A stretch of 64,000 nt of DNA from Promethearchaeota archaeon (GTDB lineage: Archaea > Asgardarchaeota > Lokiarchaeia > Sigyniarchaeales > SOKP01), in NCBI GenBank assembly GCA_016839555.1, contig JAEOUA010000006.1:539912-603911 (forward strand), in the 5' to 3' direction. The position numbers and the translations under genes were made by a program. The notes under the pieces are model-generated. The model had not been told where the DNA came from. It saw only the letters and a program-made list of their open reading frames with translations, and searched no databases. Below, one piece after another: positions 1 through 64,000 of the stretch. Positions within the stretch are counted from its first letter, which is position 1, and every line of letters starts with the position of its first letter.

Positions 1-203
1 TCTAATATTGTCCTTAATTTTTTAAATGAAGAGTAAAAAATAAATTTATAGCTTTGAAAAATAATATAAAATCTAATTTATATAAACCACAAAATTGTTC
101 ATTTCTAATAATTTAAAGAAGAAAACTATAATTCTCGAAAAATTGAAATAGTTTCAAATATTTAAATCACTACTAAAATTAAGCATGTAATTATAGGTAA
201 ATC

Positions 204-1127
204 ATGAAAATTCTCATTTCTGATAAAATACATCAAAAGGGTATCAAAATTTTAGAGGAAAATGGGTTTGAAGTAAGTAAGAAGTTTTCAATAAGCCAGG
301 AAGATCTTAGAGAAGAGATTGCGAATTATGATGGAATTATTATTCGATCTAATACAAAATTATTCAGTGAGGAGCTTAAAAGATCAAAGAATTTAAAGGT
401 TATAGGGAGGGCGGGCGTAGGATTGGATAATATTGATGTAGAAGAGGCGGAAAAATTAGGAATAAAAGTATTTAATACATCGAAAGCACCTTCCATTTCC
501 GTCGCGGAATTAACGATGGGACTTATAATTAGTTTATTAAGAAATATAACGAAAGCAGATAAAACAATGCATTGTGGAGATTGGTTTAAAAGGGATTATA
601 TGGGTTTTGAACTTAAGGGTAAAAAAATAGGTTTAATTGGTTTTGGGAATATAGGAACGGAAGTAGCTAAAAGAGCAGCAGCATTTGATATGATAATTGG
701 GATATACGATGTAGATAAGAAAGCTAAGCAGAAAGCAAAAGATTTAGGATATATTGTGTATCCCTCTGTTGATGTGCTAATAAAAGAATCACAAATTATT
801 TCACTTCATATTCCCTCCACAGTAAAGACGGAAAATACAATAAATGAACGAAGATTAAATTTGATGGATAAAGATAATTTGATCATTAATACTGCTAGAG
901 GAAATCTTGTTGATGAAGTGGCCTTATTAAAAGCTTTAAAGGAAAACAAGATAAAAGGTGCTGCTTTAGATGTATTTCGAAGAGAACCTATAGATAATAT
1001 GGATTTATGTAATTTTGAAGGCAATTTAATACTAACTCCTCATATTGGAAGCCAAACAGTTGAAACTCAAGTAAACGCGAGCGTGAGTATAGCAAAAAAA
1101 GTTTCGAATTATTTAAAAAATTTATAA
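204..1127 (+). CDS. serA: D-isomer 2-hydroxyacid dehydrogenase, phosphoglycerate dehydrogenase-like (no ACT domain)
   Basis: GRAGVGLDNID, GLIGFGNIG Rossmann motif, INTARG, ALDVF..EP and TPHIG motifs. Confidence 0.75.
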   Translation: MKILISDKIHQKGIKILEENGFEVSKKFSISQEDLREEIANYDGIIIRSNTKLFSEELKRSKNLKVIGRAGVGLDNIDVEEAEKLGIKVFNTSKAPSISVAELTMGLIISLLRNITKADKTMHCGDWFKRDYMGFELKGKKIGLIGFGNIGTEVAKRAAAFDMIIGIYDVDKKAKQKAKDLGYIVYPSVDVLIKESQIISLHIPSTVKTENTINERRLNLMDKDNLIINTARGNLVDEVALLKALKENKIKGAALDVFRREPIDNMDLCNFEGNLILTPHIGSQTVETQVNASVSIAKKVSNYLKNL

Positions 1128-1203
1128 GAATTATCTTAGTAATAAAATTATAAAACTGCTTTTAATTTATTACATTATAATTCAAACAAGAATATGATGA
1201 ATT

Positions 1204-1788
1204 ATGAAATCTGGATACAAATATCTAAAAGAAACATTTGAAAAGCATGAAAAGTCCTACGAGACACCAGAGTGGTATAGGGCAATAAAATATAGAAAAG
1301 GAAGATCAATCCAGAGGATTGATAAGCCAACAAAAATATACAGAGCAAGAGAGCTCGGATATAAAGCAAAACAGGGTTATATTGTAGTAAGAGCTCGGAT
1401 TCGAAAAGGAGGTATGCACAAAATTCGCCCCAAGGGAGGCAGAAAAAATAGAGCCATGGGAGTTTCAAAATATACGACGGGGAAAAATTTGCAATGGGTT
1501 GCTGAAGAGAGAGCACAGAAAAAATTTCCAAATTTAGAAGTGTTAAATAGTTATAAAATTTACTCTGATGGAAAACACCATTATTATGAAGTCATTTTAG
1601 TGGATCCTTATCATCCTGTAATAAAATCCGATCCAAAGATAAATTGGATTTGTGCCCCCTCACATAAAAGAAGAGTAAACAGGGGTAAGACATCTGCTGG
1701 TAAAAAATCCAGAGGATTATATAAAAAAGGATGGGGTTCGGAAAAAACACGTACAAGTATTAAAGCAAAAAAGAGTCGTAGAAATTAA
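1204..1788 (+). CDS. rpl15e: 50S ribosomal protein L15e
   Basis: RARELGYKAKQGYIVVRARIRKGG, AEERA..KFPNLEVLNSY, YYEVILVDP motifs. Confidence 0.97.
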   Translation: MKSGYKYLKETFEKHEKSYETPEWYRAIKYRKGRSIQRIDKPTKIYRARELGYKAKQGYIVVRARIRKGGMHKIRPKGGRKNRAMGVSKYTTGKNLQWVAEERAQKKFPNLEVLNSYKIYSDGKHHYYEVILVDPYHPVIKSDPKINWICAPSHKRRVNRGKTSAGKKSRGLYKKGWGSEKTRTSIKAKKSRRN

Positions 1789-1938
1789 GTTATTTTTCAT
1801 AAAAGTATTGGAGCCTTTTTTTATCTTTTACTAAAAATCTTAAATTTCCATAATATTAAACTTATTGATTAATGATTTATATTATTTCTTAAAATATATT
1901 TATATAATAAACTAAATCATTAAATTAAGATAATAAAA

Positions 1939-3393
1939 ATGAAAGAATTTGAGCCGAAAATATTGAGTAAAGAAGAATTGAGAAGAATTTCTTCTGGGAT
2001 AAATGAAGAGGAAATATTAGAATTTCAAAAGCATTCTTTAAATAATTTTGTAGAACCTTTAACAGTCATGGAGGCTAAGGAACCGGGCTCTCCATGGGTC
2101 AAGGTTATGGATCAGAAAGGGCAATTTAAAGAAATACTCGACTGCACCTCAATGAATTGGACACTAGCTTTAGGTTTTGCTCATCCTGATGTTAACTACG
2201 CTGCTTTAGAGCAAATGAAAAGATTAACGCATGTTAGATATAATTGTTTAACTCCCGCGAGAGCAAAATTTTGTAATAAACTGGCAGAAATTGTACCTGG
2301 AAAACTAAAGGGAGGAAAAGTAATATTAAATAATGAAGGTGGAGGTCTTGCCAATGAGGCGGCGATGAAATTAGCGATGATTGCTTCAAGAGGGGCTGAT
2401 CATTTTGGAACCTTTTGGCATGGGTATCACGGAAGTTCTCTAATTACAGCAACGTTATCTCAGCCCCTTCATGCGGTTACAAGATTTGATTCTTTTGGCA
2501 TAGGGCATTTCACAAGAATGCCTTATCCCTACTGCTATCGATGCATGTGGAATTATAAGAATGGATTATATGGTGAGAAAGATCCAGACTGTAATATGGA
2601 GTGCTTTCAAATTGTCGAGAAATACTTAAAGGGTATGGCCCCAAAGAAAATGGCCGGCGTCATTTTAGAACCAATTCAAGGGGCGGGAGGACAGGTTCCA
2701 GCGCCTCCAAAATGGTTAAGAAAATTGAAAGAATTATGTGAAGAAGAAAACATTTATTTGATCTATGATGAATGTCAAACGTGTATGTGGCGCACTGGTA
2801 AGTATTTCACGGTATCTGAGCGATATGAAAAAGAAAGAGGAATAGATGTATCCCCAGATATGATGACATTTACTAAAGCAATTGGAGGTGGATTTCCGCT
2901 TGGTGCCATGATTGCTACTCCAAAAATAAGGAAAACTTTTACGCCCACAGAAGAGCACACCACTTTCAGCTCAAGCCCATTAAGCTGCGCAACAGGTTTA
3001 GCCGCAATTAAAGTTATCCAAAAGGAGAATCTTGGAGAAAATTGTGAAAAGATGGGAAATAAAATCACAAAACGAATGAAAGAGCTTCAGGAGATATATG
3101 AAGTTATTGGCGATATTAGGGGACCAGGATTATTTATAGGTGTTGAGATGGTAAAAGATAGAGAAACAAAAGACCCGTTTACAGAATTAGTTGAGGAAAT
3201 GATTCTTTTAGCCCCAGAATATAATTTATATTTGGGAGAATCAATGCCCATTTTATCTGCTCGAGGAGAATTGCTTATGAGAAATGTGTTGAAAATCAAG
3301 CCTCCTTTAGTGATAACAGAAGAAGATACAGAATTTATCATGGAAAATTTCGAGAAAGTGCTCAAAGAAGCTTTAAACAAGGTTGAAAAATAA
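1939..3393 (+). CDS. class III PLP-dependent aminotransferase (GabT/ArgD family)
   Basis: LGFAHP, GYHGSS, ILEPIQGAGG, DECQT, FTKAIGGG (PLP lysine), IGDIRGPGLFIGVE. Confidence 0.9.
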   Translation: MKEFEPKILSKEELRRISSGINEEEILEFQKHSLNNFVEPLTVMEAKEPGSPWVKVMDQKGQFKEILDCTSMNWTLALGFAHPDVNYAALEQMKRLTHVRYNCLTPARAKFCNKLAEIVPGKLKGGKVILNNEGGGLANEAAMKLAMIASRGADHFGTFWHGYHGSSLITATLSQPLHAVTRFDSFGIGHFTRMPYPYCYRCMWNYKNGLYGEKDPDCNMECFQIVEKYLKGMAPKKMAGVILEPIQGAGGQVPAPPKWLRKLKELCEEENIYLIYDECQTCMWRTGKYFTVSERYEKERGIDVSPDMMTFTKAIGGGFPLGAMIATPKIRKTFTPTEEHTTFSSSPLSCATGLAAIKVIQKENLGENCEKMGNKITKRMKELQEIYEVIGDIRGPGLFIGVEMVKDRETKDPFTELVEEMILLAPEYNLYLGESMPILSARGELLMRNVLKIKPPLVITEEDTEFIMENFEKVLKEALNKVEK

Positions 3394-3473
3394 ATAATCC
3401 TTTGTAAATACTTTTTCTTTTTTTCTTTAATTATAAGATTTATAGAAAGTAAAAATAGGATAAAAAAAAGGAA

Positions 3474-4280
3474 TTAAAATTTATTTATTGAGATTGTCAT
3501 TCCCCCATCAAGAATGATATTTTGCCCTGTAATATAATTTGCTTGCGGAGATGCTAAAAATAATGCAATATCTGCGACCCAATCAGGATCACCTATTTTA
3601 TCAATGGGTAATTTCACATTTCGACTATCTAAAAATTGCCGAATTAGTTTTGGGTCATTATTATAAATCGGCGTTAAAAACACACCAGGAGAGATTGCGT
3701 TCACTGTAATATCGCTAGAACCTAGTTCAAGAGCCCAGAGTTTTGTGAATGCTATCAAGCCTGCCTTACTCGCACTATATATCCCAATGAGTGGATTTAG
3801 ACCATTTTGAGTCCCGGCACAAGAAGCAATATTGATTATTTTTCCTCTAACTGGTTTAAACTGTCTTTGTCTCTTCATATTTCTAAAGAAAGATTTTGTG
3901 ACATTCCAAGCACCTTTTAAATTTACCCCCATAACACTATCATATACCTTCTCTTTTGCTTTTAATGAACTATAGAGCCCACCATCAATTCCCGCATTAT
4001 TAATCAAAAGAAATATATTATCAAAGGTATCAAAAACTTCTTTTGCCATGTTTTTAACTTGACCTGAATCAGAGATATCTGCTTTAATTGTTTTAATCTT
4101 CACATTATATTGTTGTTGAATTATTTTTTTCGACTCCTTAAGTCCCTCTTCATTAATGTCATTAAGAACTAAGTCGGAACCTTTTGAGGCAAAAGCCTTA
4201 GCCATACGACGTCCAAAACCATCACTTCCAGCTCCCGTGATTAACGCAACTTTTCCTTCTAAAAATTTTTGTTCAGACAT
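3474..4280 (-). CDS. short-chain dehydrogenase/reductase (FabG-like)
   Basis: TGAGSDGFG, NNAG, YSASK catalytic motif, VNAISPG, YITGQ..DGG. Confidence 0.92.
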   Translation of the reverse strand: MSEQKFLEGKVALITGAGSDGFGRRMAKAFASKGSDLVLNDINEEGLKESKKIIQQQYNVKIKTIKADISDSGQVKNMAKEVFDTFDNIFLLINNAGIDGGLYSSLKAKEKVYDSVMGVNLKGAWNVTKSFFRNMKRQRQFKPVRGKIINIASCAGTQNGLNPLIGIYSASKAGLIAFTKLWALELGSSDITVNAISPGVFLTPIYNNDPKLIRQFLDSRNVKLPIDKIGDPDWVADIALFLASPQANYITGQNIILDGGMTISINKF

Positions 4281-4384
4281 AAGTATTTCCTCTTTTTTTA
4301 TTTAATTAAAATATCATTTTCTATAAAAAAATTTTAATTATTTCTTTTATTCAACTATAAAAATATAATAAAAAAATGAAAAAT

Positions 4385-6130
4385 TTAAGGATTTTTGAAT
4401 AATCCCTTACTTTTCTTGTAGAGCCCGATAATTTTCATAGCGGGGGGAGTCTCGAAGGCCACATCCACATCGATAACTGTTGGATTTCCAGACTCCTTCG
4501 CTCTTTGTAATGCAGGTTTTATTTGATCGGGATCTTCGATTTTTTCCCCATAACAGCCAAACCCTTTTGCGATTTCCGCATAATTCGTAGAAGGGAAGTC
4601 AACATCACAATATCTTTTTCCTAAATTATTTTTTTGATTCGATTTAATCATTCCCCAGCAAGAATTATTTGCTACCACAACAATAATGGGTAAATTTAAG
4701 CGAACAGCAGTATCAAGATCCTGGACATTAAACATGAAGCTCCCATCTCCAGAAAGACAGACCACATCTTTATCAGGCTTAGCAATTTGAGCCCCAATAG
4801 CATGAGGGATCCCTGTCCCTAAGTGTCCCATAGTTATTGGATAATAGGTACATCGTGGTTGCCTTGGAAAATTACTTAATAACCCGAATGTAAATACAGC
4901 AATATCTCCTCCATCTAAAACAAATTGAGTATCTGGTTTTATAAAGTCCAAAACTTCATATGCCAGTCTCTGTGGCTTCATTGGACGTTTATCTGATTTT
5001 AGTATTTTTTGGATCAATATTCGATCTTCTTGCTTAAGTTCTGTAAGATATTGATTCCACTCGTTCCAAGTTGTTATTTTATCCTTAGATAGTGCCTCCT
5101 CCATTTCTAATAGGAGCTGATCAATGATTATTTTAGCATCCCCAATAAGCGAAACATCTACAGGTCTGTTTTTACCAATTTTTTCTGGATCAATATCATT
5201 TTGAACTAATTTTTGATTTTGATTCCAAATAGGTGGTGCTCCATAAAGCAAAGTATAATCCCATTTTGCCCCAAAAGAGATCACCAAATCTGCTTGAGAA
5301 GCTGCTGTTCTAAATGCATTATTTGTTAAGTATGACCCAATATATGTGTCTTTATCGGTGGAGATCGCTCCAATGCCATTAATTGTGGTAGCACCGGGAA
5401 TTCTATATTTTTGAGATAGTTTTATAACATTTTCAGAGGCTCCAGAAGCTATAGCCCCTCCTCCCGCGATAATTATCGGTTTTTCTGCATTTTTTAAGAG
5501 TTCCACTGTTTCTTTAATTAAGCTAGGATTTCCTGACGGCCTATATAAGGGTCTATATTTTTCTGGTGGAACAATGTCCTTAAAATATTGTTCTTTTGCA
5601 TCCCTCACGAGAGCTGTTTCTCGTAATTCTAAGAATACGGGTCCTCTTCTCCCAGACATGGCAGCTTTCATTGCTCTCTGAACGGCTTTCGGGATTTCAT
5701 AAGGATCTTCGACAGAAATTTGTTCTTTAGTGATTGGTTCCATTAATTTCATCTGATCTAATCCTCCTTGTAAAATTCCACTATCATCGAACATACGGGC
5801 AATTTGAGCACCAATCACTAATAATGGAATTGAGTCTGCCCAAGCTGCAGCTACTGCGGGAACTAAATGAGTTACCCCTGGTCCTGCGGTGCCCATGCAA
5901 ACTCCAATCTCTCCAGTGGCGCGCGCCCAAGCATCTGCAGCATGCCCTCCTGCTTGTTCATGCCGCATCATTACAGTATCGATTCCTTCTTCACGACCCC
6001 ATCTTTTTATCGCGTCATAAATCCTTAAGAGTTCCCCTCCAACAATCCCAAAAATTTTTGTAATACCTTCATTTAGAAGGCATTCTACAAAAAGGTCTCC
6101 TCCTTTATTTTTTTCTTCAGTATATACCAT
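4385..6130 (-). CDS. thiamine-pyrophosphate-dependent enzyme (acetolactate synthase / 2-hydroxyacyl-CoA lyase-like)
   Basis: RHEQAGGHAA, TAGPGVT, GDGSFMF..NN TPP motif, DGGD segment as in HACL/ILVBL-like members; start moved to the ATG at 6130 (MVYTEE). Confidence 0.88.
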   Translation of the reverse strand: MVYTEEKNKGGDLFVECLLNEGITKIFGIVGGELLRIYDAIKRWGREEGIDTVMMRHEQAGGHAADAWARATGEIGVCMGTAGPGVTHLVPAVAAAWADSIPLLVIGAQIARMFDDSGILQGGLDQMKLMEPITKEQISVEDPYEIPKAVQRAMKAAMSGRRGPVFLELRETALVRDAKEQYFKDIVPPEKYRPLYRPSGNPSLIKETVELLKNAEKPIIIAGGGAIASGASENVIKLSQKYRIPGATTINGIGAISTDKDTYIGSYLTNNAFRTAASQADLVISFGAKWDYTLLYGAPPIWNQNQKLVQNDIDPEKIGKNRPVDVSLIGDAKIIIDQLLLEMEEALSKDKITTWNEWNQYLTELKQEDRILIQKILKSDKRPMKPQRLAYEVLDFIKPDTQFVLDGGDIAVFTFGLLSNFPRQPRCTYYPITMGHLGTGIPHAIGAQIAKPDKDVVCLSGDGSFMFNVQDLDTAVRLNLPIIVVVANNSCWGMIKSNQKNNLGKRYCDVDFPSTNYAEIAKGFGCYGEKIEDPDQIKPALQRAKESGNPTVIDVDVAFETPPAMKIIGLYKKSKGLFKNP

Positions 6131-6218
6131 ATGTATAATTAGAAGAAATGAAAAATAAACTTTCACTTAATATATAATTTAGAGGGTAAATTATAGAAAA
6201 AGATAAAGAAAAAAATCT

Positions 6219-6677
6219 TTAAAACTCAATAAGTTCGATATAATAACCTAAAGTATTTTTGGTATCTAAATATCTGAATGTTAATTTCCCCACTTTTCCA
6301 GTTTGAATGACATCAATATTGAATTGGTTTTTAAACTCATTAATAAATTTCTCACTATCTTTCACGTATATTCCTAAATGATGTAATCCCTCCCTATTTT
6401 CTTCTAAAAATTCAGTATAGAGATTTGGTCCTGTGGCTTCAATAACTTCAACAATTTCTAATTGTTTGCCTCCAAAAAAATCCATAATTTTTTTCATTTT
6501 ATAGGTTCCTTCTTGACCTCGACAAACCACAGAAGCATCTTGTTCAACGATATTACATCCTCCTTTAAAATTGAAAAGATCTCCATATAATTTAGCAGAT
6601 GCTTCAATGTCTCGAACCAGAATTCCGATCTGGTCAAATTTTTCTAATTTTATATCTTTATTACTCATAATTTTCAC
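6219..6677 (-). CDS. VOC/glyoxalase family protein (methylmalonyl-CoA epimerase-like)
   Basis: DQIGILVRD, QLEIVE, FLE..REGLHHLG, YLDT....GY.IELIE. Confidence 0.85.
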   Translation of the reverse strand: MKIMSNKDIKLEKFDQIGILVRDIEASAKLYGDLFNFKGGCNIVEQDASVVCRGQEGTYKMKKIMDFFGGKQLEIVEVIEATGPNLYTEFLEENREGLHHLGIYVKDSEKFINEFKNQFNIDVIQTGKVGKLTFRYLDTKNTLGYYIELIEF

Positions 6678-6687
6678 ATTTTAATAA

Positions 6688-7986
6688 TTAATATACTTTT
6701 GGATAAAACTCTAATTTTCCAGTTGGTTCTTTTAATATAAACTCTCTATTTAAAATCATCTTTTTTAATTTGTTGGCTAATTGAATTGCTCCATGTCTGT
6801 CAGATTGCCTAAGAACCACAGGAATTTTTTTTTTCTCTTTCATTCCCTTTAATTTCACATCCACACTTTTCAAATCCGCTTTAAACGCATCTTCAGGACA
6901 AACCACAAAACATGTGCCACAATTAAAACACCTACTTCTGTCTATGCCTTTTTTTAAGTCAAATGCATTTGTCGGGCATTTTTCCTCAGAAGGGCAATAA
7001 TCGCAATCGATACATTTTTCCGGATCAAATTCTACAACAAAATTATTATCCCATACATCTCCATATGTTATTTCCCCTACATCAAATCTTCCAACTACAT
7101 TTAAAACTCTAAGAGGTACTTGTTTATCAGATTTCCTGATATTATTCCATATTCTTTCATTTAAAATAGGAATAGGCACTGCAATTGAACAAATACTTTC
7201 TAACCCATAAGACGTCCTAAAAGCACCCATAAAATTTGGATCCATTCCTCTAAAATCACAGATTGTTTGCATATTTGGTTTTAATCTATCATTTCTTGTT
7301 CCCGGACCAATAACATATCCAATTTGTCCGTTTACCAGGATGTTTGTACCCATTCCGATTATGTCTGCATTTGGATCATTTTGAAAAGGATTTAATGCAC
7401 CACAACCAGAAAAAGTTAATTGAGAAAAATTTCCCTTGAGTGGGAGCACAGAAAAAATAGTTTCTACGTCATTATCCGTTGGATTTACCATTGCAAAATA
7501 GTTTTTTATAGATTGTCTAGTCCCCATTAGTCTAGCAAATTGAAAATCATCAAGAGCTAACTGTTTTTCAATTACTAAACCCTCTACACTTTTTGCGATT
7601 ACTTTTACAGATTTACCTTCAACTAAATCTCGAAAAAGCATGCCACCAGAGTAGTTTTTGCGGGTTGTACTGTGCGCGGTCCCATATAAGATCAAATCAA
7701 TAATTCCTAGAAATTCATTTGGACAAGGTCCGGGATATCCCGGAATACCATTCATACTTACATCAATAAACTTTCTAACTTTCTTAGGAGGAGTTATTCT
7801 AAAAGAAAAGATACCCGAGATTCCAGACATTAAAGCTTTAGTAGCTGTTGTCACTATATCGACATCCTCAAATTTAACTTTTTCTCCATCGTCTAATTTA
7901 TCAATTAGTTCTTGCACAGTTAATACTTTTGCATTCCCTTTTTTAATACGTGAATTAATTTCATCCAGTGTTCTTTTTTTAGGCAA
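6688..7986 (-). CDS. DUF39 / methanogenesis-marker-16-like metalloprotein (homocysteine-biosynthesis sulfurtransferase family) with C-terminal 2x[4Fe-4S] ferredoxin
   Basis: RTLDEINSRIKKGNAKVLT, DIVTTAT..MSG, GPCPNE, FSGCGALNP.QND; CxxCxxCxxxxxCP and CxxCxxCxxxCP motifs. Confidence 0.82.
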   Translation of the reverse strand: MPKKRTLDEINSRIKKGNAKVLTVQELIDKLDDGEKVKFEDVDIVTTATKALMSGISGIFSFRITPPKKVRKFIDVSMNGIPGYPGPCPNEFLGIIDLILYGTAHSTTRKNYSGGMLFRDLVEGKSVKVIAKSVEGLVIEKQLALDDFQFARLMGTRQSIKNYFAMVNPTDNDVETIFSVLPLKGNFSQLTFSGCGALNPFQNDPNADIIGMGTNILVNGQIGYVIGPGTRNDRLKPNMQTICDFRGMDPNFMGAFRTSYGLESICSIAVPIPILNERIWNNIRKSDKQVPLRVLNVVGRFDVGEITYGDVWDNNFVVEFDPEKCIDCDYCPSEEKCPTNAFDLKKGIDRSRCFNCGTCFVVCPEDAFKADLKSVDVKLKGMKEKKKIPVVLRQSDRHGAIQLANKLKKMILNREFILKEPTGKLEFYPKVY

Positions 7987-8127
7987 GGCTATCCATCAAC
8001 TAATAAAAAAACTCTAAATTTTTTATAAATAAATATTATAAATTGATAATTAAAAGAAAATAGGAAAAAATAAAAATTTTTTAAAAATTTTTAAAAGAAT
8101 TGAAAATAAAATTGAGGTTTTAAATAA

Positions 8128-8838
8128 TTGTCATATTTTGAATCAAGATTAAAAGTGAATTTTAAAAACTTAGATGAGATTAATGAAAAGCTTAAATTAT
8201 GTGAGCAATTAAGGATAAGAAATTTGATATTAGAACCTAAAAATAATTTATTAGAGATTAATCCAAAGATTAAAGATTCTCTACAAAAATTAACAGAGAT
8301 TAATCTATTTTATCGAATCACATTATTAGATAAAAATTTAAAAGAGCTCAAAAAGCATATAAAATTATGTAAAAACAATCCTGAAATAATATCCATTGAA
8401 TCTACTAGTCAAGATATACAGAAATATGCTGCAACGGATACCAGAATAGATTTAATATCATTTAGTGATTATAATGTGTTAAAAACATTTTCAAAAGGTG
8501 TTTTATCCTTGGCAAATCAAAATAATAAATTTATAGAATTCAGCTTAACTCCAATTATGAGTAATTATCGATCATATCAATCGAAAGCATTCAGAAAATT
8601 GCATCGCTCAATAAAATTGGCCATAAATTCTCATGCAAAATTTATTATAAGCGGAAATTTTAATAATTTATATGATCTAAGGAACCCTAGAGCTCTCATA
8701 AGTATATGCCATACATTACTTGGAATACCTTTAGGAGAAGCTAAAAAAGCATTTAGCAATAATGTTAAAGCATTATTAAAAAAAGCGGAACAAAGAAGTA
8801 ATAAATTCATATTTGAAAATGGTGTTGAGTTAATATGA
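8128..8838 (+). CDS. rnp3: RNase P protein subunit Rpp30
   Basis: RIDLIS, IEFSL, FIISG..YDLRNPR motif; overlaps the Pop5 gene. Confidence 0.85.
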   Translation: MSYFESRLKVNFKNLDEINEKLKLCEQLRIRNLILEPKNNLLEINPKIKDSLQKLTEINLFYRITLLDKNLKELKKHIKLCKNNPEIISIESTSQDIQKYAATDTRIDLISFSDYNVLKTFSKGVLSLANQNNKFIEFSLTPIMSNYRSYQSKAFRKLHRSIKLAINSHAKFIISGNFNNLYDLRNPRALISICHTLLGIPLGEAKKAFSNNVKALLKKAEQRSNKFIFENGVELI

Positions 8839-9173
8839 TTAAAAAAGAAAAGCAAAGATATATCTTATTCAAAATCATAACAGAACCCGAAACGAAACTA
8901 ACTATATTGAACAAGAAAGATTTTCTCGAAATCTTATGGAGTGTGATTTGGAATTATTTTGGAATGAATACAGCAAATAAAATGGGATTATGGTTAGCAG
9001 AATTTGATTGGAATAAAAGATATGGAATTATTAGGTGCTCTCATATCACCAAAGAGATAACCATCTCTGCGCTCAGTTTGATTAAGAAAATAAATAATGA
9101 AAGAATTGTTATAACACCCATTAAAACTTCAGGAGTTATCAATAAAATTCAAAAGATGGTAGATAATTTGTAA
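8835..9173 (+). CDS. rnp2: RNase P protein subunit Pop5/Rpp14
   Basis: KEKQRYILF, GIIRCSH, KTSG.I motifs. Confidence 0.9.
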   Translation: MIKKEKQRYILFKIITEPETKLTILNKKDFLEILWSVIWNYFGMNTANKMGLWLAEFDWNKRYGIIRCSHITKEITISALSLIKKINNERIVITPIKTSGVINKIQKMVDNL

Positions 9174-9427
9174 ATAAATATATTACTAAAATCAAAAAAT
9201 ATCAAAAAATTAGTTAAATATATAAAAATCATAAAAAAAGATTCATAAAAAGCAAATAAAATTTTAAAATGGCAATAAGATTCACATTCTGGGATTAATT
9301 CTTAAAATAATAAACTTCATAATGAATTTTATATTAATATTTAACTAATTATTAAAAAGGATAAATTATATAATGAATTAAAAAATATATCAAAAAATAT
9401 TAAATTTGAAAAATAGGGTAAAAATAT

Positions 9428-9874
9428 TTGAAGAAATGGCAGATAACTTTAAAATATGAGAAAAAAAAGGAAAAAACTTTAGAATTATTTGATGCGCGAC
9501 GATATTTTGATGGTTATTTAAGAATAAAAAGAAGCTATTTTAATGGATTATTAAAGACAATAAATAAAACTAGGAATTATTTTAGCGGTAGGGCTATTGA
9601 AAAAGTAGTTTCTCCTAAAAATGAGGATTGGACTTTAAATCCATGGATCTTATTAATAATTAAAGATAAAGAGAAGCAAAAGCGTTTTTGGTTTTTGATC
9701 AAAAGAGAAGAGGATTTATCAGGCCTCTTAATTGCAATAGGTCCCAAAGAATTTGCAGATTATAATTATACCAATTCTGAAGCAAAAAGGGAAATAATGA
9801 GGATCTTTAATTATATTGTTGCTTATCTAAATAAATTTAATTGCATTATTCTCCTGCCTAATTATCTCTCATAA
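9428..9874 (+). CDS. hypothetical protein
   Basis: 148-aa ORF alone in an AT-rich region; no recognised motif. Confidence 0.65.
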   Translation: MKKWQITLKYEKKKEKTLELFDARRYFDGYLRIKRSYFNGLLKTINKTRNYFSGRAIEKVVSPKNEDWTLNPWILLIIKDKEKQKRFWFLIKREEDLSGLLIAIGPKEFADYNYTNSEAKREIMRIFNYIVAYLNKFNCIILLPNYLS

Positions 9875-10078
9875 CTTTTCAATATTTATCCTTATTCTAA
9901 ATCTAATTAGCTAATTTTTTGTAATTTTACTCGAATTATCAGAAATTTTACTAATAATTGAAAGATAGATTTCAAGAAAAAAATTTTAAATTAAAACACT
10001 ATTATTCCTTAATAATATAATTCTGCTTAATATGAAAAAAAATAAAGAAGAAAAAAGTAAAGAAAGTGCATAAAAGAT

Positions 10079-10954
10079 TTGAGTGAAAAGGGCTCTAAAA
10101 TTTTAATTATATTTCTATTAACTAATATTTTTCTAATATCAATGTTGTTTCCCACGACTGTAAAGGCCCAGGAGAAAGAAATTGCACCTGGTTTTGGATT
10201 CCCTCCGTTTATTAATGGCAAAGTGGATAGCTATATAGGTGAATGGAGTTGGGCAAGTTCTCAAACAGTCCCTATAAAAACAAATCCAAGTGATAAAGGT
10301 CTAAATATAACTGTGAAGGCCCTCCAATTTTTAGATAATCTATACATTTTATGTCAATATGAGTTAGAGCCCAATAGTATTGAAAAGAATGAATTTTTAG
10401 GACTTCTGATTTCTGAAACAGATTCAGATGATATTAATAATTTAACAGATGGAAAAATAATAAAGATTTCTAATTCTCAAGATTCTTTTAGTGATTATTA
10501 TATTGATGATTTTAATTTTACTGAGGAATCACCTCAAGAAGTAGATGGAATAGGTGCTGGAACTAATAAAACGAGCAAAGAGGGATATATTCTAATGACT
10601 TATGAATTTAAGATACCTTTAAATCCTAAAAATCAAAAGAATCAAAAATTAGAATATGGAAATAATTATTCTTTTACAATATGTCAAGGTAATAATTTCA
10701 CACTAATGGAAGGAGTTCCGGAAGGTATTATAAGAAATAATAGCATTATAGTAAAAATAGAAAAGCCATCAATAATTTTTTATATATTATTATATAATCT
10801 TTTTAATCCCCCAACTGAAATAAATTATAATGAAGTAGTAACTATCGTTTTAAAGATTATCATTTTTGGTATCGTTTATCTTGCTTTTTTTAGCTATGTT
10901 TTTAAAATTATATTTTCATTTAGAAAACAGATTCGGAGGATTAAAAAAATATAA
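10079..10954 (+). CDS. secreted, C-terminally membrane-anchored protein, DOMON/CBM9-like
   Basis: N-terminal signal peptide, P.INGK...EW, NLYI and YEFKIPL segments, C-terminal TM helix with basic tail. Confidence 0.6.
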   Translation: MSEKGSKILIIFLLTNIFLISMLFPTTVKAQEKEIAPGFGFPPFINGKVDSYIGEWSWASSQTVPIKTNPSDKGLNITVKALQFLDNLYILCQYELEPNSIEKNEFLGLLISETDSDDINNLTDGKIIKISNSQDSFSDYYIDDFNFTEESPQEVDGIGAGTNKTSKEGYILMTYEFKIPLNPKNQKNQKLEYGNNYSFTICQGNNFTLMEGVPEGIIRNNSIIVKIEKPSIIFYILLYNLFNPPTEINYNEVVTIVLKIIIFGIVYLAFFSYVFKIIFSFRKQIRRIKKI

Positions 10955-11358
10955 TGCCTAAACTTAAAAAAATAGAAAAAAAAGCAAAGAAAGATCGGCC
11001 TAGAGATGTTGAAGATTATGCTTTTAAATCTATAATTATTTCAGCACTCTTTTCACTATTATGTTTAATAATTTCTCTATTTTTTAATGGAGAGTTAATC
11101 TCCATAACTATTAATGATAATGTTATCTGGCAACTTATTGAAATATTGATTAGAGTATTCTCAATTTTATTCTTTTTTCTTTTTATGATAGTAATCATAG
11201 GAAATTATAAAGAATTAACTGGTAAGCCAATATCATGGAAAACCTTAACGTTTGTTTTCATTTTATCAATAATTCAATCATTTTTAGATTTAAAAGTTTT
11301 TATCATCACATTAATCGGATTAATTTTCTTAACAATTTATCTTTATTTAATCCAGTAA
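10954..11358 (+). CDS. hypothetical membrane protein (about 4 TM)
   Basis: hydrophobic segments; TAATG overlap with the upstream gene. Confidence 0.7.
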   Translation: MPKLKKIEKKAKKDRPRDVEDYAFKSIIISALFSLLCLIISLFFNGELISITINDNVIWQLIEILIRVFSILFFFLFMIVIIGNYKELTGKPISWKTLTFVFILSIIQSFLDLKVFIITLIGLIFLTIYLYLIQ

Positions 11359-11371
11359 AAAATTAAAGAGA

Positions 11372-12112
11372 GTGTTTAAGATAATCTATATAGGTCATAG
11401 AGGTACTAGAGAATTCTTTGATGAAAATACAATTCCTGCATTTAGAGCCGCTAAAAAAGCAGGGGCAGATATCATTGAACTAGATGTTCGTAAAACTAAA
11501 GATAATCAATTAATCGTCTTTCATGATAAAACAATAGATAGGATGACAAATTATTCAGGTATAATAAATGAGCTCTCCTATAACCAACTTAAAAAAATAA
11601 AAACTAAACTAAGAAATGAAAAAATCCCATTATTATCTGAGGTACTTAAAAAATTTAAAGACAAAATAGATTTTATGATTGAATTAAAAGCTCAAAATGT
11701 ACAAAGTGAAATAATTGATTTAATCGCCAGAATGAAATTACAAGATCGGAGTGTCATTAGTGGGAGGGAATTTGATGCGTTATTAGAAATTAAACGCAAT
11801 TTTCCTCAAATATCAGTTTGCTATAATATTACAAAAGGAGACTTTACATTAGACAATTTTTTGGAACAAGGTAAAATTAGGAATTTATCTTTTAATCCTG
11901 ACATGATTAGTTTAAGGTCAAAATTAGTAAATAAAGAATTTATAAGTATCTGTACCAGTAATAAGATTCTTCCACTTGCATGGGATTTTATGAAGTATTC
12001 AAATCCATTAAACAAGATTAAAGAATTAATAAGAATTGGTATTAAAGGGATTCTTTTTGATAATTATAAAAACATTCCAATTATTAAAAAATGGAACGCA
12101 ACCCAAACATAA
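11372..12112 (+). CDS. glycerophosphodiester phosphodiesterase
   Basis: GHRG, ENT..AF, ELDV..TKD...VFHD, IELK motifs. Confidence 0.92.
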   Translation: MFKIIYIGHRGTREFFDENTIPAFRAAKKAGADIIELDVRKTKDNQLIVFHDKTIDRMTNYSGIINELSYNQLKKIKTKLRNEKIPLLSEVLKKFKDKIDFMIELKAQNVQSEIIDLIARMKLQDRSVISGREFDALLEIKRNFPQISVCYNITKGDFTLDNFLEQGKIRNLSFNPDMISLRSKLVNKEFISICTSNKILPLAWDFMKYSNPLNKIKELIRIGIKGILFDNYKNIPIIKKWNATQT

Positions 12113-14161
12113 TTAATTATTTGTAGATTTTATTTTCGATAAGCCGTTCGGAAGCATTAAAATCAGATCATCTAACGATAATAGTGAAATCCATTTATTA
12201 ATATTATTATCTGTTTGATTTAGGAAAGCTGAAATAATTTCTTTTGCCATTTTTCCTTTTGAAAAACCATTAGGGTGGGGAATAATTTTAATATATATTT
12301 TAGCTTGCTCCATAATTGGTTTTTCTGGACCAGCTAGGAGTTTAGGATAAAGAATATAATCCAATTCTTTACTCTCGCTTTTTCTTTTGATGAGTTTTAG
12401 ACCAATAACCAATTCTGTCTTCGCATTTCTAATAAAATTTTTCTTGCCCTCAATCATAAATGATCCTTTTGGGAGATATTCTCCAGAAGGTGGTGATTTA
12501 GAAACTTGTTCCGGACTAACATAAAACACATCAACTATTCCCCAATTATCTTTCCATGCTTGAGAATAACTGGCGACAAAATCTGCAGTTTCGTTTAGAG
12601 TTTGTTGGGAGACATGCCTTTTTTCTGGATTTTTAATAACCACAAGAGGAGAACCTGGAAAGGTTGTATGAAAGACTATATCTTGAGGTTCTAAATATTT
12701 GCTAAATATTACTTCGTTTGATGAAGCATCTCTTCCACCAATAATTAAAAAATCATCAGAAGATTTAAACCATCTATACTTCTCGTACCATTTTTTTTCT
12801 GGTTTCTTTATGAGAAAATCTATTTCCTCTTCTGAGCTTTCCTTTTCTTTCTCCAAATTAGCTATTTTCTTTTTTGTTTTTTCTATTGCTTCTTTTGTCC
12901 CTTTAAGTTTATTTCTTGCCTTTTTGCCTCTAGAATAGATCATAGTAGCATTTTCTCCGATACTTTTATTGAAATCAAGAAATATTTCCTCTCCATTTAT
13001 ATTTAAAACAATTTCTTGAGTTGTTGGTATCACTCTTTTAAAAGATTTAGCACTTCGCATATTTTGTTGCTTTGCTTTTTGAAGTTTCTCGTTTATTTCA
13101 TCCCAAGAATAACCTTTTGATTTAGCATCTTTAATTACATTTAACAATTTTTCTAAAGGTTTAAAATTCGCATATATAAAATCTCCATATTCATAGTATT
13201 TTTCAAAATTTTCTTTTAAAGTATCTAAATATTCTTTTTGATTTTTTAATATTTTTTTTTGTGCTTCTATTTTTCGATCGAAATCGGAATCTGTACTTTC
13301 AATTAATTGTTCTGAATCTATTTTCGAATAATAATTATCAACGGCCTCATTAAATGATGAGAAATATTTTTTTTTTTGGTCACTATAGATCTTCAATTCA
13401 AAAGGAAGAACGGAGAGCTCATTTCCATCATTATCATAAACAACATGAGCGTTTATTTCGGAAAACATTAATTCGTTTCTAAGATTTTTAAACGCTTTAT
13501 ATAAATTGTTTAATTCTTTTTTTTCTAATTCATTTCCCATTGAGGTTTTACTAATATTAGATCTTTCACAGATTTCTTCACTATAAACTCCTGAGATATT
13601 TATTTTTCGAGCAAGAGTTCTAACAACCTCTGTATCTATATCAATTAAATCTTCGAATTCATCATGATTAATTTCTAAAAAATTTTTACCATAAGATTTA
13701 GGAAATTCATATTTTTTATTAGCTAATATATTTCTTTCTTTTAATTTTATATATTTTTTAGCTATTTTTACTATTTGATTTTCATCAACAAGAATATAAT
13801 TTCCTTTACTGAAGAGTTCGATTATAAAACTCCATGGCTTACCTTCTTGATTACTTAATTCGATAATTATTATTCTATCGAAATTATATTGATAAATTCT
13901 GATAATCTTTCGATTTTTTAAAAATTTTCTTAAAGACATGACATATTGGCTAGGGTATTTTGGAATTGGGTAATCATATTGCGTCAAATTGACTCTTAAA
14001 TTTCGTTTAATGATAAGATTTTTGTTTCCATCAAAAGTATTTATTTTAAGAATTAATAGATCTTTCACTTCATAAATATTTGTTATGTTCCCTTGGGATA
14101 AAATTTCATCTAATTCTCGTACTATGGCATATACATCAATATTTGAGAAGGTTTTCTTCAT
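12113..14161 (-). CDS. rqcH: ribosome rescue factor RqcH/Rqc2 (NFACT family)
   Basis: NFACT-N (FDRII..IIELF..GNYILVD), coiled coil, KWYEKYRWF.SS...GGRDA..NE, GSF.I.GKKN. Confidence 0.92.
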   Translation of the reverse strand: MKKTFSNIDVYAIVRELDEILSQGNITNIYEVKDLLILKINTFDGNKNLIIKRNLRVNLTQYDYPIPKYPSQYVMSLRKFLKNRKIIRIYQYNFDRIIIIELSNQEGKPWSFIIELFSKGNYILVDENQIVKIAKKYIKLKERNILANKKYEFPKSYGKNFLEINHDEFEDLIDIDTEVVRTLARKINISGVYSEEICERSNISKTSMGNELEKKELNNLYKAFKNLRNELMFSEINAHVVYDNDGNELSVLPFELKIYSDQKKKYFSSFNEAVDNYYSKIDSEQLIESTDSDFDRKIEAQKKILKNQKEYLDTLKENFEKYYEYGDFIYANFKPLEKLLNVIKDAKSKGYSWDEINEKLQKAKQQNMRSAKSFKRVIPTTQEIVLNINGEEIFLDFNKSIGENATMIYSRGKKARNKLKGTKEAIEKTKKKIANLEKEKESSEEEIDFLIKKPEKKWYEKYRWFKSSDDFLIIGGRDASSNEVIFSKYLEPQDIVFHTTFPGSPLVVIKNPEKRHVSQQTLNETADFVASYSQAWKDNWGIVDVFYVSPEQVSKSPPSGEYLPKGSFMIEGKKNFIRNAKTELVIGLKLIKRKSESKELDYILYPKLLAGPEKPIMEQAKIYIKIIPHPNGFSKGKMAKEIISAFLNQTDNNINKWISLLSLDDLILMLPNGLSKIKSTNN

Positions 14162-14222
14162 TCTTATTCAAATTACTTTGAGATACTTTAAGATTTAATA
14201 ATTATTATTAATAATAATAATT

Positions 14223-14672
14223 ATGGTTAAAAAAGATAAATTAGAAAAGTTAGATATTCGGAAAAAAAGAAAAAAATTAATTAAATTAAGAAAACAAAAA
14301 TTAGAGGAATATAAAATAAAGGAAGAAAAGGGAAAAAAGAAAGAAATAGATATACGATTAGAAAAAGAAACAAAATTATATTGGACGAGAGTTATAATTG
14401 GGTTCGTAAGTGCATTTATAGGACGTCTGATGGGCTTTGTTGGATGGTTATTGCTAATATGGATGATATTATTTATGCTACTTTTTCCTTTTTTAGCTAA
14501 CTTCATAATTTTTCGCTTTCCATATGATAAAGAAGAATGGAATTGGAAAAATATTTTATCTCCTGGATTAGGGATCTTTTTCTTTCTGTTTATGATTACC
14601 GCAACAGTACTACACACAATGCTTATTTATTTTGGATATCCCATTAAGATTACTATATTTGGGATAATTTAG
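14223..14672 (+). CDS. 3-TM membrane protein resembling the EMC6/RAB5IF (Rab5ip) family
   Basis: LYWTRVIIG..G first helix, final GLGIFFFLFMIT..LHT helix; basic N-terminus. Confidence 0.6.
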   Translation: MVKKDKLEKLDIRKKRKKLIKLRKQKLEEYKIKEEKGKKKEIDIRLEKETKLYWTRVIIGFVSAFIGRLMGFVGWLLLIWMILFMLLFPFLANFIIFRFPYDKEEWNWKNILSPGLGIFFFLFMITATVLHTMLIYFGYPIKITIFGII

Positions 14673-14711
14673 TTTCTTATTTATTAAAATAATCCAAATA
14701 TATTAAAAAAC

Positions 14712-15221
14712 TTATAATTGAATTATTTGTTTGACTTTTTTACCACTTTTCTTTCTTCTCGGTTTAAACTTAATCTCATCTAACCGATAAATACGATCGC
14801 AAAAAACACACTGGATTTTAAGAGGATTCTTCTCTAGCACCAAGAATTCGGTGTCAATGGGCTCCTTTTTTGAATTACTTATACAGGTCTTAGTTTCACA
14901 AACAATTAATTTTTTAATTATTTTAGGCATTTCGACTTTCTTTTTTTCTATTACTTCAAAATTTTCGATTAATGAGATTGTGGCATTTGATGATAATATT
15001 GAAATTTGTTGCATTTGAACTTCATCTAAAAATACATTCTCTATTTTTATTATATCTTTTTTTCCATATTTTTTAGAAGATACATTAACTCCGATAGTTA
15101 TTAAACTGTTGGTTTCATCTAATCCAGTAAGGTTTAAAATCGTTAATGCATATCCCGCGTCAATATGGTCTATTACGGTACCCCTTTGGATTTTATCAAT
15201 CTTTAATTTTTGTTCTAACAT
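14712..15221 (-). CDS. pyrI: aspartate carbamoyltransferase regulatory subunit
   Basis: GTVIDHI, NVSSKKYGKKDIIKIE, C....CIS and CxxC Zn ligands. Confidence 0.95.
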   Translation of the reverse strand: MLEQKLKIDKIQRGTVIDHIDAGYALTILNLTGLDETNSLITIGVNVSSKKYGKKDIIKIENVFLDEVQMQQISILSSNATISLIENFEVIEKKKVEMPKIIKKLIVCETKTCISNSKKEPIDTEFLVLEKNPLKIQCVFCDRIYRLDEIKFKPRRKKSGKKVKQIIQL

Positions 15222-15343
15222 TATTATTAAATAATAAGCTTTTAATATGATTTAAAGCTATTTTTTAAATTTAATTAACACTTTTTCTTTAAATAATTTT
15301 ATATAAAATCTATTTAAGGCCTTTTAGAATTATATAATAAGCA

Positions 15344-16441
15344 TTATATAAAAAGAAATGATAAAAAAAATAAAATTGTTGATAAAATAAAAGGATAAGT
15401 TAAATTATCATCAATTTCTAAATCAAAATAGTCTAAAATACCAATAATAAGAGCCCCGCTTAGAGGGAGAATGATAAATGCTACCATATTAAAAAAATAA
15501 TATGCTTTTAAAATTAATAAAATCAATACACCAGAAAAAAATGAAATGAATATTCCAGCAAAAAGTCCTATATATGTTTTATTACTCTTTTTTTTACCTA
15601 AAGGTTGGATTTTTTTTTTCCCCAATGTTCTTCCAATTAAATTGGAAGCGATATCTCCAAAGATTGACATAACCATTGAAGTGGATATAACTATTGGTCC
15701 AAGAGGGTGATATAATCCATATAGGATAATAATTGAAAAGCATCCAATTGCCATTGAAATTTGGGGGCCTAATCTCATATATAATTCTTTCTTTCTTAAT
15801 ATTTGATTAACAGGTTTTAATGGATATAATTTAGGTTTTAAGATTCTAATGAGATCTGCAGTTAATAATCCAAATAAAGAAATTGCAACGAGAAAGATAA
15901 CAAGGTATTGATTAAAAATCATATTCTGATGTTCATTTAAAAAAAGAGAATAAAACAAGTCTGAAAAACCCGAAGGTAAAAATTGTATCAAATCTATAAT
16001 AAGATCTTTAATCCAAGATCCGAGTGTAAAATAAAAAAGAATAATGCCTATAACAACCAAGTGAGAGATTTTTCTATAAATTTCATATTTTAGAGGTAAT
16101 ACATTAGATGCAGTTTGGAAAGCAGGTTCCATCTGGTCATTAGTCTTACTCAACAATTTCTTTTCTCGCAAAACTAAAAGAGAGAAAATGATAAGAAAAA
16201 AAGGGAAGAAAAAAATCATAGAAACATCAAAAGGAAACACAATAAATTGAGCTCTCGATAAATTAAAAATATTTACTAGTATTAAATTAACGGTAATTGA
16301 AATAAAGAGTATTAAGAAATTCACAAAATTATTTATAAAACTTCCTTTCATTCCCTTCTTTTTTGCCAAGATGGTAACATATAATATTAAGAAGCAATAG
16401 AAATAAAATACGCAAATAATGATAATTAGAGGGAAATTCAA
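15344..16441 (-). CDS. polyprenol/dolichol/phytol kinase family membrane protein (cytidylyltransferase fold)
   Basis: E..RK..H, GD.A...G...GK.K, NKT..G, DDNL..P motifs; multiple TM helices. Confidence 0.8.
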   Translation of the reverse strand: MNFPLIIIICVFYFYCFLILYVTILAKKKGMKGSFINNFVNFLILFISITVNLILVNIFNLSRAQFIVFPFDVSMIFFFPFFLIIFSLLVLREKKLLSKTNDQMEPAFQTASNVLPLKYEIYRKISHLVVIGIILFYFTLGSWIKDLIIDLIQFLPSGFSDLFYSLFLNEHQNMIFNQYLVIFLVAISLFGLLTADLIRILKPKLYPLKPVNQILRKKELYMRLGPQISMAIGCFSIIILYGLYHPLGPIVISTSMVMSIFGDIASNLIGRTLGKKKIQPLGKKKSNKTYIGLFAGIFISFFSGVLILLILKAYYFFNMVAFIILPLSGALIIGILDYFDLEIDDNLTYPFILSTILFFLSFLFI

Positions 16442-16532
16442 TAAAGTTAAACACTCAAACTTTTAATATAAAGAATTTTCTTTAAAATTTTAAAGTTATT
16501 ATTCAAAAAGAAAAAAAAAAATGATAAAAAAT

Positions 16533-17936
16533 CTAAAATTGTGTTTCATCTATAACGGGCATGTCTGAGTCGTTAATTGATTCTTGTATTTTTTCATCAG
16601 ATAATTCATAGTTTTTCAAGTCTCCTGTCATATATTCCTTATAGGCTAATAGGTCAAAAAATCCGTGTCCACTGAAGTTAAATAAAATAATTTTTTCTTC
16701 GTTATTTTCCTTCGCCTTTAGAGCTTGATCGATTGCCTCTTTAATTGCATGATCTGTTTCAGGAGCAGGTAAGATACCCTCAGCTCTCGCAAATAAAAGC
16801 CCTGCTTTAATAACATCTAACTGATGATGCATTGATGCTTCCATAATATTATTATTATAGAGATTAGAAATAATAGGTGCTATTCCATGATATCTTAACC
16901 CTCCGGCATGAATAGGACTCGGAATAAAATTATGGCCCAGTGTATGCATTTTTATTATGGGGGCTTTTTTGGCAGTATCTCCATAATCCCAAGTATATTT
17001 TCCTTTACATACGCTTGGACATGCTGTTGGTTCAACTCCTATTATTTGTATATCAGGAGAAACTTCTCTTATTTTATCCCGAGCAAAAGGAAGCATTAAT
17101 CCAGAAAAATTCGAACCTCCACCCATGCATCCAATTACGATATCTGGTGCCTCTATACCTGCTTTTTTAAGCTGAACTTGAGCTTCTTGGCCTACGATGG
17201 TTTGATGAAGACAAACAAAGTTAACAACACTTCCTAATGAATATCTAATTTTATCACTTCTTAAGCTATGCTCCACTGCTTCCGATATTGCGAGACCTAA
17301 ACTTCCTGGATGATTCGGGTCTTTTTCATAATATACCTTTCCCGATTCCGTGAATTTTGAGGGGGATGCGTGCACATCAGCCTTAAAAGATCTCATAAGA
17401 ATTTTTCTTCCTGGTTTTTGCTGAAAGCTTATCCTAACCATATAAACTGTACATTTTATGTCAAAGAGAGAACAGCCATATGAGAGACCAGATCCCCATT
17501 GGCCAGCTCCAGTTTCAGTTACCAATTCTTCAATTCCATCCATTTTAGCAAAATATGCTTGGGCAATTGCAGTATTAGGTTTATGTGAGCCTGTTGGAGA
17601 AACAGATTCATTCTTATAAAAGATTTTAATCTTATCTCCCTGCAATCCTAATTCTTTTTCCAAGTTTAATGCTCGATGGAGAGGAGTAGGTCTATAAATT
17701 TTTGCATATATTTCCCTTAACTGTTTTGGAATAGGAATAGTTGGTTCTTGTGAAACTTCCTGAATAACACATTCTTTGGGAAAAATAGCTGCCGCCATTT
17801 CAAATGGTGCTGGTTTTCCCGTCATAGGATTAATTAAGGGCGTCATTGGAGTGGGTAAATCTGGTAAAATATTTACCCATTCTTTCGGCACTTCATTAGG
17901 ATCTAATAAGATCCTTGCTTTAGAAAGATCCGTCAT
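16533..17936 (-). CDS. trpB2: tryptophan synthase beta chain 2 (TrpB2, stand-alone)
   Basis: RPTPL.RA, GSHKPNTA, TETGAGQWG, GGGSNF, IHAGGLRYHG, APE..HA, NFSGHG; no adjacent trpA. Confidence 0.93.
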   Translation of the reverse strand: MTDLSKARILLDPNEVPKEWVNILPDLPTPMTPLINPMTGKPAPFEMAAAIFPKECVIQEVSQEPTIPIPKQLREIYAKIYRPTPLHRALNLEKELGLQGDKIKIFYKNESVSPTGSHKPNTAIAQAYFAKMDGIEELVTETGAGQWGSGLSYGCSLFDIKCTVYMVRISFQQKPGRKILMRSFKADVHASPSKFTESGKVYYEKDPNHPGSLGLAISEAVEHSLRSDKIRYSLGSVVNFVCLHQTIVGQEAQVQLKKAGIEAPDIVIGCMGGGSNFSGLMLPFARDKIREVSPDIQIIGVEPTACPSVCKGKYTWDYGDTAKKAPIIKMHTLGHNFIPSPIHAGGLRYHGIAPIISNLYNNNIMEASMHHQLDVIKAGLLFARAEGILPAPETDHAIKEAIDQALKAKENNEEKIILFNFSGHGFFDLLAYKEYMTGDLKNYELSDEKIQESINDSDMPVIDETQF

Positions 17937-18020
17937 ATTATTTAACTCTTTTTTTTTATATATGTATCATTATATAATTGGAATTCAATTCTATTAATGC
18001 ATTTAAAAAGTTATTTGGAT

Positions 18021-18029
18021 AAAAAAAAA
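18021..18029 (-). terminator. U9 tract between the Trp leader ORF and trpB2, candidate conditional terminator
   Basis: A9 on the + strand, 41 nt after the leader stop codon; oligo-U tracts are typical archaeal terminators. Confidence 0.4.
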
Positions 18030-18069
18030 GTGTTTAACCCAAAAATATTAATAAGAATAGTCCAATGCA

Positions 18070-18132
18070 TTAGCGATTTTGCCAACGCCACGGCCACTGA
18101 GCATTCCAAAAAGATATTTTATTAATTGCCAT
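18070..18132 (-). CDS. putative Trp leader peptide MAINKISFWNAQWPWRWQNR (TrpL-like uORF)
   Basis: ATG at 18132, TAA ending at 18070, 4 TGG codons in 20; 133 nt upstream of trpB2 on the same strand; TATA-like TTTTTATA at about 18176-18183. Confidence 0.7.
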   Translation of the reverse strand: MAINKISFWNAQWPWRWQNR

Positions 18133-18329
18133 AATCTTATTTTTAAGGACTATTTAGTACCATTATTTTTCAAAATATAAAAAGTTAATTATTTCTTAGA
18201 AAATTGTAAAAGGAGAGATTCAATATAAATCAAAATGAACCTTGGGATTCATTATGGATAAAACACTAAAAAATCTTATAACTAACTTGAATTATAAAGA
18301 CTCTTAAGAATTTGGCCAAAAAAAAAAGA

Positions 18330-18728
18330 TTACTCAAAAATTTTCATGATTTTTTTAGCAGCTACTCTCATAACTTTTACGGTTTTCATCAAGGTCTCAA
18401 TTTCAGTTCCAGCACAAACAATAACTAATCTCTCTGCATTAGTTATTACAATATAACCATCACGCCCCCTTACTATTACCTCATTAAGATGTTCTTGAAA
18501 AAGTTGTTCAATTGTAGATCTTCCAGTCATGAGAAGAGCTGAGGCTAGTCCACAGAATTGATCTCCATCAACATGATATTGGGGAAGAGCAGAAAAGGCG
18601 ATTTGATATCCCTCTCTAGAAACAAGAGCTAATGCCTCAATATCTGCATTTGAAGTTATAAAAGTTATTTGAGGGCTTATTTTTTCAATATCCTCATCAG
18701 TTAAATTTAGATCAGTCCCAAATTCCAT
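18330..18728 (-). CDS. roadblock/LC7 domain protein
   Basis: ALALVSREGYQIA..., GLASALL, EVIVRGRDGYIVI pattern; GGAGGGTGG SD before the ATG at 18728. Confidence 0.85.
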   Translation of the reverse strand: MEFGTDLNLTDEDIEKISPQITFITSNADIEALALVSREGYQIAFSALPQYHVDGDQFCGLASALLMTGRSTIEQLFQEHLNEVIVRGRDGYIVITNAERLVIVCAGTEIETLMKTVKVMRVAAKKIMKIFE

Positions 18729-18892
18729 GATTTGGACCACCCTCCATTTTATAAATTATATTTATTAATTTCATTTTAATAATATTTTCTAATTATAATC
18801 TTATAAAAAATAATCTTATAAAAAAGTTAAATATTTTATTTTCTATATTGTTATTAATTATTTAATGCCCAAAAAAGAAATTATATAAAAAA

Positions 18893-21211
18893 ATGATTAC
18901 TACAAGAGAGTCTATTAATTATCAATATTCTTTAGTATTCGGTTATCAGAGCCCGAATGATAAAAATATCTCTGTCGGTGACATCATTAGCCCGGGAGTA
19001 TTAACAGGGAATCTAGTAAAAGAACTTTCAGTAGATGTTGTTAATTTTTTCACTCAATATAATGCGATGTTAAGAGATTACAGTGGTTCAGAATTATTTT
19101 TTGTTGAATTTGAACTAAAAGATATCAGTTTTAGGAAAAATTTAACAATGATTTACCCAAAATCTATGATATTAGTTCCGGGAAATTATAAGGAATGTGA
19201 AAGCTTAATGCTCGCATTGAAACCAGAAAGAGGTTATTTGAATATTCATAAATCTAATAAAGCTATCAATAAAATAAGTCGCTTATTTTTTGAAGTAGAA
19301 GATTTTGCTAATCGTCCAGAATTAAATCAAAAAGAAAAAGAAAAATTGTTTAACAAATTTGCTTCAAGATTCAGTAAAAAATTATATGGGGGACTTATTG
19401 AAAGTAAGTGGAATAAAAAATTAATTGGAATCTCAGAATCACTTCCTACAGAAAAAGAATTTTTAAAACAATATGGAAAATTAAAATCAAAAATTGATGT
19501 TTCTTGGTATAAAAAACCTCTTGAAATATCTTTATCAGATATAAAATATGGAAAACTTAAAGATCCATATGAAGGAAAAACTGGTTTTGAACACATTAAG
19601 TTTAATATAGCAACACCAACAGCAGGATTTATTACTGCTAAAACTCTAAAATTAGGTTCTAATCTCTTAAATTTAGCTAATATCGGTACAATTGATAAAT
19701 TCCAAGAACAATTGGTTAAATTTATTATTAAAAAAATTAAAAAGGAGGATCTCTCTACTATAAATGAAGAGAAATCAGAGAAGTGGTTAATTTCAAGAAT
19801 AGAAAACTATTTGAATCATTTTGAAGAGAAAATGAAGGAATATTTCGACTATTTTGAGGAATATTTAATTAGTGGAATTAAAGGTAATATAGACTATGTT
19901 TTAGAAGAATTTAAAAAATTTATTTTAAAGAAACAATCTTCATCTAAAAACGATTTTTCTGAACTCCATAAAATAACAGTTCAATTTATAAAACAAATAA
20001 TTTTAAAAAAGGAAGATGTAATTGCCAATGATTTAAGATCCGCATACAATTATTTTTCTGAACTATTTACACAAAATATACAAATTATCATTAAAACTCT
20101 TCCTAAATTTTTAATCATAAGACATTTAAAAAATAAAACGAAATTATTAATTGAAAATTTAAGAATTGCATTTGAGAAAGAGGAGGATCCAGCAAAAAGA
20201 GTGGGCAATAAATTTATTGATACATTTTATGAATTTATACTAAAAAAGATGAAGGATTTTCCTCCAATATACTCAAATAATTTAAATATCAATGAAGAAC
20301 AACTTTCTCTTGAATTTTTTATTTTAGTGAAAGAAAAATTAGATAAATTTTTTGAAAAAATACAGATTGAAGGAAGCGATATCCTATCATTTGCAGAATT
20401 TGAAATAAAGAATGATGAAAAAATTATAAAAAATTATAGTAGTAAATTTAAAAAATTTACAGAAGAGATTCATTTTCTATTAAGTTATATCTTAAGATAT
20501 TCCACAATTAATAGATTTATAAAAGAAAAAAATGATAAAGATATTTCTGATCCAATTTCGTTTTCCTCAAAATTTCACAGATTTTTGGAGAAGAGATTAG
20601 CCGGTATCAATCTCATTTGCAAATCTTATATCTTAGAGTGGATAAATGAATATTCAGAACTCTTTTCTAAGAGGACGGAAGATAAAAAATGGACCTTAAA
20701 TGATATTTATAATGATTTTATTACTTATCTTCAAGAAAAAGAATCATTAGCTCATGATCCCGAAAAATTTTTTACAATTTTAGATACTAATTTAGCTAAA
20801 GAAGCAGAAGAGAGCGAAAAAATTTCATTATTAAAGTTTTTAGATAAATATCTTTATTATAAAGATGTAGCAGGGCAATTCCCTGAATATTTAAGAAAGA
20901 AATTTAATAAAGAGATTCAAAACTTGATTCATTCCTCGGAAAAATCAAAGCCTCTAGCTTATCTTACAAAAAATGGAGAAAAAAATTTTTTTAATTATAT
21001 AAGAGAAACTGAACTTAAATATTATTCAAAATTAATACCGATTCCTAAAACACTAATCCTAAAGCATTTATTAACCCATGAAGAAAAAGAACAATTTAAA
21101 GGGGATTTATTTCAAGTATTTGAATTTAATTTAATGGGAGAGGATAAATTCATTATAAATTTAAAAGATAATTTTAAAGAAATTTTTAGAGAGTGGATTA
21201 AAGCATTATGA
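18893..21211 (+). CDS. large hypothetical protein, mostly helical
   Basis: 772-aa ORF; ATGA overlap with the next gene. Confidence 0.75.
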   Translation: MITTRESINYQYSLVFGYQSPNDKNISVGDIISPGVLTGNLVKELSVDVVNFFTQYNAMLRDYSGSELFFVEFELKDISFRKNLTMIYPKSMILVPGNYKECESLMLALKPERGYLNIHKSNKAINKISRLFFEVEDFANRPELNQKEKEKLFNKFASRFSKKLYGGLIESKWNKKLIGISESLPTEKEFLKQYGKLKSKIDVSWYKKPLEISLSDIKYGKLKDPYEGKTGFEHIKFNIATPTAGFITAKTLKLGSNLLNLANIGTIDKFQEQLVKFIIKKIKKEDLSTINEEKSEKWLISRIENYLNHFEEKMKEYFDYFEEYLISGIKGNIDYVLEEFKKFILKKQSSSKNDFSELHKITVQFIKQIILKKEDVIANDLRSAYNYFSELFTQNIQIIIKTLPKFLIIRHLKNKTKLLIENLRIAFEKEEDPAKRVGNKFIDTFYEFILKKMKDFPPIYSNNLNINEEQLSLEFFILVKEKLDKFFEKIQIEGSDILSFAEFEIKNDEKIIKNYSSKFKKFTEEIHFLLSYILRYSTINRFIKEKNDKDISDPISFSSKFHRFLEKRLAGINLICKSYILEWINEYSELFSKRTEDKKWTLNDIYNDFITYLQEKESLAHDPEKFFTILDTNLAKEAEESEKISLLKFLDKYLYYKDVAGQFPEYLRKKFNKEIQNLIHSSEKSKPLAYLTKNGEKNFFNYIRETELKYYSKLIPIPKTLILKHLLTHEEKEQFKGDLFQVFEFNLMGEDKFIINLKDNFKEIFREWIKAL

Positions 21212-23589
21212 TAACAGGCATAAGTAGAAGAGCTACAGCAATAGAAAGCACTTCTAGATTTTTCCAAACTGTTGATTTAATTATTTCCCATTTTAAAAGG
21301 GAAGCAGATAAGGAAAAAATATTCGAAATAGTTGAGGAAAAATTCACATTAGAAGATATATTAATAGCTACTGCCTCTGTTCATTTATATCATAATATTG
21401 GAATAAGAGTAAGTGAAGCATTAGATCTTAGCAAAGGAACAATTGAATCAACCAGAGAATTGGAGCTATTGCAGAAAAGAATTCTCTATAATGAGATTAA
21501 AGTACTTTTAAAAGATTCCTTTAGATCGGAAATTAATATGCTTAAAAGATTAATCGATTTAGAGAATAAATTCATAGATTTACTAATTAATTTGCGGCAG
21601 AAAGGATATTTTGATGAAGAGAAGGAAACTTTATTTAATGATCTAGAAAAATATATCGAAAAAGAGTTATTAGAAATAGTTTTAGATTATAGGCCAAGCA
21701 GCTTTTATGATTTGATTGGAGACTTAATTGGATTAACAAATAATATTAAAGATGATATTTTGAAAAGAGGAGCTGAATTTAAAGATTTATCAGTAGAATT
21801 GGAAAAGAGATTATTAATTGAGGAAAAAGAAGATAAATACTTAGAATTATCCTCATTGACTAAAACAATTAAGAAATTAAAAGAGGATTTTGAATTTAAA
21901 TCATATAAAGAATTGAAAATGGAAGCCATGCCTATTAGAATGATAAAAAAGAAAATAATTGACTATGAATTCAATAAATTTCCTGTATCTGTCCTTGGTT
22001 TGAAGGCGTTTAAAAGAGCAAACGATTTGAAGAAAAATATAATAGAGAAAATAGAATCGGGATTAGAACAAGAAATTAAATACGATCAATTTGAAGAAAA
22101 AATGTTAGATTACTTGAAAGAGGAAATAATTAAGGAACTAAGTACAAATGCTAATGATTTTATTTATTTCCTACAAAATTTAAATGAAGAAAAATTTAAA
22201 GAAATATCCTACCTATTGAATAAATACGGAATCCATAATATTTTGAATATGATTAATATAAACGAGGAAAAAGCTTCAGAAGTTAAAAAAAATATGATTA
22301 GATATAATATAGAAAAATTTGAGATCATACAATTAAGTGATCAGAAGAAAAATCCATTAAATATCGCAAAGAAAGCATTGAATAAGATAAAATTTTCATA
22401 TATCAATCAGATGGATCTCGATATGAATTTAAAATTTCTATTAAATAAGGAAAGAGAAGAATTTTCTGATTTATGGGATGCCATTGAAGAGGACATTGAA
22501 TATTCATATTTTGATTTAAAAGATCTGATTAGAAAAAAAGAAACAATTGATAAGGTTTTTTTAAATCAATTAAATTTGAAAAATTATTCTCAAATATTAT
22601 TTCTTTTAGAATTTGATAAAATTTTGGATGCTTTAATGAAAGAGTCCTTTTTTTATATTTTGTCTAAAATTTTAAGGCAATTAAGTAGAATTATTGAATC
22701 GTATTTGAAGATTTCAAATGAAAAGGGATTATATTTATTAGCTTTAAAAAAAATTGAAAATACAACAGAATCAGAAGAATGGGTTCAAATAAAAATAGAG
22801 GAGTTAGTTATTAATCGTTTAATTGAGCGACAAAAAGAATTAGTAGAAATTTTTGATGCGCAAAATAAACCATTTCTTATCAATGGATTCATATTAGCCA
22901 GATTAACGGATAATTCATTAGAAAATGCGATAGAAATTCTTCAAAATAAAGTAAGCCCTCTGTATGAAGATATTAAAGATTTAAAATTAAAAGAAGATTT
23001 AATTTCTCCCATATCTTATTGTATAGGATATGATCTAATTAAAAGATTTGAAAAATCTACTGCTATAAGAAAAGAAAAAGTAGAAGAGGCCAAAAAAGTT
23101 AAGGAAATAGAAAGAAAAGAAATAAAACAAGAAATTAGAAAAAAGCAGGAAATCAGCACCTTAAATTGGGTTGAAAGGAAAATAACATACTCCTTAATGA
23201 GAGTAAATAGTCCTGGTATAAATCCAAATCAATTATATTGGCAAGAAAAGGATACTAAAACTGCAACAGATAGCATAAAAATACATAGTGAGTTAGAGGG
23301 AAATTCTATTGAATTAATTTCAGAATATTTTCTTTTTTGCATTAATAAAATAAACTCCATGACTTCAGAAGTTAAATTACCAAATAAGGATAATATAAAG
23401 CAATTTGTTCAAAATATAATTGAAAGAACCTTAGAAAAAAGATTAAATCATTCACCAAGCTTGGAAGAAATAAACGATATGTATGAAGGAGAGCGCTTAG
23501 AAATTTCACAAATAGTCGCCAACAGAATTGGTAAAATTTTGAATAAAGCGATATATGCTAAATTTAAATCTAAAAAATTAGGATCTTAA
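21208..23589 (+). CDS. large hypothetical helical/coiled-coil protein
   Basis: 793-aa ORF, E/K/L/I-rich, translationally coupled to the upstream ORF. Confidence 0.75.
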   Translation: MITGISRRATAIESTSRFFQTVDLIISHFKREADKEKIFEIVEEKFTLEDILIATASVHLYHNIGIRVSEALDLSKGTIESTRELELLQKRILYNEIKVLLKDSFRSEINMLKRLIDLENKFIDLLINLRQKGYFDEEKETLFNDLEKYIEKELLEIVLDYRPSSFYDLIGDLIGLTNNIKDDILKRGAEFKDLSVELEKRLLIEEKEDKYLELSSLTKTIKKLKEDFEFKSYKELKMEAMPIRMIKKKIIDYEFNKFPVSVLGLKAFKRANDLKKNIIEKIESGLEQEIKYDQFEEKMLDYLKEEIIKELSTNANDFIYFLQNLNEEKFKEISYLLNKYGIHNILNMININEEKASEVKKNMIRYNIEKFEIIQLSDQKKNPLNIAKKALNKIKFSYINQMDLDMNLKFLLNKEREEFSDLWDAIEEDIEYSYFDLKDLIRKKETIDKVFLNQLNLKNYSQILFLLEFDKILDALMKESFFYILSKILRQLSRIIESYLKISNEKGLYLLALKKIENTTESEEWVQIKIEELVINRLIERQKELVEIFDAQNKPFLINGFILARLTDNSLENAIEILQNKVSPLYEDIKDLKLKEDLISPISYCIGYDLIKRFEKSTAIRKEKVEEAKKVKEIERKEIKQEIRKKQEISTLNWVERKITYSLMRVNSPGINPNQLYWQEKDTKTATDSIKIHSELEGNSIELISEYFLFCINKINSMTSEVKLPNKDNIKQFVQNIIERTLEKRLNHSPSLEEINDMYEGERLEISQIVANRIGKILNKAIYAKFKSKKLGS

Positions 23590-23813
23590 TTATAATGAAT
23601 ATTTAGTAGATTTATGAGATAATCCCTTCAATTAAGTCTAAAAAAACTAAATTTCACTTATTTTTATTGAATTATTATTATTTTTATTAATTAATATCTT
23701 GATTAATATTGAATAAGATAATTAATGCTATTTAATCCCTCGATTATTTAATTTTTAAGAAAAATTTAATTGCAAAATAAGATATGACTAAAATATAATA
23801 ATAAATTAAGAGA

Positions 23814-24098
23814 TTGATAGATTTGTCTTTGATTTTAGATAAAATAAAAAATTATTTACGTTTTCTTCAAAAATCACTTAGAGAAATAATTAAAGGGTTT
23901 GTTTTATTTATATTTGCTACTTTAGGGTTAATCTCGGCAGTAATTTTTAGATCGCTTGATTTTAATGGAGTAATAATAAGTATTATTAGTATAATTGTAG
24001 AAATATTTGGGATTCTATTTTGTTTTTTGGCTTGTAGATCTTATTTAGAACAAATAGAAGAGGAAACGGAAATAAAATCAAAGAAAAAAATCAAATAA
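23814..24098 (+). CDS. small 2-TM hypothetical protein
   Basis: two hydrophobic helices and a charged tail. Confidence 0.6.
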   Translation: MIDLSLILDKIKNYLRFLQKSLREIIKGFVLFIFATLGLISAVIFRSLDFNGVIISIISIIVEIFGILFCFLACRSYLEQIEEETEIKSKKKIK

Positions 24099-24099
24099 T

Positions 24100-24816
24100 T
24101 TAAAACCATTTTTCCCATTCAGAAAAATGAGCAAAATTATGATTTTTTAAATAGGATTTTAAATCTTTTATTAAAATATTAGGGTCATAAATCCATGCTT
24201 CATCTTTATTAAATGATACACTCTTTATATTATCGTAGTTAAAAATTGATTTGAAAATAAGACCATATGTAGCGACCTGAGGTAAAGAATATAAAAAATT
24301 ACCTTCAGGTTTATAATCTATTATTTTTATGGAATTATTTATTATTTGAATTAAATCAATATGTCCTGTTATATATTCTCCATGAATTTCTTTCCAAATG
24401 GGAAGTTCAATGCAGATAGAATTTTTATCCCTTATCAAAATATTTTTAAGAATTGGATCATGTCCAGGTATTTTATTAATATTATTCTTACTATAATTCT
24501 TATAAACCTCTTCGACATATTGGGATAGTGGATAATTTGAATCAAGTTTTTCAATTTTACCAGAACGTATTAATTTTTTACTATAACTTCTCAAGAATGC
24601 TTTTTTAATTCCCTTTAATTTAAATCGAGAGATTCTTGGAATGTTTTTCGTGTTAAAAATATCATTGGGAATTTTTCCTTCATAAACTTTTTTAATATAG
24701 CTTTCTAGCCTTTTGTATTCCCTTCCACCATTGCTTATTTGGGAGATTCGGTTTTGATGATAATGGAAACTATAACGAATGTTTTGATGATAGAAATCTC
24801 TTTTTCTTAGCCACAT
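24100..24816 (-). CDS. PD-(D/E)XK nuclease superfamily protein
   Basis: E.PIW....TGHIDLI......IIDYK......PQVATY. Confidence 0.8.
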   Translation of the reverse strand: MWLRKRDFYHQNIRYSFHYHQNRISQISNGGREYKRLESYIKKVYEGKIPNDIFNTKNIPRISRFKLKGIKKAFLRSYSKKLIRSGKIEKLDSNYPLSQYVEEVYKNYSKNNINKIPGHDPILKNILIRDKNSICIELPIWKEIHGEYITGHIDLIQIINNSIKIIDYKPEGNFLYSLPQVATYGLIFKSIFNYDNIKSVSFNKDEAWIYDPNILIKDLKSYLKNHNFAHFSEWEKWF

Positions 24817-24937
24817 ATTATAACCTTTCTGCTTATATATAGAATAAGAAGGAACTCAATTAAATTAATAATATTAAGCAATTATTATGATTTTTATTAT
24901 GAATTTATTTATTTTAAATAGTATTTTGAAAGAAAAG

Positions 24938-25012
24938 CGGACCCGGCAGGATTCGAACCTGCGACTTTCGGATTAGAAGTCCGACGCCCTATCCGGGCTA
25001 GGCTACGGGTCC
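24938..25012 (-). tRNA. tRNA-Arg(TCT)
   Basis: GGACCCG/CGGGTCC acceptor stem, TCGGA-CTTCTAA-TCCGA anticodon arm, GCAGG-TTCGAAT-CCTGC T arm; CCA not encoded. Confidence 0.96.
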
Positions 25013-25156
25013 ATGCAAAGCTATTTCCAAAAAAAGAAAACAAAAAGATTTATAAAAATAAAAGGAATAAAAATCTTTAAATTTTATTATGAAGATTAAA
25101 GTTAGATTCTAATATTAGCCCTTTTTTTTATAAAAATTAATTGATAAATATACCCT

Positions 25157-26287
25157 TTATTCATTATTCGACTTTATTATAAGAGCATCAATCACAATCA
25201 TATCAGATTTAGGAGAATATGATTTTACAACCTTGGCGTGTTTTATGCTATCTAATCTCCATCTATTTTTATGTAATTCTGTTTGTAACTTATCTATAGC
25301 TTTTTTAACAGAATTAGGTTTCTCGCTGAATTGATAATTATGCAAAATACATCCGGTTTTTTTAGAAATATGACACACTACGTCTATATGATCTAAAGAT
25401 TTTTCTGGCAAATTCATAACTACTCGATCTACATTGTTTTTTAACAAATCACTAACCTTATCTTTTGAATTTAAAAGATTTTTGACATTCATTTTAATTG
25501 GAATAATCTTTCCTTTCAAATTATTAAGTTTTATATTTTTTTCTAGCAACTTAATAGCAAACGGATTGATATCAAAAGCATAAATGTTTACATCATGATT
25601 TTTTGCTATTATTATTGAGAAGGCCCCCACACCTGCAAATAAGTCAACAATTAATTCGTTTTTTTTAATATTTCGTAAAGATATCCTTTTCCTCTCATGA
25701 TTTAATCTGGGAGAAAAAAATACTTTTTCTAAATCAATCTTAAATACGCAATGATTTTCTTTATGAATGGTTTGAGGTTTTTTTATTCCAGCAAGATATT
25801 TTAATTTTCTTAAGCGATAAGTCCCCGTAATCTTACTCTGTTTTTCGTAAACGCTTTTTATATTTTTATTGACTTTTATAATTGCATTTGCTATTTTTTT
25901 TTTTACTATTTTAGGATAATTTATAGAATTATATTGATCTAACTCTACAATAACAATATCTCCAATAATATCATAAGATTGTGGAATTAATTCAAGCAAT
26001 TCATCGGGTAATTTATTTTCCAATTCTTCCTCTAAAGATTGAGCTTTATAATTCAGTCTCTTTTTCCCTTCAATAAATATTATTTTAAAGGGAATTTGTT
26101 CTTTTAATTTGAGTGCTAATTTTTTTATATTGAGATGTGGGTTTAAAGGAAAATAAAGATTCTCCTCTTTTTCAATTACTTCATATTTTTTATTAAAAAT
26201 TGATTTATTTTTAAAATGTTTTTTAATTAATTTTATCAAACCTTGAGCGTTAACTTTTTTAACTTTTATATGTGGAATTTTTATCAA
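25157..26287 (-). CDS. trm5: tRNA (guanine37-N1)-methyltransferase, Trm5 family
   Basis: SYDIIGDI, HKEN...F..D..KVFFSPRL, VDLFAGVG, DINP, MNLP. Confidence 0.88.
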   Translation of the reverse strand: MIKIPHIKVKKVNAQGLIKLIKKHFKNKSIFNKKYEVIEKEENLYFPLNPHLNIKKLALKLKEQIPFKIIFIEGKKRLNYKAQSLEEELENKLPDELLELIPQSYDIIGDIVIVELDQYNSINYPKIVKKKIANAIIKVNKNIKSVYEKQSKITGTYRLRKLKYLAGIKKPQTIHKENHCVFKIDLEKVFFSPRLNHERKRISLRNIKKNELIVDLFAGVGAFSIIIAKNHDVNIYAFDINPFAIKLLEKNIKLNNLKGKIIPIKMNVKNLLNSKDKVSDLLKNNVDRVVMNLPEKSLDHIDVVCHISKKTGCILHNYQFSEKPNSVKKAIDKLQTELHKNRWRLDSIKHAKVVKSYSPKSDMIVIDALIIKSNNE

Positions 26288-26296
26288 TTTATATCT

Positions 26297-26722
26297 CTAT
26301 TTTTTTCCTAATTTTTTAAAAATAATGTAGAACTCTTTTTTTGATGATCTGATCTCATTAATTAATTTTCGTGATAAATCTTTTGAAGATTTCGAACAGT
26401 TTATCAGAACTGTCCTATTAGAAATGTAATCACTTTTTCGGAAAACTATATCATTTTTATGGGTTAATGTAAGATTCTTATCTCCAAAACCGATGAATGA
26501 ATCTATATAATTTTCTGATTGGATAGCAACCTTAATTTTTTTACCTTTTCGAATACATTGTTTTAAATTTTTATTCAAATCATTACAGGCTTTTGAGGCA
26601 TTTATTCCTAAAATGCAATTTCCTTTTCTTGTTAAATTTTTTTCTTTTGTTATTTCTATTGTTGTTTCATGGGTACATAAAATATTTTCATGCCCATAGG
26701 CTTTAATTTTGTCTAAAACCAT
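26297..26722 (-). CDS. DUF371 family protein
   Basis: GHENI..TH.TTIEITKE..LT..G.CILG, VFRKSDY...RT. Confidence 0.88.
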   Translation of the reverse strand: MVLDKIKAYGHENILCTHETTIEITKEKNLTRKGNCILGINASKACNDLNKNLKQCIRKGKKIKVAIQSENYIDSFIGFGDKNLTLTHKNDIVFRKSDYISNRTVLINCSKSSKDLSRKLINEIRSSKKEFYIIFKKLGKK

Positions 26723-28344
26723 TTTAAAATTTCCCTTGGCATAGATGCTTTAAAAATTGGTATTTTAATGTTTTTTTTAACTATCTGAAAGATTTTTTCA
26801 TAACTTTCATTATCAAATTTTACAATTTCGTCATATTGATTAATATATTGATTTGGGATTAAGAAACCACATTTTTTGTAAATTCTTGAATTATTTTTGA
26901 TAAATTTTATAATTTCTTTTGCTAGACTTTTATATATTATTTTAGAAAAATCATCATATCTGATTGCTTCGTATTGTCCCATTGGATAAGTATCTATTAA
27001 TTCTAAAGGAATTACACCAAAAAATTCAGAAAGAAACACAATATGAATTTTATCCCTTGGAGTAATTCTGTTATTATTGATAATATCAAACCAATTGGTT
27101 GTAGTGGGGGAATTTTTACCTATAAGATCTAACTCTGGTAAAATAAGTAAATATTTTACCTTATCGGGGACTCGATATTTATTTTCAAATCTATTTTTAT
27201 ACCGATAAATTATTGGTCTATTTTTACTCTCTAAAGAACTTAAGAACCTTCCATGATCTTTATAAATTTTTTCATGTTTTTCAAAAAAAGGATGATTATT
27301 TTTTAGAAGAACAAGAGCATTTAAAAGACTAGGGTGAGATCTTACTCTTTTTTCAACTAATTCCCATAAATTTCCTTCTCTTATTGCTTGGCGAATAGTT
27401 TTTAATTCTGAAAGGGAGATATATAAATTATGTTTTGCCAATAGTTTAGTTCTGAATTCTTTTTCAAATTTTTTTAACTCTGCTGGTTCATATGTAATAC
27501 ACACGGGGCAATTACAAGGAAATTCTTTTAAATCTTCAAGCTTTTCAGTTCCAGTTGCAAGTGAAAAATATCTATCATCCTTAGCATACAAGATATATGC
27601 TGCTGAATCCATTAAATCACATCCAAATGCAATAGCTAATGAGAAGAATTGAGGTAAACCTAGCCCAAACATATGAATTGGTTTATTTGGAATGATATTC
27701 TGCTTTACGGTATTAAGAATTTGAAGGACATTTTTAAATTGATAATTTAAAAAAAATTTTACTAAGCCCCCTATTGCATAAACTGCAAAATCTAAATTAG
27801 ACATTTCCAATGTACTTTTTTTTAATAAATTTAGATAAATTGATCCATGAATTGGTCCAATCCAGCAACCATCCTTTGTTCTCCTTTTGATATTACCTTT
27901 TGCTCTTTTTATACTTAAATCTACTTTATTTTTTGCTGTTTCATAATCGTCATCCGGCTGAACAGGCACATCTAAAATAACAAGAAGATCTGATCCAATT
28001 TCTTCTTGAAAACTCTCGATCTCACTTGCCTCGATCACTATATCTTCTTTTTGGTACATATATTGTTGAAATGCACCGCTATCTGTCGCAATTAAACCAT
28101 CAAAATCTAAATAATTATTTATTTTTTTTTGAAGAGCTTTTTCTTTTTCTATTTCATTCTGATAAAGAATATAAGCATTAGTAAAAATACTATTAAATCC
28201 AATATCTTTTATTTCTTTAGGCTTTAATAAGTTATGATAAGGATGGATTACGGGTAATAGAGTAGGGGTAATAATTTTTTTATTATTAACTTTAAAGAGA
28301 CATACTCTAGCTAAAGCATCCGTATCTAAAATTTCAAACTCCAT
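26713..28344 (-). CDS. tgtA: archaeosine tRNA-guanine(15) transglycosylase
   Basis: TPTLLPVI, TDSGAFQ, H.FG.G.P, DSAAY..YA, C.CPVC Zn site, HNL, LWELVE.R.RSHP. Confidence 0.93.
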   Translation of the reverse strand: MEFEILDTDALARVCLFKVNNKKIITPTLLPVIHPYHNLLKPKEIKDIGFNSIFTNAYILYQNEIEKEKALQKKINNYLDFDGLIATDSGAFQQYMYQKEDIVIEASEIESFQEEIGSDLLVILDVPVQPDDDYETAKNKVDLSIKRAKGNIKRRTKDGCWIGPIHGSIYLNLLKKSTLEMSNLDFAVYAIGGLVKFFLNYQFKNVLQILNTVKQNIIPNKPIHMFGLGLPQFFSLAIAFGCDLMDSAAYILYAKDDRYFSLATGTEKLEDLKEFPCNCPVCITYEPAELKKFEKEFRTKLLAKHNLYISLSELKTIRQAIREGNLWELVEKRVRSHPSLLNALVLLKNNHPFFEKHEKIYKDHGRFLSSLESKNRPIIYRYKNRFENKYRVPDKVKYLLILPELDLIGKNSPTTTNWFDIINNNRITPRDKIHIVFLSEFFGVIPLELIDTYPMGQYEAIRYDDFSKIIYKSLAKEIIKFIKNNSRIYKKCGFLIPNQYINQYDEIVKFDNESYEKIFQIVKKNIKIPIFKASMPREILKWF

Positions 28345-28376
28345 AAGAATTTTAAATAGATAAATTTTTATCTCTT

Positions 28377-28970
28377 TTAATCAAAAAATTCATTTAAACG
28401 ATCTTGATTAGAAAGCTCCTCTAACCAATCTATATTCCCAACCTTATACTTCTCAATAAAGCCATCTTTTTGAATCATATCTATTATTATTTCTGAAATC
28501 TGCCTTATAGTCTTATATGAAGTATCTATTTCATAGAGTGGACATTTAAGATTTTTTTGTAAGATATAATTTGTACTATTCCCCAGAATTTCTGCTTGCA
28601 TATTTTCCTTAATTTTTTTTTCATTATAATTCCTATTTTTTAATCTCTCTTTTAAAATATCTGGATGGCATCTTAGAATTATACTGAGAGTAATATATTT
28701 ATTTGGAACAACGTCAGCAAAATGACCTTCAATTATACAAAAATTAATGCCCTCATTCTTAGAATTTTTTATTAATTCTTTCAGAAATTTCTTTAATTTA
28801 ACAAAATCGGCCACATATGTTTCTCTTTCTTCATCATACTTTTGAACAAAATTTTTTGATATAACTAATGTGTTCAATGAAACTAATTTTGCATTTAAAT
28901 AATCTGATATTAATTTCGATATAGAAGTTTTTCCAGTTCCAGGTGTCCCAGTAATAATTATGATTCTCAT
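28377..28970 (-). CDS. adenylate kinase 6 / Fap7-like NTPase
   Basis: ITGTPGTGKT, EGH, LRCHP..L.ERL..R.Y...KI.EN..AE. Confidence 0.92.
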   Translation of the reverse strand: MRIIIITGTPGTGKTSISKLISDYLNAKLVSLNTLVISKNFVQKYDEERETYVADFVKLKKFLKELIKNSKNEGINFCIIEGHFADVVPNKYITLSIILRCHPDILKERLKNRNYNEKKIKENMQAEILGNSTNYILQKNLKCPLYEIDTSYKTIRQISEIIIDMIQKDGFIEKYKVGNIDWLEELSNQDRLNEFFD

Positions 28971-29223
28971 TTTAACACTTAATAATGAATATAATACAAA
29001 ATGATTAAAAATTTTTTAATAAAAATTAAAAAAAAAATAAGAAAAATTAATTAATTACTTTCTATGTATCGTAAACTAATAAAGTAAAGTTAGAATAAAT
29101 CAATTGTTTTCTATTTTTCTATAAAAAGCGAATTTAAGATATTAATTTACCGTTATGATAAAAAAAATTTTTTAAATATCTACAATTAAAATAAAATAAT
29201 AAGAAAATCAGAGAAAATTTTTT

Positions 29224-29297
<74 letters not shown>

Positions 29298-29436
29298 TTA
29301 TTTTTATTATATAAATTCATTTTTTTAGATTTTATAAACTTAATTAAAATCTTTGAAATTATAACAAATTCATTTATATGTAAAAAATTTTCAATTAAGA
29401 TTTTCCAATAAAACAAATTAAAGAATTTGAATTCAA

Positions 29437-29868
29437 ATGACAAATCCTTTGAATTTTTCGATAATCGGATTACAAGAGTTTAGTATATCTTTCGATAAAT
29501 ATTGCACGGATTGTCAAATCCAACAATACTGTGAATATGGGAGAAAAAAACCATTTACAATTGAAATTAATTGTAAGGATATAAATCAAGCGAAAGAAAA
29601 GATAAAGTACGATGAATTAAGAAGTTTACAAAAAACTGAAAATATCACGAACTCTTATGATGATTTACTTAAAAAAGTAAAGATAAATCTTCAAAGCATT
29701 TTCTCACAGATTTGGAAAAAAAAAATTAAAAATCAAAAAGAAGTAATTAGATGCTTAGACTCAAAAAAAGTTGATCCTATTTTAGTGACTCAACAAGGAC
29801 AAGATTGGTGGCAAGATTTTAACCAAACCATGAAACTTATAAATGAAGAGTGCGAAAAAATAATTTAA
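29437..29868 (+). CDS. hypothetical Cys-containing protein
   Basis: CxxCxxxxxC motif near the N-terminus. Confidence 0.65.
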   Translation: MTNPLNFSIIGLQEFSISFDKYCTDCQIQQYCEYGRKKPFTIEINCKDINQAKEKIKYDELRSLQKTENITNSYDDLLKKVKINLQSIFSQIWKKKIKNQKEVIRCLDSKKVDPILVTQQGQDWWQDFNQTMKLINEECEKII

Positions 29869-29876
29869 AGAGACCT

Positions 29877-31418
29877 TTATACTTCAATTTGATATTCATT
29901 TAAAAACTTTAAAAAATTATTTTGTTTTTCATCTAGATATTTATTATCTTGTTTAATTCTTAAAATTTTTTGAATAGAGTTAAATGATTGTTCCTTTACT
30001 TTAATTCTTGCAATATTTAAATCGTTAAATCTCTTATAATATTTGGTCCAAAGTGTAATACCTTCTCTTATAGATAAATCATTCGAGGGCCTTACACAAT
30101 ATTCACCATGTTTTTGAGCAAATAAATCTTGATAGACCCACCATTTCATAGAAATAGGATATGCTTTAGAGCCGTATTTCTCAGTAAAATATTTCATATT
30201 ATTAAATATAAATGTTCCTGGATAATTATGAAATCTTCGTATATTTAAAGCAATTTTATCAAAATCATTATTTAGGAATATTTTTTCTAAATCTTGAAAT
30301 AATTGAAATAATGATTCTCTCGTTTCACCAGGATGTAATAAGAGTAGATTGATTTGACAGAGATAATTTAATTTTTTATGTATGTCTAAAATTTTTATAA
30401 ATTTATCAATGAATTTCTCTGGATTATTGGTTTTATTCATAATTTTTAACATTTCATAATTTGTATGCTCTAAACCGTACCAATTGAAAAAATTTTTTTT
30501 TTGAAGTCTTTTTAATATATTTTCACTTAATATATCTAGTCTAGTTTCAACCCAAAATGAACAAGAATCTTGAGGGGTATATTGATTAAGGAAGGAATTT
30601 AACCATTTTTGACTAAATCCAAAGATGCTATCGACAAACCCATAATTTTTTATATTATGTTGCAAACCAAACTCCACCATATTTTCAACTTCTTTTGCTG
30701 CCCTTGATGGAGAATAAGATCTCCATTTTTTTATTTTATCAATTCCGTTTATTAATGTTTTTTCAATACAGAAATGACAATTAAAAGGGCATCCTCGTGA
30801 AAGATTAATGGCGAGTTCTGAAAAATCATCTAGATATTTTTTAACAGAGAGAGATGAAAAATCTAACTGGGGAAGACTATTTAAATCTTCAATAAAGCTT
30901 TTTTTTAATATTATTGGGGTATTATTTTTTTTAGGATTGTTAATAATAAGATTATATAGAGAGTATTCACCCTCTCCTTGAATTAAATAATCAATAGAAT
31001 GATTATTCTTGAAATCCTCTTTACAAGCTGAAATATGAGTACCTCCAACAACTATTGGACTGCTTTTATAAAATTTTTTGAAATATTTTGCTAAAATTTT
31101 AGTAGGCAGATACAAATGACTAAAAGAACATGAAATGCATATTAACGTAGATTCATCAATCTCAAAATCTAAAGTATCTATAAGATGATTCATTTGAGAA
31201 TAAAATCGCTTAATTTCTTCCCTGCTAAAATCATTTAATATAATTTTATTTTTCTTTTGTTCAATAGGTAAATATAAGATATCAAATTTTAAACTCCTTA
31301 ATTTTGATTTTAAAAAATTTTCCAAATAAAATGGCCAAGCGAGTAGAATAGTTGATAAATGCTTTTCTAACAATGAGAAAGGTTGTATGAATAAAACTTT
31401 TTTAATCATATTTCGCAA
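29877..31418 (-). CDS. B12-binding radical SAM protein
   Basis: VVGGTH..GEGE cobalamin-binding domain; SRGCPFNCHFC; HPGET. Confidence 0.9.
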   Translation of the reverse strand: MRNMIKKVLFIQPFSLLEKHLSTILLAWPFYLENFLKSKLRSLKFDILYLPIEQKKNKIILNDFSREEIKRFYSQMNHLIDTLDFEIDESTLICISCSFSHLYLPTKILAKYFKKFYKSSPIVVGGTHISACKEDFKNNHSIDYLIQGEGEYSLYNLIINNPKKNNTPIILKKSFIEDLNSLPQLDFSSLSVKKYLDDFSELAINLSRGCPFNCHFCIEKTLINGIDKIKKWRSYSPSRAAKEVENMVEFGLQHNIKNYGFVDSIFGFSQKWLNSFLNQYTPQDSCSFWVETRLDILSENILKRLQKKNFFNWYGLEHTNYEMLKIMNKTNNPEKFIDKFIKILDIHKKLNYLCQINLLLLHPGETRESLFQLFQDLEKIFLNNDFDKIALNIRRFHNYPGTFIFNNMKYFTEKYGSKAYPISMKWWVYQDLFAQKHGEYCVRPSNDLSIREGITLWTKYYKRFNDLNIARIKVKEQSFNSIQKILRIKQDNKYLDEKQNNFLKFLNEYQIEV

Positions 31419-31534
31419 TTGATTTCTAAAAAATATTATAAAAAGTAAACGAGAATTTTTTCTTTAAAAAATACGATTTTAAATATTTAAATTTAAAGTT
31501 ATAGAGAGAGATTAATAATAAAAATGGAGCAAAA

Positions 31535-32893
31535 ATGCTAAATAAAGACAAACTAATTAAAAATATAATCTCATACTTAAAATCAAAAGGAAAAATAAGA
31601 GCTGCGCTTCTTTCTAAATTAATTAAAGATTTTTGTTATAGAAAATCTGCTATTAATATTCAGAAATCTGAAAATGAGCTAATAGAAATACTTCTGAAAA
31701 TGTTGAGATATAGGATTATTGATATAATTATTCCTGAACTTTTTGATAAATTCTGGGAGAAAAAATCTATTAAAAATTTGAAATATTTTAAGGATGGAAT
31801 TTATTATTTGAGTGAATATAGAGGAATAAAAAAAGAGAATTTTCCTCAAATTAATAATGAATATTTTAACTCAAAAAAAATGAATTTTAATAACTTAGCA
31901 ATACTAAAAAATCAAATACTCCAATTAAAAAAACTAATAACAAAGAATCCAAATTTACATAAAAAAACAATTATATATTACCCAAAAAATAGTGATCCTT
32001 TAACTATATACGATAATAATTCTAAAATAAATTATAAATTGAATAATCTAGATTTTAAATTAAATAACTCTGATTTTAAAATACAAGAAAAATTAATTTA
32101 TCCCTTGAAAGAACAGAGATTTAATTTGAGTATAATGGGGAAATATAGAAATAGCTATATGTGTTTTTATATCCCTTTAATAGAATCGATTCAAAAAAGA
32201 ATAATGGATCTTCAAAATTTTCGAAATGTAAAAAATAAAAGTCTAATTGACTCATTTACTCAAAAATTTGCTTATTACTGTCAAATGTATGTAAACAGTG
32301 ATTGGGTAGATATATCTGAACCGAATTCATCAAGATGGGAATCCTTCTTTAGATATTTTAAAATTCCAATTAAGATATTATCTTTTAAATTCCAATTATT
32401 GAAATTTCATGGAGGAGTTTTTGAAGTTGGAGCAGAATTAAAATTAAGGTCCCTTTTTAAAAAAAAAAAGACCAATTGCATGGATGATATCAAAGCAACT
32501 GGATTAAAACTTCTAAAAAACTCTAACAAAAATATCGAAATTGGATTGGATATTGATTTTTTTTTACCTTGCCCTTCTATAGAATATTTCTATTTTATCA
32601 CAAAATATTTTTATTTTTATCATTTATTTCTTTTATTTCATTATACAGTTCCCTATATTAATGGAAAGAATAAATTTAGCATAAAAGAACAGAATTTATA
32701 TGAAATTTTTTTACCTGTTCTTAATGATTTATTTATTATGAATAAAAGAAAATTCAATGAAAAATTAATATTCAAATATTATACTTTCAATCCAAATGAA
32801 TTAGAATTAATCTATAACAAATTTTTATTAGAGAAAATAAAGTTTATAGAGAAAAAATTATATACTTATTTCATAATTCGTAGTTCTAGTTGA
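31535..32893 (+). CDS. hypothetical protein
   Basis: 452-aa ORF; no recognised motif. Confidence 0.6.
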   Translation: MLNKDKLIKNIISYLKSKGKIRAALLSKLIKDFCYRKSAINIQKSENELIEILLKMLRYRIIDIIIPELFDKFWEKKSIKNLKYFKDGIYYLSEYRGIKKENFPQINNEYFNSKKMNFNNLAILKNQILQLKKLITKNPNLHKKTIIYYPKNSDPLTIYDNNSKINYKLNNLDFKLNNSDFKIQEKLIYPLKEQRFNLSIMGKYRNSYMCFYIPLIESIQKRIMDLQNFRNVKNKSLIDSFTQKFAYYCQMYVNSDWVDISEPNSSRWESFFRYFKIPIKILSFKFQLLKFHGGVFEVGAELKLRSLFKKKKTNCMDDIKATGLKLLKNSNKNIEIGLDIDFFLPCPSIEYFYFITKYFYFYHLFLLFHYTVPYINGKNKFSIKEQNLYEIFLPVLNDLFIMNKRKFNEKLIFKYYTFNPNELELIYNKFLLEKIKFIEKKLYTYFIIRSSS

Positions 32894-32904
32894 TAATAAT
32901 TTTG

Positions 32905-32930
32905 AAAAAAACCGAAAGATTTAAATATAT
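32905..32930 (+). promoter_or_regulatory. BRE-TATA promoter upstream of tfb
   Basis: AAAAAACCGAAAGA followed by TTTAAATAT. Confidence 0.45.
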
Positions 32931-33080
32931 AAATTACATATTATAAATTTGCATCGGGTAGTTTTTCATCAGTCACTGGGTAAATTATAAAATTTTTAAA
33001 TATTGGGTTAAAAATCATTTATTAAGGAGAACTTCTTGTCTTTCAATAGTATTTCTAATAAATTAAGAGGTTAATATAAT

Positions 33081-33974
33081 TTGAGAACAAAATTAGAAAT
33101 TAATATTAATTCAAGTTTATGTCCAGAATGTGGAGGAAAAATAATTCCAATTCAAGAAAAGGGTGAGAATGTATGTTCTCGCTGTGGATTGGTAATAAAT
33201 GAGAGAATATTAGATATTTCACATACTGGAAAAAGAGCTTTCACAAAACAGGAAAAAGAAAAAAGGGAGAGGACGGGATCTCCTATATCAATTCTTCTTC
33301 CTGATATGGGACTCAGCACAGTTATAGATAAATCAAATATTAAAAATCCTGATCTTAAGAGAGCTGCAAAATGGAATTCTAGAATGACTTGGGATAAAAG
33401 GAATATGTTAATTGCGACAACTGAATTAAAAAGGATCGCAAGTAACTTAAATTTGCCTTCCCATGTTAAAAAAGCAGCTATTAGATTATATATTGAAGCT
33501 TTTAAGAAAAAATTATTAAGAGGTCGATCAATTAATGGTATGGTTGCCGCATGCCTTTATTTTTCTTGTAGAAAAAGGAAAATTCCTCGAACTTTACAAG
33601 AAATTCTGGAAGAGACCTCAGTATCAGCAAAAAATGTAAGAAGATGTTATAGAACAATTATAAGAGAATTAAATTTAAAAGCCCCCTCTACAGATCCCAT
33701 ATCACTTGTTCCACGTTTTATAGCAGAATTAAGATTAGATGTAAATGCTGAGAAAAAAGCAATAAAAATTTTAAAAGCATATATATCCACCTATTCTATT
33801 AGTGGAAAAGATCCTAAAGGATTATGTGCAGGTGCTTTATATTTAGTATGCAAAATTCAAAATAGAAAAATTTCCCAAAAAGAAATTGCAAATTTAGTAG
33901 GAGTGACGGAGGTTACTTTAAGATCAAGATATAAAGATATTATTAAAAGATTAAATATAAAATTAAAAAAATAA
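33081..33974 (+). CDS. tfb: transcription initiation factor IIB
   Basis: CPECGG..CSRCGLV Zn ribbon, ERTG.P B-reader, RGRS, PRTL.EI, GKDP.GL, Q..IA...GVTEVTLR.RY. Confidence 0.95.
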   Translation: MRTKLEININSSLCPECGGKIIPIQEKGENVCSRCGLVINERILDISHTGKRAFTKQEKEKRERTGSPISILLPDMGLSTVIDKSNIKNPDLKRAAKWNSRMTWDKRNMLIATTELKRIASNLNLPSHVKKAAIRLYIEAFKKKLLRGRSINGMVAACLYFSCRKRKIPRTLQEILEETSVSAKNVRRCYRTIIRELNLKAPSTDPISLVPRFIAELRLDVNAEKKAIKILKAYISTYSISGKDPKGLCAGALYLVCKIQNRKISQKEIANLVGVTEVTLRSRYKDIIKRLNIKLKK

Positions 33975-33982
33975 AATTCCTA

Positions 33983-34567
33983 TTATAAATTTTCTTTTTT
34001 CATCATAATTTTTAAAAAATCCGGAAGAGTTAAAAGATAACTTTGGGCGTTGGGTAGATGACTTTTAATTTTAATAAATAGGTCTGAATAATAATGGGCT
34101 CTTTCTTTTTGTTCTAACACGTCATTTCTGGTTTGTTCCCTTTTTTTTTCAATGGGAATTCCTTTCATGACTGCTCTAGCAGGAACAACAAAACCAGGAG
34201 GTACTTCACTTTTATTTAAAATTATCGCCCCTTCTCCCACAGATGTTTCCTCATATAAAATACTTCCTTCCATGATTTGAACATAATCTTCCAAAAAACT
34301 CCCTAAAATAGTCACACCCGTTTCAACTATACAATATCTCCCGATGTGAATTGAACTTTTAGCGAATCGAGTGTAAAAAACTACTCCATCAAATATCGTG
34401 GAATATTCACCAATATTAATTTGAGATTTATCTGCACGTATTATAGATCCAGGCCAAATTATAGCATTATCATTAACTTTTACATCTCCAATCAGCGTTG
34501 CTTGTGGTGAAACATAAGCATTTTCACTAATATCTGGCTTTTTACCTTCAAATTCAATTAGAGTCAT
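33983..34567 (-). CDS. gamma-carbonic-anhydrase-like left-handed beta-helix protein
   Basis: P.I...AYV.P.AT.IGDV, IW.GS.IRAD hexapeptide repeats; the Zn-ligand histidines are not evident. Confidence 0.8.
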   Translation of the reverse strand: MTLIEFEGKKPDISENAYVSPQATLIGDVKVNDNAIIWPGSIIRADKSQINIGEYSTIFDGVVFYTRFAKSSIHIGRYCIVETGVTILGSFLEDYVQIMEGSILYEETSVGEGAIILNKSEVPPGFVVPARAVMKGIPIEKKREQTRNDVLEQKERAHYYSDLFIKIKSHLPNAQSYLLTLPDFLKIMMKKENL

Positions 34568-34705
34568 TTTATTTTGTAATTATTTTTAATTTAAGATAAT
34601 TGAACGAATATTATTAACTCTTTTAAATTTAAGTTAATTTATATATTTTAATAAAAATTAGGAAGAAAACACACCATAATTAGCAAACAAAAATCTAATT
34701 ATATT

Positions 34706-35533
34706 TTAAATAATCTCTCTCTGATAATATTTAAACGGATTTTTAGATTCGTATATTATAAATTCATCAAAAGGAAATTCAAGGCTTAGATAATTATAAA
34801 GCTTTTTTAAGGTATAAAATTCTGCACCATAATGAGGTATATTTATTAAAGCCAATCCAAGATCACTTGCATATATAGCTTTCTCATAATTTATATATGA
34901 GGAAATATAACAATCGCAATTATATTTTAAAGCATTTTTTAGATAGATTATATTCTCTGAATCTCCTCCCACAATACAAATTTGTTTGATTTCTTTTTCT
35001 AAATTCCCAACATATTCAATAATTTCTAAATTAAAATTCATAATAATTCTTCTCAGAAGGTCTTTTAGATGAAATTGTTTTTTTTCTTCTTGATAATTTT
35101 TTGGACTACATATTCTTCCGATTGGAACATTAATCCCATTATTATTTTTTATTTCAAAAAGTTTTTCTGTTTTTAAATATAATATATCTGCTATTGTTTG
35201 TGAAATACCATTTTCAGCAGCTATAAAAGATGAATTTAAAATATAAATAGAGATGGGATATTTTGAAAGTAAATTTAACTGATTAATTAACTTTTTATCA
35301 AAATTAAAAGCTGGTTTCTTTAGTAATGGATGATGAGATATTATTAAATTAACTTTATTTTTTATAGCATGATATATAGCTTTTAGACTTGGATCTATGG
35401 TTATCATTATTTTTTTAATAAATTTTTCATCATATATATCCCCATATTGAATTCCATAAAATTCAGATGTTTTTTTAAATATTTTTGGCGCTATTTTGTT
35501 TTCTAAGATTTTTCTCAATTCTTTATATTGCAT
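34706..35533 (-). CDS. NIF3 / GTP cyclohydrolase 1 type 2 family protein
   Basis: G.Q.G, TIDP, IISHHPL, GRI, HYGAE; start moved to MQYKEL. Confidence 0.82.
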   Translation of the reverse strand: MQYKELRKILENKIAPKIFKKTSEFYGIQYGDIYDEKFIKKIMITIDPSLKAIYHAIKNKVNLIISHHPLLKKPAFNFDKKLINQLNLLSKYPISIYILNSSFIAAENGISQTIADILYLKTEKLFEIKNNNGINVPIGRICSPKNYQEEKKQFHLKDLLRRIIMNFNLEIIEYVGNLEKEIKQICIVGGDSENIIYLKNALKYNCDCYISSYINYEKAIYASDLGLALINIPHYGAEFYTLKKLYNYLSLEFPFDEFIIYESKNPFKYYQREII

Positions 35534-35673
35534 AAAAACACCTATTTTGCAATTGAATAAAAAAAATTCATTCAAATATTAAAAAATGATCTCTCTTCTA
35601 ATTTTTTTAAAATTTAATGATTGAAAAGATGTGTGTAGTTTAAAAAGATATTAATTAAAATATAATAGAAAAA

Positions 35674-35883
35674 ATGAATATTAAAAAAATCTATAAAATA
35701 ATAATTAAGAAGATAAAAAGCTTTTTCATAGATGAAAATGGAGGAAGTTTTGTCGAATATGCGCTATTACTTGGATTTGGTTTATTTATATTCTTTATAA
35801 TTTTTTCCATAATATCAAACATCTTGAATTGGACAATAGGGTTATCTCAAGATTTTTTTAATCTTTTTACATTACAAGGATAA
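35674..35883 (+). CDS. Flp-like type IV pilin with class III signal peptide
   Basis: basic leader ..FFIDENG|GSFVEYALLLG (E+5, Y+6) followed by a hydrophobic helix; 69 aa. Confidence 0.7.
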   Translation: MNIKKIYKIIIKKIKSFFIDENGGSFVEYALLLGFGLFIFFIIFSIISNILNWTIGLSQDFFNLFTLQG

Positions 35884-35893
35884 CATATTTTTC

Positions 35894-36256
35894 TTAAATT
35901 ATTTTTACTTTATCATAATCTAATTCAAGATTAAATTTATCTCTCCATTCTCTAAGCATTTCAAAAAAGTATTCTTTATTTATTTTTAAATATTCCAAAA
36001 AATCATTTAATTGAATAGATTTAGCTCCTTTAAATAAATCTACAATTTTTTTTTCAATAAGAATATTATCTGGTTTAATTTTCTTTCTTGATCTTAATTC
36101 TCTTAATAAAGCAAAATTATTACTGTTATTGAAAAAATGATGAACTATATTTGTTATTACGGCAGCTTGAGTTCTTCCAAAAACACCTACCAATTCATTT
36201 ATCATATCCATGTAAATTTTGCTTAAAGTAACAGTCGTTCTTTCTGTATCTGTCAT
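35894..36256 (-). CDS. putative ribbon-helix-helix DNA-binding protein
   Basis: ERTTVTLS...INELV..FG.TQAAVI pattern. Confidence 0.55.
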   Translation of the reverse strand: MTDTERTTVTLSKIYMDMINELVGVFGRTQAAVITNIVHHFFNNSNNFALLRELRSRKKIKPDNILIEKKIVDLFKGAKSIQLNDFLEYLKINKEYFFEMLREWRDKFNLELDYDKVKII

Positions 36257-36404
36257 ATAAAATTATAACAAAATTTCAACTAATTTTTCTAAATAAAATT
36301 ATATTTTTATGCTTATTTATGTATTATTATCATAAATTAACATCATTTAAATATAAATATGTTTTATTATTAATTAAAGAATTAAAAAAAAGATTCAAAA
36401 ATTA

Positions 36405-36428
36405 AAATGTCGAATAAATGTCGAATAA
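36405..36428. repeat. 11-bp tandem direct repeat AAATGTCGAAT x2
   Basis: exact duplication between two divergent DNA-binding-protein genes. Confidence 0.7.
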
Positions 36429-36462
36429 TTTTTGGATTGGAATATTAAGTGGAGGATAAATT

Positions 36463-36717
36463 ATGGCAAATAAAGCATTTTCTGGGAATTTTTTGGATCA
36501 AAATGAAATTATATCCCCTTTACAATATAACTTGATTAAGACACTTAAAAATAATGGACCATTAACCAGAAGAGAACTTGTTAATAAATTGAATACACCA
36601 AGAACTACTATTTACGATAATTTAGTAAAATTACTAAAAGAAAATGTAATCAAAAAATTTTCCAGGAATAATGGTAAAAGAGGAAGACCCAAGATATACT
36701 GGGAAATTAATAAATAA
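36463..36717 (+). CDS. small winged-helix transcription regulator (TrmB/ArsR-like)
   Basis: GPLTRRELV..L..PRTTIYDNL..L, GRGRP-like wing (KRGRPKIYW); GGAGG SD. Confidence 0.8.
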   Translation: MANKAFSGNFLDQNEIISPLQYNLIKTLKNNGPLTRRELVNKLNTPRTTIYDNLVKLLKENVIKKFSRNNGKRGRPKIYWEINK

Positions 36718-37048
36718 TTCATCTTTTTTTTATTTTTTAATAAATTATTATTAAAATCAGATATATATAGTTATATTTCCACTGGAAAATATTTAAAAAT
36801 TGATCAAAATAAATATAAATAATATAATATAAAAATGGATCTCAAGTAAAATAATCTTAACTTATTATAAAATTATCTATTAACTATTTATTAATATCTA
36901 TCTCTATTTCATTTTTAATACTACTTATGGAGTGGAAATTTAACTCTCTAAAAATAGAAAACATGAATTATAATACCTAATTCATAATTAATCTAAATTT
37001 CATTATACAAAATCAGAAAAATACCTATTTATTTTCAATTTAATCTAC

Positions 37049-38863
37049 TTATTGGGGGATATAATAATATTCATTAATGCTCTTTTGATAGGTATCTTTA
37101 TTACTACCGATTTTATTTACCCTTGGTCTTTTTGTTCGATTGTCTCTCCTAAAAGTTATACCCATCATTTTTAAAAATGTATTAAATCCATCTCTAAGGT
37201 TTTGTGGAGATAATGCTATTCCTTTAATACCTGGTTTTCCTTTGAAAACTAAAATTGAATCAGCTATAAAATCTTGAGTAATAATATCATGTTCTACAAC
37301 AAATGCTGCTTTTTTGACTTCTTCAATAGATTTTCTTATTAATTGTGCAACTTTAAGTCGCATTTCCACATCTAAAAAAGCAGAAGGCTCATCAAGCAAA
37401 TAAATATCAGCTTCCATTCCCAAACATTTTCCAATGGCCAATCTTTGTAATTCTCCGCCGCTCAATTCAGAAATAAGTTGATCTTTGATAGTATTCAATT
37501 TAAGATAATTTATTAAACGTTTTTTATAAGATTGGCTTATATGAGTGGCCAATTTAATATTAGAAATATATTTAGAGACAGGTTCTTTTTCATCAAAATT
37601 TATATATTGGGGTTTAATAGATACATTTAGTTTATTTCTATTATTTAAATCATCTTGAGCTTTATTATTTGAGTTAATATTCTGAGCAATTAAATTAATA
37701 AATGTGGTTTTACCAATACCATTTGGTCCTAAAATCCCTATAATTTCTCCTGAATGTATTTCACTTCCGGAAATTCGAAGATGAAAATCTCCTAATTCTG
37801 TTTCCATTTCGTCATATGAGTAAATAACATTTCCTAAATCGAAAAGTGATTCTTGAGGTGGTTTTTCATGAAATTGAATAGGTTCTTCCCTAAATCGAAC
37901 ATTTTCATCTTTAATATATCCATTTAAATAAATATTTATTCCGACTCTTACACCTTGCGGATTAGATATAATCCCATATGCACCAGGTTGTCCATATAAT
38001 AGCGAGACATAATCACTTAAATAATCTAAAATTGCCAAATCATGCTCAACAACTATAATTGTTTTATTGTCTTCTTTTAATGTTCTTATTAATTTTGCCA
38101 TATTTATTCTTTCACTAACATCTAAGTATGAGCTCGGTTCATCTATTAAGTAGACATCTCCATCCTTTAAATAGGCAGCAGCAATTGCAACTCTTTGTAA
38201 TTCACCACCAGATAAAACTGAAATTTTTCTTTCTAATATTTCTTCTAAATTTAATTGCTCCGTAATTTTATGTAATTGTTCTTTAGTATCATTCTTTTTT
38301 AAAAGTTCTTCCACTTTTCCTTTGATAAATTTTGGTATAACTGTAATATTTTGAGGTTTTAAAACAATTTCTCTTTTATTATCTTTTAAATCAGTGAAGT
38401 ATTGCTGCAATTCTGAACCTTTGAAAAAATCAATTATTTCCTTCCAATTTGGTGCTGCTTCTCCAAATTTTCCAAAGTTTATTTTAAAATCTCCTGATAA
38501 AATTTTCAATAAGGTACTTTTTCCAATTCCATTTTGACCGATAATACCCAATACTTTACCTTTCTTGGGAACTGCCATTCTAAACAGAGAAAATTGGTCT
38601 GGTCCATATCTATATGTTAGTTCGCTTTCTAAGGGGTCTGGAAGATTTATGATACTTATTGCATTAAAAGGACATTTTTTAATACAAATACCACAGCCAG
38701 AACATAAACTTTCCGTAATTTCAATCTTATTAATTTTTTCATTAAGAACAATTGTTTTATCTCCAGTTCTCACTCTCGGACAATATTTAATACAAGGTTT
38801 TTCACCAAAGGGACTACATTTATCTGGTTTACATTTATCTCTGTTAACGACAGCAATTCGCAT
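37049..38863 (-). CDS. rli: ribosome recycling ATPase ABCE1 (Rli1)
   Basis: N-terminal FeS domain (CKPDKC, CSGCGICIKKCPF), two ABC domains (GQNGIGKS, LSGGELQR, DEPS). Confidence 0.96.
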   Translation of the reverse strand: MRIAVVNRDKCKPDKCSPFGEKPCIKYCPRVRTGDKTIVLNEKINKIEITESLCSGCGICIKKCPFNAISIINLPDPLESELTYRYGPDQFSLFRMAVPKKGKVLGIIGQNGIGKSTLLKILSGDFKINFGKFGEAAPNWKEIIDFFKGSELQQYFTDLKDNKREIVLKPQNITVIPKFIKGKVEELLKKNDTKEQLHKITEQLNLEEILERKISVLSGGELQRVAIAAAYLKDGDVYLIDEPSSYLDVSERINMAKLIRTLKEDNKTIIVVEHDLAILDYLSDYVSLLYGQPGAYGIISNPQGVRVGINIYLNGYIKDENVRFREEPIQFHEKPPQESLFDLGNVIYSYDEMETELGDFHLRISGSEIHSGEIIGILGPNGIGKTTFINLIAQNINSNNKAQDDLNNRNKLNVSIKPQYINFDEKEPVSKYISNIKLATHISQSYKKRLINYLKLNTIKDQLISELSGGELQRLAIGKCLGMEADIYLLDEPSAFLDVEMRLKVAQLIRKSIEEVKKAAFVVEHDIITQDFIADSILVFKGKPGIKGIALSPQNLRDGFNTFLKMMGITFRRDNRTKRPRVNKIGSNKDTYQKSINEYYYIPQ

Positions 38864-38950
38864 TTTAAATTCACTATAAATTTAAATCAAAAATGATAAA
38901 TAAATATATTCATTTAAAAAACTAACGAAATAGGATAAATTAATAAGAAT

Positions 38951-40660
38951 ATGAGTACTGAATATCCCGTACATTGGCTAGAAGATATTATTGATAGAAT
39001 CTTAAAAAAAGGTCAAGATAGAATTACTTTAGCTACTGGAAAAACCCCCTCTGGTCATATCCATATTGGAATTTTACGAGAAATTATAATATGTGATTCT
39101 ATTAGAAGAGTTCTTGAAAAAAAGGGGAAAAAGAGAGTAGGATTTTTTTTATTTCTTGATGATTTTGATGCAGCCAAACGTTTTCCAGAATATATTAAAA
39201 AAGATTTTCAAAAGAAACATATAGGGAAACCATTTTTTTTAATACCATGTCCTTTCGAAGATTGCCAATGTAAAAGTTATGCTTATCATTTTGGAAATGA
39301 ATTAATTTCCACTTTTAAAGATTTTGGAATCAAGACTGAAATAATATGGACTCATGAATTATATAAGATTGAAGAAATGCAAAAAAGAATTAAAATTGCT
39401 CTTGAAAATACAGAAAAGATTAAAAAAATCTTGAGAAAATTTATATTACCTACTTTAGATAATACTAAGAAAAAAGATTTTCTCGAAATGCAAAAAAATT
39501 GGTTACCTGTTATGGCTATATGTAATAACTGTAAAAGGATTCAAACTCAAACAAAAGATGGTTCTATTATTCCAAATCGTATTATTTCATATAATAGAGA
39601 AAAAGAAACAGTAAAATATAAATGCCCTGCGTGCAATTTTGAAGAAGAATTATCCATATATAGTGGTAATCTAAAATTAAATTGGAGGGTTGATTGGCCA
39701 GCTAAATGGGATATTTTTAAAACTACATGTGAACCAGCCGGTAAGGATCACTGCGTAAAAGGAGGATCTTATGATACTGGGTTAGAAATTTCTCAAAAGG
39801 TTTATAAATATGAAGGTCCTATCAAAGTACCATATGAATGGGTTAGATTAGGAGAAAGAGATATGAAAACATCAAAAGGTATCGTTTTTACACCTAAAAA
39901 ATATTTGGATATTGCTGATCCCGAAATATTCAGAATGCTAATATTAAAAACCGATCCTATAAAACATATCTCTTTTAGAATCGAAGAACTCCCGCAATAT
40001 TATAATTATTTTAAAAAAATGAAAGATATTTACTTCTCTCATCAAGTTCCAAAATCAGAGAAAAAAAAAGATTTTTTTAATTATTTGTATCCTCTTGTTA
40101 AAATTGGGGATATTAAAGAAGATAAATCAAAAGATATTCCATTGAATTATTTAATTTTTTTATCTCAAATTCAAAATATTTTAAGTACAAAAAAGTTATA
40201 TAAAAAAGTGAAAGAAATAATGAATGATCCTGCTTTTGAGTCACAAATTACATTATCAAAATTTAAAAATCTTTTAGATAGAACTAATAATTGGATTGAT
40301 GAAATTAAAAAACTCATCAAAGAGGAGAAAGATCAGAAAACAAAAAGAAATATTTTAAACAATATTTCTATTTTTTCTATTCCAGAAAAAATACCTGAGG
40401 ATATAAAAAAGAAATTAAATGAAGCTCAAATTGAGGGTATGAGGATTTTAAGAAATTATTTAATGAATGGTGAAAAATTGGAATCAGATAAAATACAAAA
40501 TAAGATATTTTCAATCGCAAAAGAAGATTTAAAAATTTCTCCTAAAAAATTTTTTCAAGCAATATATCAGATAATCTTTGGGAAAAATTATGGACCGCGG
40601 TTAGGACCATTTTTAGAATTATTAGATAAAAAATGGCTTCTAAATCGATTAAAAATTTAA
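38951..40660 (+). CDS. lysS: lysine--tRNA ligase, class I
   Basis: HW, TPSGHIHIG (HIGH), KL.WRVDWPAKW, EPAGKDH, MKTSKG, GPRLG. Confidence 0.95.
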   Translation: MSTEYPVHWLEDIIDRILKKGQDRITLATGKTPSGHIHIGILREIIICDSIRRVLEKKGKKRVGFFLFLDDFDAAKRFPEYIKKDFQKKHIGKPFFLIPCPFEDCQCKSYAYHFGNELISTFKDFGIKTEIIWTHELYKIEEMQKRIKIALENTEKIKKILRKFILPTLDNTKKKDFLEMQKNWLPVMAICNNCKRIQTQTKDGSIIPNRIISYNREKETVKYKCPACNFEEELSIYSGNLKLNWRVDWPAKWDIFKTTCEPAGKDHCVKGGSYDTGLEISQKVYKYEGPIKVPYEWVRLGERDMKTSKGIVFTPKKYLDIADPEIFRMLILKTDPIKHISFRIEELPQYYNYFKKMKDIYFSHQVPKSEKKKDFFNYLYPLVKIGDIKEDKSKDIPLNYLIFLSQIQNILSTKKLYKKVKEIMNDPAFESQITLSKFKNLLDRTNNWIDEIKKLIKEEKDQKTKRNILNNISIFSIPEKIPEDIKKKLNEAQIEGMRILRNYLMNGEKLESDKIQNKIFSIAKEDLKISPKKFFQAIYQIIFGKNYGPRLGPFLELLDKKWLLNRLKI

Positions 40661-40667
40661 ATTTAAT

Positions 40668-40865
40668 TCAATTTTCCTTTTTTCTGGAAAAAAGGCGCTT
40701 AATTTTATTTAGAGCTCCTTTATTCTTTTGTTTTTCTTTAATATATTCATAACATTCACGACAATATGTATATGATTCTTCTATCATCGTCCCACATCTC
40801 TGACAATGTTTATGAGGATATATCTCATTTTCTTTATCTTTTTTATATCTTTCAAATTTGCTAAT
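40668..40865 (-). CDS. small Zn-ribbon protein (DUF2116-like), missed by the ORF track; non-canonical ATT or ATA start
   Basis: (I)SKFERYKKDKENEIYPHKHCQRCGTMIEESYTYCRECYEYIKEKQKNKGALNKIKRLFSRKKEN*; GAGGTGA SD 7 nt upstream. Confidence 0.72.
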   Translation of the reverse strand: MSKFERYKKDKENEIYPHKHCQRCGTMIEESYTYCRECYEYIKEKQKNKGALNKIKRLFSRKKEN

Positions 40866-40915
40866 TTTTATATCACCTCAATCTTCTATTCATAATATTA
40901 TAAAATATAGATTGA

Positions 40916-42184
40916 TTAAATGCTTTTCACTCCTGTTTTATTAATTTTTATTTGAAAAAATTGTGCTTTTTTAAGTTTATTTCTAATCTCCAGTGGAAAA
41001 TCTGGAAATTTTTGTTTAAAAAATGCGGGATTTTTAATCAATTTATTTAACCTATTTTTCCAATAATTTAGAACATTAATAATTTTTTTTGGATTAACTA
41101 AAGCAAAAACAGATCCACCGCCCCCCGCTCCAGTTAATTTTGCTGCATAAACATCATTATGTTCTTCGATTAATTTAATTAAAATATTATTGGCCAAACC
41201 GATCCCATATTTAAATTCAGCTATTTGCATTATTTCGTTCATAATATTGGTATTTTTTTTGAAATAAATGCCCAATTGTTCCCAGTCTTTCATCATTAAA
41301 GAAAAGCGAGACTTCCAAGCTATTTCAGCTAATTCTTTATATTTTTCGAGAATTTCTGGATTTTTATTTAAATATAATTCTCGTAATTTTTTATGAACAT
41401 TCCCACTTTCATGAGTAGAACCAGAAAAACATACAATTATAGGTAATTCATTAATATCATATAATTCATCTATTCTATCATACACTGCTAATGGCTCTTG
41501 GGTAATTTCTTTATGATATAATTTTCCTTGATAGGAACAAAAGGATAATCCTCCCCTTGCAATTACATATCGATCACTATAACCTGCAGTTATATTTAAA
41601 TCCTTATCTTCAATCTTAGTACACATTTCGGCTATAATATCTTTATTGATTGGAAGATCTGTACTATTTAAATTGGAAGTATTATTTATAAATCCAAAAT
41701 AATCAGCTAAACCATATAAAAGGGCTAAAATAATTGAAGAGCTTCCACCTAAACCACTTTGACGAGGAATAGTTGATAAAATTCCAATTTCAAAATTGGA
41801 TTTTTCTATCTTTTTCCAAAGTGTGTTATTTGTTAAATAAAGTCTATATAGACTAGCATAAATTAATTTATATTCACCAAGAAATTGAGATTTTACTTCA
41901 TTTATACTTTTGGTCAATATTTTCTCTTCTATCAATTTAATATTAGCATTACCATTATTATCATAATCAAGTTGAAAAATTTTTATCTTGCTTCTATTAC
42001 GTATCTCTTTAATATAGACAAAAACAGATAAGGGATAATCTTCTCCTTCAATTGCCACAGCGGGCATCCAAAAATCAGCTTCAACCGCATCTAATGGATT
42101 AATTAAATTAATCCTGGAGGGAGAATGCACTAAGATGTCAGGTTTTAATTTATTAAAATAGTTCTTAATGTATTCAACAATCAT
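40916..42184 (-). CDS. GHMP-family sugar kinase (glucuronokinase/galactokinase-like)
   Basis: P.RINL, IPRQSGLGGSSS, KLTGAGGGGS. Confidence 0.85.
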   Translation of the reverse strand: MIVEYIKNYFNKLKPDILVHSPSRINLINPLDAVEADFWMPAVAIEGEDYPLSVFVYIKEIRNRSKIKIFQLDYDNNGNANIKLIEEKILTKSINEVKSQFLGEYKLIYASLYRLYLTNNTLWKKIEKSNFEIGILSTIPRQSGLGGSSSIILALLYGLADYFGFINNTSNLNSTDLPINKDIIAEMCTKIEDKDLNITAGYSDRYVIARGGLSFCSYQGKLYHKEITQEPLAVYDRIDELYDINELPIIVCFSGSTHESGNVHKKLRELYLNKNPEILEKYKELAEIAWKSRFSLMMKDWEQLGIYFKKNTNIMNEIMQIAEFKYGIGLANNILIKLIEEHNDVYAAKLTGAGGGGSVFALVNPKKIINVLNYWKNRLNKLIKNPAFFKQKFPDFPLEIRNKLKKAQFFQIKINKTGVKSI

Positions 42185-42238
42185 TCTTTTATTTTGAAAA
42201 AATATTGAAATTTTTAAATATATAGATATAAATAAATT

Positions 42239-42856
42239 GTGTTTAAAAAAACTAATTTTAAGAAAAATATCTCTTTTATAATATTTCTCTTTACTATTTC
42301 AATGGGACTAGTACTCCCTATTTTTTTATTTAATGAAAATCTAATTGTCATTACAAGCCCTTCAATGAAACCGACTTTAAACATTGGAGACTTAATTATA
42401 AAAAATGATAAAGATCCAAATAAAATAATAGCAAATGAAAAATATGGTGATATTTTAGTTTTAAAAGGTCCACAATATTTTTATTTAAAAGGATTTAATC
42501 CAATATTCTGGGATAATTTACCAATTAATACTATAATAGTACACCGAGCGATTGATAAAAAATTAATTAATAATACATGGTATTTTTTAACTAAAGGAGA
42601 TAATAATTTATTTCCTGATGGAGCTTATAGAATATTAAATATCTCAGTAAATAATATTTTAGTTGAAATAAATACCTCTCAAGGTATTTATATTCCACAA
42701 TCAGAAATATTAGGGGTTGTTGCCTTTAAAATTCCATTTATTGGATATTTAAATATCTATTTTATATCTATTGTGCTAATAGCTTTGTTTATTTTATTTT
42801 TATATTTATTTTTAAAACTACTGAAATATCGGATAAAAATAGAAAAAGTAATTTGA
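42239..42856 (+). CDS. signal peptidase I (Sec11-type, S26B)
   Basis: SPSMKPTLNIGDL, IVHR, TKGDNN..PD, IP.IG. Confidence 0.9.
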   Translation: MFKKTNFKKNISFIIFLFTISMGLVLPIFLFNENLIVITSPSMKPTLNIGDLIIKNDKDPNKIIANEKYGDILVLKGPQYFYLKGFNPIFWDNLPINTIIVHRAIDKKLINNTWYFLTKGDNNLFPDGAYRILNISVNNILVEINTSQGIYIPQSEILGVVAFKIPFIGYLNIYFISIVLIALFILFLYLFLKLLKYRIKIEKVI

Positions 42857-42907
42857 TTCTATAGCTAACGATAAAAGCTCTAAGTTTAAATAATTCATAT
42901 ATAATTA

Positions 42908-44071
42908 ATGATTATGACTAAAAAGGGGAAGTTTAAATTACTTTCTTATTTTATTGATGGGTATTTGATCTATTATAAAAGTTTTAATAAAAATGAGAAA
43001 ATAATTGCTTTTTCCATTGGTATAATTGACTCAATTTCCTCAATTTTTTCAAATCTCAAACATTTTTTGAGTTTAAGATTTATAAATTATTTTTCTTTCC
43101 AATTTCAATACCTTAATAAAACTTTATTAATACTTTGTTTCGAAGATTATAGTCAAACGAAAATTTTAAGGTATTTCAATACGATTTATGAAGAATGTGC
43201 GTCACTGAACAATTTAGAATTTTTAAAAAATAAAGAATTAGAAAAAGAATTTTTAAATTCCTTAATAAAAGATTTTAATTCTAAAATTAGTTTAAAGGAA
43301 GTTTCTAATTCTTTATTATTAAAAAGTAAAAAAGTTTCAAGAGAATTATATCTTTATAATATAAATTTAGATTTATTAAATAAAAAAAAATTTTTTCTTA
43401 AGAGTATTTTAAGTTTTTCTAAAAATTTAGATTACCAAGGAATTTTTATTTTTCATTTCAATATGGATAAAAAAAATCAAATTATATTTTATCCTTATGT
43501 AATCGAAATATTAAATGAAGAAAAAAACAAACCTATTTATGAAGTGGAGATTAATAATTTCTATAATTATGAATTATTGGAAAAAGAGTCTTTAACATGC
43601 AAAAATTTTGGTTTTATTCTATGGAGATTACCCATAAATCCTAATTATTATTATTTAAAAGATTATTCTGTTATTTTTGATAAAAATAATAAGTCTATTG
43701 ATTTTGATGGTTTGATTAAAAGAACTTTTGTAAAAAATAACATAAAGTTTTTAGAAATTAATAACAAGATGTTAGTTATAAAAAATAACATATTATTTAT
43801 TTATCTTTTAGATGTAAATCTTTTATTTATAAAGAAAATAATTGAAAAATATTATAAAAACTACAAAATTTTTATTCTAATCATAAATTCATATGAGTTT
43901 GAAAAATTAAACAAGAATATAAAAAATCTAAACTCTTTGAAGAATTTAAAAATTATAAATCTTGGGCAATTTAAAAAAATGGTAAACGAACTTTCTAAAG
44001 AGAATGAAAATATTAAAAAATGCCAAGATCAATTGCAATATCTTGAGCAGAATAATCCGGATGTAGTTTAA
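42908..44071 (+). CDS. hypothetical protein
   Basis: 387-aa ORF; its 3' end overlaps rpl23 convergently. Confidence 0.6.
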   Translation: MIMTKKGKFKLLSYFIDGYLIYYKSFNKNEKIIAFSIGIIDSISSIFSNLKHFLSLRFINYFSFQFQYLNKTLLILCFEDYSQTKILRYFNTIYEECASLNNLEFLKNKELEKEFLNSLIKDFNSKISLKEVSNSLLLKSKKVSRELYLYNINLDLLNKKKFFLKSILSFSKNLDYQGIFIFHFNMDKKNQIIFYPYVIEILNEEKNKPIYEVEINNFYNYELLEKESLTCKNFGFILWRLPINPNYYYLKDYSVIFDKNNKSIDFDGLIKRTFVKNNIKFLEINNKMLVIKNNILFIYLLDVNLLFIKKIIEKYYKNYKIFILIINSYEFEKLNKNIKNLNSLKNLKIINLGQFKKMVNELSKENENIKKCQDQLQYLEQNNPDVV

Positions 44072-44276
44072 TAAACGCCTTTTTTTTACCTTCTGCCGTA
44101 ATTAAAGTATTAATTTTTAATGTCTTTACATTATAAATTTTTTCAATTGCTCTTTTTATTTCACTTTTATTTGCAGATTTATCCACAATCAACACTAATT
44201 TATTTTCTCTCTCAATAAGATCAAATGTTTTTTCTGTTATAAGTGGTTTTTTAATAATTTTATAGTAATTTTCCAT
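44013..44276 (-). CDS. rpl23: 50S ribosomal protein L23
   Basis: IIKKPLITEK, NKLV..V...ANK..IK.A.E, GKKKAFIKL; start moved to MENYY. Confidence 0.95.
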   Translation of the reverse strand: MENYYKIIKKPLITEKTFDLIERENKLVLIVDKSANKSEIKRAIEKIYNVKTLKINTLITAEGKKKAFIKLHPDYSAQDIAIDLGIF

Positions 44277-44277
44277 T

Positions 44278-45069
44278 TTAAACAGATACCTCATATTTAT
44301 GTAATTCATTAAAAGCCGACTGGGTCCAAATTACGACTCTTCCCGCTTGACCTCCTGGTGCTAATTCATTGATTGATAAGGTTACTAATTTTACGATATC
44401 AACACCTGGAATGTTTCTCACTGCTTTAAGGATCCCAAAATCCTCCTTTATAACAATTAAAAGACTCTTGGATTTTTTATATTTCCTCCCTCTTCTTTTC
44501 CCTTTTCCGGATCGAATTTTTTTATAATTTTTTTTAATTTTTTTTAATTCCTCTTTAAATCCTAAATTACACAATATAGAATACATTTTTGAAGTTTTTT
44601 TAATAGTCTGTACTTTATCATCAATAATTAAAGGGATTTGAGGAACCTTATCAATTAAATGGCCCCTTTTTTTAATCCAATCTGATTTTGCTGAGGCTGA
44701 AATTGCTGATATAATTGCAAGTTTTTTTGTTTTCTTATTTATTTTTTTTTTGATATTTTTTTCTACTTTTATAGGATGTGTTAGACGCCCTCCTCTGGCA
44801 AAAGGTACTCTACCCACATTTCTAGCTGTTGGAAAACCAGATCCTTTAATTCTTGGTGCTCTAGAAAGGGCATGACCAGTCCCCCATCCCTCTGCTGTGG
44901 TTCTTAAACCAGCATTAATATCTCTACCTTGCACTTGGACTTTTTGACTTTGCGCAACCTCGATAGATTTTTTAATTAAATCTTCTCTAGGATCTACATT
45001 AAAAATTTTAGGTATTTCTATTGATCCTATTTTATTTCCATCTAAATTATATACGCTTGCTTTTTGCAT
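44278..45069 (-). CDS. rpl4: 50S ribosomal protein L4
   Basis: AG..T.AE.WG.G...SR.PR, GGR..HP, RSGKGK.RGR, LAPGG..GR. Confidence 0.96.
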   Translation of the reverse strand: MQKASVYNLDGNKIGSIEIPKIFNVDPREDLIKKSIEVAQSQKVQVQGRDINAGLRTTAEGWGTGHALSRAPRIKGSGFPTARNVGRVPFARGGRLTHPIKVEKNIKKKINKKTKKLAIISAISASAKSDWIKKRGHLIDKVPQIPLIIDDKVQTIKKTSKMYSILCNLGFKEELKKIKKNYKKIRSGKGKRRGRKYKKSKSLLIVIKEDFGILKAVRNIPGVDIVKLVTLSINELAPGGQAGRVVIWTQSAFNELHKYEVSV

Positions 45070-45089
45070 AATCTCAAGTTAATTTTTTT

Positions 45090-46109
45090 TTATTTTCTTT
45101 GTTGACTTTCTCGATTAACAAATGTAATCTCCGGGGTTTTTACGTTAAATGATTTTGCAGGCCGAATTGTTTTTCTAATTCTAATTAATCTTTTTTTAGG
45201 ACCAGGAACAGACCCTAAAACCAATAAATAATCCCCGCTTATTTTACCATAATTTATAAAATCTCCCTTTGGATTTATTTCTTCTTCATTCTCTCCTATT
45301 TTCATAATTCTTTTATGATATTCTGTTCTCTGATGAAAACCTAGCTGACCCGCTCTTGGGATTGTATATCGAACTCTTGCTGGGTGCCAAGCTCCTATGC
45401 AAGCGACAGCTCTCCTTATTTTATTATTCTTCCTACTTAATATCTTAATTCCATATCTTCTTACTGGTCCTTGAAATCCTTTGCCTTTAGACACCGCTAT
45501 TACATCAACTAATTCTCCTTCGAATAAAACATCTCGCGCTCGAACCTCCTTTCCTAATAGACTAATAGCAAAATTAAATTCTTCAATTGGGTTATCCACT
45601 GAATTAACTTTAATTTCTAAAATATCTGGTTTTTTCCGAGGTAATGATATTTTATATGGTTGAGTTTGAAAAATACCTCTAACTTCACAAAATTCATCAA
45701 TTTTTTGAAGAAGATCCTTTTTTTTACTATCTAAATCATAATTTTCAGAATTTGGAGATTTTATTTTTCTAAGTAAATTTGGATTAATATCAAGAGAAAA
45801 ACACTCTCCTAAAATAAACTTACCATATTCATCTTTACTATATACCTTAACACCAATCAGTATTAAGGGAGGGACTTCGATCACGGTAACTGCTTTCATA
45901 AGTTCTTTACCAAAGTAAGGACTGTTTTCCTGATCTTCAATATAAGTTAGATGTGTCATACCCGCTTTAAACCCTGCAAATCCAAGAAAATTAATTTCTT
46001 CATTAGTATCTAACCAGTTTCTAATTCTCCCTTTTATGATTGAAGCTCTTTTCCTTGGTAAATAGGCCAATGATCCATGTCTAGGTGCATGCTTTTTCCG
46101 ATGTGCCAT
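45090..46109 (-). CDS. rpl3: 50S ribosomal protein L3
   Basis: APRHGSLAYLPRKRA, GFKAGMTH, KGKGFQGPV.R.G, GQLGFHQRTE. Confidence 0.97.
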   Translation of the reverse strand: MAHRKKHAPRHGSLAYLPRKRASIIKGRIRNWLDTNEEINFLGFAGFKAGMTHLTYIEDQENSPYFGKELMKAVTVIEVPPLILIGVKVYSKDEYGKFILGECFSLDINPNLLRKIKSPNSENYDLDSKKKDLLQKIDEFCEVRGIFQTQPYKISLPRKKPDILEIKVNSVDNPIEEFNFAISLLGKEVRARDVLFEGELVDVIAVSKGKGFQGPVRRYGIKILSRKNNKIRRAVACIGAWHPARVRYTIPRAGQLGFHQRTEYHKRIMKIGENEEEINPKGDFINYGKISGDYLLVLGSVPGPKKRLIRIRKTIRPAKSFNVKTPEITFVNRESQQRK

Positions 46110-46316
46110 TGTTATCACTTAGACTTTAAAAATGAAAATATATTAAATTAATTAAATTTTTTTATTCTCTCGAACATTCTCGAGTTATTTTTCACAATGT
46201 TAAATAAAAGGATAAAAATTTTTCAATTCTTATATTTCTTAATTATTTTAAAAGTTTTTTTAAATCTAAATAGATTCATAAGTGGTGTTTAAAGTCTTTT
46301 ATGTAAATTAGATTAT

Positions 46317-48474
46317 ATGATTCGGAATATAAATAATATAGAGAAACTGAAACAAGATAAAAATATTATAATAAAAAATAATAACTTGATAATTAAATGT
46401 GGTGGATGTCCTAATTTTAAAGAAAATTTCTATAAAAATGAGTGCATTTCTTGCATATCTTTTAATTTATTCAAAAATAAAAAAAATATCATTTCTAATC
46501 TCATTTTAAAATCTCATAATTCTACTCTAAATGATAAAAAAATATCGCTTTTCTTAGATTACCATTCACATTTAAAGGAAATAAACTTTTTTCTGGAAAA
46601 AATTGAAAATCTAAGAAGAAAATGTATTTATTCCGATTTTTCATGTAAAATATTAAATGATTCAATGCTTAATTTAAATAAAAAAATTGAACTTTATAAT
46701 CCAATTCTACTTTATAAAATTATAAAAAATCAATATTCAAAACTAACAGCTATTCAAAATGAATATGCTTGCAAAAATTGCATAAAAAAAATTGATTTAA
46801 ATATAAAAGATATATTAAAAATTATTGATTCGATTAAAATTATTCAAAAATTCAAAAATTTTAAAGAAAAAAGAGATTTATTTAAGTATTATTCTAATTT
46901 CTATGAATTTTTATTATCAAATGTAGTTTTTCACCCAAAAAAAAACATTCAATCAAAATTAAAGAAAAAAAAAAAAATTAATTGAAAGATATTCTATTGG
47001 TAAAAACAAAATCTATGATATTTTCATATATGATATTGAGAATGAAATAGAAAAAAATTATAGTTTAAGTACTTTTTTTAAAAACTCCTCAGATGAAGAT
47101 TTTTTTCAGAGAATTATAAATTTTATTTCAAATAAAATAGAATTAATTAAAATTGATAAGCTTATTTCTATTGAAAAATTAATTGAATCATATCAATTAA
47201 GGGCAATACAGGAAATAGACCTAAAATTTGATGTAGATAATTTAAATAAAAAAAGAATCGGATTATTAATTGCACTCAAGATTGTAAAACTTGAAAAATT
47301 TTTTCCATTTTTAATAGATAATAATATTGAAGAAATCTTTTTGGATTCACCTTTAGATAATATTTATCTTAACCACCGTAAATATGGAAGATGTAGAACC
47401 CAAATTAGATTTAATAAAAAAGAAATTGAGAGAATAATTACAATGCTTAGGCTTTACAGTGGAGAGAGACTTGATCATTCTAACCCTAATCTTAAAATGA
47501 TTTTAAAAAATAAATTTTTTTATTGCAGATTTGCAATTGACATCGCTCCCATCAATTTTAATGAATTTTCATTAGATATTAGAAAATTAAATAAAAACAT
47601 ATATACCATGCAAGATTTATTACAGAACAAGACCTTAAGTCCAAAAATAGCGGCCTTTTTATATTTTTGCATATTAAAAAGAATAAATTTTACAGTGACG
47701 GGAAAAACTGATTCAGGAAAAACTACATTGATTAATGCTTTAGATTTATTGACACCAAAAGAGTTTAGAAAAATATATGTAGAAAATGTTGTTGAATCAC
47801 TCAATGAGATTAAATTTGAAAAGCATCAATTGAAATTTAAAGTGGATTCATTAGATGATTTAAAAGATAAAAAATATTTTACAAAAAGTAATCAAATCAA
47901 AACTTTACTTCACAGAACCCCTGATATAATCTTTCTGGGAGAGATACTCACAAAAGAGGAATGTGAAGCCTTATTTCATTGCCTATCAGCAGGCTTGAAA
48001 GGCTTTCAGACTATTCATGCTAATACTATAAAATCTTTAATTAACCGTTTTCTTTATCATTTTAATATAAATAAATCTTGTTTAAATGATTTAGATTTAA
48101 TTATTCTAATGAGAAAAAATCACAATTTTAAGCGTCAAATTTATTCTATAAATGAAATCTTCCTTAATAAGGAAAATCAAATAATTATACAAACCATATT
48201 TAAATATAATCCTAGATTAAACAATTGGGAACTATTAATTCCGCTTTATGAAAGTAAGATAGTTAAAAATATATGTAACTATGAATATTTGAGTCGAGAT
48301 GATTTTAATATTTTATTAAATATTTATGACGATATATTTAAACAGCTGTTAAATAAAGAAAAGTTAAAAACCTTGAAATTAATTGATTTCTTTCATAAAT
48401 TATCCTTTTTATCTTTAACATCTATTAGTAATCTAAAAGATTATTATAAAAATGCTGGTGATATTATTTTCTAA
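46317..48474 (+). pseudogene. type II/IV secretion (TadA/CpaF/VirB11-like) pilus ATPase split by a +1 frameshift in an A13 tract
   Basis: The downstream frame is open from 46963 to 48474 (..FFPFLIDNNIEEIFLDSP, GKTDSGKTT, PDIIFLGEI, FQTIHA); deleting one A in 46965-46977 gives a single 718-aa ORF; may be a sequencing error or slippage. Confidence 0.75.
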
Positions 48475-48517
48475 GAATTATTGGATTTTATATTAATAAA
48501 TCTAAAATATAGATTAT

Positions 48518-48928
48518 ATGACAAATTTAGTTGAGAAAGTATTACTAATAGGCTTTGGAATATTAATGATTTTTTCATTCTTCTCTATTATTAATCCTTT
48601 AATTATCACATTCAACGAGTCAAATGAATATCAAAAAGATTTTGAGAAAATTATTATAAATATTGAGCAAATAGATAAGGGAATAAATTATGTAGCCAAT
48701 AATAATGATACTTATTTCAGTAATATCTTTATTTTTGAAAATTTAAAGATCTCTATTAATCAATTTAGAGTTGATTATATTTTTCTCTTAGATGGAATAA
48801 AAATAATAACTAAATATTATCCCCTAAAGTTACAAAATCAAGAATATAATTTAATTTCTCAATGCTTTTATAAGTTTAATATCTCTTACAGTGGTAATAA
48901 CTCATATTTAATTAAATTTTATATATGA
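48518..48928 (+). CDS. pilin-like protein with N-terminal hydrophobic helix
   Basis: MTNLVEKVLLIGFGILMIFSFFSII resembles the mature N-terminus of the Flp pilin at 35674; lies between the ATPase and platform genes. Confidence 0.6.
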   Translation: MTNLVEKVLLIGFGILMIFSFFSIINPLIITFNESNEYQKDFEKIIINIEQIDKGINYVANNNDTYFSNIFIFENLKISINQFRVDYIFLLDGIKIITKYYPLKLQNQEYNLISQCFYKFNISYSGNNSYLIKFYI

Positions 48929-48938
48929 AAGTTATAAT

Positions 48939-50474
48939 ATGAATGATAAAACAAATATTTATTTAGGATTTTGTAAAAAATTCAATCGTACAAAAATCCC
49001 AGAACTTAAGTTTAAAAAATTAAATAGTAATTACATAAAGATTTATAAAAAAAAATACAAAATTGAAGAAGAAGCTATAAATAAAGCGACAATGTTTATT
49101 TTTATCTTTCTCTTCATGGTAATTACTATTTTTTCAATTCTTTCAATAAAAATAAATATTTTAATAATATTTTTTTATACAACGATTTTTTCATTAATCA
49201 TCTCTTATGAATTTAATTTGTATATATATAGGCAAATCAGGAAAGTTGAACAATTATTAAATTCTATTCTTTATTTTATTAAAATTGATTTTTCACTCAT
49301 TCAAAAAACTTCTAAAAATAATTCTGATCTCTATATAAAATTTATAAATCTAATTGCAAATTATAACCTCTCTATATCAAAAGATTTTAAAAATTTTTTA
49401 TCAAAAATACATTGCGGAATGACTCCTGAAAAAGCATTAAGAAAATATATCTCGCCTTCTCTTGATTTTGATAAGTATTTAAAAAATTTATTATTAAATG
49501 ATTTTGATGAATTTAATTCTTTAGAAGAAAATAATCTAAATAGTTTGGAAGAGGATTTTAAAATTTATTTAAAAGATATAACTTCAAAATTAAGCATTCT
49601 TTTCTTTATAGGAATATTCATTCCAATTGGGCTCTGCTTTGCTTTCTTTTTTATTTCTGTATCAAAATTTATAATATTATTTTTTCTTCCCTTTTTTTTA
49701 GCTTTTTTGAATTATCTCTTTAAAAAATTTATAAAAAAAAACCATTTTTTAATTGGGATGATAAGAAATGATTCTAAAATTGAACAAAAAAAGTTAAATG
49801 AATTTCTTTTTTTAATTGAAAAATTCGCTAAAAATCTTAATAATTATTTATCTCCTGAAAAAGCTTTCCTAAATGCATATTTAGAAGAGAAACACAATTT
49901 TCCTATTATATCACGATTATTAGAAGAGGAAATCTATAGGTTTTCAAATGGGCTATACACATTTTTAGAAACCTTAATAGTTATAAAAAAGAAATTAAAA
50001 TCTTCCCGATATTCAATATTCATTAATTCAACAATCAATATGATTGAAGAAAGTGCCTACACTTCCGCTTCTAAAATAATTGAAATCATAAATGTTTTTA
50101 AAAAACATCAAAAATTACAAAAAAAAATTAATATATTAATTAAAGGAGAGCGTTTTAAAACATTTATCTTTTTAATTTTATTACCTTTAATTATTGGATC
50201 TATTGGTGCATTAATCCCTTTTCTACCAAATATTATTAACAACCTTTTTGAATTTGATGAGTTAAATATTACGACTTTTAATAAATCATCTTTAAATATG
50301 GTTGATATTATATCCATTTTTATAACATTCTTAATTACTAATTCAATATCTTCTTATTATTTCTTATCTATTATAAATTATCCTAATAAAGTCTTTATTA
50401 TATTAATTTCTGGTATTATATTTATCTTAACCTACTTATTATCTATTTTCAATATTATGAATTTTATTATGTAA
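48939..50474 (+). CDS. type II secretion system F-family membrane platform protein (TadB/TadC/ArlJ-like)
   Basis: two repeats of TM pair plus soluble domain (G.TPEKAL; SPEKAF); downstream of the pilus ATPase. Confidence 0.7.
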   Translation: MNDKTNIYLGFCKKFNRTKIPELKFKKLNSNYIKIYKKKYKIEEEAINKATMFIFIFLFMVITIFSILSIKINILIIFFYTTIFSLIISYEFNLYIYRQIRKVEQLLNSILYFIKIDFSLIQKTSKNNSDLYIKFINLIANYNLSISKDFKNFLSKIHCGMTPEKALRKYISPSLDFDKYLKNLLLNDFDEFNSLEENNLNSLEEDFKIYLKDITSKLSILFFIGIFIPIGLCFAFFFISVSKFIILFFLPFFLAFLNYLFKKFIKKNHFLIGMIRNDSKIEQKKLNEFLFLIEKFAKNLNNYLSPEKAFLNAYLEEKHNFPIISRLLEEEIYRFSNGLYTFLETLIVIKKKLKSSRYSIFINSTINMIEESAYTSASKIIEIINVFKKHQKLQKKINILIKGERFKTFIFLILLPLIIGSIGALIPFLPNIINNLFEFDELNITTFNKSSLNMVDIISIFITFLITNSISSYYFLSIINYPNKVFIILISGIIFILTYLLSIFNIMNFIM

Positions 50475-50477
50475 TCT

Positions 50478-50768
50478 CTAAGAAAATAAAAATAGATATA
50501 TTATTTGAATAAATAATAATAATCCAATTAGAAAATTGATATATAATAAAATTTCCATCATAGAATTATAATAAGACATGTTATAATCAATATAAATTAT
50601 TGAAGATTTAAAATTTTCTAAAATTAATAAAAAAGGTGTTAATAAAATTAAATAAATCGATAAACCAATCATCGTGGCTAATTGATCTGAAGCTATTAAT
50701 GAATAAATTAAAATTATAATATTAATAAATAAAATAGAAATAGCTTCCAAAAAGATATATTCCAACAT
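50478..50768 (-). CDS. small hypothetical membrane protein
   Basis: 3 hydrophobic segments. Confidence 0.5.
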   Translation of the reverse strand: MLEYIFLEAISILFINIIILIYSLIASDQLATMIGLSIYLILLTPFLLILENFKSSIIYIDYNMSYYNSMMEILLYINFLIGLLLFIQIIYLFLFS

Positions 50769-50953
50769 ACTTATAACTTTTTATTTTAATTTAATTTATA
50801 AAAAATCCTCTAATATTATTAAGATCTTTAATTTCTTTAATCTAGAATCAATTTAATTTAAATTAAAATTTAAATTCCTTATTCAGAAATATTTATTATG
50901 GTGAATTTACTATTGAGAATTAAAAATCTTATTAATAAAAAATTTTAATAATA

Positions 50954-51442
50954 ATGAGAAGTATCAAATTAAAAGGTTTGAAATATAGTAAAGGTAAATA
51001 TAACTTATATAACGATAGATTCGTTTTTTTTCCTCCAAAATTAATAAATATCTTATCTTCAATATATGGGGAGGGGGTTAAATCTCTATTAGTATGGTTA
51101 GGTAAAAAAGCAGGATGGACATTAATTCAAAAATGGGAGGAACAATTAAAAATTAAAAATCTAGAAGATTTGGTAGAACAATTCATAGATATATTAAATA
51201 ACCAAGGATGGGGCAGATTTATTATAAAAAAAGTCTCTGAGAATTCAATTATCATTAACCTCCAACATAATATAAGTTCTAACCTTGAAAGTGATTCGAA
51301 ATTCATATGTTATTTTATTACCGGTATTTTAACAGGTTTTGGAGAATTTGCATTATACAAAGTTAAAACATATGAAAATAAATGTTGTCTTGAAGAACCA
51401 GAAACTGATTATTGTCAATTCATTATTGAAAAAATTGAATAA
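50954..51442 (+). CDS. V4R (4-vinyl reductase) domain protein
   Basis: G..AG, GWG.F, C.FI.G.L.G, E..C......CQF.I. Confidence 0.85.
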   Translation: MRSIKLKGLKYSKGKYNLYNDRFVFFPPKLINILSSIYGEGVKSLLVWLGKKAGWTLIQKWEEQLKIKNLEDLVEQFIDILNNQGWGRFIIKKVSENSIIINLQHNISSNLESDSKFICYFITGILTGFGEFALYKVKTYENKCCLEEPETDYCQFIIEKIE

Positions 51443-51457
51443 TTAATTATCTATTTT

Positions 51458-51829
51458 CTACCATGGATCCCAATCTTTTGGATCTAATTTTTCCTTTTGA
51501 GAATTTTCATAATTCTTTTCAGTACTTTTAGAATCTATCTTAGAAATTTCTAGTTGTTTCTTTTCATTATTTAAATCAATGCTTAATTGATCTTTACTCA
51601 AAAAAGATGGCTCTCCAATTACAACATCCTTAAAAGCAGAAATAAGAGAAAGGAAATTAAAAAATTCTTCATTATTCATCTCAACTTCAACCTTTTTACC
51701 TTTATTTATAACTGCCAACTTAATAGATCTAACCTCTCCACTTATTTCTACTGAGGTCAATTCTATCTGATTTTCATCTTCTTTTAATTGGATCTTCCAT
51801 GAAGTTTCTCTTTTTTTTTCAATTTCCAT
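51458..51829 (-). CDS. hypothetical protein
   Basis: 123-aa ORF ending LDPKDWDPW. Confidence 0.65.
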   Translation of the reverse strand: MEIEKKRETSWKIQLKEDENQIELTSVEISGEVRSIKLAVINKGKKVEVEMNNEEFFNFLSLISAFKDVVIGEPSFLSKDQLSIDLNNEKKQLEISKIDSKSTEKNYENSQKEKLDPKDWDPW

Positions 51830-52006
51830 ATAAAATCACATCTATAAACTACTAATTTAGAGAAAATGAATAAATTTAAAATTTTATTATTTGTAAAAAT
51901 ACCTCAAATATATTCTAATAATTTGATCTTAAAAGATTATATTATTAATATATAAAAATATAAAAATTAGAATTAAAATTTTCTTTTTTATTTTAGGTAT
52001 TAAAAA

Positions 52007-52315
52007 TTAAATTAATTTCTCAAGAAAAAAGTCCTGAAGCCAATTGGTTAGTTTTTCATCTTTTATTAAATATTCTAATAATAAATTTAAATCTTTTATT
52101 TGAGATTTTTTAATTAAATCTCTCATAATATCTTTAAGGCTTTCATTATCTCTAAGATTTTCCAAAAATGTCATTTGTTTATTTATTAAAGCTCTGATCT
52201 TAGGATCTTTTAACTTTTTTTCAAATTTTTTAAAAATAAGAGAAATATCCTCATTATTTAAATCTATTTCATCAAAAAATTTAATAGATTTATTTAAATT
52301 TTCCTTATCAATCAT
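52007..52315 (-). CDS. hypothetical protein
   Basis: 102-aa helical ORF in line with the cdc6 gene run. Confidence 0.55.
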   Translation of the reverse strand: MIDKENLNKSIKFFDEIDLNNEDISLIFKKFEKKLKDPKIRALINKQMTFLENLRDNESLKDIMRDLIKKSQIKDLNLLLEYLIKDEKLTNWLQDFFLEKLI

Positions 52316-52359
52316 TTTTTTTATTAATCGATTTTTAATATTATTTTAGAATAAAATAT

Positions 52360-53007
52360 TTAAAATCCCATAAAAAAAAATATAATAAAATAGCATATTG
52401 AAATTATAATTATTACCGGAGGTTTATAATACCCTAAGAACTGAAGTGTTTTTTTATTGAAATTAAAAAAGACATAATTTACCTCAAGCTTATTTTTATT
52501 TATTTTATTAAGTTCTGAATAATCAATTAAGCTTAAAAAAGTTTTAATGAATAATATTTTTAAATGAGATATATTTGAAATATCTTCTATTACGAAATTT
52601 AATATAATTTTATTCTCTAAAAACAGATTTTTAAATAAATGATATAAATTATAGATAGAAAAAATACAAAAAAATATTAAAAAAAAAAAGGGAATCATAT
52701 TTGGGTTAAAATTTCTGGCAGGAATAAGTAGAAATATAAAAATTATTATTTTTCCGTCAGCGCCTCCAATAATTTTTAATAAAAAAAGAAGGAAAGACAA
52801 AAGAAATAAAATTGTGAAAATTAGAAATTTTATAGTAAAAAATCTTAAAAGATCATGAAAAAAAAATAAATATTCTACAAAATTAATTATAATAACAATA
52901 AAGAAACCAAATTTAAATACATATAAAGGAATTATTCTATATTTTATATCTAAATAAGAGCAATAAATTAAAATTATAGAATTTAAGCATAGATAAATTA
53001 AATACAT
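52360..53007 (-). CDS. A24 family prepilin/prearchaellin peptidase (PibD/ArlK-like)
   Basis: SYLDIKYRIIP (first Asp) and GGADGK (second Asp); multiple TM helices. Confidence 0.85.
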   Translation of the reverse strand: MYLIYLCLNSIILIYCSYLDIKYRIIPLYVFKFGFFIVIIINFVEYLFFFHDLLRFFTIKFLIFTILFLLSFLLFLLKIIGGADGKIIIFIFLLIPARNFNPNMIPFFFLIFFCIFSIYNLYHLFKNLFLENKIILNFVIEDISNISHLKILFIKTFLSLIDYSELNKINKNKLEVNYVFFNFNKKTLQFLGYYKPPVIIIISICYFIIFFFMGF

Positions 53008-53010
53008 TTA

Positions 53011-53295
53011 TTAATAATTCTCCCAAATCTTTATAAAATGTTTAAAACTTTTTGCCTTTAGATTTTCTTTTTTATATCTAAATATTTTGATTCTTCCAAA
53101 ATTTTTTTGTTGGACTAAGTTTACTTGCTTTAGGTATTTAAGATGTTTAATCACATTTTTATGATTTAAATGGGCTTTCTTTATAATTGAAGAAATATTT
53201 AATTCATTACTATTAGCTAAAATCTTTAATATCTTTACCCTTGCCCGGGATCCTAATAAGTCTTCAATTAGAGGTTTATTGTCTTTTTCTTTCAT
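53011..53295 (-). CDS. ArsR-like winged-helix protein
   Basis: LGSRARVKIL..L...ELNIS.I...HL..L...LV.....GRI; coupled to cdc6. Confidence 0.8.
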   Translation of the reverse strand: MKEKDNKPLIEDLLGSRARVKILKILANSNELNISSIIKKAHLNHKNVIKHLKYLKQVNLVQQKNFGRIKIFRYKKENLKAKSFKHFIKIWENY

Positions 53296-54506
53296 AATTT
53301 AATTCCTTTATTCTGAAGTATTTTATAAATTAACCTTTCTAATTCTTCTAAAGGAATATCCAAGACTTTAATTAATGATTTCCTGCCTCTAATATTTTTA
53401 CTTTGAATATTTACTGAAATGATCCCGTCTTTTTTAAAATCATTTAAATAATTCCATAATTGTGAATAAGACTTTTTTTTTTTCTGAAGACTCTCACAAA
53501 TTATTTCATACTGTTCTAATATTTTGGAGAATGAAATAGATGGCTTTATAGAATTTTTAAGACTAAGGGTTATAGCTAGTAGAAATAGGATCTTATTATA
53601 ACTTAAATATTTTAAAAAGTCTTGTATGGAGTAGGGTACTAAAGTTTCGTTTGCAAGTCTTAAAGATTCACTTGATATATAATTCAGGTCCTTACTTTCT
53701 GCTATTTTACATGCTTTCCATAAAATGTTTAGACCATATCTTATGTCACCTCTATTGAGTACTATTTCAGATAGCATTTTAATCAAATCGTTAGAAATGA
53801 CATTTTTTTTTAAACTCAGTTGTATTCGATAACTCAATATGTCATAGATTTCTTTTAGTGTGTATTTATTAAATTTAATAATATTTCTTTGTAGGGTACT
53901 TAGAGTGCTAGAATCTAAATTGTGCAAACAGGAAATATCTCGAACAATTCCTATTAAAGAAATTTGCTGAGGTTGATTAAATGAATCATCATACAATCGA
54001 GTTAATGAGTATATTATGTCTTTATCATTATCAATTAAATAATTCAATTCATCTAATATTAATAAGATATGTAAATTTTTATTTCTAACAGTCTCTAAAA
54101 TTATTTCTAACAGATCTTGAGGAGAATACCCTCTTTTAGGAAAATTTTTATGTAAATATTGCACTATTTTTATTAAGATTTTATATGATGTTCTTTCTTT
54201 TCTGCAATTTATATGAATATAAGCGATATTAATATCTCTTTTGTTTGCAACTTCTGTTAACATTTTTCCAAAAATTTTGACTGTGGCTGTTTTTCCAATA
54301 CCCGTTCCACCAGTTATTAATATTTTTCTTGATATTGAATTCGGATTTGTTATTAAAGAAATAAATAATTGAGATAATAAGGAAAGTTCTTTTTCTCTAT
54401 GTGGAAGCTTTTCGGGAACGTAATCTATACTTAGAGTTTCTTCTGATTTAAATAATGTGGGTTTTCTTAATAAATCCTCAATATAATTTTTTGAAATAGA
54501 ACTCAT
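53292..54506 (-). CDS. cdc6: Orc1/Cdc6 replication initiator
   Basis: L..DYVP..LPHRE, GGTGIGKT, HINC, ILDE, F..Y....I..IL..R, GDIR, C-terminal winged helix. Confidence 0.93.
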   Translation of the reverse strand: MSSISKNYIEDLLRKPTLFKSEETLSIDYVPEKLPHREKELSLLSQLFISLITNPNSISRKILITGGTGIGKTATVKIFGKMLTEVANKRDINIAYIHINCRKERTSYKILIKIVQYLHKNFPKRGYSPQDLLEIILETVRNKNLHILLILDELNYLIDNDKDIIYSLTRLYDDSFNQPQQISLIGIVRDISCLHNLDSSTLSTLQRNIIKFNKYTLKEIYDILSYRIQLSLKKNVISNDLIKMLSEIVLNRGDIRYGLNILWKACKIAESKDLNYISSESLRLANETLVPYSIQDFLKYLSYNKILFLLAITLSLKNSIKPSISFSKILEQYEIICESLQKKKKSYSQLWNYLNDFKKDGIISVNIQSKNIRGRKSLIKVLDIPLEELERLIYKILQNKGIKL

Positions 54507-54691
54507 CTCAATTTATTTAATATTAAAAGAATAGAATTATTTTTTATAAGAAATATGAGTGTAATAGTTTTTTAATTTTGAATTAAATTAGCTATTAAAA
54601 ATGTTTTATTTCTTAAAATTTGCTAATTTTAAAATTCTGTCGGTATCTAAAAGTATTGTTAATGAATTTAATTTGGAAAATTAAGAAAGAT

Positions 54692-56068
54692 TCAATATTC
54701 TATTGTCATATCTTCTAATATTTTTCTTTTTTTAGTTAGTAATAATATCACTATAATTGAGGTGAAAGGTAAAACGGAAATTAATAATATAATAATGCTG
54801 TAATTAGTTGTTTTAATTTCTTTTGAAATTTTGTTAAAATTAAACATAAATGGTAATAAATTATTCTTTTTGTAAATGATAAAACTAGTATTTAGATAGC
54901 TCTCTGTTATCTCAAAAGTTATAATTGAAGAATTGAAATAATAATCGATATAAATATAATAGGAGTCATATAAATTATTATTACTAATATTTAATTTCGA
55001 AATCTTTAAATTAAAATTTTTCTCGCATATATTTCTATCATAAAATTTGGAGGAATTCCAAATTAAATTATTTAAAGAGTTAAATATTTTAATTTGCACA
55101 AAGCAATTTTCATATACTGGATTATATAATAATTCCCAAGAGGCTACTATTTCGATATTTTCGTCAGGATAAAAAAATTCTTTATTCAAATCCAATTTAA
55201 TAGCATTAAATAGTCCTTTTTTAATAATTTCTATTGTTGTGTTACAAAAATATCCTTGCTTTTCAATTGAACTTATTAATGATTTATAATAATAATATAT
55301 TGTAATTTTTAAGGATAAAGAACTATTAAAATCATAATTAATAAAGGATTGAACTGGAATAGTTAAATTTTTTTCAATATTAACCCCCTCTTGATAAAAT
55401 TTGGAAGAATTCCATAAAAGTTCATTAGTAGTATTAAATAACCTAAATTCGATGTAGCTAGTTTCATATTCCAAATCATATAATAACCCATAAGTCATAT
55501 TAATCTCGAGAAACTCATCCGGATAAAATATATTTCTATTAAAATTCAGTTCTGCTATGGAAAAATTACCTTCTCTAAGTATTTTGATTGTTTTATTATT
55601 ATAATGCCCTTCTATAGGGGGGTCACTACAGAAATAGAATAAACATACTGTTAAGTAAATAGATTGTCCCTCGATTATTAAATCCAAATCGTTCTCTATA
55701 GAAAGTGTAAAATTTTTCTCAATATCATCTCCATTTTCATAAAATCTTGATGAATTCCATAAGATATCATAGCTATAGTTAAGAATCTGAATCTGAAAAA
55801 AGGATTCCTCGTTTGGAGGGTCGTCTGGAATTTGTTCTTTATCCCATGAAGCATTAATCTTAATACTCTCATCTAAATAATAAACTTCTCTGTCAGTATT
55901 AAGATAATTTATCTTAAAAAAAGTATAAGCGGTTTCAATCGGCTCGCTACGATTAAACAATTGAGAATAAGAATATAAATCTTCTCTTATAGTAATAAAA
56001 CAAAATGTAGTAGTTAATATAATGAAAAAAGCGACAGAAAAACTAATAATATGAGGTTTTTTCTTCAT
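54692..56068 (-). CDS. membrane-anchored surface protein with three internal repeats of about 120 aa
   Basis: N-terminal signal/TM, repeats Y.DE.I.I..SW ... LWNSS.FY x3, C-terminal TM followed by KKRK. Confidence 0.75.
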   Translation of the reverse strand: MKKKPHIISFSVAFFIILTTTFCFITIREDLYSYSQLFNRSEPIETAYTFFKINYLNTDREVYYLDESIKINASWDKEQIPDDPPNEESFFQIQILNYSYDILWNSSRFYENGDDIEKNFTLSIENDLDLIIEGQSIYLTVCLFYFCSDPPIEGHYNNKTIKILREGNFSIAELNFNRNIFYPDEFLEINMTYGLLYDLEYETSYIEFRLFNTTNELLWNSSKFYQEGVNIEKNLTIPVQSFINYDFNSSLSLKITIYYYYKSLISSIEKQGYFCNTTIEIIKKGLFNAIKLDLNKEFFYPDENIEIVASWELLYNPVYENCFVQIKIFNSLNNLIWNSSKFYDRNICEKNFNLKISKLNISNNNLYDSYYIYIDYYFNSSIITFEITESYLNTSFIIYKKNNLLPFMFNFNKISKEIKTTNYSIIILLISVLPFTSIIVILLLTKKRKILEDMTIEY

Positions 56069-56435
56069 TTATATATAGATTAAAAAAAAATATATTAAAA
56101 CTCATACAAAATTCTCTGGATTTATCCTCTTTAATTGAAGTTAATTGAATATTTTAAAATTTTATAAAAATATTCTGTCAATTATATGCTAGTGTTATTA
56201 ATTTCAAAAAAAACTAATTAAGATATAATAATTAATAAATTTATAATCTTATCTATATTTTTTCAAAACCATAAATTGGTTTCTGATTCAATAAATTAAA
56301 CCCCGTATGAAAAGCGTTTCAAAAATAGGATTTTTTATTTGATATTAATAATGAAAAAGCATTTATTTTATATATGATTAATTAAGAAAAGAAGTGTATT
56401 TTAAGAAATAATTAGAAATGTTTGATTGAATTTAA

Positions 56436-56633
56436 ATGGGAAAAGTTAGAACTATTTTAATAAAAAACATCTCAAAAGAATTAATAGATAAATATCCAGA
56501 TGTATTCACAAAGGATTTTGAAAAAAATAAAAAATTATTAAACAAATATCTTGATATTAATTCTAAACATTTAAGGAATAGAATCTCTGGATATATTATA
56601 AGTCTCTTAAAAAATAAAGAAAGAGAAGAATAG
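56436..56633 (+). CDS. rps17e: 30S ribosomal protein S17e
   Basis: MGKVR...IK....L...Y...F..DFE.NK, SKHLRNRISGY. Confidence 0.96.
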   Translation: MGKVRTILIKNISKELIDKYPDVFTKDFEKNKKLLNKYLDINSKHLRNRISGYIISLLKNKEREE

Positions 56634-56672
56634 ATTTAAAATAATTTATCATTATAACAGATTTTTAAAAAT

Positions 56673-57068
56673 ATGGATAAAATTAATATTGAAAAAATGG
56701 CTGAATTATTAAGATCTGGAAATACAATGCTTAACAAATCTTGTCCTGAATGTAATAGTCCTATTTTTAAAAATAGAAAAGGAGAACTATTTTGTCCATC
56801 TTGTAATAGAAAAATCTTAATTATTAATAAAACAACTCAACAAGAAATTAAAAAGATACAAAAAAATCAAATAAAGAAAAAAACCCAAATATTAAATAAT
56901 GATAAAGACGATTTGATAAATCAAACTATCAATAGTTTAAAAGAGAAATTAATTTGGATTTTAAAAATAATGAAAAAAGAAGAACAAGCTGAACAAATAA
57001 AAAAATATATCAAACTTTTAAAAGAGATATATGAATTAATATTTTTACTATCAGATAAAAAACTTTAA
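56673..57068 (+). CDS. UPF0148 / autoantigen p27 (SSSCA1-like) Zn-ribbon protein
   Basis: MAELLRSG.TML..SCPEC..P.F....G..FCPSC. Confidence 0.85.
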   Translation: MDKINIEKMAELLRSGNTMLNKSCPECNSPIFKNRKGELFCPSCNRKILIINKTTQQEIKKIQKNQIKKKTQILNNDKDDLINQTINSLKEKLIWILKIMKKEEQAEQIKKYIKLLKEIYELIFLLSDKKL

Positions 57069-57116
57069 AAAAATTTTTTTCAAATTTTTCTTTTTTATAA
57101 TTTTAGAGTAATATAA

Positions 57117-57219
57117 TGCTTCTGCCGGGATTTGAACCCGGGTCACGAGGGTGAGAGCCTCATATGCTTAATCCAAAAAAATGACTATTTTTTGATTGAC
57201 CGAACTACACTACAGAAGC
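57117..57219 (-). tRNA. tRNA-Glu(CTC) with 28-nt non-canonical D-loop intron (57168-57195)
   Basis: GCTTCTG/CAGAAGC acceptor stem, TGAGG-CTCTCAC-CCTCG anticodon arm, CCGGG-TTCAAAT-CCCGG T arm; removing the insert gives a 75-nt tRNA. Confidence 0.9.
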
Positions 57220-57304
57220 ATAAAAAAAGGGTCTATTTATAAATAAAATTAAATAAGTTAAAAAATTTAACTTTGTAATCTTCTAATAATATCTTTTTAA
57301 ATCT

Positions 57305-58327
57305 TTAATTCAACTTTGTCTTAAAAAGAGGTTTTAATAAATTAACATAATGGTCTCTTATCGAATATTCTGCTATCCCTGTTGCATCAGAGACTAATTT
57401 TTGAGTTAAAATTGATTTTAAATCATTTTCATTTGCTAGTAATTTATCAGCTAAATATATGACTGCTCCTGTCAGAATAAAGGGATTTCTCCCCCCTCGC
57501 TCCCATATTGATAAACTTTCTAAGATTTCTTGACATTTTCTTGTTAATTTAATTTGAAATTCATTTATTGACCATGGAGAACCTTTATCAATCAAACGCT
57601 TTTGTAAACTCTTATGGTTAATAACTTGGTATACTAATCGAATTAAATAGTTCTCACTTTTATGTGGTTTTGTTTTGACTTCCAATAGTTTTTTATATTT
57701 TAAACCATCTCTTAAGATTAATCGGGGGTTAACTCTATGACCGAATTTTTGAAAGGCGGAAGAAATTTCATTAATGGTTATCGGAGATTTGAAATTTTCT
57801 TCTCTCCCAGCGATAAAAATGCAAAATGCTATTAATGAAATATTATTGATAATCTCTTTTTCTTTTTTCTTAATTTTTTTGTAATAAAATGCTGCATTGT
57901 TTCTTATATTTATATTCAAATTAAGATAAATAGATACTTTTTTTAGAATTTTAAATATACGATATTCTGTCTCATGATTTTTAATTCTTAAAAATTTTGA
58001 GTAATTCTTTTTTAATCTTCTATATAATTTTTGTTCATTGGGAGATAAGAGATTACCTTTTTTATCTTTTAAATATTTTGAATTTTCATAACCAATATAG
58101 GTTCCTAGACCCCCAACAAAATCGGTTCTGTTCCCTAAAGCAACGTATTGTTTATTGGAACTACTCATACAGTTATCTTCTCCAAAACTATAAGAAGAAT
58201 CTTCAAAAATTTTGTTAATAACTAATCCACAATTTTTACATACCCTTTCATAGGTATTACAAATAATATTACCACCACATTCAGGACAAAAATCTTCATA
58301 ATATTCATATAATTTTTCAATTTTCAT
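57305..58327 (-). CDS. divergent TFIIB/TFB paralog
   Basis: CPECGG...VCKNCGLVI Zn ribbon, cyclin-like repeats, GRNP..L.GA..Y, TQK.VS.ATG..E.SIR..Y. Confidence 0.8.
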   Translation of the reverse strand: MKIEKLYEYYEDFCPECGGNIICNTYERVCKNCGLVINKIFEDSSYSFGEDNCMSSSNKQYVALGNRTDFVGGLGTYIGYENSKYLKDKKGNLLSPNEQKLYRRLKKNYSKFLRIKNHETEYRIFKILKKVSIYLNLNINIRNNAAFYYKKIKKKEKEIINNISLIAFCIFIAGREENFKSPITINEISSAFQKFGHRVNPRLILRDGLKYKKLLEVKTKPHKSENYLIRLVYQVINHKSLQKRLIDKGSPWSINEFQIKLTRKCQEILESLSIWERGGRNPFILTGAVIYLADKLLANENDLKSILTQKLVSDATGIAEYSIRDHYVNLLKPLFKTKLN

Positions 58328-58907
58328 AATATCATCTCTTAAATTTGAATCTTATTCAAAAAAAGTCTTGATAATTTTAATTGAATTTTCTAGAAATACG
58401 GTATTATTCAATGCAATCTTTTTTTAATTAAACAAAACTATATTATTTGGTCAGAGAAGGAGGTCATTAAAAGTAAATCTATAAAGAAAATTTTATCAAT
58501 GCCTCTAAATTTAGAAGAATTATTGTAAATTTAAAAAAAAATAATGAAAAGATAATAAAAAAGGGGAATTAAAATATTTATGTTAAAGTATGGATATATA
58601 ATACTAAATAATGTTTAGACTAAAACCCTAATTCAAATTATAAAAAATAGTTTTAATTTTTAGTAAAAACTTTCTTTTCAAATAAGATTTATATGAAAAT
58701 TATAACTCTTTTAGTAGCTTATATTAATAATATTAGCATTTTAATAAAAAGCAAAATAGCAAAAAATTTCTGAAAATACTTAATTATAATAATATTTAAT
58801 GATTTAGATTTAATAAAAATAAAAATTGATTTAGTATTTCATAAATAATATATATAAAAATAGTATTAAATATAGAAATATTTATTATCACGAAGGTAGG
58901 TTTCTAA

Positions 58908-59597
58908 ATGGTTCGATTTACAACAGATCAAAAGGTATACATTAAACTTTTATATTGGGGGATGGGGGGTTCAGGAAAAACTACCATTGTTGACACATTA
59001 TATAGACTTACCAATGAGAATGAAAAAGATATTAAACCAACTGGGGAATTAACTAAAATCTCAATGGAAAGTGGATCCACATTATATTTCGACAGAGGAA
59101 TTTTCCAATCCACTAAACAAAGAAAAGTTTTTTATCATGTTTATACCGTAGCAGGTCAAAGTAGGTTTTCCCCTTTACGAAAAAAAATTTTCAAAGGAAC
59201 AGATGGGGTAATATTTACTATTGATTCTCAAACACATTTTTTTGAGGATAATATTGAATCTTTAAAAGAATTAAAAAATGTGACAAGAGGTAAATTAATT
59301 AAGGAAATCCCTCTTATAGTTATGCTAAATAAACAAGATCTCACAGAAGTAATAGGAGAAGAAGATATTAAACAAGTATTAAAAGATGAAAAACTTTGGT
59401 ATGAGCCAGATAATGAATATTATATTTGGAATCCTCTCCTCTATAAAACTTGTGCTCTCTGGGATAAAAAAAGAAATATCTATAGAAGTTTTAATGAATG
59501 TGCCAGGAGAACAGTACTTTATCAAATTTATGGTGATGGAAGTGCGCCTATTGGTGTCGATTATAGTCAATTCTCAGAAGATCTTCAAAAAATTTAA
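58908..59597 (+). CDS. small GTPase (MglA/Arf-like)
   Basis: GMGGSGKTT, TLYFD, TVAGQ, DGVIF..DS, NKQD, TCA. Confidence 0.88.
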   Translation: MVRFTTDQKVYIKLLYWGMGGSGKTTIVDTLYRLTNENEKDIKPTGELTKISMESGSTLYFDRGIFQSTKQRKVFYHVYTVAGQSRFSPLRKKIFKGTDGVIFTIDSQTHFFEDNIESLKELKNVTRGKLIKEIPLIVMLNKQDLTEVIGEEDIKQVLKDEKLWYEPDNEYYIWNPLLYKTCALWDKKRNIYRSFNECARRTVLYQIYGDGSAPIGVDYSQFSEDLQKI

Positions 59598-59879
59598 AAT
59601 TAGCTATTCAAAAAAATAAAAAATCAAAATTTCTCTCTTTTGTAGAATTTAAAAATTTCAAACATAAGACAAATACCATTAATTTTATTTCATTAAATGG
59701 ATTATATTTTAACAAAACATATGGAATTACCACGGTTATAATAATTCAATGAAAGGATTAGACAAGATTGACCTATTTCATATAGGAATGAAAAATTATA
59801 GTTACTTTGAGGATTATAAAAACCTATAATTCTGAAAATAAATAAATTAATTATCATAATTGATATAAAGTGATTTAAA

Positions 59880-60356
59880 ATGGGATTATATAATAGAATT
59901 GAAGAAAAGCTTACTAAACAATTTTCAATATTTCAAATAATGACATTACTAGGTATTGGAGCCTCAGATGTGAGAATTGCGCGAAATCTTCTTAAACAAT
60001 TTCATCAACAAGGATATATTAAAAGAGTTAGTAAAAACATGTATAAAAAAATGGAAAAGGTTAAAGAATCAAAACCCTCTAAAATAAAGGGAAAAATAAA
60101 ACCTGATACTTTAAAAAAGAAAAAGATCCCGAAAACTAAAATAGATAAAAAGCAATTAAATCAGAATCAAATTTCCTTAACAAAATTACATAGATTAGGA
60201 TCCAAAACTGAACAAAAATTCATTGCTCTTGGTATTAGCTCGGTAAATGAGTTAATTAAGGAAAATGCTTCAGATTTAGCCAAATTAATAAACGGGGTTT
60301 CAGAAGATTCTATTAAAGAATGGATTGAAGAAGGAAAAGCTTTACTCAAAAAATAA
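59880..60356 (+). CDS. protein with winged-helix-like N-terminus and C-terminal helix-hairpin-helix (DUF4332-like) domain
   Basis: LTKL..LG.KT..KF..LGI.SV.EL....A..LA..I.GVS....EWI. Confidence 0.65.
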   Translation: MGLYNRIEEKLTKQFSIFQIMTLLGIGASDVRIARNLLKQFHQQGYIKRVSKNMYKKMEKVKESKPSKIKGKIKPDTLKKKKIPKTKIDKKQLNQNQISLTKLHRLGSKTEQKFIALGISSVNELIKENASDLAKLINGVSEDSIKEWIEEGKALLKK

Positions 60357-60517
60357 TTTTTTTATACTTCTTTATTAAAAGTAATCACTTAATTTTTTTT
60401 GAATCATAAGGTTAAATAAGTTAAGTTAAAAAATAAGATTTTATGATCAATTCTAAATTCATCTTTAAAAATAATTAATAATTATAATTTTTCCTTTATC
60501 ATTTAATTATTTGAATT

Positions 60518-61099
60518 TCACACAATAATAGTTATATTTGGAAAAATAGATTTAATTAACATTTTAAATGAATCTAAAACGCCTTCACCCGTAGTAGCAA
60601 TTGTTTTATTAATATGTATTTCTTTAAATCTGTCAAAGTTTATAATTGCATTCAAATCCATTTTATCAATTTTCTCCCCATTATTTAAATCATACTTATT
60701 TAGGGCAATTACAATTGGAATTTGATATAATTCTTCACTAAAATAGTATTTTAATTCTTTCCAAGAACGAAAATTATGATTTAAACAATCCCTTTTTGAA
60801 TCTACAACAAATATTATTCCATCAACACCTTTTAGTGTAGCAGGTCTCGTACTAGCATAAAAATCTTGCCCAGTTGCAGAATAAATAAGAAATTTTAGTT
60901 CCCATTGAGATCCCTTAAATTGTAGTACTCCAAAATCAAAAAATAAAGTTCTACCCACAGTATTTTCAATTGAATTGAGTTGATCTCCTTTATTAAAAAA
61001 GTTAAAGAGAAACTTAATTGATGTCGTCTTACCGGACATAGCAGGGCCATAATAAACAATCTTAACTTGAATTATTTTTGACTCATAATTTAATATCAT
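60518..61099 (-). CDS. MglA-like small GTPase
   Basis: KIVYYGPAMSGKTT, GRTLFFDF, ATGQ, GVDGIIFVVDS, NKYD, TIA..GEGV. Confidence 0.9.
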   Translation of the reverse strand: MILNYESKIIQVKIVYYGPAMSGKTTSIKFLFNFFNKGDQLNSIENTVGRTLFFDFGVLQFKGSQWELKFLIYSATGQDFYASTRPATLKGVDGIIFVVDSKRDCLNHNFRSWKELKYYFSEELYQIPIVIALNKYDLNNGEKIDKMDLNAIINFDRFKEIHINKTIATTGEGVLDSFKMLIKSIFPNITIIV

Positions 61100-61102
61100 T
61101 TT

Positions 61103-61996
61103 TTAACCCCAAAAAGATTGTATTTTATCACCAATAAAGCTTAATTTATTGTTTTCAATTAAATCTGAAAAATTTTCGCCCCATTCTTTCTTAATAAATG
61201 AAAGTATCCTTTCAATAGGGACCTCTTTATAATCAATGGTTTCTAATAAGGTTTTGCTCCCTATTTTTGAATCAACTTGCATAGTATTTAATAGATTCAA
61301 TTTTGATAAAATAAAAAAAGCTCTTTTAGATCCCGAATAAAAATTTTGAATTTCTTTTTTAAAAATATTCTTTTTTATTTCTTTTTTTTCAATTTCAAAA
61401 TCCAATAATGATTCTATTAGATCTTTATTTATTTCATTTTTATTAATTTTTTCATACAATACTCTTTTCATCTTATTTATTGAATTTTCTGTATGCTCTG
61501 AAATTTTTATAAGAATTTCTCCTTCTAAATTGAGATTAATTAATTTATCATCAAATCCAATTGCTTTTATACTGATAGTATTTTCCTTTAGAAATATTTC
61601 GAGAAATTTATTTAATTTTTTTTTTATACTTTTCTCAATTGAATTTATATTATTTTCTGGTGGGATTATGATACCAATAACCATCGAAATAAAATTATCG
61701 AATTGTTCTATTGCTTTTATTCCCGTATTTGCGGGGCACCGAATTTGGATTCTCACTGAATTATAATCATTAGATTCATTTTGGATCATACTTTCTAACT
61801 CACTTTTTGAAACAAAATCAGTATAGTAAATAAATTCCTTTCTGAAATTTATTAAATTTAGTAATTCAATAATGAAATCATCAATTACTTCAGAAGATTG
61901 TCCAAATACTATAATTGGAATTCTGTCTAATAAACAATAAAGAAGAAAACATTGCTCTTTTTTTTTTAACTGTTTAAATGATTTAAAAATATTCAT
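61103..61996 (-). CDS. hypothetical protein, possible DENN-like domain
   Basis: LLDRIPIIVFG.....D.FI.ELL.L ... MVIGI pattern; lies between the roadblock and GTPase genes. Confidence 0.55.
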   Translation of the reverse strand: MNIFKSFKQLKKKEQCFLLYCLLDRIPIIVFGQSSEVIDDFIIELLNLINFRKEFIYYTDFVSKSELESMIQNESNDYNSVRIQIRCPANTGIKAIEQFDNFISMVIGIIIPPENNINSIEKSIKKKLNKFLEIFLKENTISIKAIGFDDKLINLNLEGEILIKISEHTENSINKMKRVLYEKINKNEINKDLIESLLDFEIEKKEIKKNIFKKEIQNFYSGSKRAFFILSKLNLLNTMQVDSKIGSKTLLETIDYKEVPIERILSFIKKEWGENFSDLIENNKLSFIGDKIQSFWG

Positions 61997-62011
61997 CTTA
62001 TATGATTTAAT

Positions 62012-63013
62012 TTATTTGATTAACATTTCTCCTAATAAATTCTTAATATCAAAAGAACTGGGTTTTTCTTCTTTCTCAGTTCTTTTTAATACCTCAGATA
62101 TTTTTCTCAAAAATGGTGGTAAATAAAGTCTTATTAAACCCAATTTTTGTTTATTTTTTCCAATTTCAGAACAAAATATACCATCTTTGATTCTATTTAT
62201 AAACTGAAAAGAATGATTACATTCTAATAAAATATCTTCTGCATTCATTTTTTTTAATAACCATGCACATCTATTTGCTACATGAAAAAGCGAATAACTC
62301 ATTGCAGAGATATTATCAATTGTTCTATCTGATAATTTTAAATTCTTTAAGATTTTTGATAATATGAAACCTCCTTCTACAGATAAAAAAGCATAATTAA
62401 GATCTAAAACGGTTAATGAAAAATTATTTAATATTTTATTTAGTTCCCAAGATAATTCTTCAGAAATATTAAATAGAAGTGAGGAAAAATTATAATTTTC
62501 TTCATCAGACTCTTTTATTTTAAATCTATTTAAGATCTCTTGCAATTTTATTTCATCATATTCAATTAGAGGAGGTTTGAATGTTTGCCTTGAACTTAAT
62601 AGAGTTGTTTTAATAGTTTTTAAACAATTATTAGTTTGCAAAAAAATACCTCCTAAATTCACATTTGGTTGGGCAGTTATTCCAATAAAAAATTCATTCA
62701 TATTCTTGAGAATGTCTTGCTGCTCCAAAATTTTATTTAGCGATTCATGAACGGGATTATTCAAAGGAGCGATAAGAATCTTTGCTTTCTTACCCTCGAT
62801 AAGAATGTATTTTAAATTTTTTGGATGTAATTTTATACCTACATTATAAATAGCACTTGCTGCGGAACTTACATTAAATATTTCGTCCTTACTAAGCCAT
62901 ACTCCAGAGGATTGAATTGGATTACCGTCTCTCTGTGTTAAAACAACATTTTCCACTCCTTTCAAATTTTTTATTTGATCTAAATATATTTTAATTTTAT
63001 CTTTAAGATCCAT
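62012..63013 (-). CDS. tandem roadblock/LC7 (MglB-like) protein
   Basis: two units: VVLTQRDGNPI..SSAASAI..ILIEG and AFLSVEGGFI..SAMS.SL..ILLE..KLGLIR. Confidence 0.85.
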   Translation of the reverse strand: MDLKDKIKIYLDQIKNLKGVENVVLTQRDGNPIQSSGVWLSKDEIFNVSSAASAIYNVGIKLHPKNLKYILIEGKKAKILIAPLNNPVHESLNKILEQQDILKNMNEFFIGITAQPNVNLGGIFLQTNNCLKTIKTTLLSSRQTFKPPLIEYDEIKLQEILNRFKIKESDEENYNFSSLLFNISEELSWELNKILNNFSLTVLDLNYAFLSVEGGFILSKILKNLKLSDRTIDNISAMSYSLFHVANRCAWLLKKMNAEDILLECNHSFQFINRIKDGIFCSEIGKNKQKLGLIRLYLPPFLRKISEVLKRTEKEEKPSSFDIKNLLGEMLIK

Positions 63014-63321
63014 TTTAAGTTGTAGTATTTTTAAGTAATATTGTATGTTTATTTTGCAAAAAATCTTTTTAAACTCCTCCTATTTTAATTTTAAAGATTG
63101 TTTATCTAAAAAATAAGAAAAATTTATAACAAAGCATTACTTTATAATTATTGCAATTATTCGCATTTTTACCGGTGTAAGCTTTGATTACGGTTAAAAT
63201 TCCGTTAAATGAAAAGTCCATTCAAAGATGCGAAATAAAAAATGTGGTTATAACTTTTAAAAGTTTTAACTGAAAAAAACTTATAATTTCCCCTTTAAGA
63301 AATTGCGAATACTTCAATATT

Positions 63322-64000
<679 letters not shown>

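Follow-up and report, generated by a model that had tools for sequence, protein, structure and literature searches.

A conserved Trp-codon-rich leader upstream of trpB2 in Asgard archaea, a candidate ribosome-read tryptophan sensor

Leader-peptide attenuation, a textbook form of gene control in which a ribosome has to follow RNA polymerase, is regarded as an invention of bacteria. E. coli pyrBI and the ermC-type stabilization of mRNA by a stalled ribosome rely on ribosome occlusion or stalling without a classical antiterminator. In archaea, the trp genes of Methanothermobacter, including trpB2, are controlled by TrpY, a DNA-binding repressor that acts at operators. Full-text literature searches returned no description of an archaeal leader-peptide attenuator, in agreement with the preliminary description of the locus considered here, according to which no TrpL-type attenuator is established in Asgard archaea. 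Leaderless poly-Cys attenuator ORFs have been described in mycobacteria (bioRxiv 10.1101/834739). Here, we analyzed a leader that precedes trpB2, the gene for a TrpB-like PLP enzyme, in an Asgard archaeon. Positions 18186–17937 (minus strand) are probably the promoter and an approximately 220-nt 5′ leader of the trpB2 mRNA, which would serve as a ribosome-read, cis-regulatory Trp sensor. The arrangement looks like bacterial-type amino-acid attenuation in a non-homologous, archaeal form.

The leader shares several features with the trpL elements of E. coli and Salmonella: a short ORF with clustered Trp codons lies before Trp-biosynthesis genes, Trp codons are found near the stop and within a hairpin strand, and a U-rich tract is located downstream. 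As in bacterial trpL, one type of element occurs on more than one trp transcription unit. However, there is no homology in sequence or structure (no RF00513 match), and the archaeal ORF carries three to six Trp codons, compared with two in bacterial trpL. The archaeal leader also differs in having a long-range clamp helix (P1) that encloses the ORF and an extra conserved hairpin (P3), while the 2:3 antiterminator pairing of trpL is not detectable in it. Moreover, trpL uses hairpin terminators, whereas the polymerase of an archaeal host terminates at oligo(dT) or via FttA. With the pyrBI, ermC, and mycobacterial poly-Cys leaders, the archaeal leader has in common a codon run in a tiny 5′ ORF and would share a stalled or following ribosome as the effector, although those systems are bacterial. 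It also resembles the TRAP and T-box systems of B. subtilis, in which a structured trp leader with repeated triplets senses Trp at the RNA level, but the TRAP leader has (G/U)AG repeats with 2–3-nt spacers, in contrast to in-frame UGG triplets at multiples of 3 nt. Unlike TrpY, a protein that works at operators, the Asgard leader consists of a conserved ORF and covarying RNA helices. A cmscan search of positions 17000–19500 against Rfam at E ≤ 10 detected neither Trp_leader (RF00513) nor T-box (RF00230); the sole match was an unrelated, sub-threshold snoZ5. TRAP (PF02081) was not found in this 92%-complete genome, and among 14 control genomes B. subtilis alone matched. On the best reading, the element is probably a ribosome-mediated leader that senses Trp through its codons and is analogous, not homologous, to bacterial trpL.

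The window, a 64,000-nt stretch of DNA corresponding to positions 539912–603911 of contig C5, belongs to a MAG of 3.74 Mb with 29.6% GC. The gene presumed to be under the control of the leader, trpB2, lies at 16533–17936 on the minus strand, starts with an ATG at 17936, and has 467 codons. The preliminary assignment as trpB2 was borne out by matches to NF009057 (640 bits, with a cut-off of 366) and TIGR01415 (585 bits) and by a PALP domain. The neighbor upstream of the leader region is a Roadblock/LC7 gene, and the nearest TrpB2 loci are in MAGs labeled Promethearchaeota or Promethearchaeia archaeon, both of which are consistent with the Asgard-type host that had been proposed. In this genome, neither IGPS nor canonical trpB was found and trpA is left as a C-terminal fragment alone, so that TrpB2 is the only Trp-forming enzyme found.

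The leader ORF (uORF) extends from an ATG at 18132 to a TAA at 18070 on the minus strand and encodes MAINKISFWNAQWPWRWQNR in 20 codons. Trp is specified by codons 9, 13, 15, and 17 (18108–18106, 18096–18094, 18090–18088, and 18084–18082), and all four UGG triplets fall within the final nine codons. On re-reading the DNA, the position and product of this ORF with four Trp codons in 20 agreed with the preliminary description, and so did the 133 nt (18069–17937) between its end and trpB2 on the same strand. The GC-rich patch noted in the otherwise AT-rich intergenic DNA was also recovered, with a GC fraction of 0.32–0.34 across 18000–18149 versus 0.16–0.22 in both flanks. Inspection of the sequence before the uORF revealed no obvious Shine-Dalgarno sequence. 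Further upstream, a BRE/TATA-like promoter element, AACTTTTTATA (18186–18176), contains TTTTTATA at 18183–18176, which ends 43 nt before the ATG and corresponds to the TATA-like element previously placed about 45 nt upstream. The position of this element is conserved: across approximately 50 leaders, TATA-like hexamers peak 36–41 nt upstream of the start of the covariance model described below. From the usual archaeal spacing between TATA box and start site, transcription of the leader is predicted to start near 18155, where the 5′ arm of P1 begins.

The uORF and its surroundings are conserved among relatives. A search of 61 related genomes located TrpB2 in 57; at 18 of the 30 loci fetched, a small ORF with the ending W-x-W-x-W(-x-W) is present 110–185 nt upstream, and the same Trp-rich uORF is present at four further TrpB2 loci of the family. 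A covariance model of 120 positions (R1), with 12 bp of P1 and 5 bp of P2 in a structure given by hand, was searched against 151 genomes of the order, and matches were counted at E ≤ 0.01. R1 matched 95 of the 131 genomes of the Promethearchaeia (Lokiarchaeia-type) family and none of 19 genomes from three sister families. Among the best 30 matches, 26 are located approximately 100–125 nt before trpB2; in the remainder, the gene that follows is TrpD-like (trpD). Four genomes with two copies were inspected, and each has one of them before trpB2 and one before a trpD-trpC-trpF-trpB-trpA-trpE-trpG operon, whose seven genes were all verified with Pfam; the genes after trpB2 in these genomes, for a membrane protein, pyrI, and NFACT, are those that also follow it in the window. 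In genomes of two genera, the inspected trpB2 locus has no uORF, and the leader is found on the trp operon instead. The leader was seen only before Trp-synthesis genes, at a fixed distance, and its restriction to the two kinds of transcription unit for Trp synthesis is what genome comparison classically reveals for a Trp-specific cis-regulator. Other Trp-rich uORFs precede trpB2 elsewhere in the phylum, both in some of the sister families that R1 missed and in some more distant families; examples are LS(L/F)(P/S)NFSWHPW(R/H)SWRWQ (family f21) and ...FDGWPWRGPWQ (family f9). The preliminary proposal, a candidate ribosome-dependent Trp attenuator, was open to refutation by the lack of Trp-rich uORFs before orthologous trpB2 genes. 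They are present in most genomes of the family, and the proposal gains support from the conserved uORF, the in-frame spacing of its Trp codons, and the occurrence of the same leader before the trp operon.

A second Trp-rich ORF in this genome, at 154374–154427 of contig C12, encodes MTYFFNETWFWAWRWHE and shares with the trpB2 uORF the 11-mer TGGCGTTGGCA, a word that occurs twice in the genome. R1 matches this ORF at 26 bits, and both helices are broken. A convergent gene follows it directly, and the homologue of that gene in a relative is located just past trpG and a gelsolin-like gene. The C12 element thus represents the decayed leader of a trp operon that has been deleted. Searches of this genome with R1 and HMMs matched the trpB2 leader and this one relic, and nothing else; a genome-wide search with the pattern TGGNNNTGGNNNTGGNNNTGG was uninformative, because matches in Gly-rich and other repetitive coding sequence predominated. 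The leader that still has its gene is intact and the one that has lost its operon has decayed, which is further evidence of function.

Features of the ORF were compared over 47 leaders. The ORF starts with ATG in 45 of them, usually has 15–24 codons (mode 17–18), and contains three to six Trp codons. In 44 of the 47 leaders, the stop lies 0–3 codons past the last Trp codon, and its identity varies (TAA in 30, TAG in 12, and TGA in 5). Successive TGG triplets are separated by distances of 3, 6, 9, or 12 nt exclusively. Between the Trp codons, the encoded residue is variable (R, Q, P, A, H, S, L, and C), and we found no period-3 conservation in the N-terminal codons. Variable residues between the Trp codons and an unconstrained N-terminus are as expected if just the frame and the Trp codons matter. 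The absence of an N-terminal period-3 signal fits a leader peptide and adds no proof of translation. The conserved ATG, a stop that is fixed in place but not in identity, and the triplet spacing of the Trp codons appear to be signs of codon reading. As in amino-acid attenuators, a conserved, short, Trp-codon-rich ORF is present in the 5′ leader of trpB2 or trpDCFBAEG.

Three helices, P1, P2, and P3, are conserved in the leader, and P1 and P3 covary strongly. P1 is formed in the MFE fold by its 5′ arm, AAUAGUCC (18154–18147), and the segment 18063–18056; in the family, the 5′ arm either shortly precedes the ORF or coincides with its very start, and its partner lies 6–22 nt past the stop. Over 50 leaders, 11 of the 12 pairs of P1 show two-sided changes, 86.6% of the cells are paired (26–50% in slid controls), and covariation amounts to 0.233 compared with 0.130 after shuffling (0/500). 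The alignment of these 50 leaders was fitted to the model, and structure-blind tests were therefore added: the complementarity of the arms within their own locus was not equaled by permuted loci (0/5000), and a separate segment screen gave a z of −8.1. P2 is a hairpin at 18088–18067 with the 5′ strand GCGUUGGC (18088–18081) and the 3′ strand GCUAAUGC (18074–18067), also found in the MFE fold. Its 5′ strand consists of the last Trp-Arg-Trp codons, and the stop codon falls in the loop or the 3′ strand. P2 is 84% paired across the 50 leaders, and compensatory variants are recognizable by eye (GGCGUU/AACGCC, GUGUUUU/AAAACAC, AUUGGC/GCCAAU, and GGCUU/AAGCC). As in known attenuators, the Trp codons overlap a helix that a translating ribosome must open. 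The MFE fold contains an additional candidate helix, P0 (18133–18089), in which UAUGGC (18133–18128) pairs with GCCGUG of the Trp run (18094–18089). Homologous pairing of P0 reaches 77.8% in the 50 leaders, versus 22–57% when slid, and no covariation beyond that of shuffles was detected in them; if formed, P0 would plausibly sequester the AUG of the uORF in the folded RNA.

The stop is followed at 18069–18056 by the post-stop motif UGCAUUGG (segment D), which runs into the 3′ arm of P1, GGACUAUU (18063–18056); alignments A1, A2, and A5 show almost no variation in the CAUUGG of this motif. P3 (18004–17960), about 40 nt before the gene, is a long, imperfect hairpin of 17 bp with the apex AUUG-AAUUC-CAAU and a 3-nt bulge on the 3′ side. 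In alignment A6, which was made with plain MAFFT only, 85.4% of the cells of P3 are paired (27–54% when slid), two-sided changes are seen in 13 of the 17 pairs, and the covariation score reaches 0.273 versus 0.146 (0/500). P3 is present in trpB2 and trpD leaders alike and occurs once in this genome. The stability of the single-sequence fold of the whole leader is unremarkable (z −1.26), and RNAalifold returned no structure from sequence-only MAFFT alignments, in which the arms and P2 fall in shifted columns.

Between P1 and P3 lies a U-rich, G-poor linker (18055–18005), a candidate termination zone, with runs of five T at 18045–18041 and 18009–18005 and a run of nine at 18029–18021, the latter being the U9 tract that had been noted after the ORF. 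Over 44 leaders, the linker contains 51–54% T and 6–7% G. A run of at least five T occurs in 32 of the 44 linkers, compared with 8 of 44 for a run of at least five A and 44% for background AT-rich windows, and the U run is usually no more than 17 nt from P1. The U-rich tract after P1 is strand-specific. We know of no requirement for hairpins in archaeal intrinsic termination. Oligo(dT) terminates archaeal RNA polymerase, and FttA favors U-rich nascent RNA (PMC13681488). In this 92%-complete MAG, no full-length aCPSF1/FttA equivalog was found; the best match is confined to the β-CASP part and scores below the family cut-off.

A switch of the bacterial type was not found. In this genome, a local hairpin (18043–18037 with 18020–18014) holds the T9 run in its loop, and as a terminator it was rejected for lack of conservation (mean z −0.9; 14 of 47 leaders below −1.5). 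The window has no excess of bacterial-type terminators, with 6 found and 6.3 expected. When duplex energies within the same locus were compared with those between permuted loci for each of the 36 pairings possible among nine leader segments, no covarying antiterminator emerged, and P1 and P3 alone were significant; mutually exclusive terminator and antiterminator structures were not detected. Pairing of the post-stop motif with the 3′ half of P3 was weak (z −2.7) and fails correction for multiple testing, and pairing of CAUUGGA with the P3 apex UCCAAU is conserved without compensatory changes. The notion that a stalled ribosome melts P1 likewise gained no support from constraint folding, which gives a P1 occupancy of 0.59 in the free and 0.56 in the stalled state.

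Several other explanations of the element can be weighed against this evidence. The UGG triplets recur at regular spacing with hardly any variation, and a CAG between two of them does not vary, beyond what coding needs, as might be expected if UGG repeats and helices bound a trans-acting factor and the ORF were incidental. The factor could be a TRAP-like protein or, in a T-box-like variant, uncharged tRNA-Trp, with UGG pairing with its CCA anticodon or its CCA end; the UUGGA of the post-stop motif and UCCAAU at the P3 apex do resemble a codon/anticodon-loop pair, albeit with a weak signal (z −2.7), and the segment screen found no antiterminator helix. We regard such a factor as unlikely, because an in-frame ATG and a nearby stop of varying identity are kept in 44–45 of the 47 leaders and because the spacing is always a multiple of three (3–12 nt), which codons need and a protein site does not. 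In addition, no TRAP (PF02081) homologue was found in the 92%-complete genome, no T-box or other Rfam match was obtained, and the pairing between segment D and P3 lacks compensatory changes. A different view of the ORF is suggested by its conserved C-terminus, W-x-W-P-W-R-W-stop, with Pro and Arg near the stop, which recalls arrest peptides such as TnaC (PMC8429421); the nascent peptide would then sense free tryptophan in the exit tunnel, not the supply of Trp-tRNA. This is highly unlikely given the variability between the Trp codons and the lack of constraint at the N-terminus. TnaC-like control switches genes on when Trp is high, the opposite of what trpB2 and the trpDCFBAEG operon would need, and three to six Trp codons are the classic sign of tRNA-supply sensing.

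Another reading is that the small ORF encodes a Trp-rich micropeptide with a function of its own and simply happens to stand next to trp genes, or that the element is a separate small transcript upstream of a trpB2 promoter in the spacer. The AT-rich spacer does contain TATA-like strings, and transcription that stops at the U tract could leave a stable small RNA. In bacteria, attenuator RNAs and peptides are able to act in trans (PMC7298713 and PMC7968998). The preliminary description had cautioned that a TATA-like string near trpB2 might be an independent promoter, and such a string, TTATATAA, is indeed present at 17977–17970; however, it lies within the 3′ strand of P3, where the pairing is conserved but the TATA-likeness is not, as in CAACACGGUAGCG (leader L099) and CAAUAGGCUAAUG (leader L011), both of which keep the pairing and have lost the TATA-likeness. 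A micropeptide is at odds with the poor conservation outside the Trp codons. Both of these options are quite unlikely, considering that the element is found exclusively before Trp-synthesis genes at a fixed distance and that the second leader in this genome decayed once the trp operon was lost. As for a chance ORF in an AT-rich spacer, Trp-rich ORFs are less rare than was thought: the genome contains 41,255 ATG-started ORFs of 8–45 codons, and four or more Trp codons occur in 30 of them (four of these 30, one being the ORF on contig C12, have no more than 20 codons), and the chance of about 1e-5 given earlier has to be revised to nearer 1e-3 to 1e-4 per ORF at 29.6% GC. Chance is excluded because of conservation across relatives, not because of the Trp-codon count: some 100 genomes retain the ORF together with its flanking helices, with covariation and in association with trp genes, which already refutes coincidence and leaves it a practically negligible probability.

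We return to the ribosome-read Trp sensor as the probable explanation. The ORF, P1, P2, P3, and the U-rich tract are conserved, and the element is associated exclusively with Trp synthesis; translation of the uORF, stalling as the signal, and premature termination as the output would complete the following model. The transcript would run from the 5′ arm of P1 through the uORF, P2, the 3′ arm of P1 (by which the ORF is enclosed), the U-rich tract, and P3 to trpB2, and a ribosome would load onto the nascent leader. With ample charged tRNA-Trp, the ribosome would reach the stop and depart, P0 and P2 would fold inside P1, and most transcripts would end in the U-rich tract ahead of trpB2. When Trp-tRNA is scarce, the ribosome would stall on the UGG run and hold P2, and probably also P0, open, and polymerases would get to trpB2 in greater number, or the transcripts that extend into it would be more stable or more readily translated. 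Constraint folding does not account for how stalling would be converted into read-through, the occupancy of P1 being indifferent to the modeled ribosome footprint. If the element is a sensor, the assignment of termination as its output is tentative, falling a little short of an even chance; alternatively, a stalled ribosome may stabilize the mRNA against 5′–3′ decay, or translation may be affected with the involvement of P3 and the small hairpin that follows it. It is possible, although rather doubtful, that this is an Asgard ribosome-read leader devoid of the bacterial terminator/antiterminator switch, in which the pioneer ribosome, stalled or released, would decide on termination of an uncoupled RNA polymerase in the U tract (intrinsic or by a β-CASP factor) or on protection of the mRNA from 5′–3′ decay.

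In this genome, the trp operon has been lost while trpB2 and its presumed sensor have been kept, which points to indole salvage. For annotation, trpB2 can be marked as a candidate Trp-regulated gene, sharing a regulon with trpDCFBAEG. The leader provides a mutable element for testing transcription–translation coupling in the archaeal lineage nearest to eukaryotes, and it may also serve in tests of archaeal termination (at oligo-U or by FttA) and of the sensing of charged-tRNA supply. If true, switch-free reading by a pioneer ribosome would add to attenuation a class with a new mechanism and would constitute direct evidence of regulatory transcription–translation coupling in the closest prokaryotic relatives of eukaryotes.

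In the genome to which the window belongs (G000, a 92%-complete MAG), the leader occurs once more in decayed form, on contig C12 (L130:4328-4443, equivalent to C12:154328-154443, minus strand); this copy matches R1, the covariance model of the leader, with 26 bits. Its upstream ORF (uORF) reads MTYFFNETWFWAWRWHE, and the pairing of both P1, the helix that clamps the uORF, and P2, which takes in the last Trp codons and the stop, is disrupted. Given that this copy adjoins a convergent gene whose homologue sits downstream of the trp operon in a relative, that a fragment encoding the C-terminal part of TrpA lies 2.2 kb away (C12:156644-156847, minus strand), and that neither IGPS nor canonical trpB was found in G000, these remnants indicate that the trpDCFBAEG operon was deleted in the lineage of the window's genome.

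The relatives provide natural variants of the leader itself. At the trpB2 loci of three genomes of one sister genus (L018, L012 and L023), the leaders are natural deletion variants: all three retain P3, the hairpin approximately 40 nt before the gene, and L018 additionally keeps the 3' strand of P2, the conserved post-stop motif CAUUGG and the 3' arm of P1, while the Trp-codon run and the ORF are missing. Congeneric genomes carry the full leader (L020, L090 and L096). Two other relatives, L095 and L118, are natural variants that move the site of ribosome termination; the usual uORF stop is missing, and the frame extends by nine codons (ending in …WRKRTLFSLV and …WRGDTALSLE, respectively), reading through the 3' strand of P2 and CAUUGG, with termination in L095 at a UAA within the 3' arm of P1. 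In some relatives, the leader is separated from trpD by a conserved ORF of 80-90 codons (L127:749-988, plus strand; L128:7597-7845, minus strand; L098:1640-1909, plus strand), which has the motif ...LINKK..IIFGPEKSKTAKFI..NY.DVYK..., abuts the trpD start with a gap of 0-1 nt and matched no Pfam family at E ≤ 0.01.

In the tail after P3, the 3' base of this hairpin in relatives (ACACAU) could instead pair with a downstream AUGUG repeat, giving a small alternative hairpin, P4, for which some relatives have compensatory variants (CAUCA/UGAUG and CAUUUUU/AAAAAUG). The equivalent region of the window (17964-17934, minus strand) contains CAUAU (17964-17960) complementary to AUAUG (17938-17934), the latter including the trpB2 start codon. 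A putative P4-type pairing at the start codon might add a translational layer of control. With regard to aCPSF1/FttA, the archaeal termination factor considered for the output step, a full-length protein was not detected in the 92%-complete G000 with the equivalog model TIGR03675 as the query. The best match, a 479-codon ORF (L200; contig C11:151791-153092, minus strand), scored 278 bits, under the 580-bit cut-off, and spans only model positions 174-629, without the KH region.

A gene for a 365-aa membrane protein (window 15344-16441, minus strand) lies 91 nt downstream of trpB2 and may be co-transcribed with it; homologues also follow trpB2 in several relatives. The protein had no Pfam or NCBIfam match, and its protein-language-model neighbours were Promethearchaeota clusters annotated in part as CTP_transf_1 or dolichol kinase (score 0.92). 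Elsewhere in the window, a terminator scan flagged GGTTCGAATCCTGCCGGGTC (24940-24959, minus strand), which resembles the T-arm and acceptor end of a tRNA; this site probably holds a tRNA gene.

Different Trp-rich uORFs precede trpB2 in other Asgard families, namely f21 (L189 and L191), f9 (L187) and f2/f4 (L041, L045, L049 and L053), with sequences such as LSFSNFSWHPWHSWRWQ, ...FDGWPWRGPWQ and ...NFWNLWQWWRL. Of these families, f2 and f4 were searched with R1, and their genomes gave no match. The principle of a Trp-rich uORF seems to be wider than the R1 RNA family.
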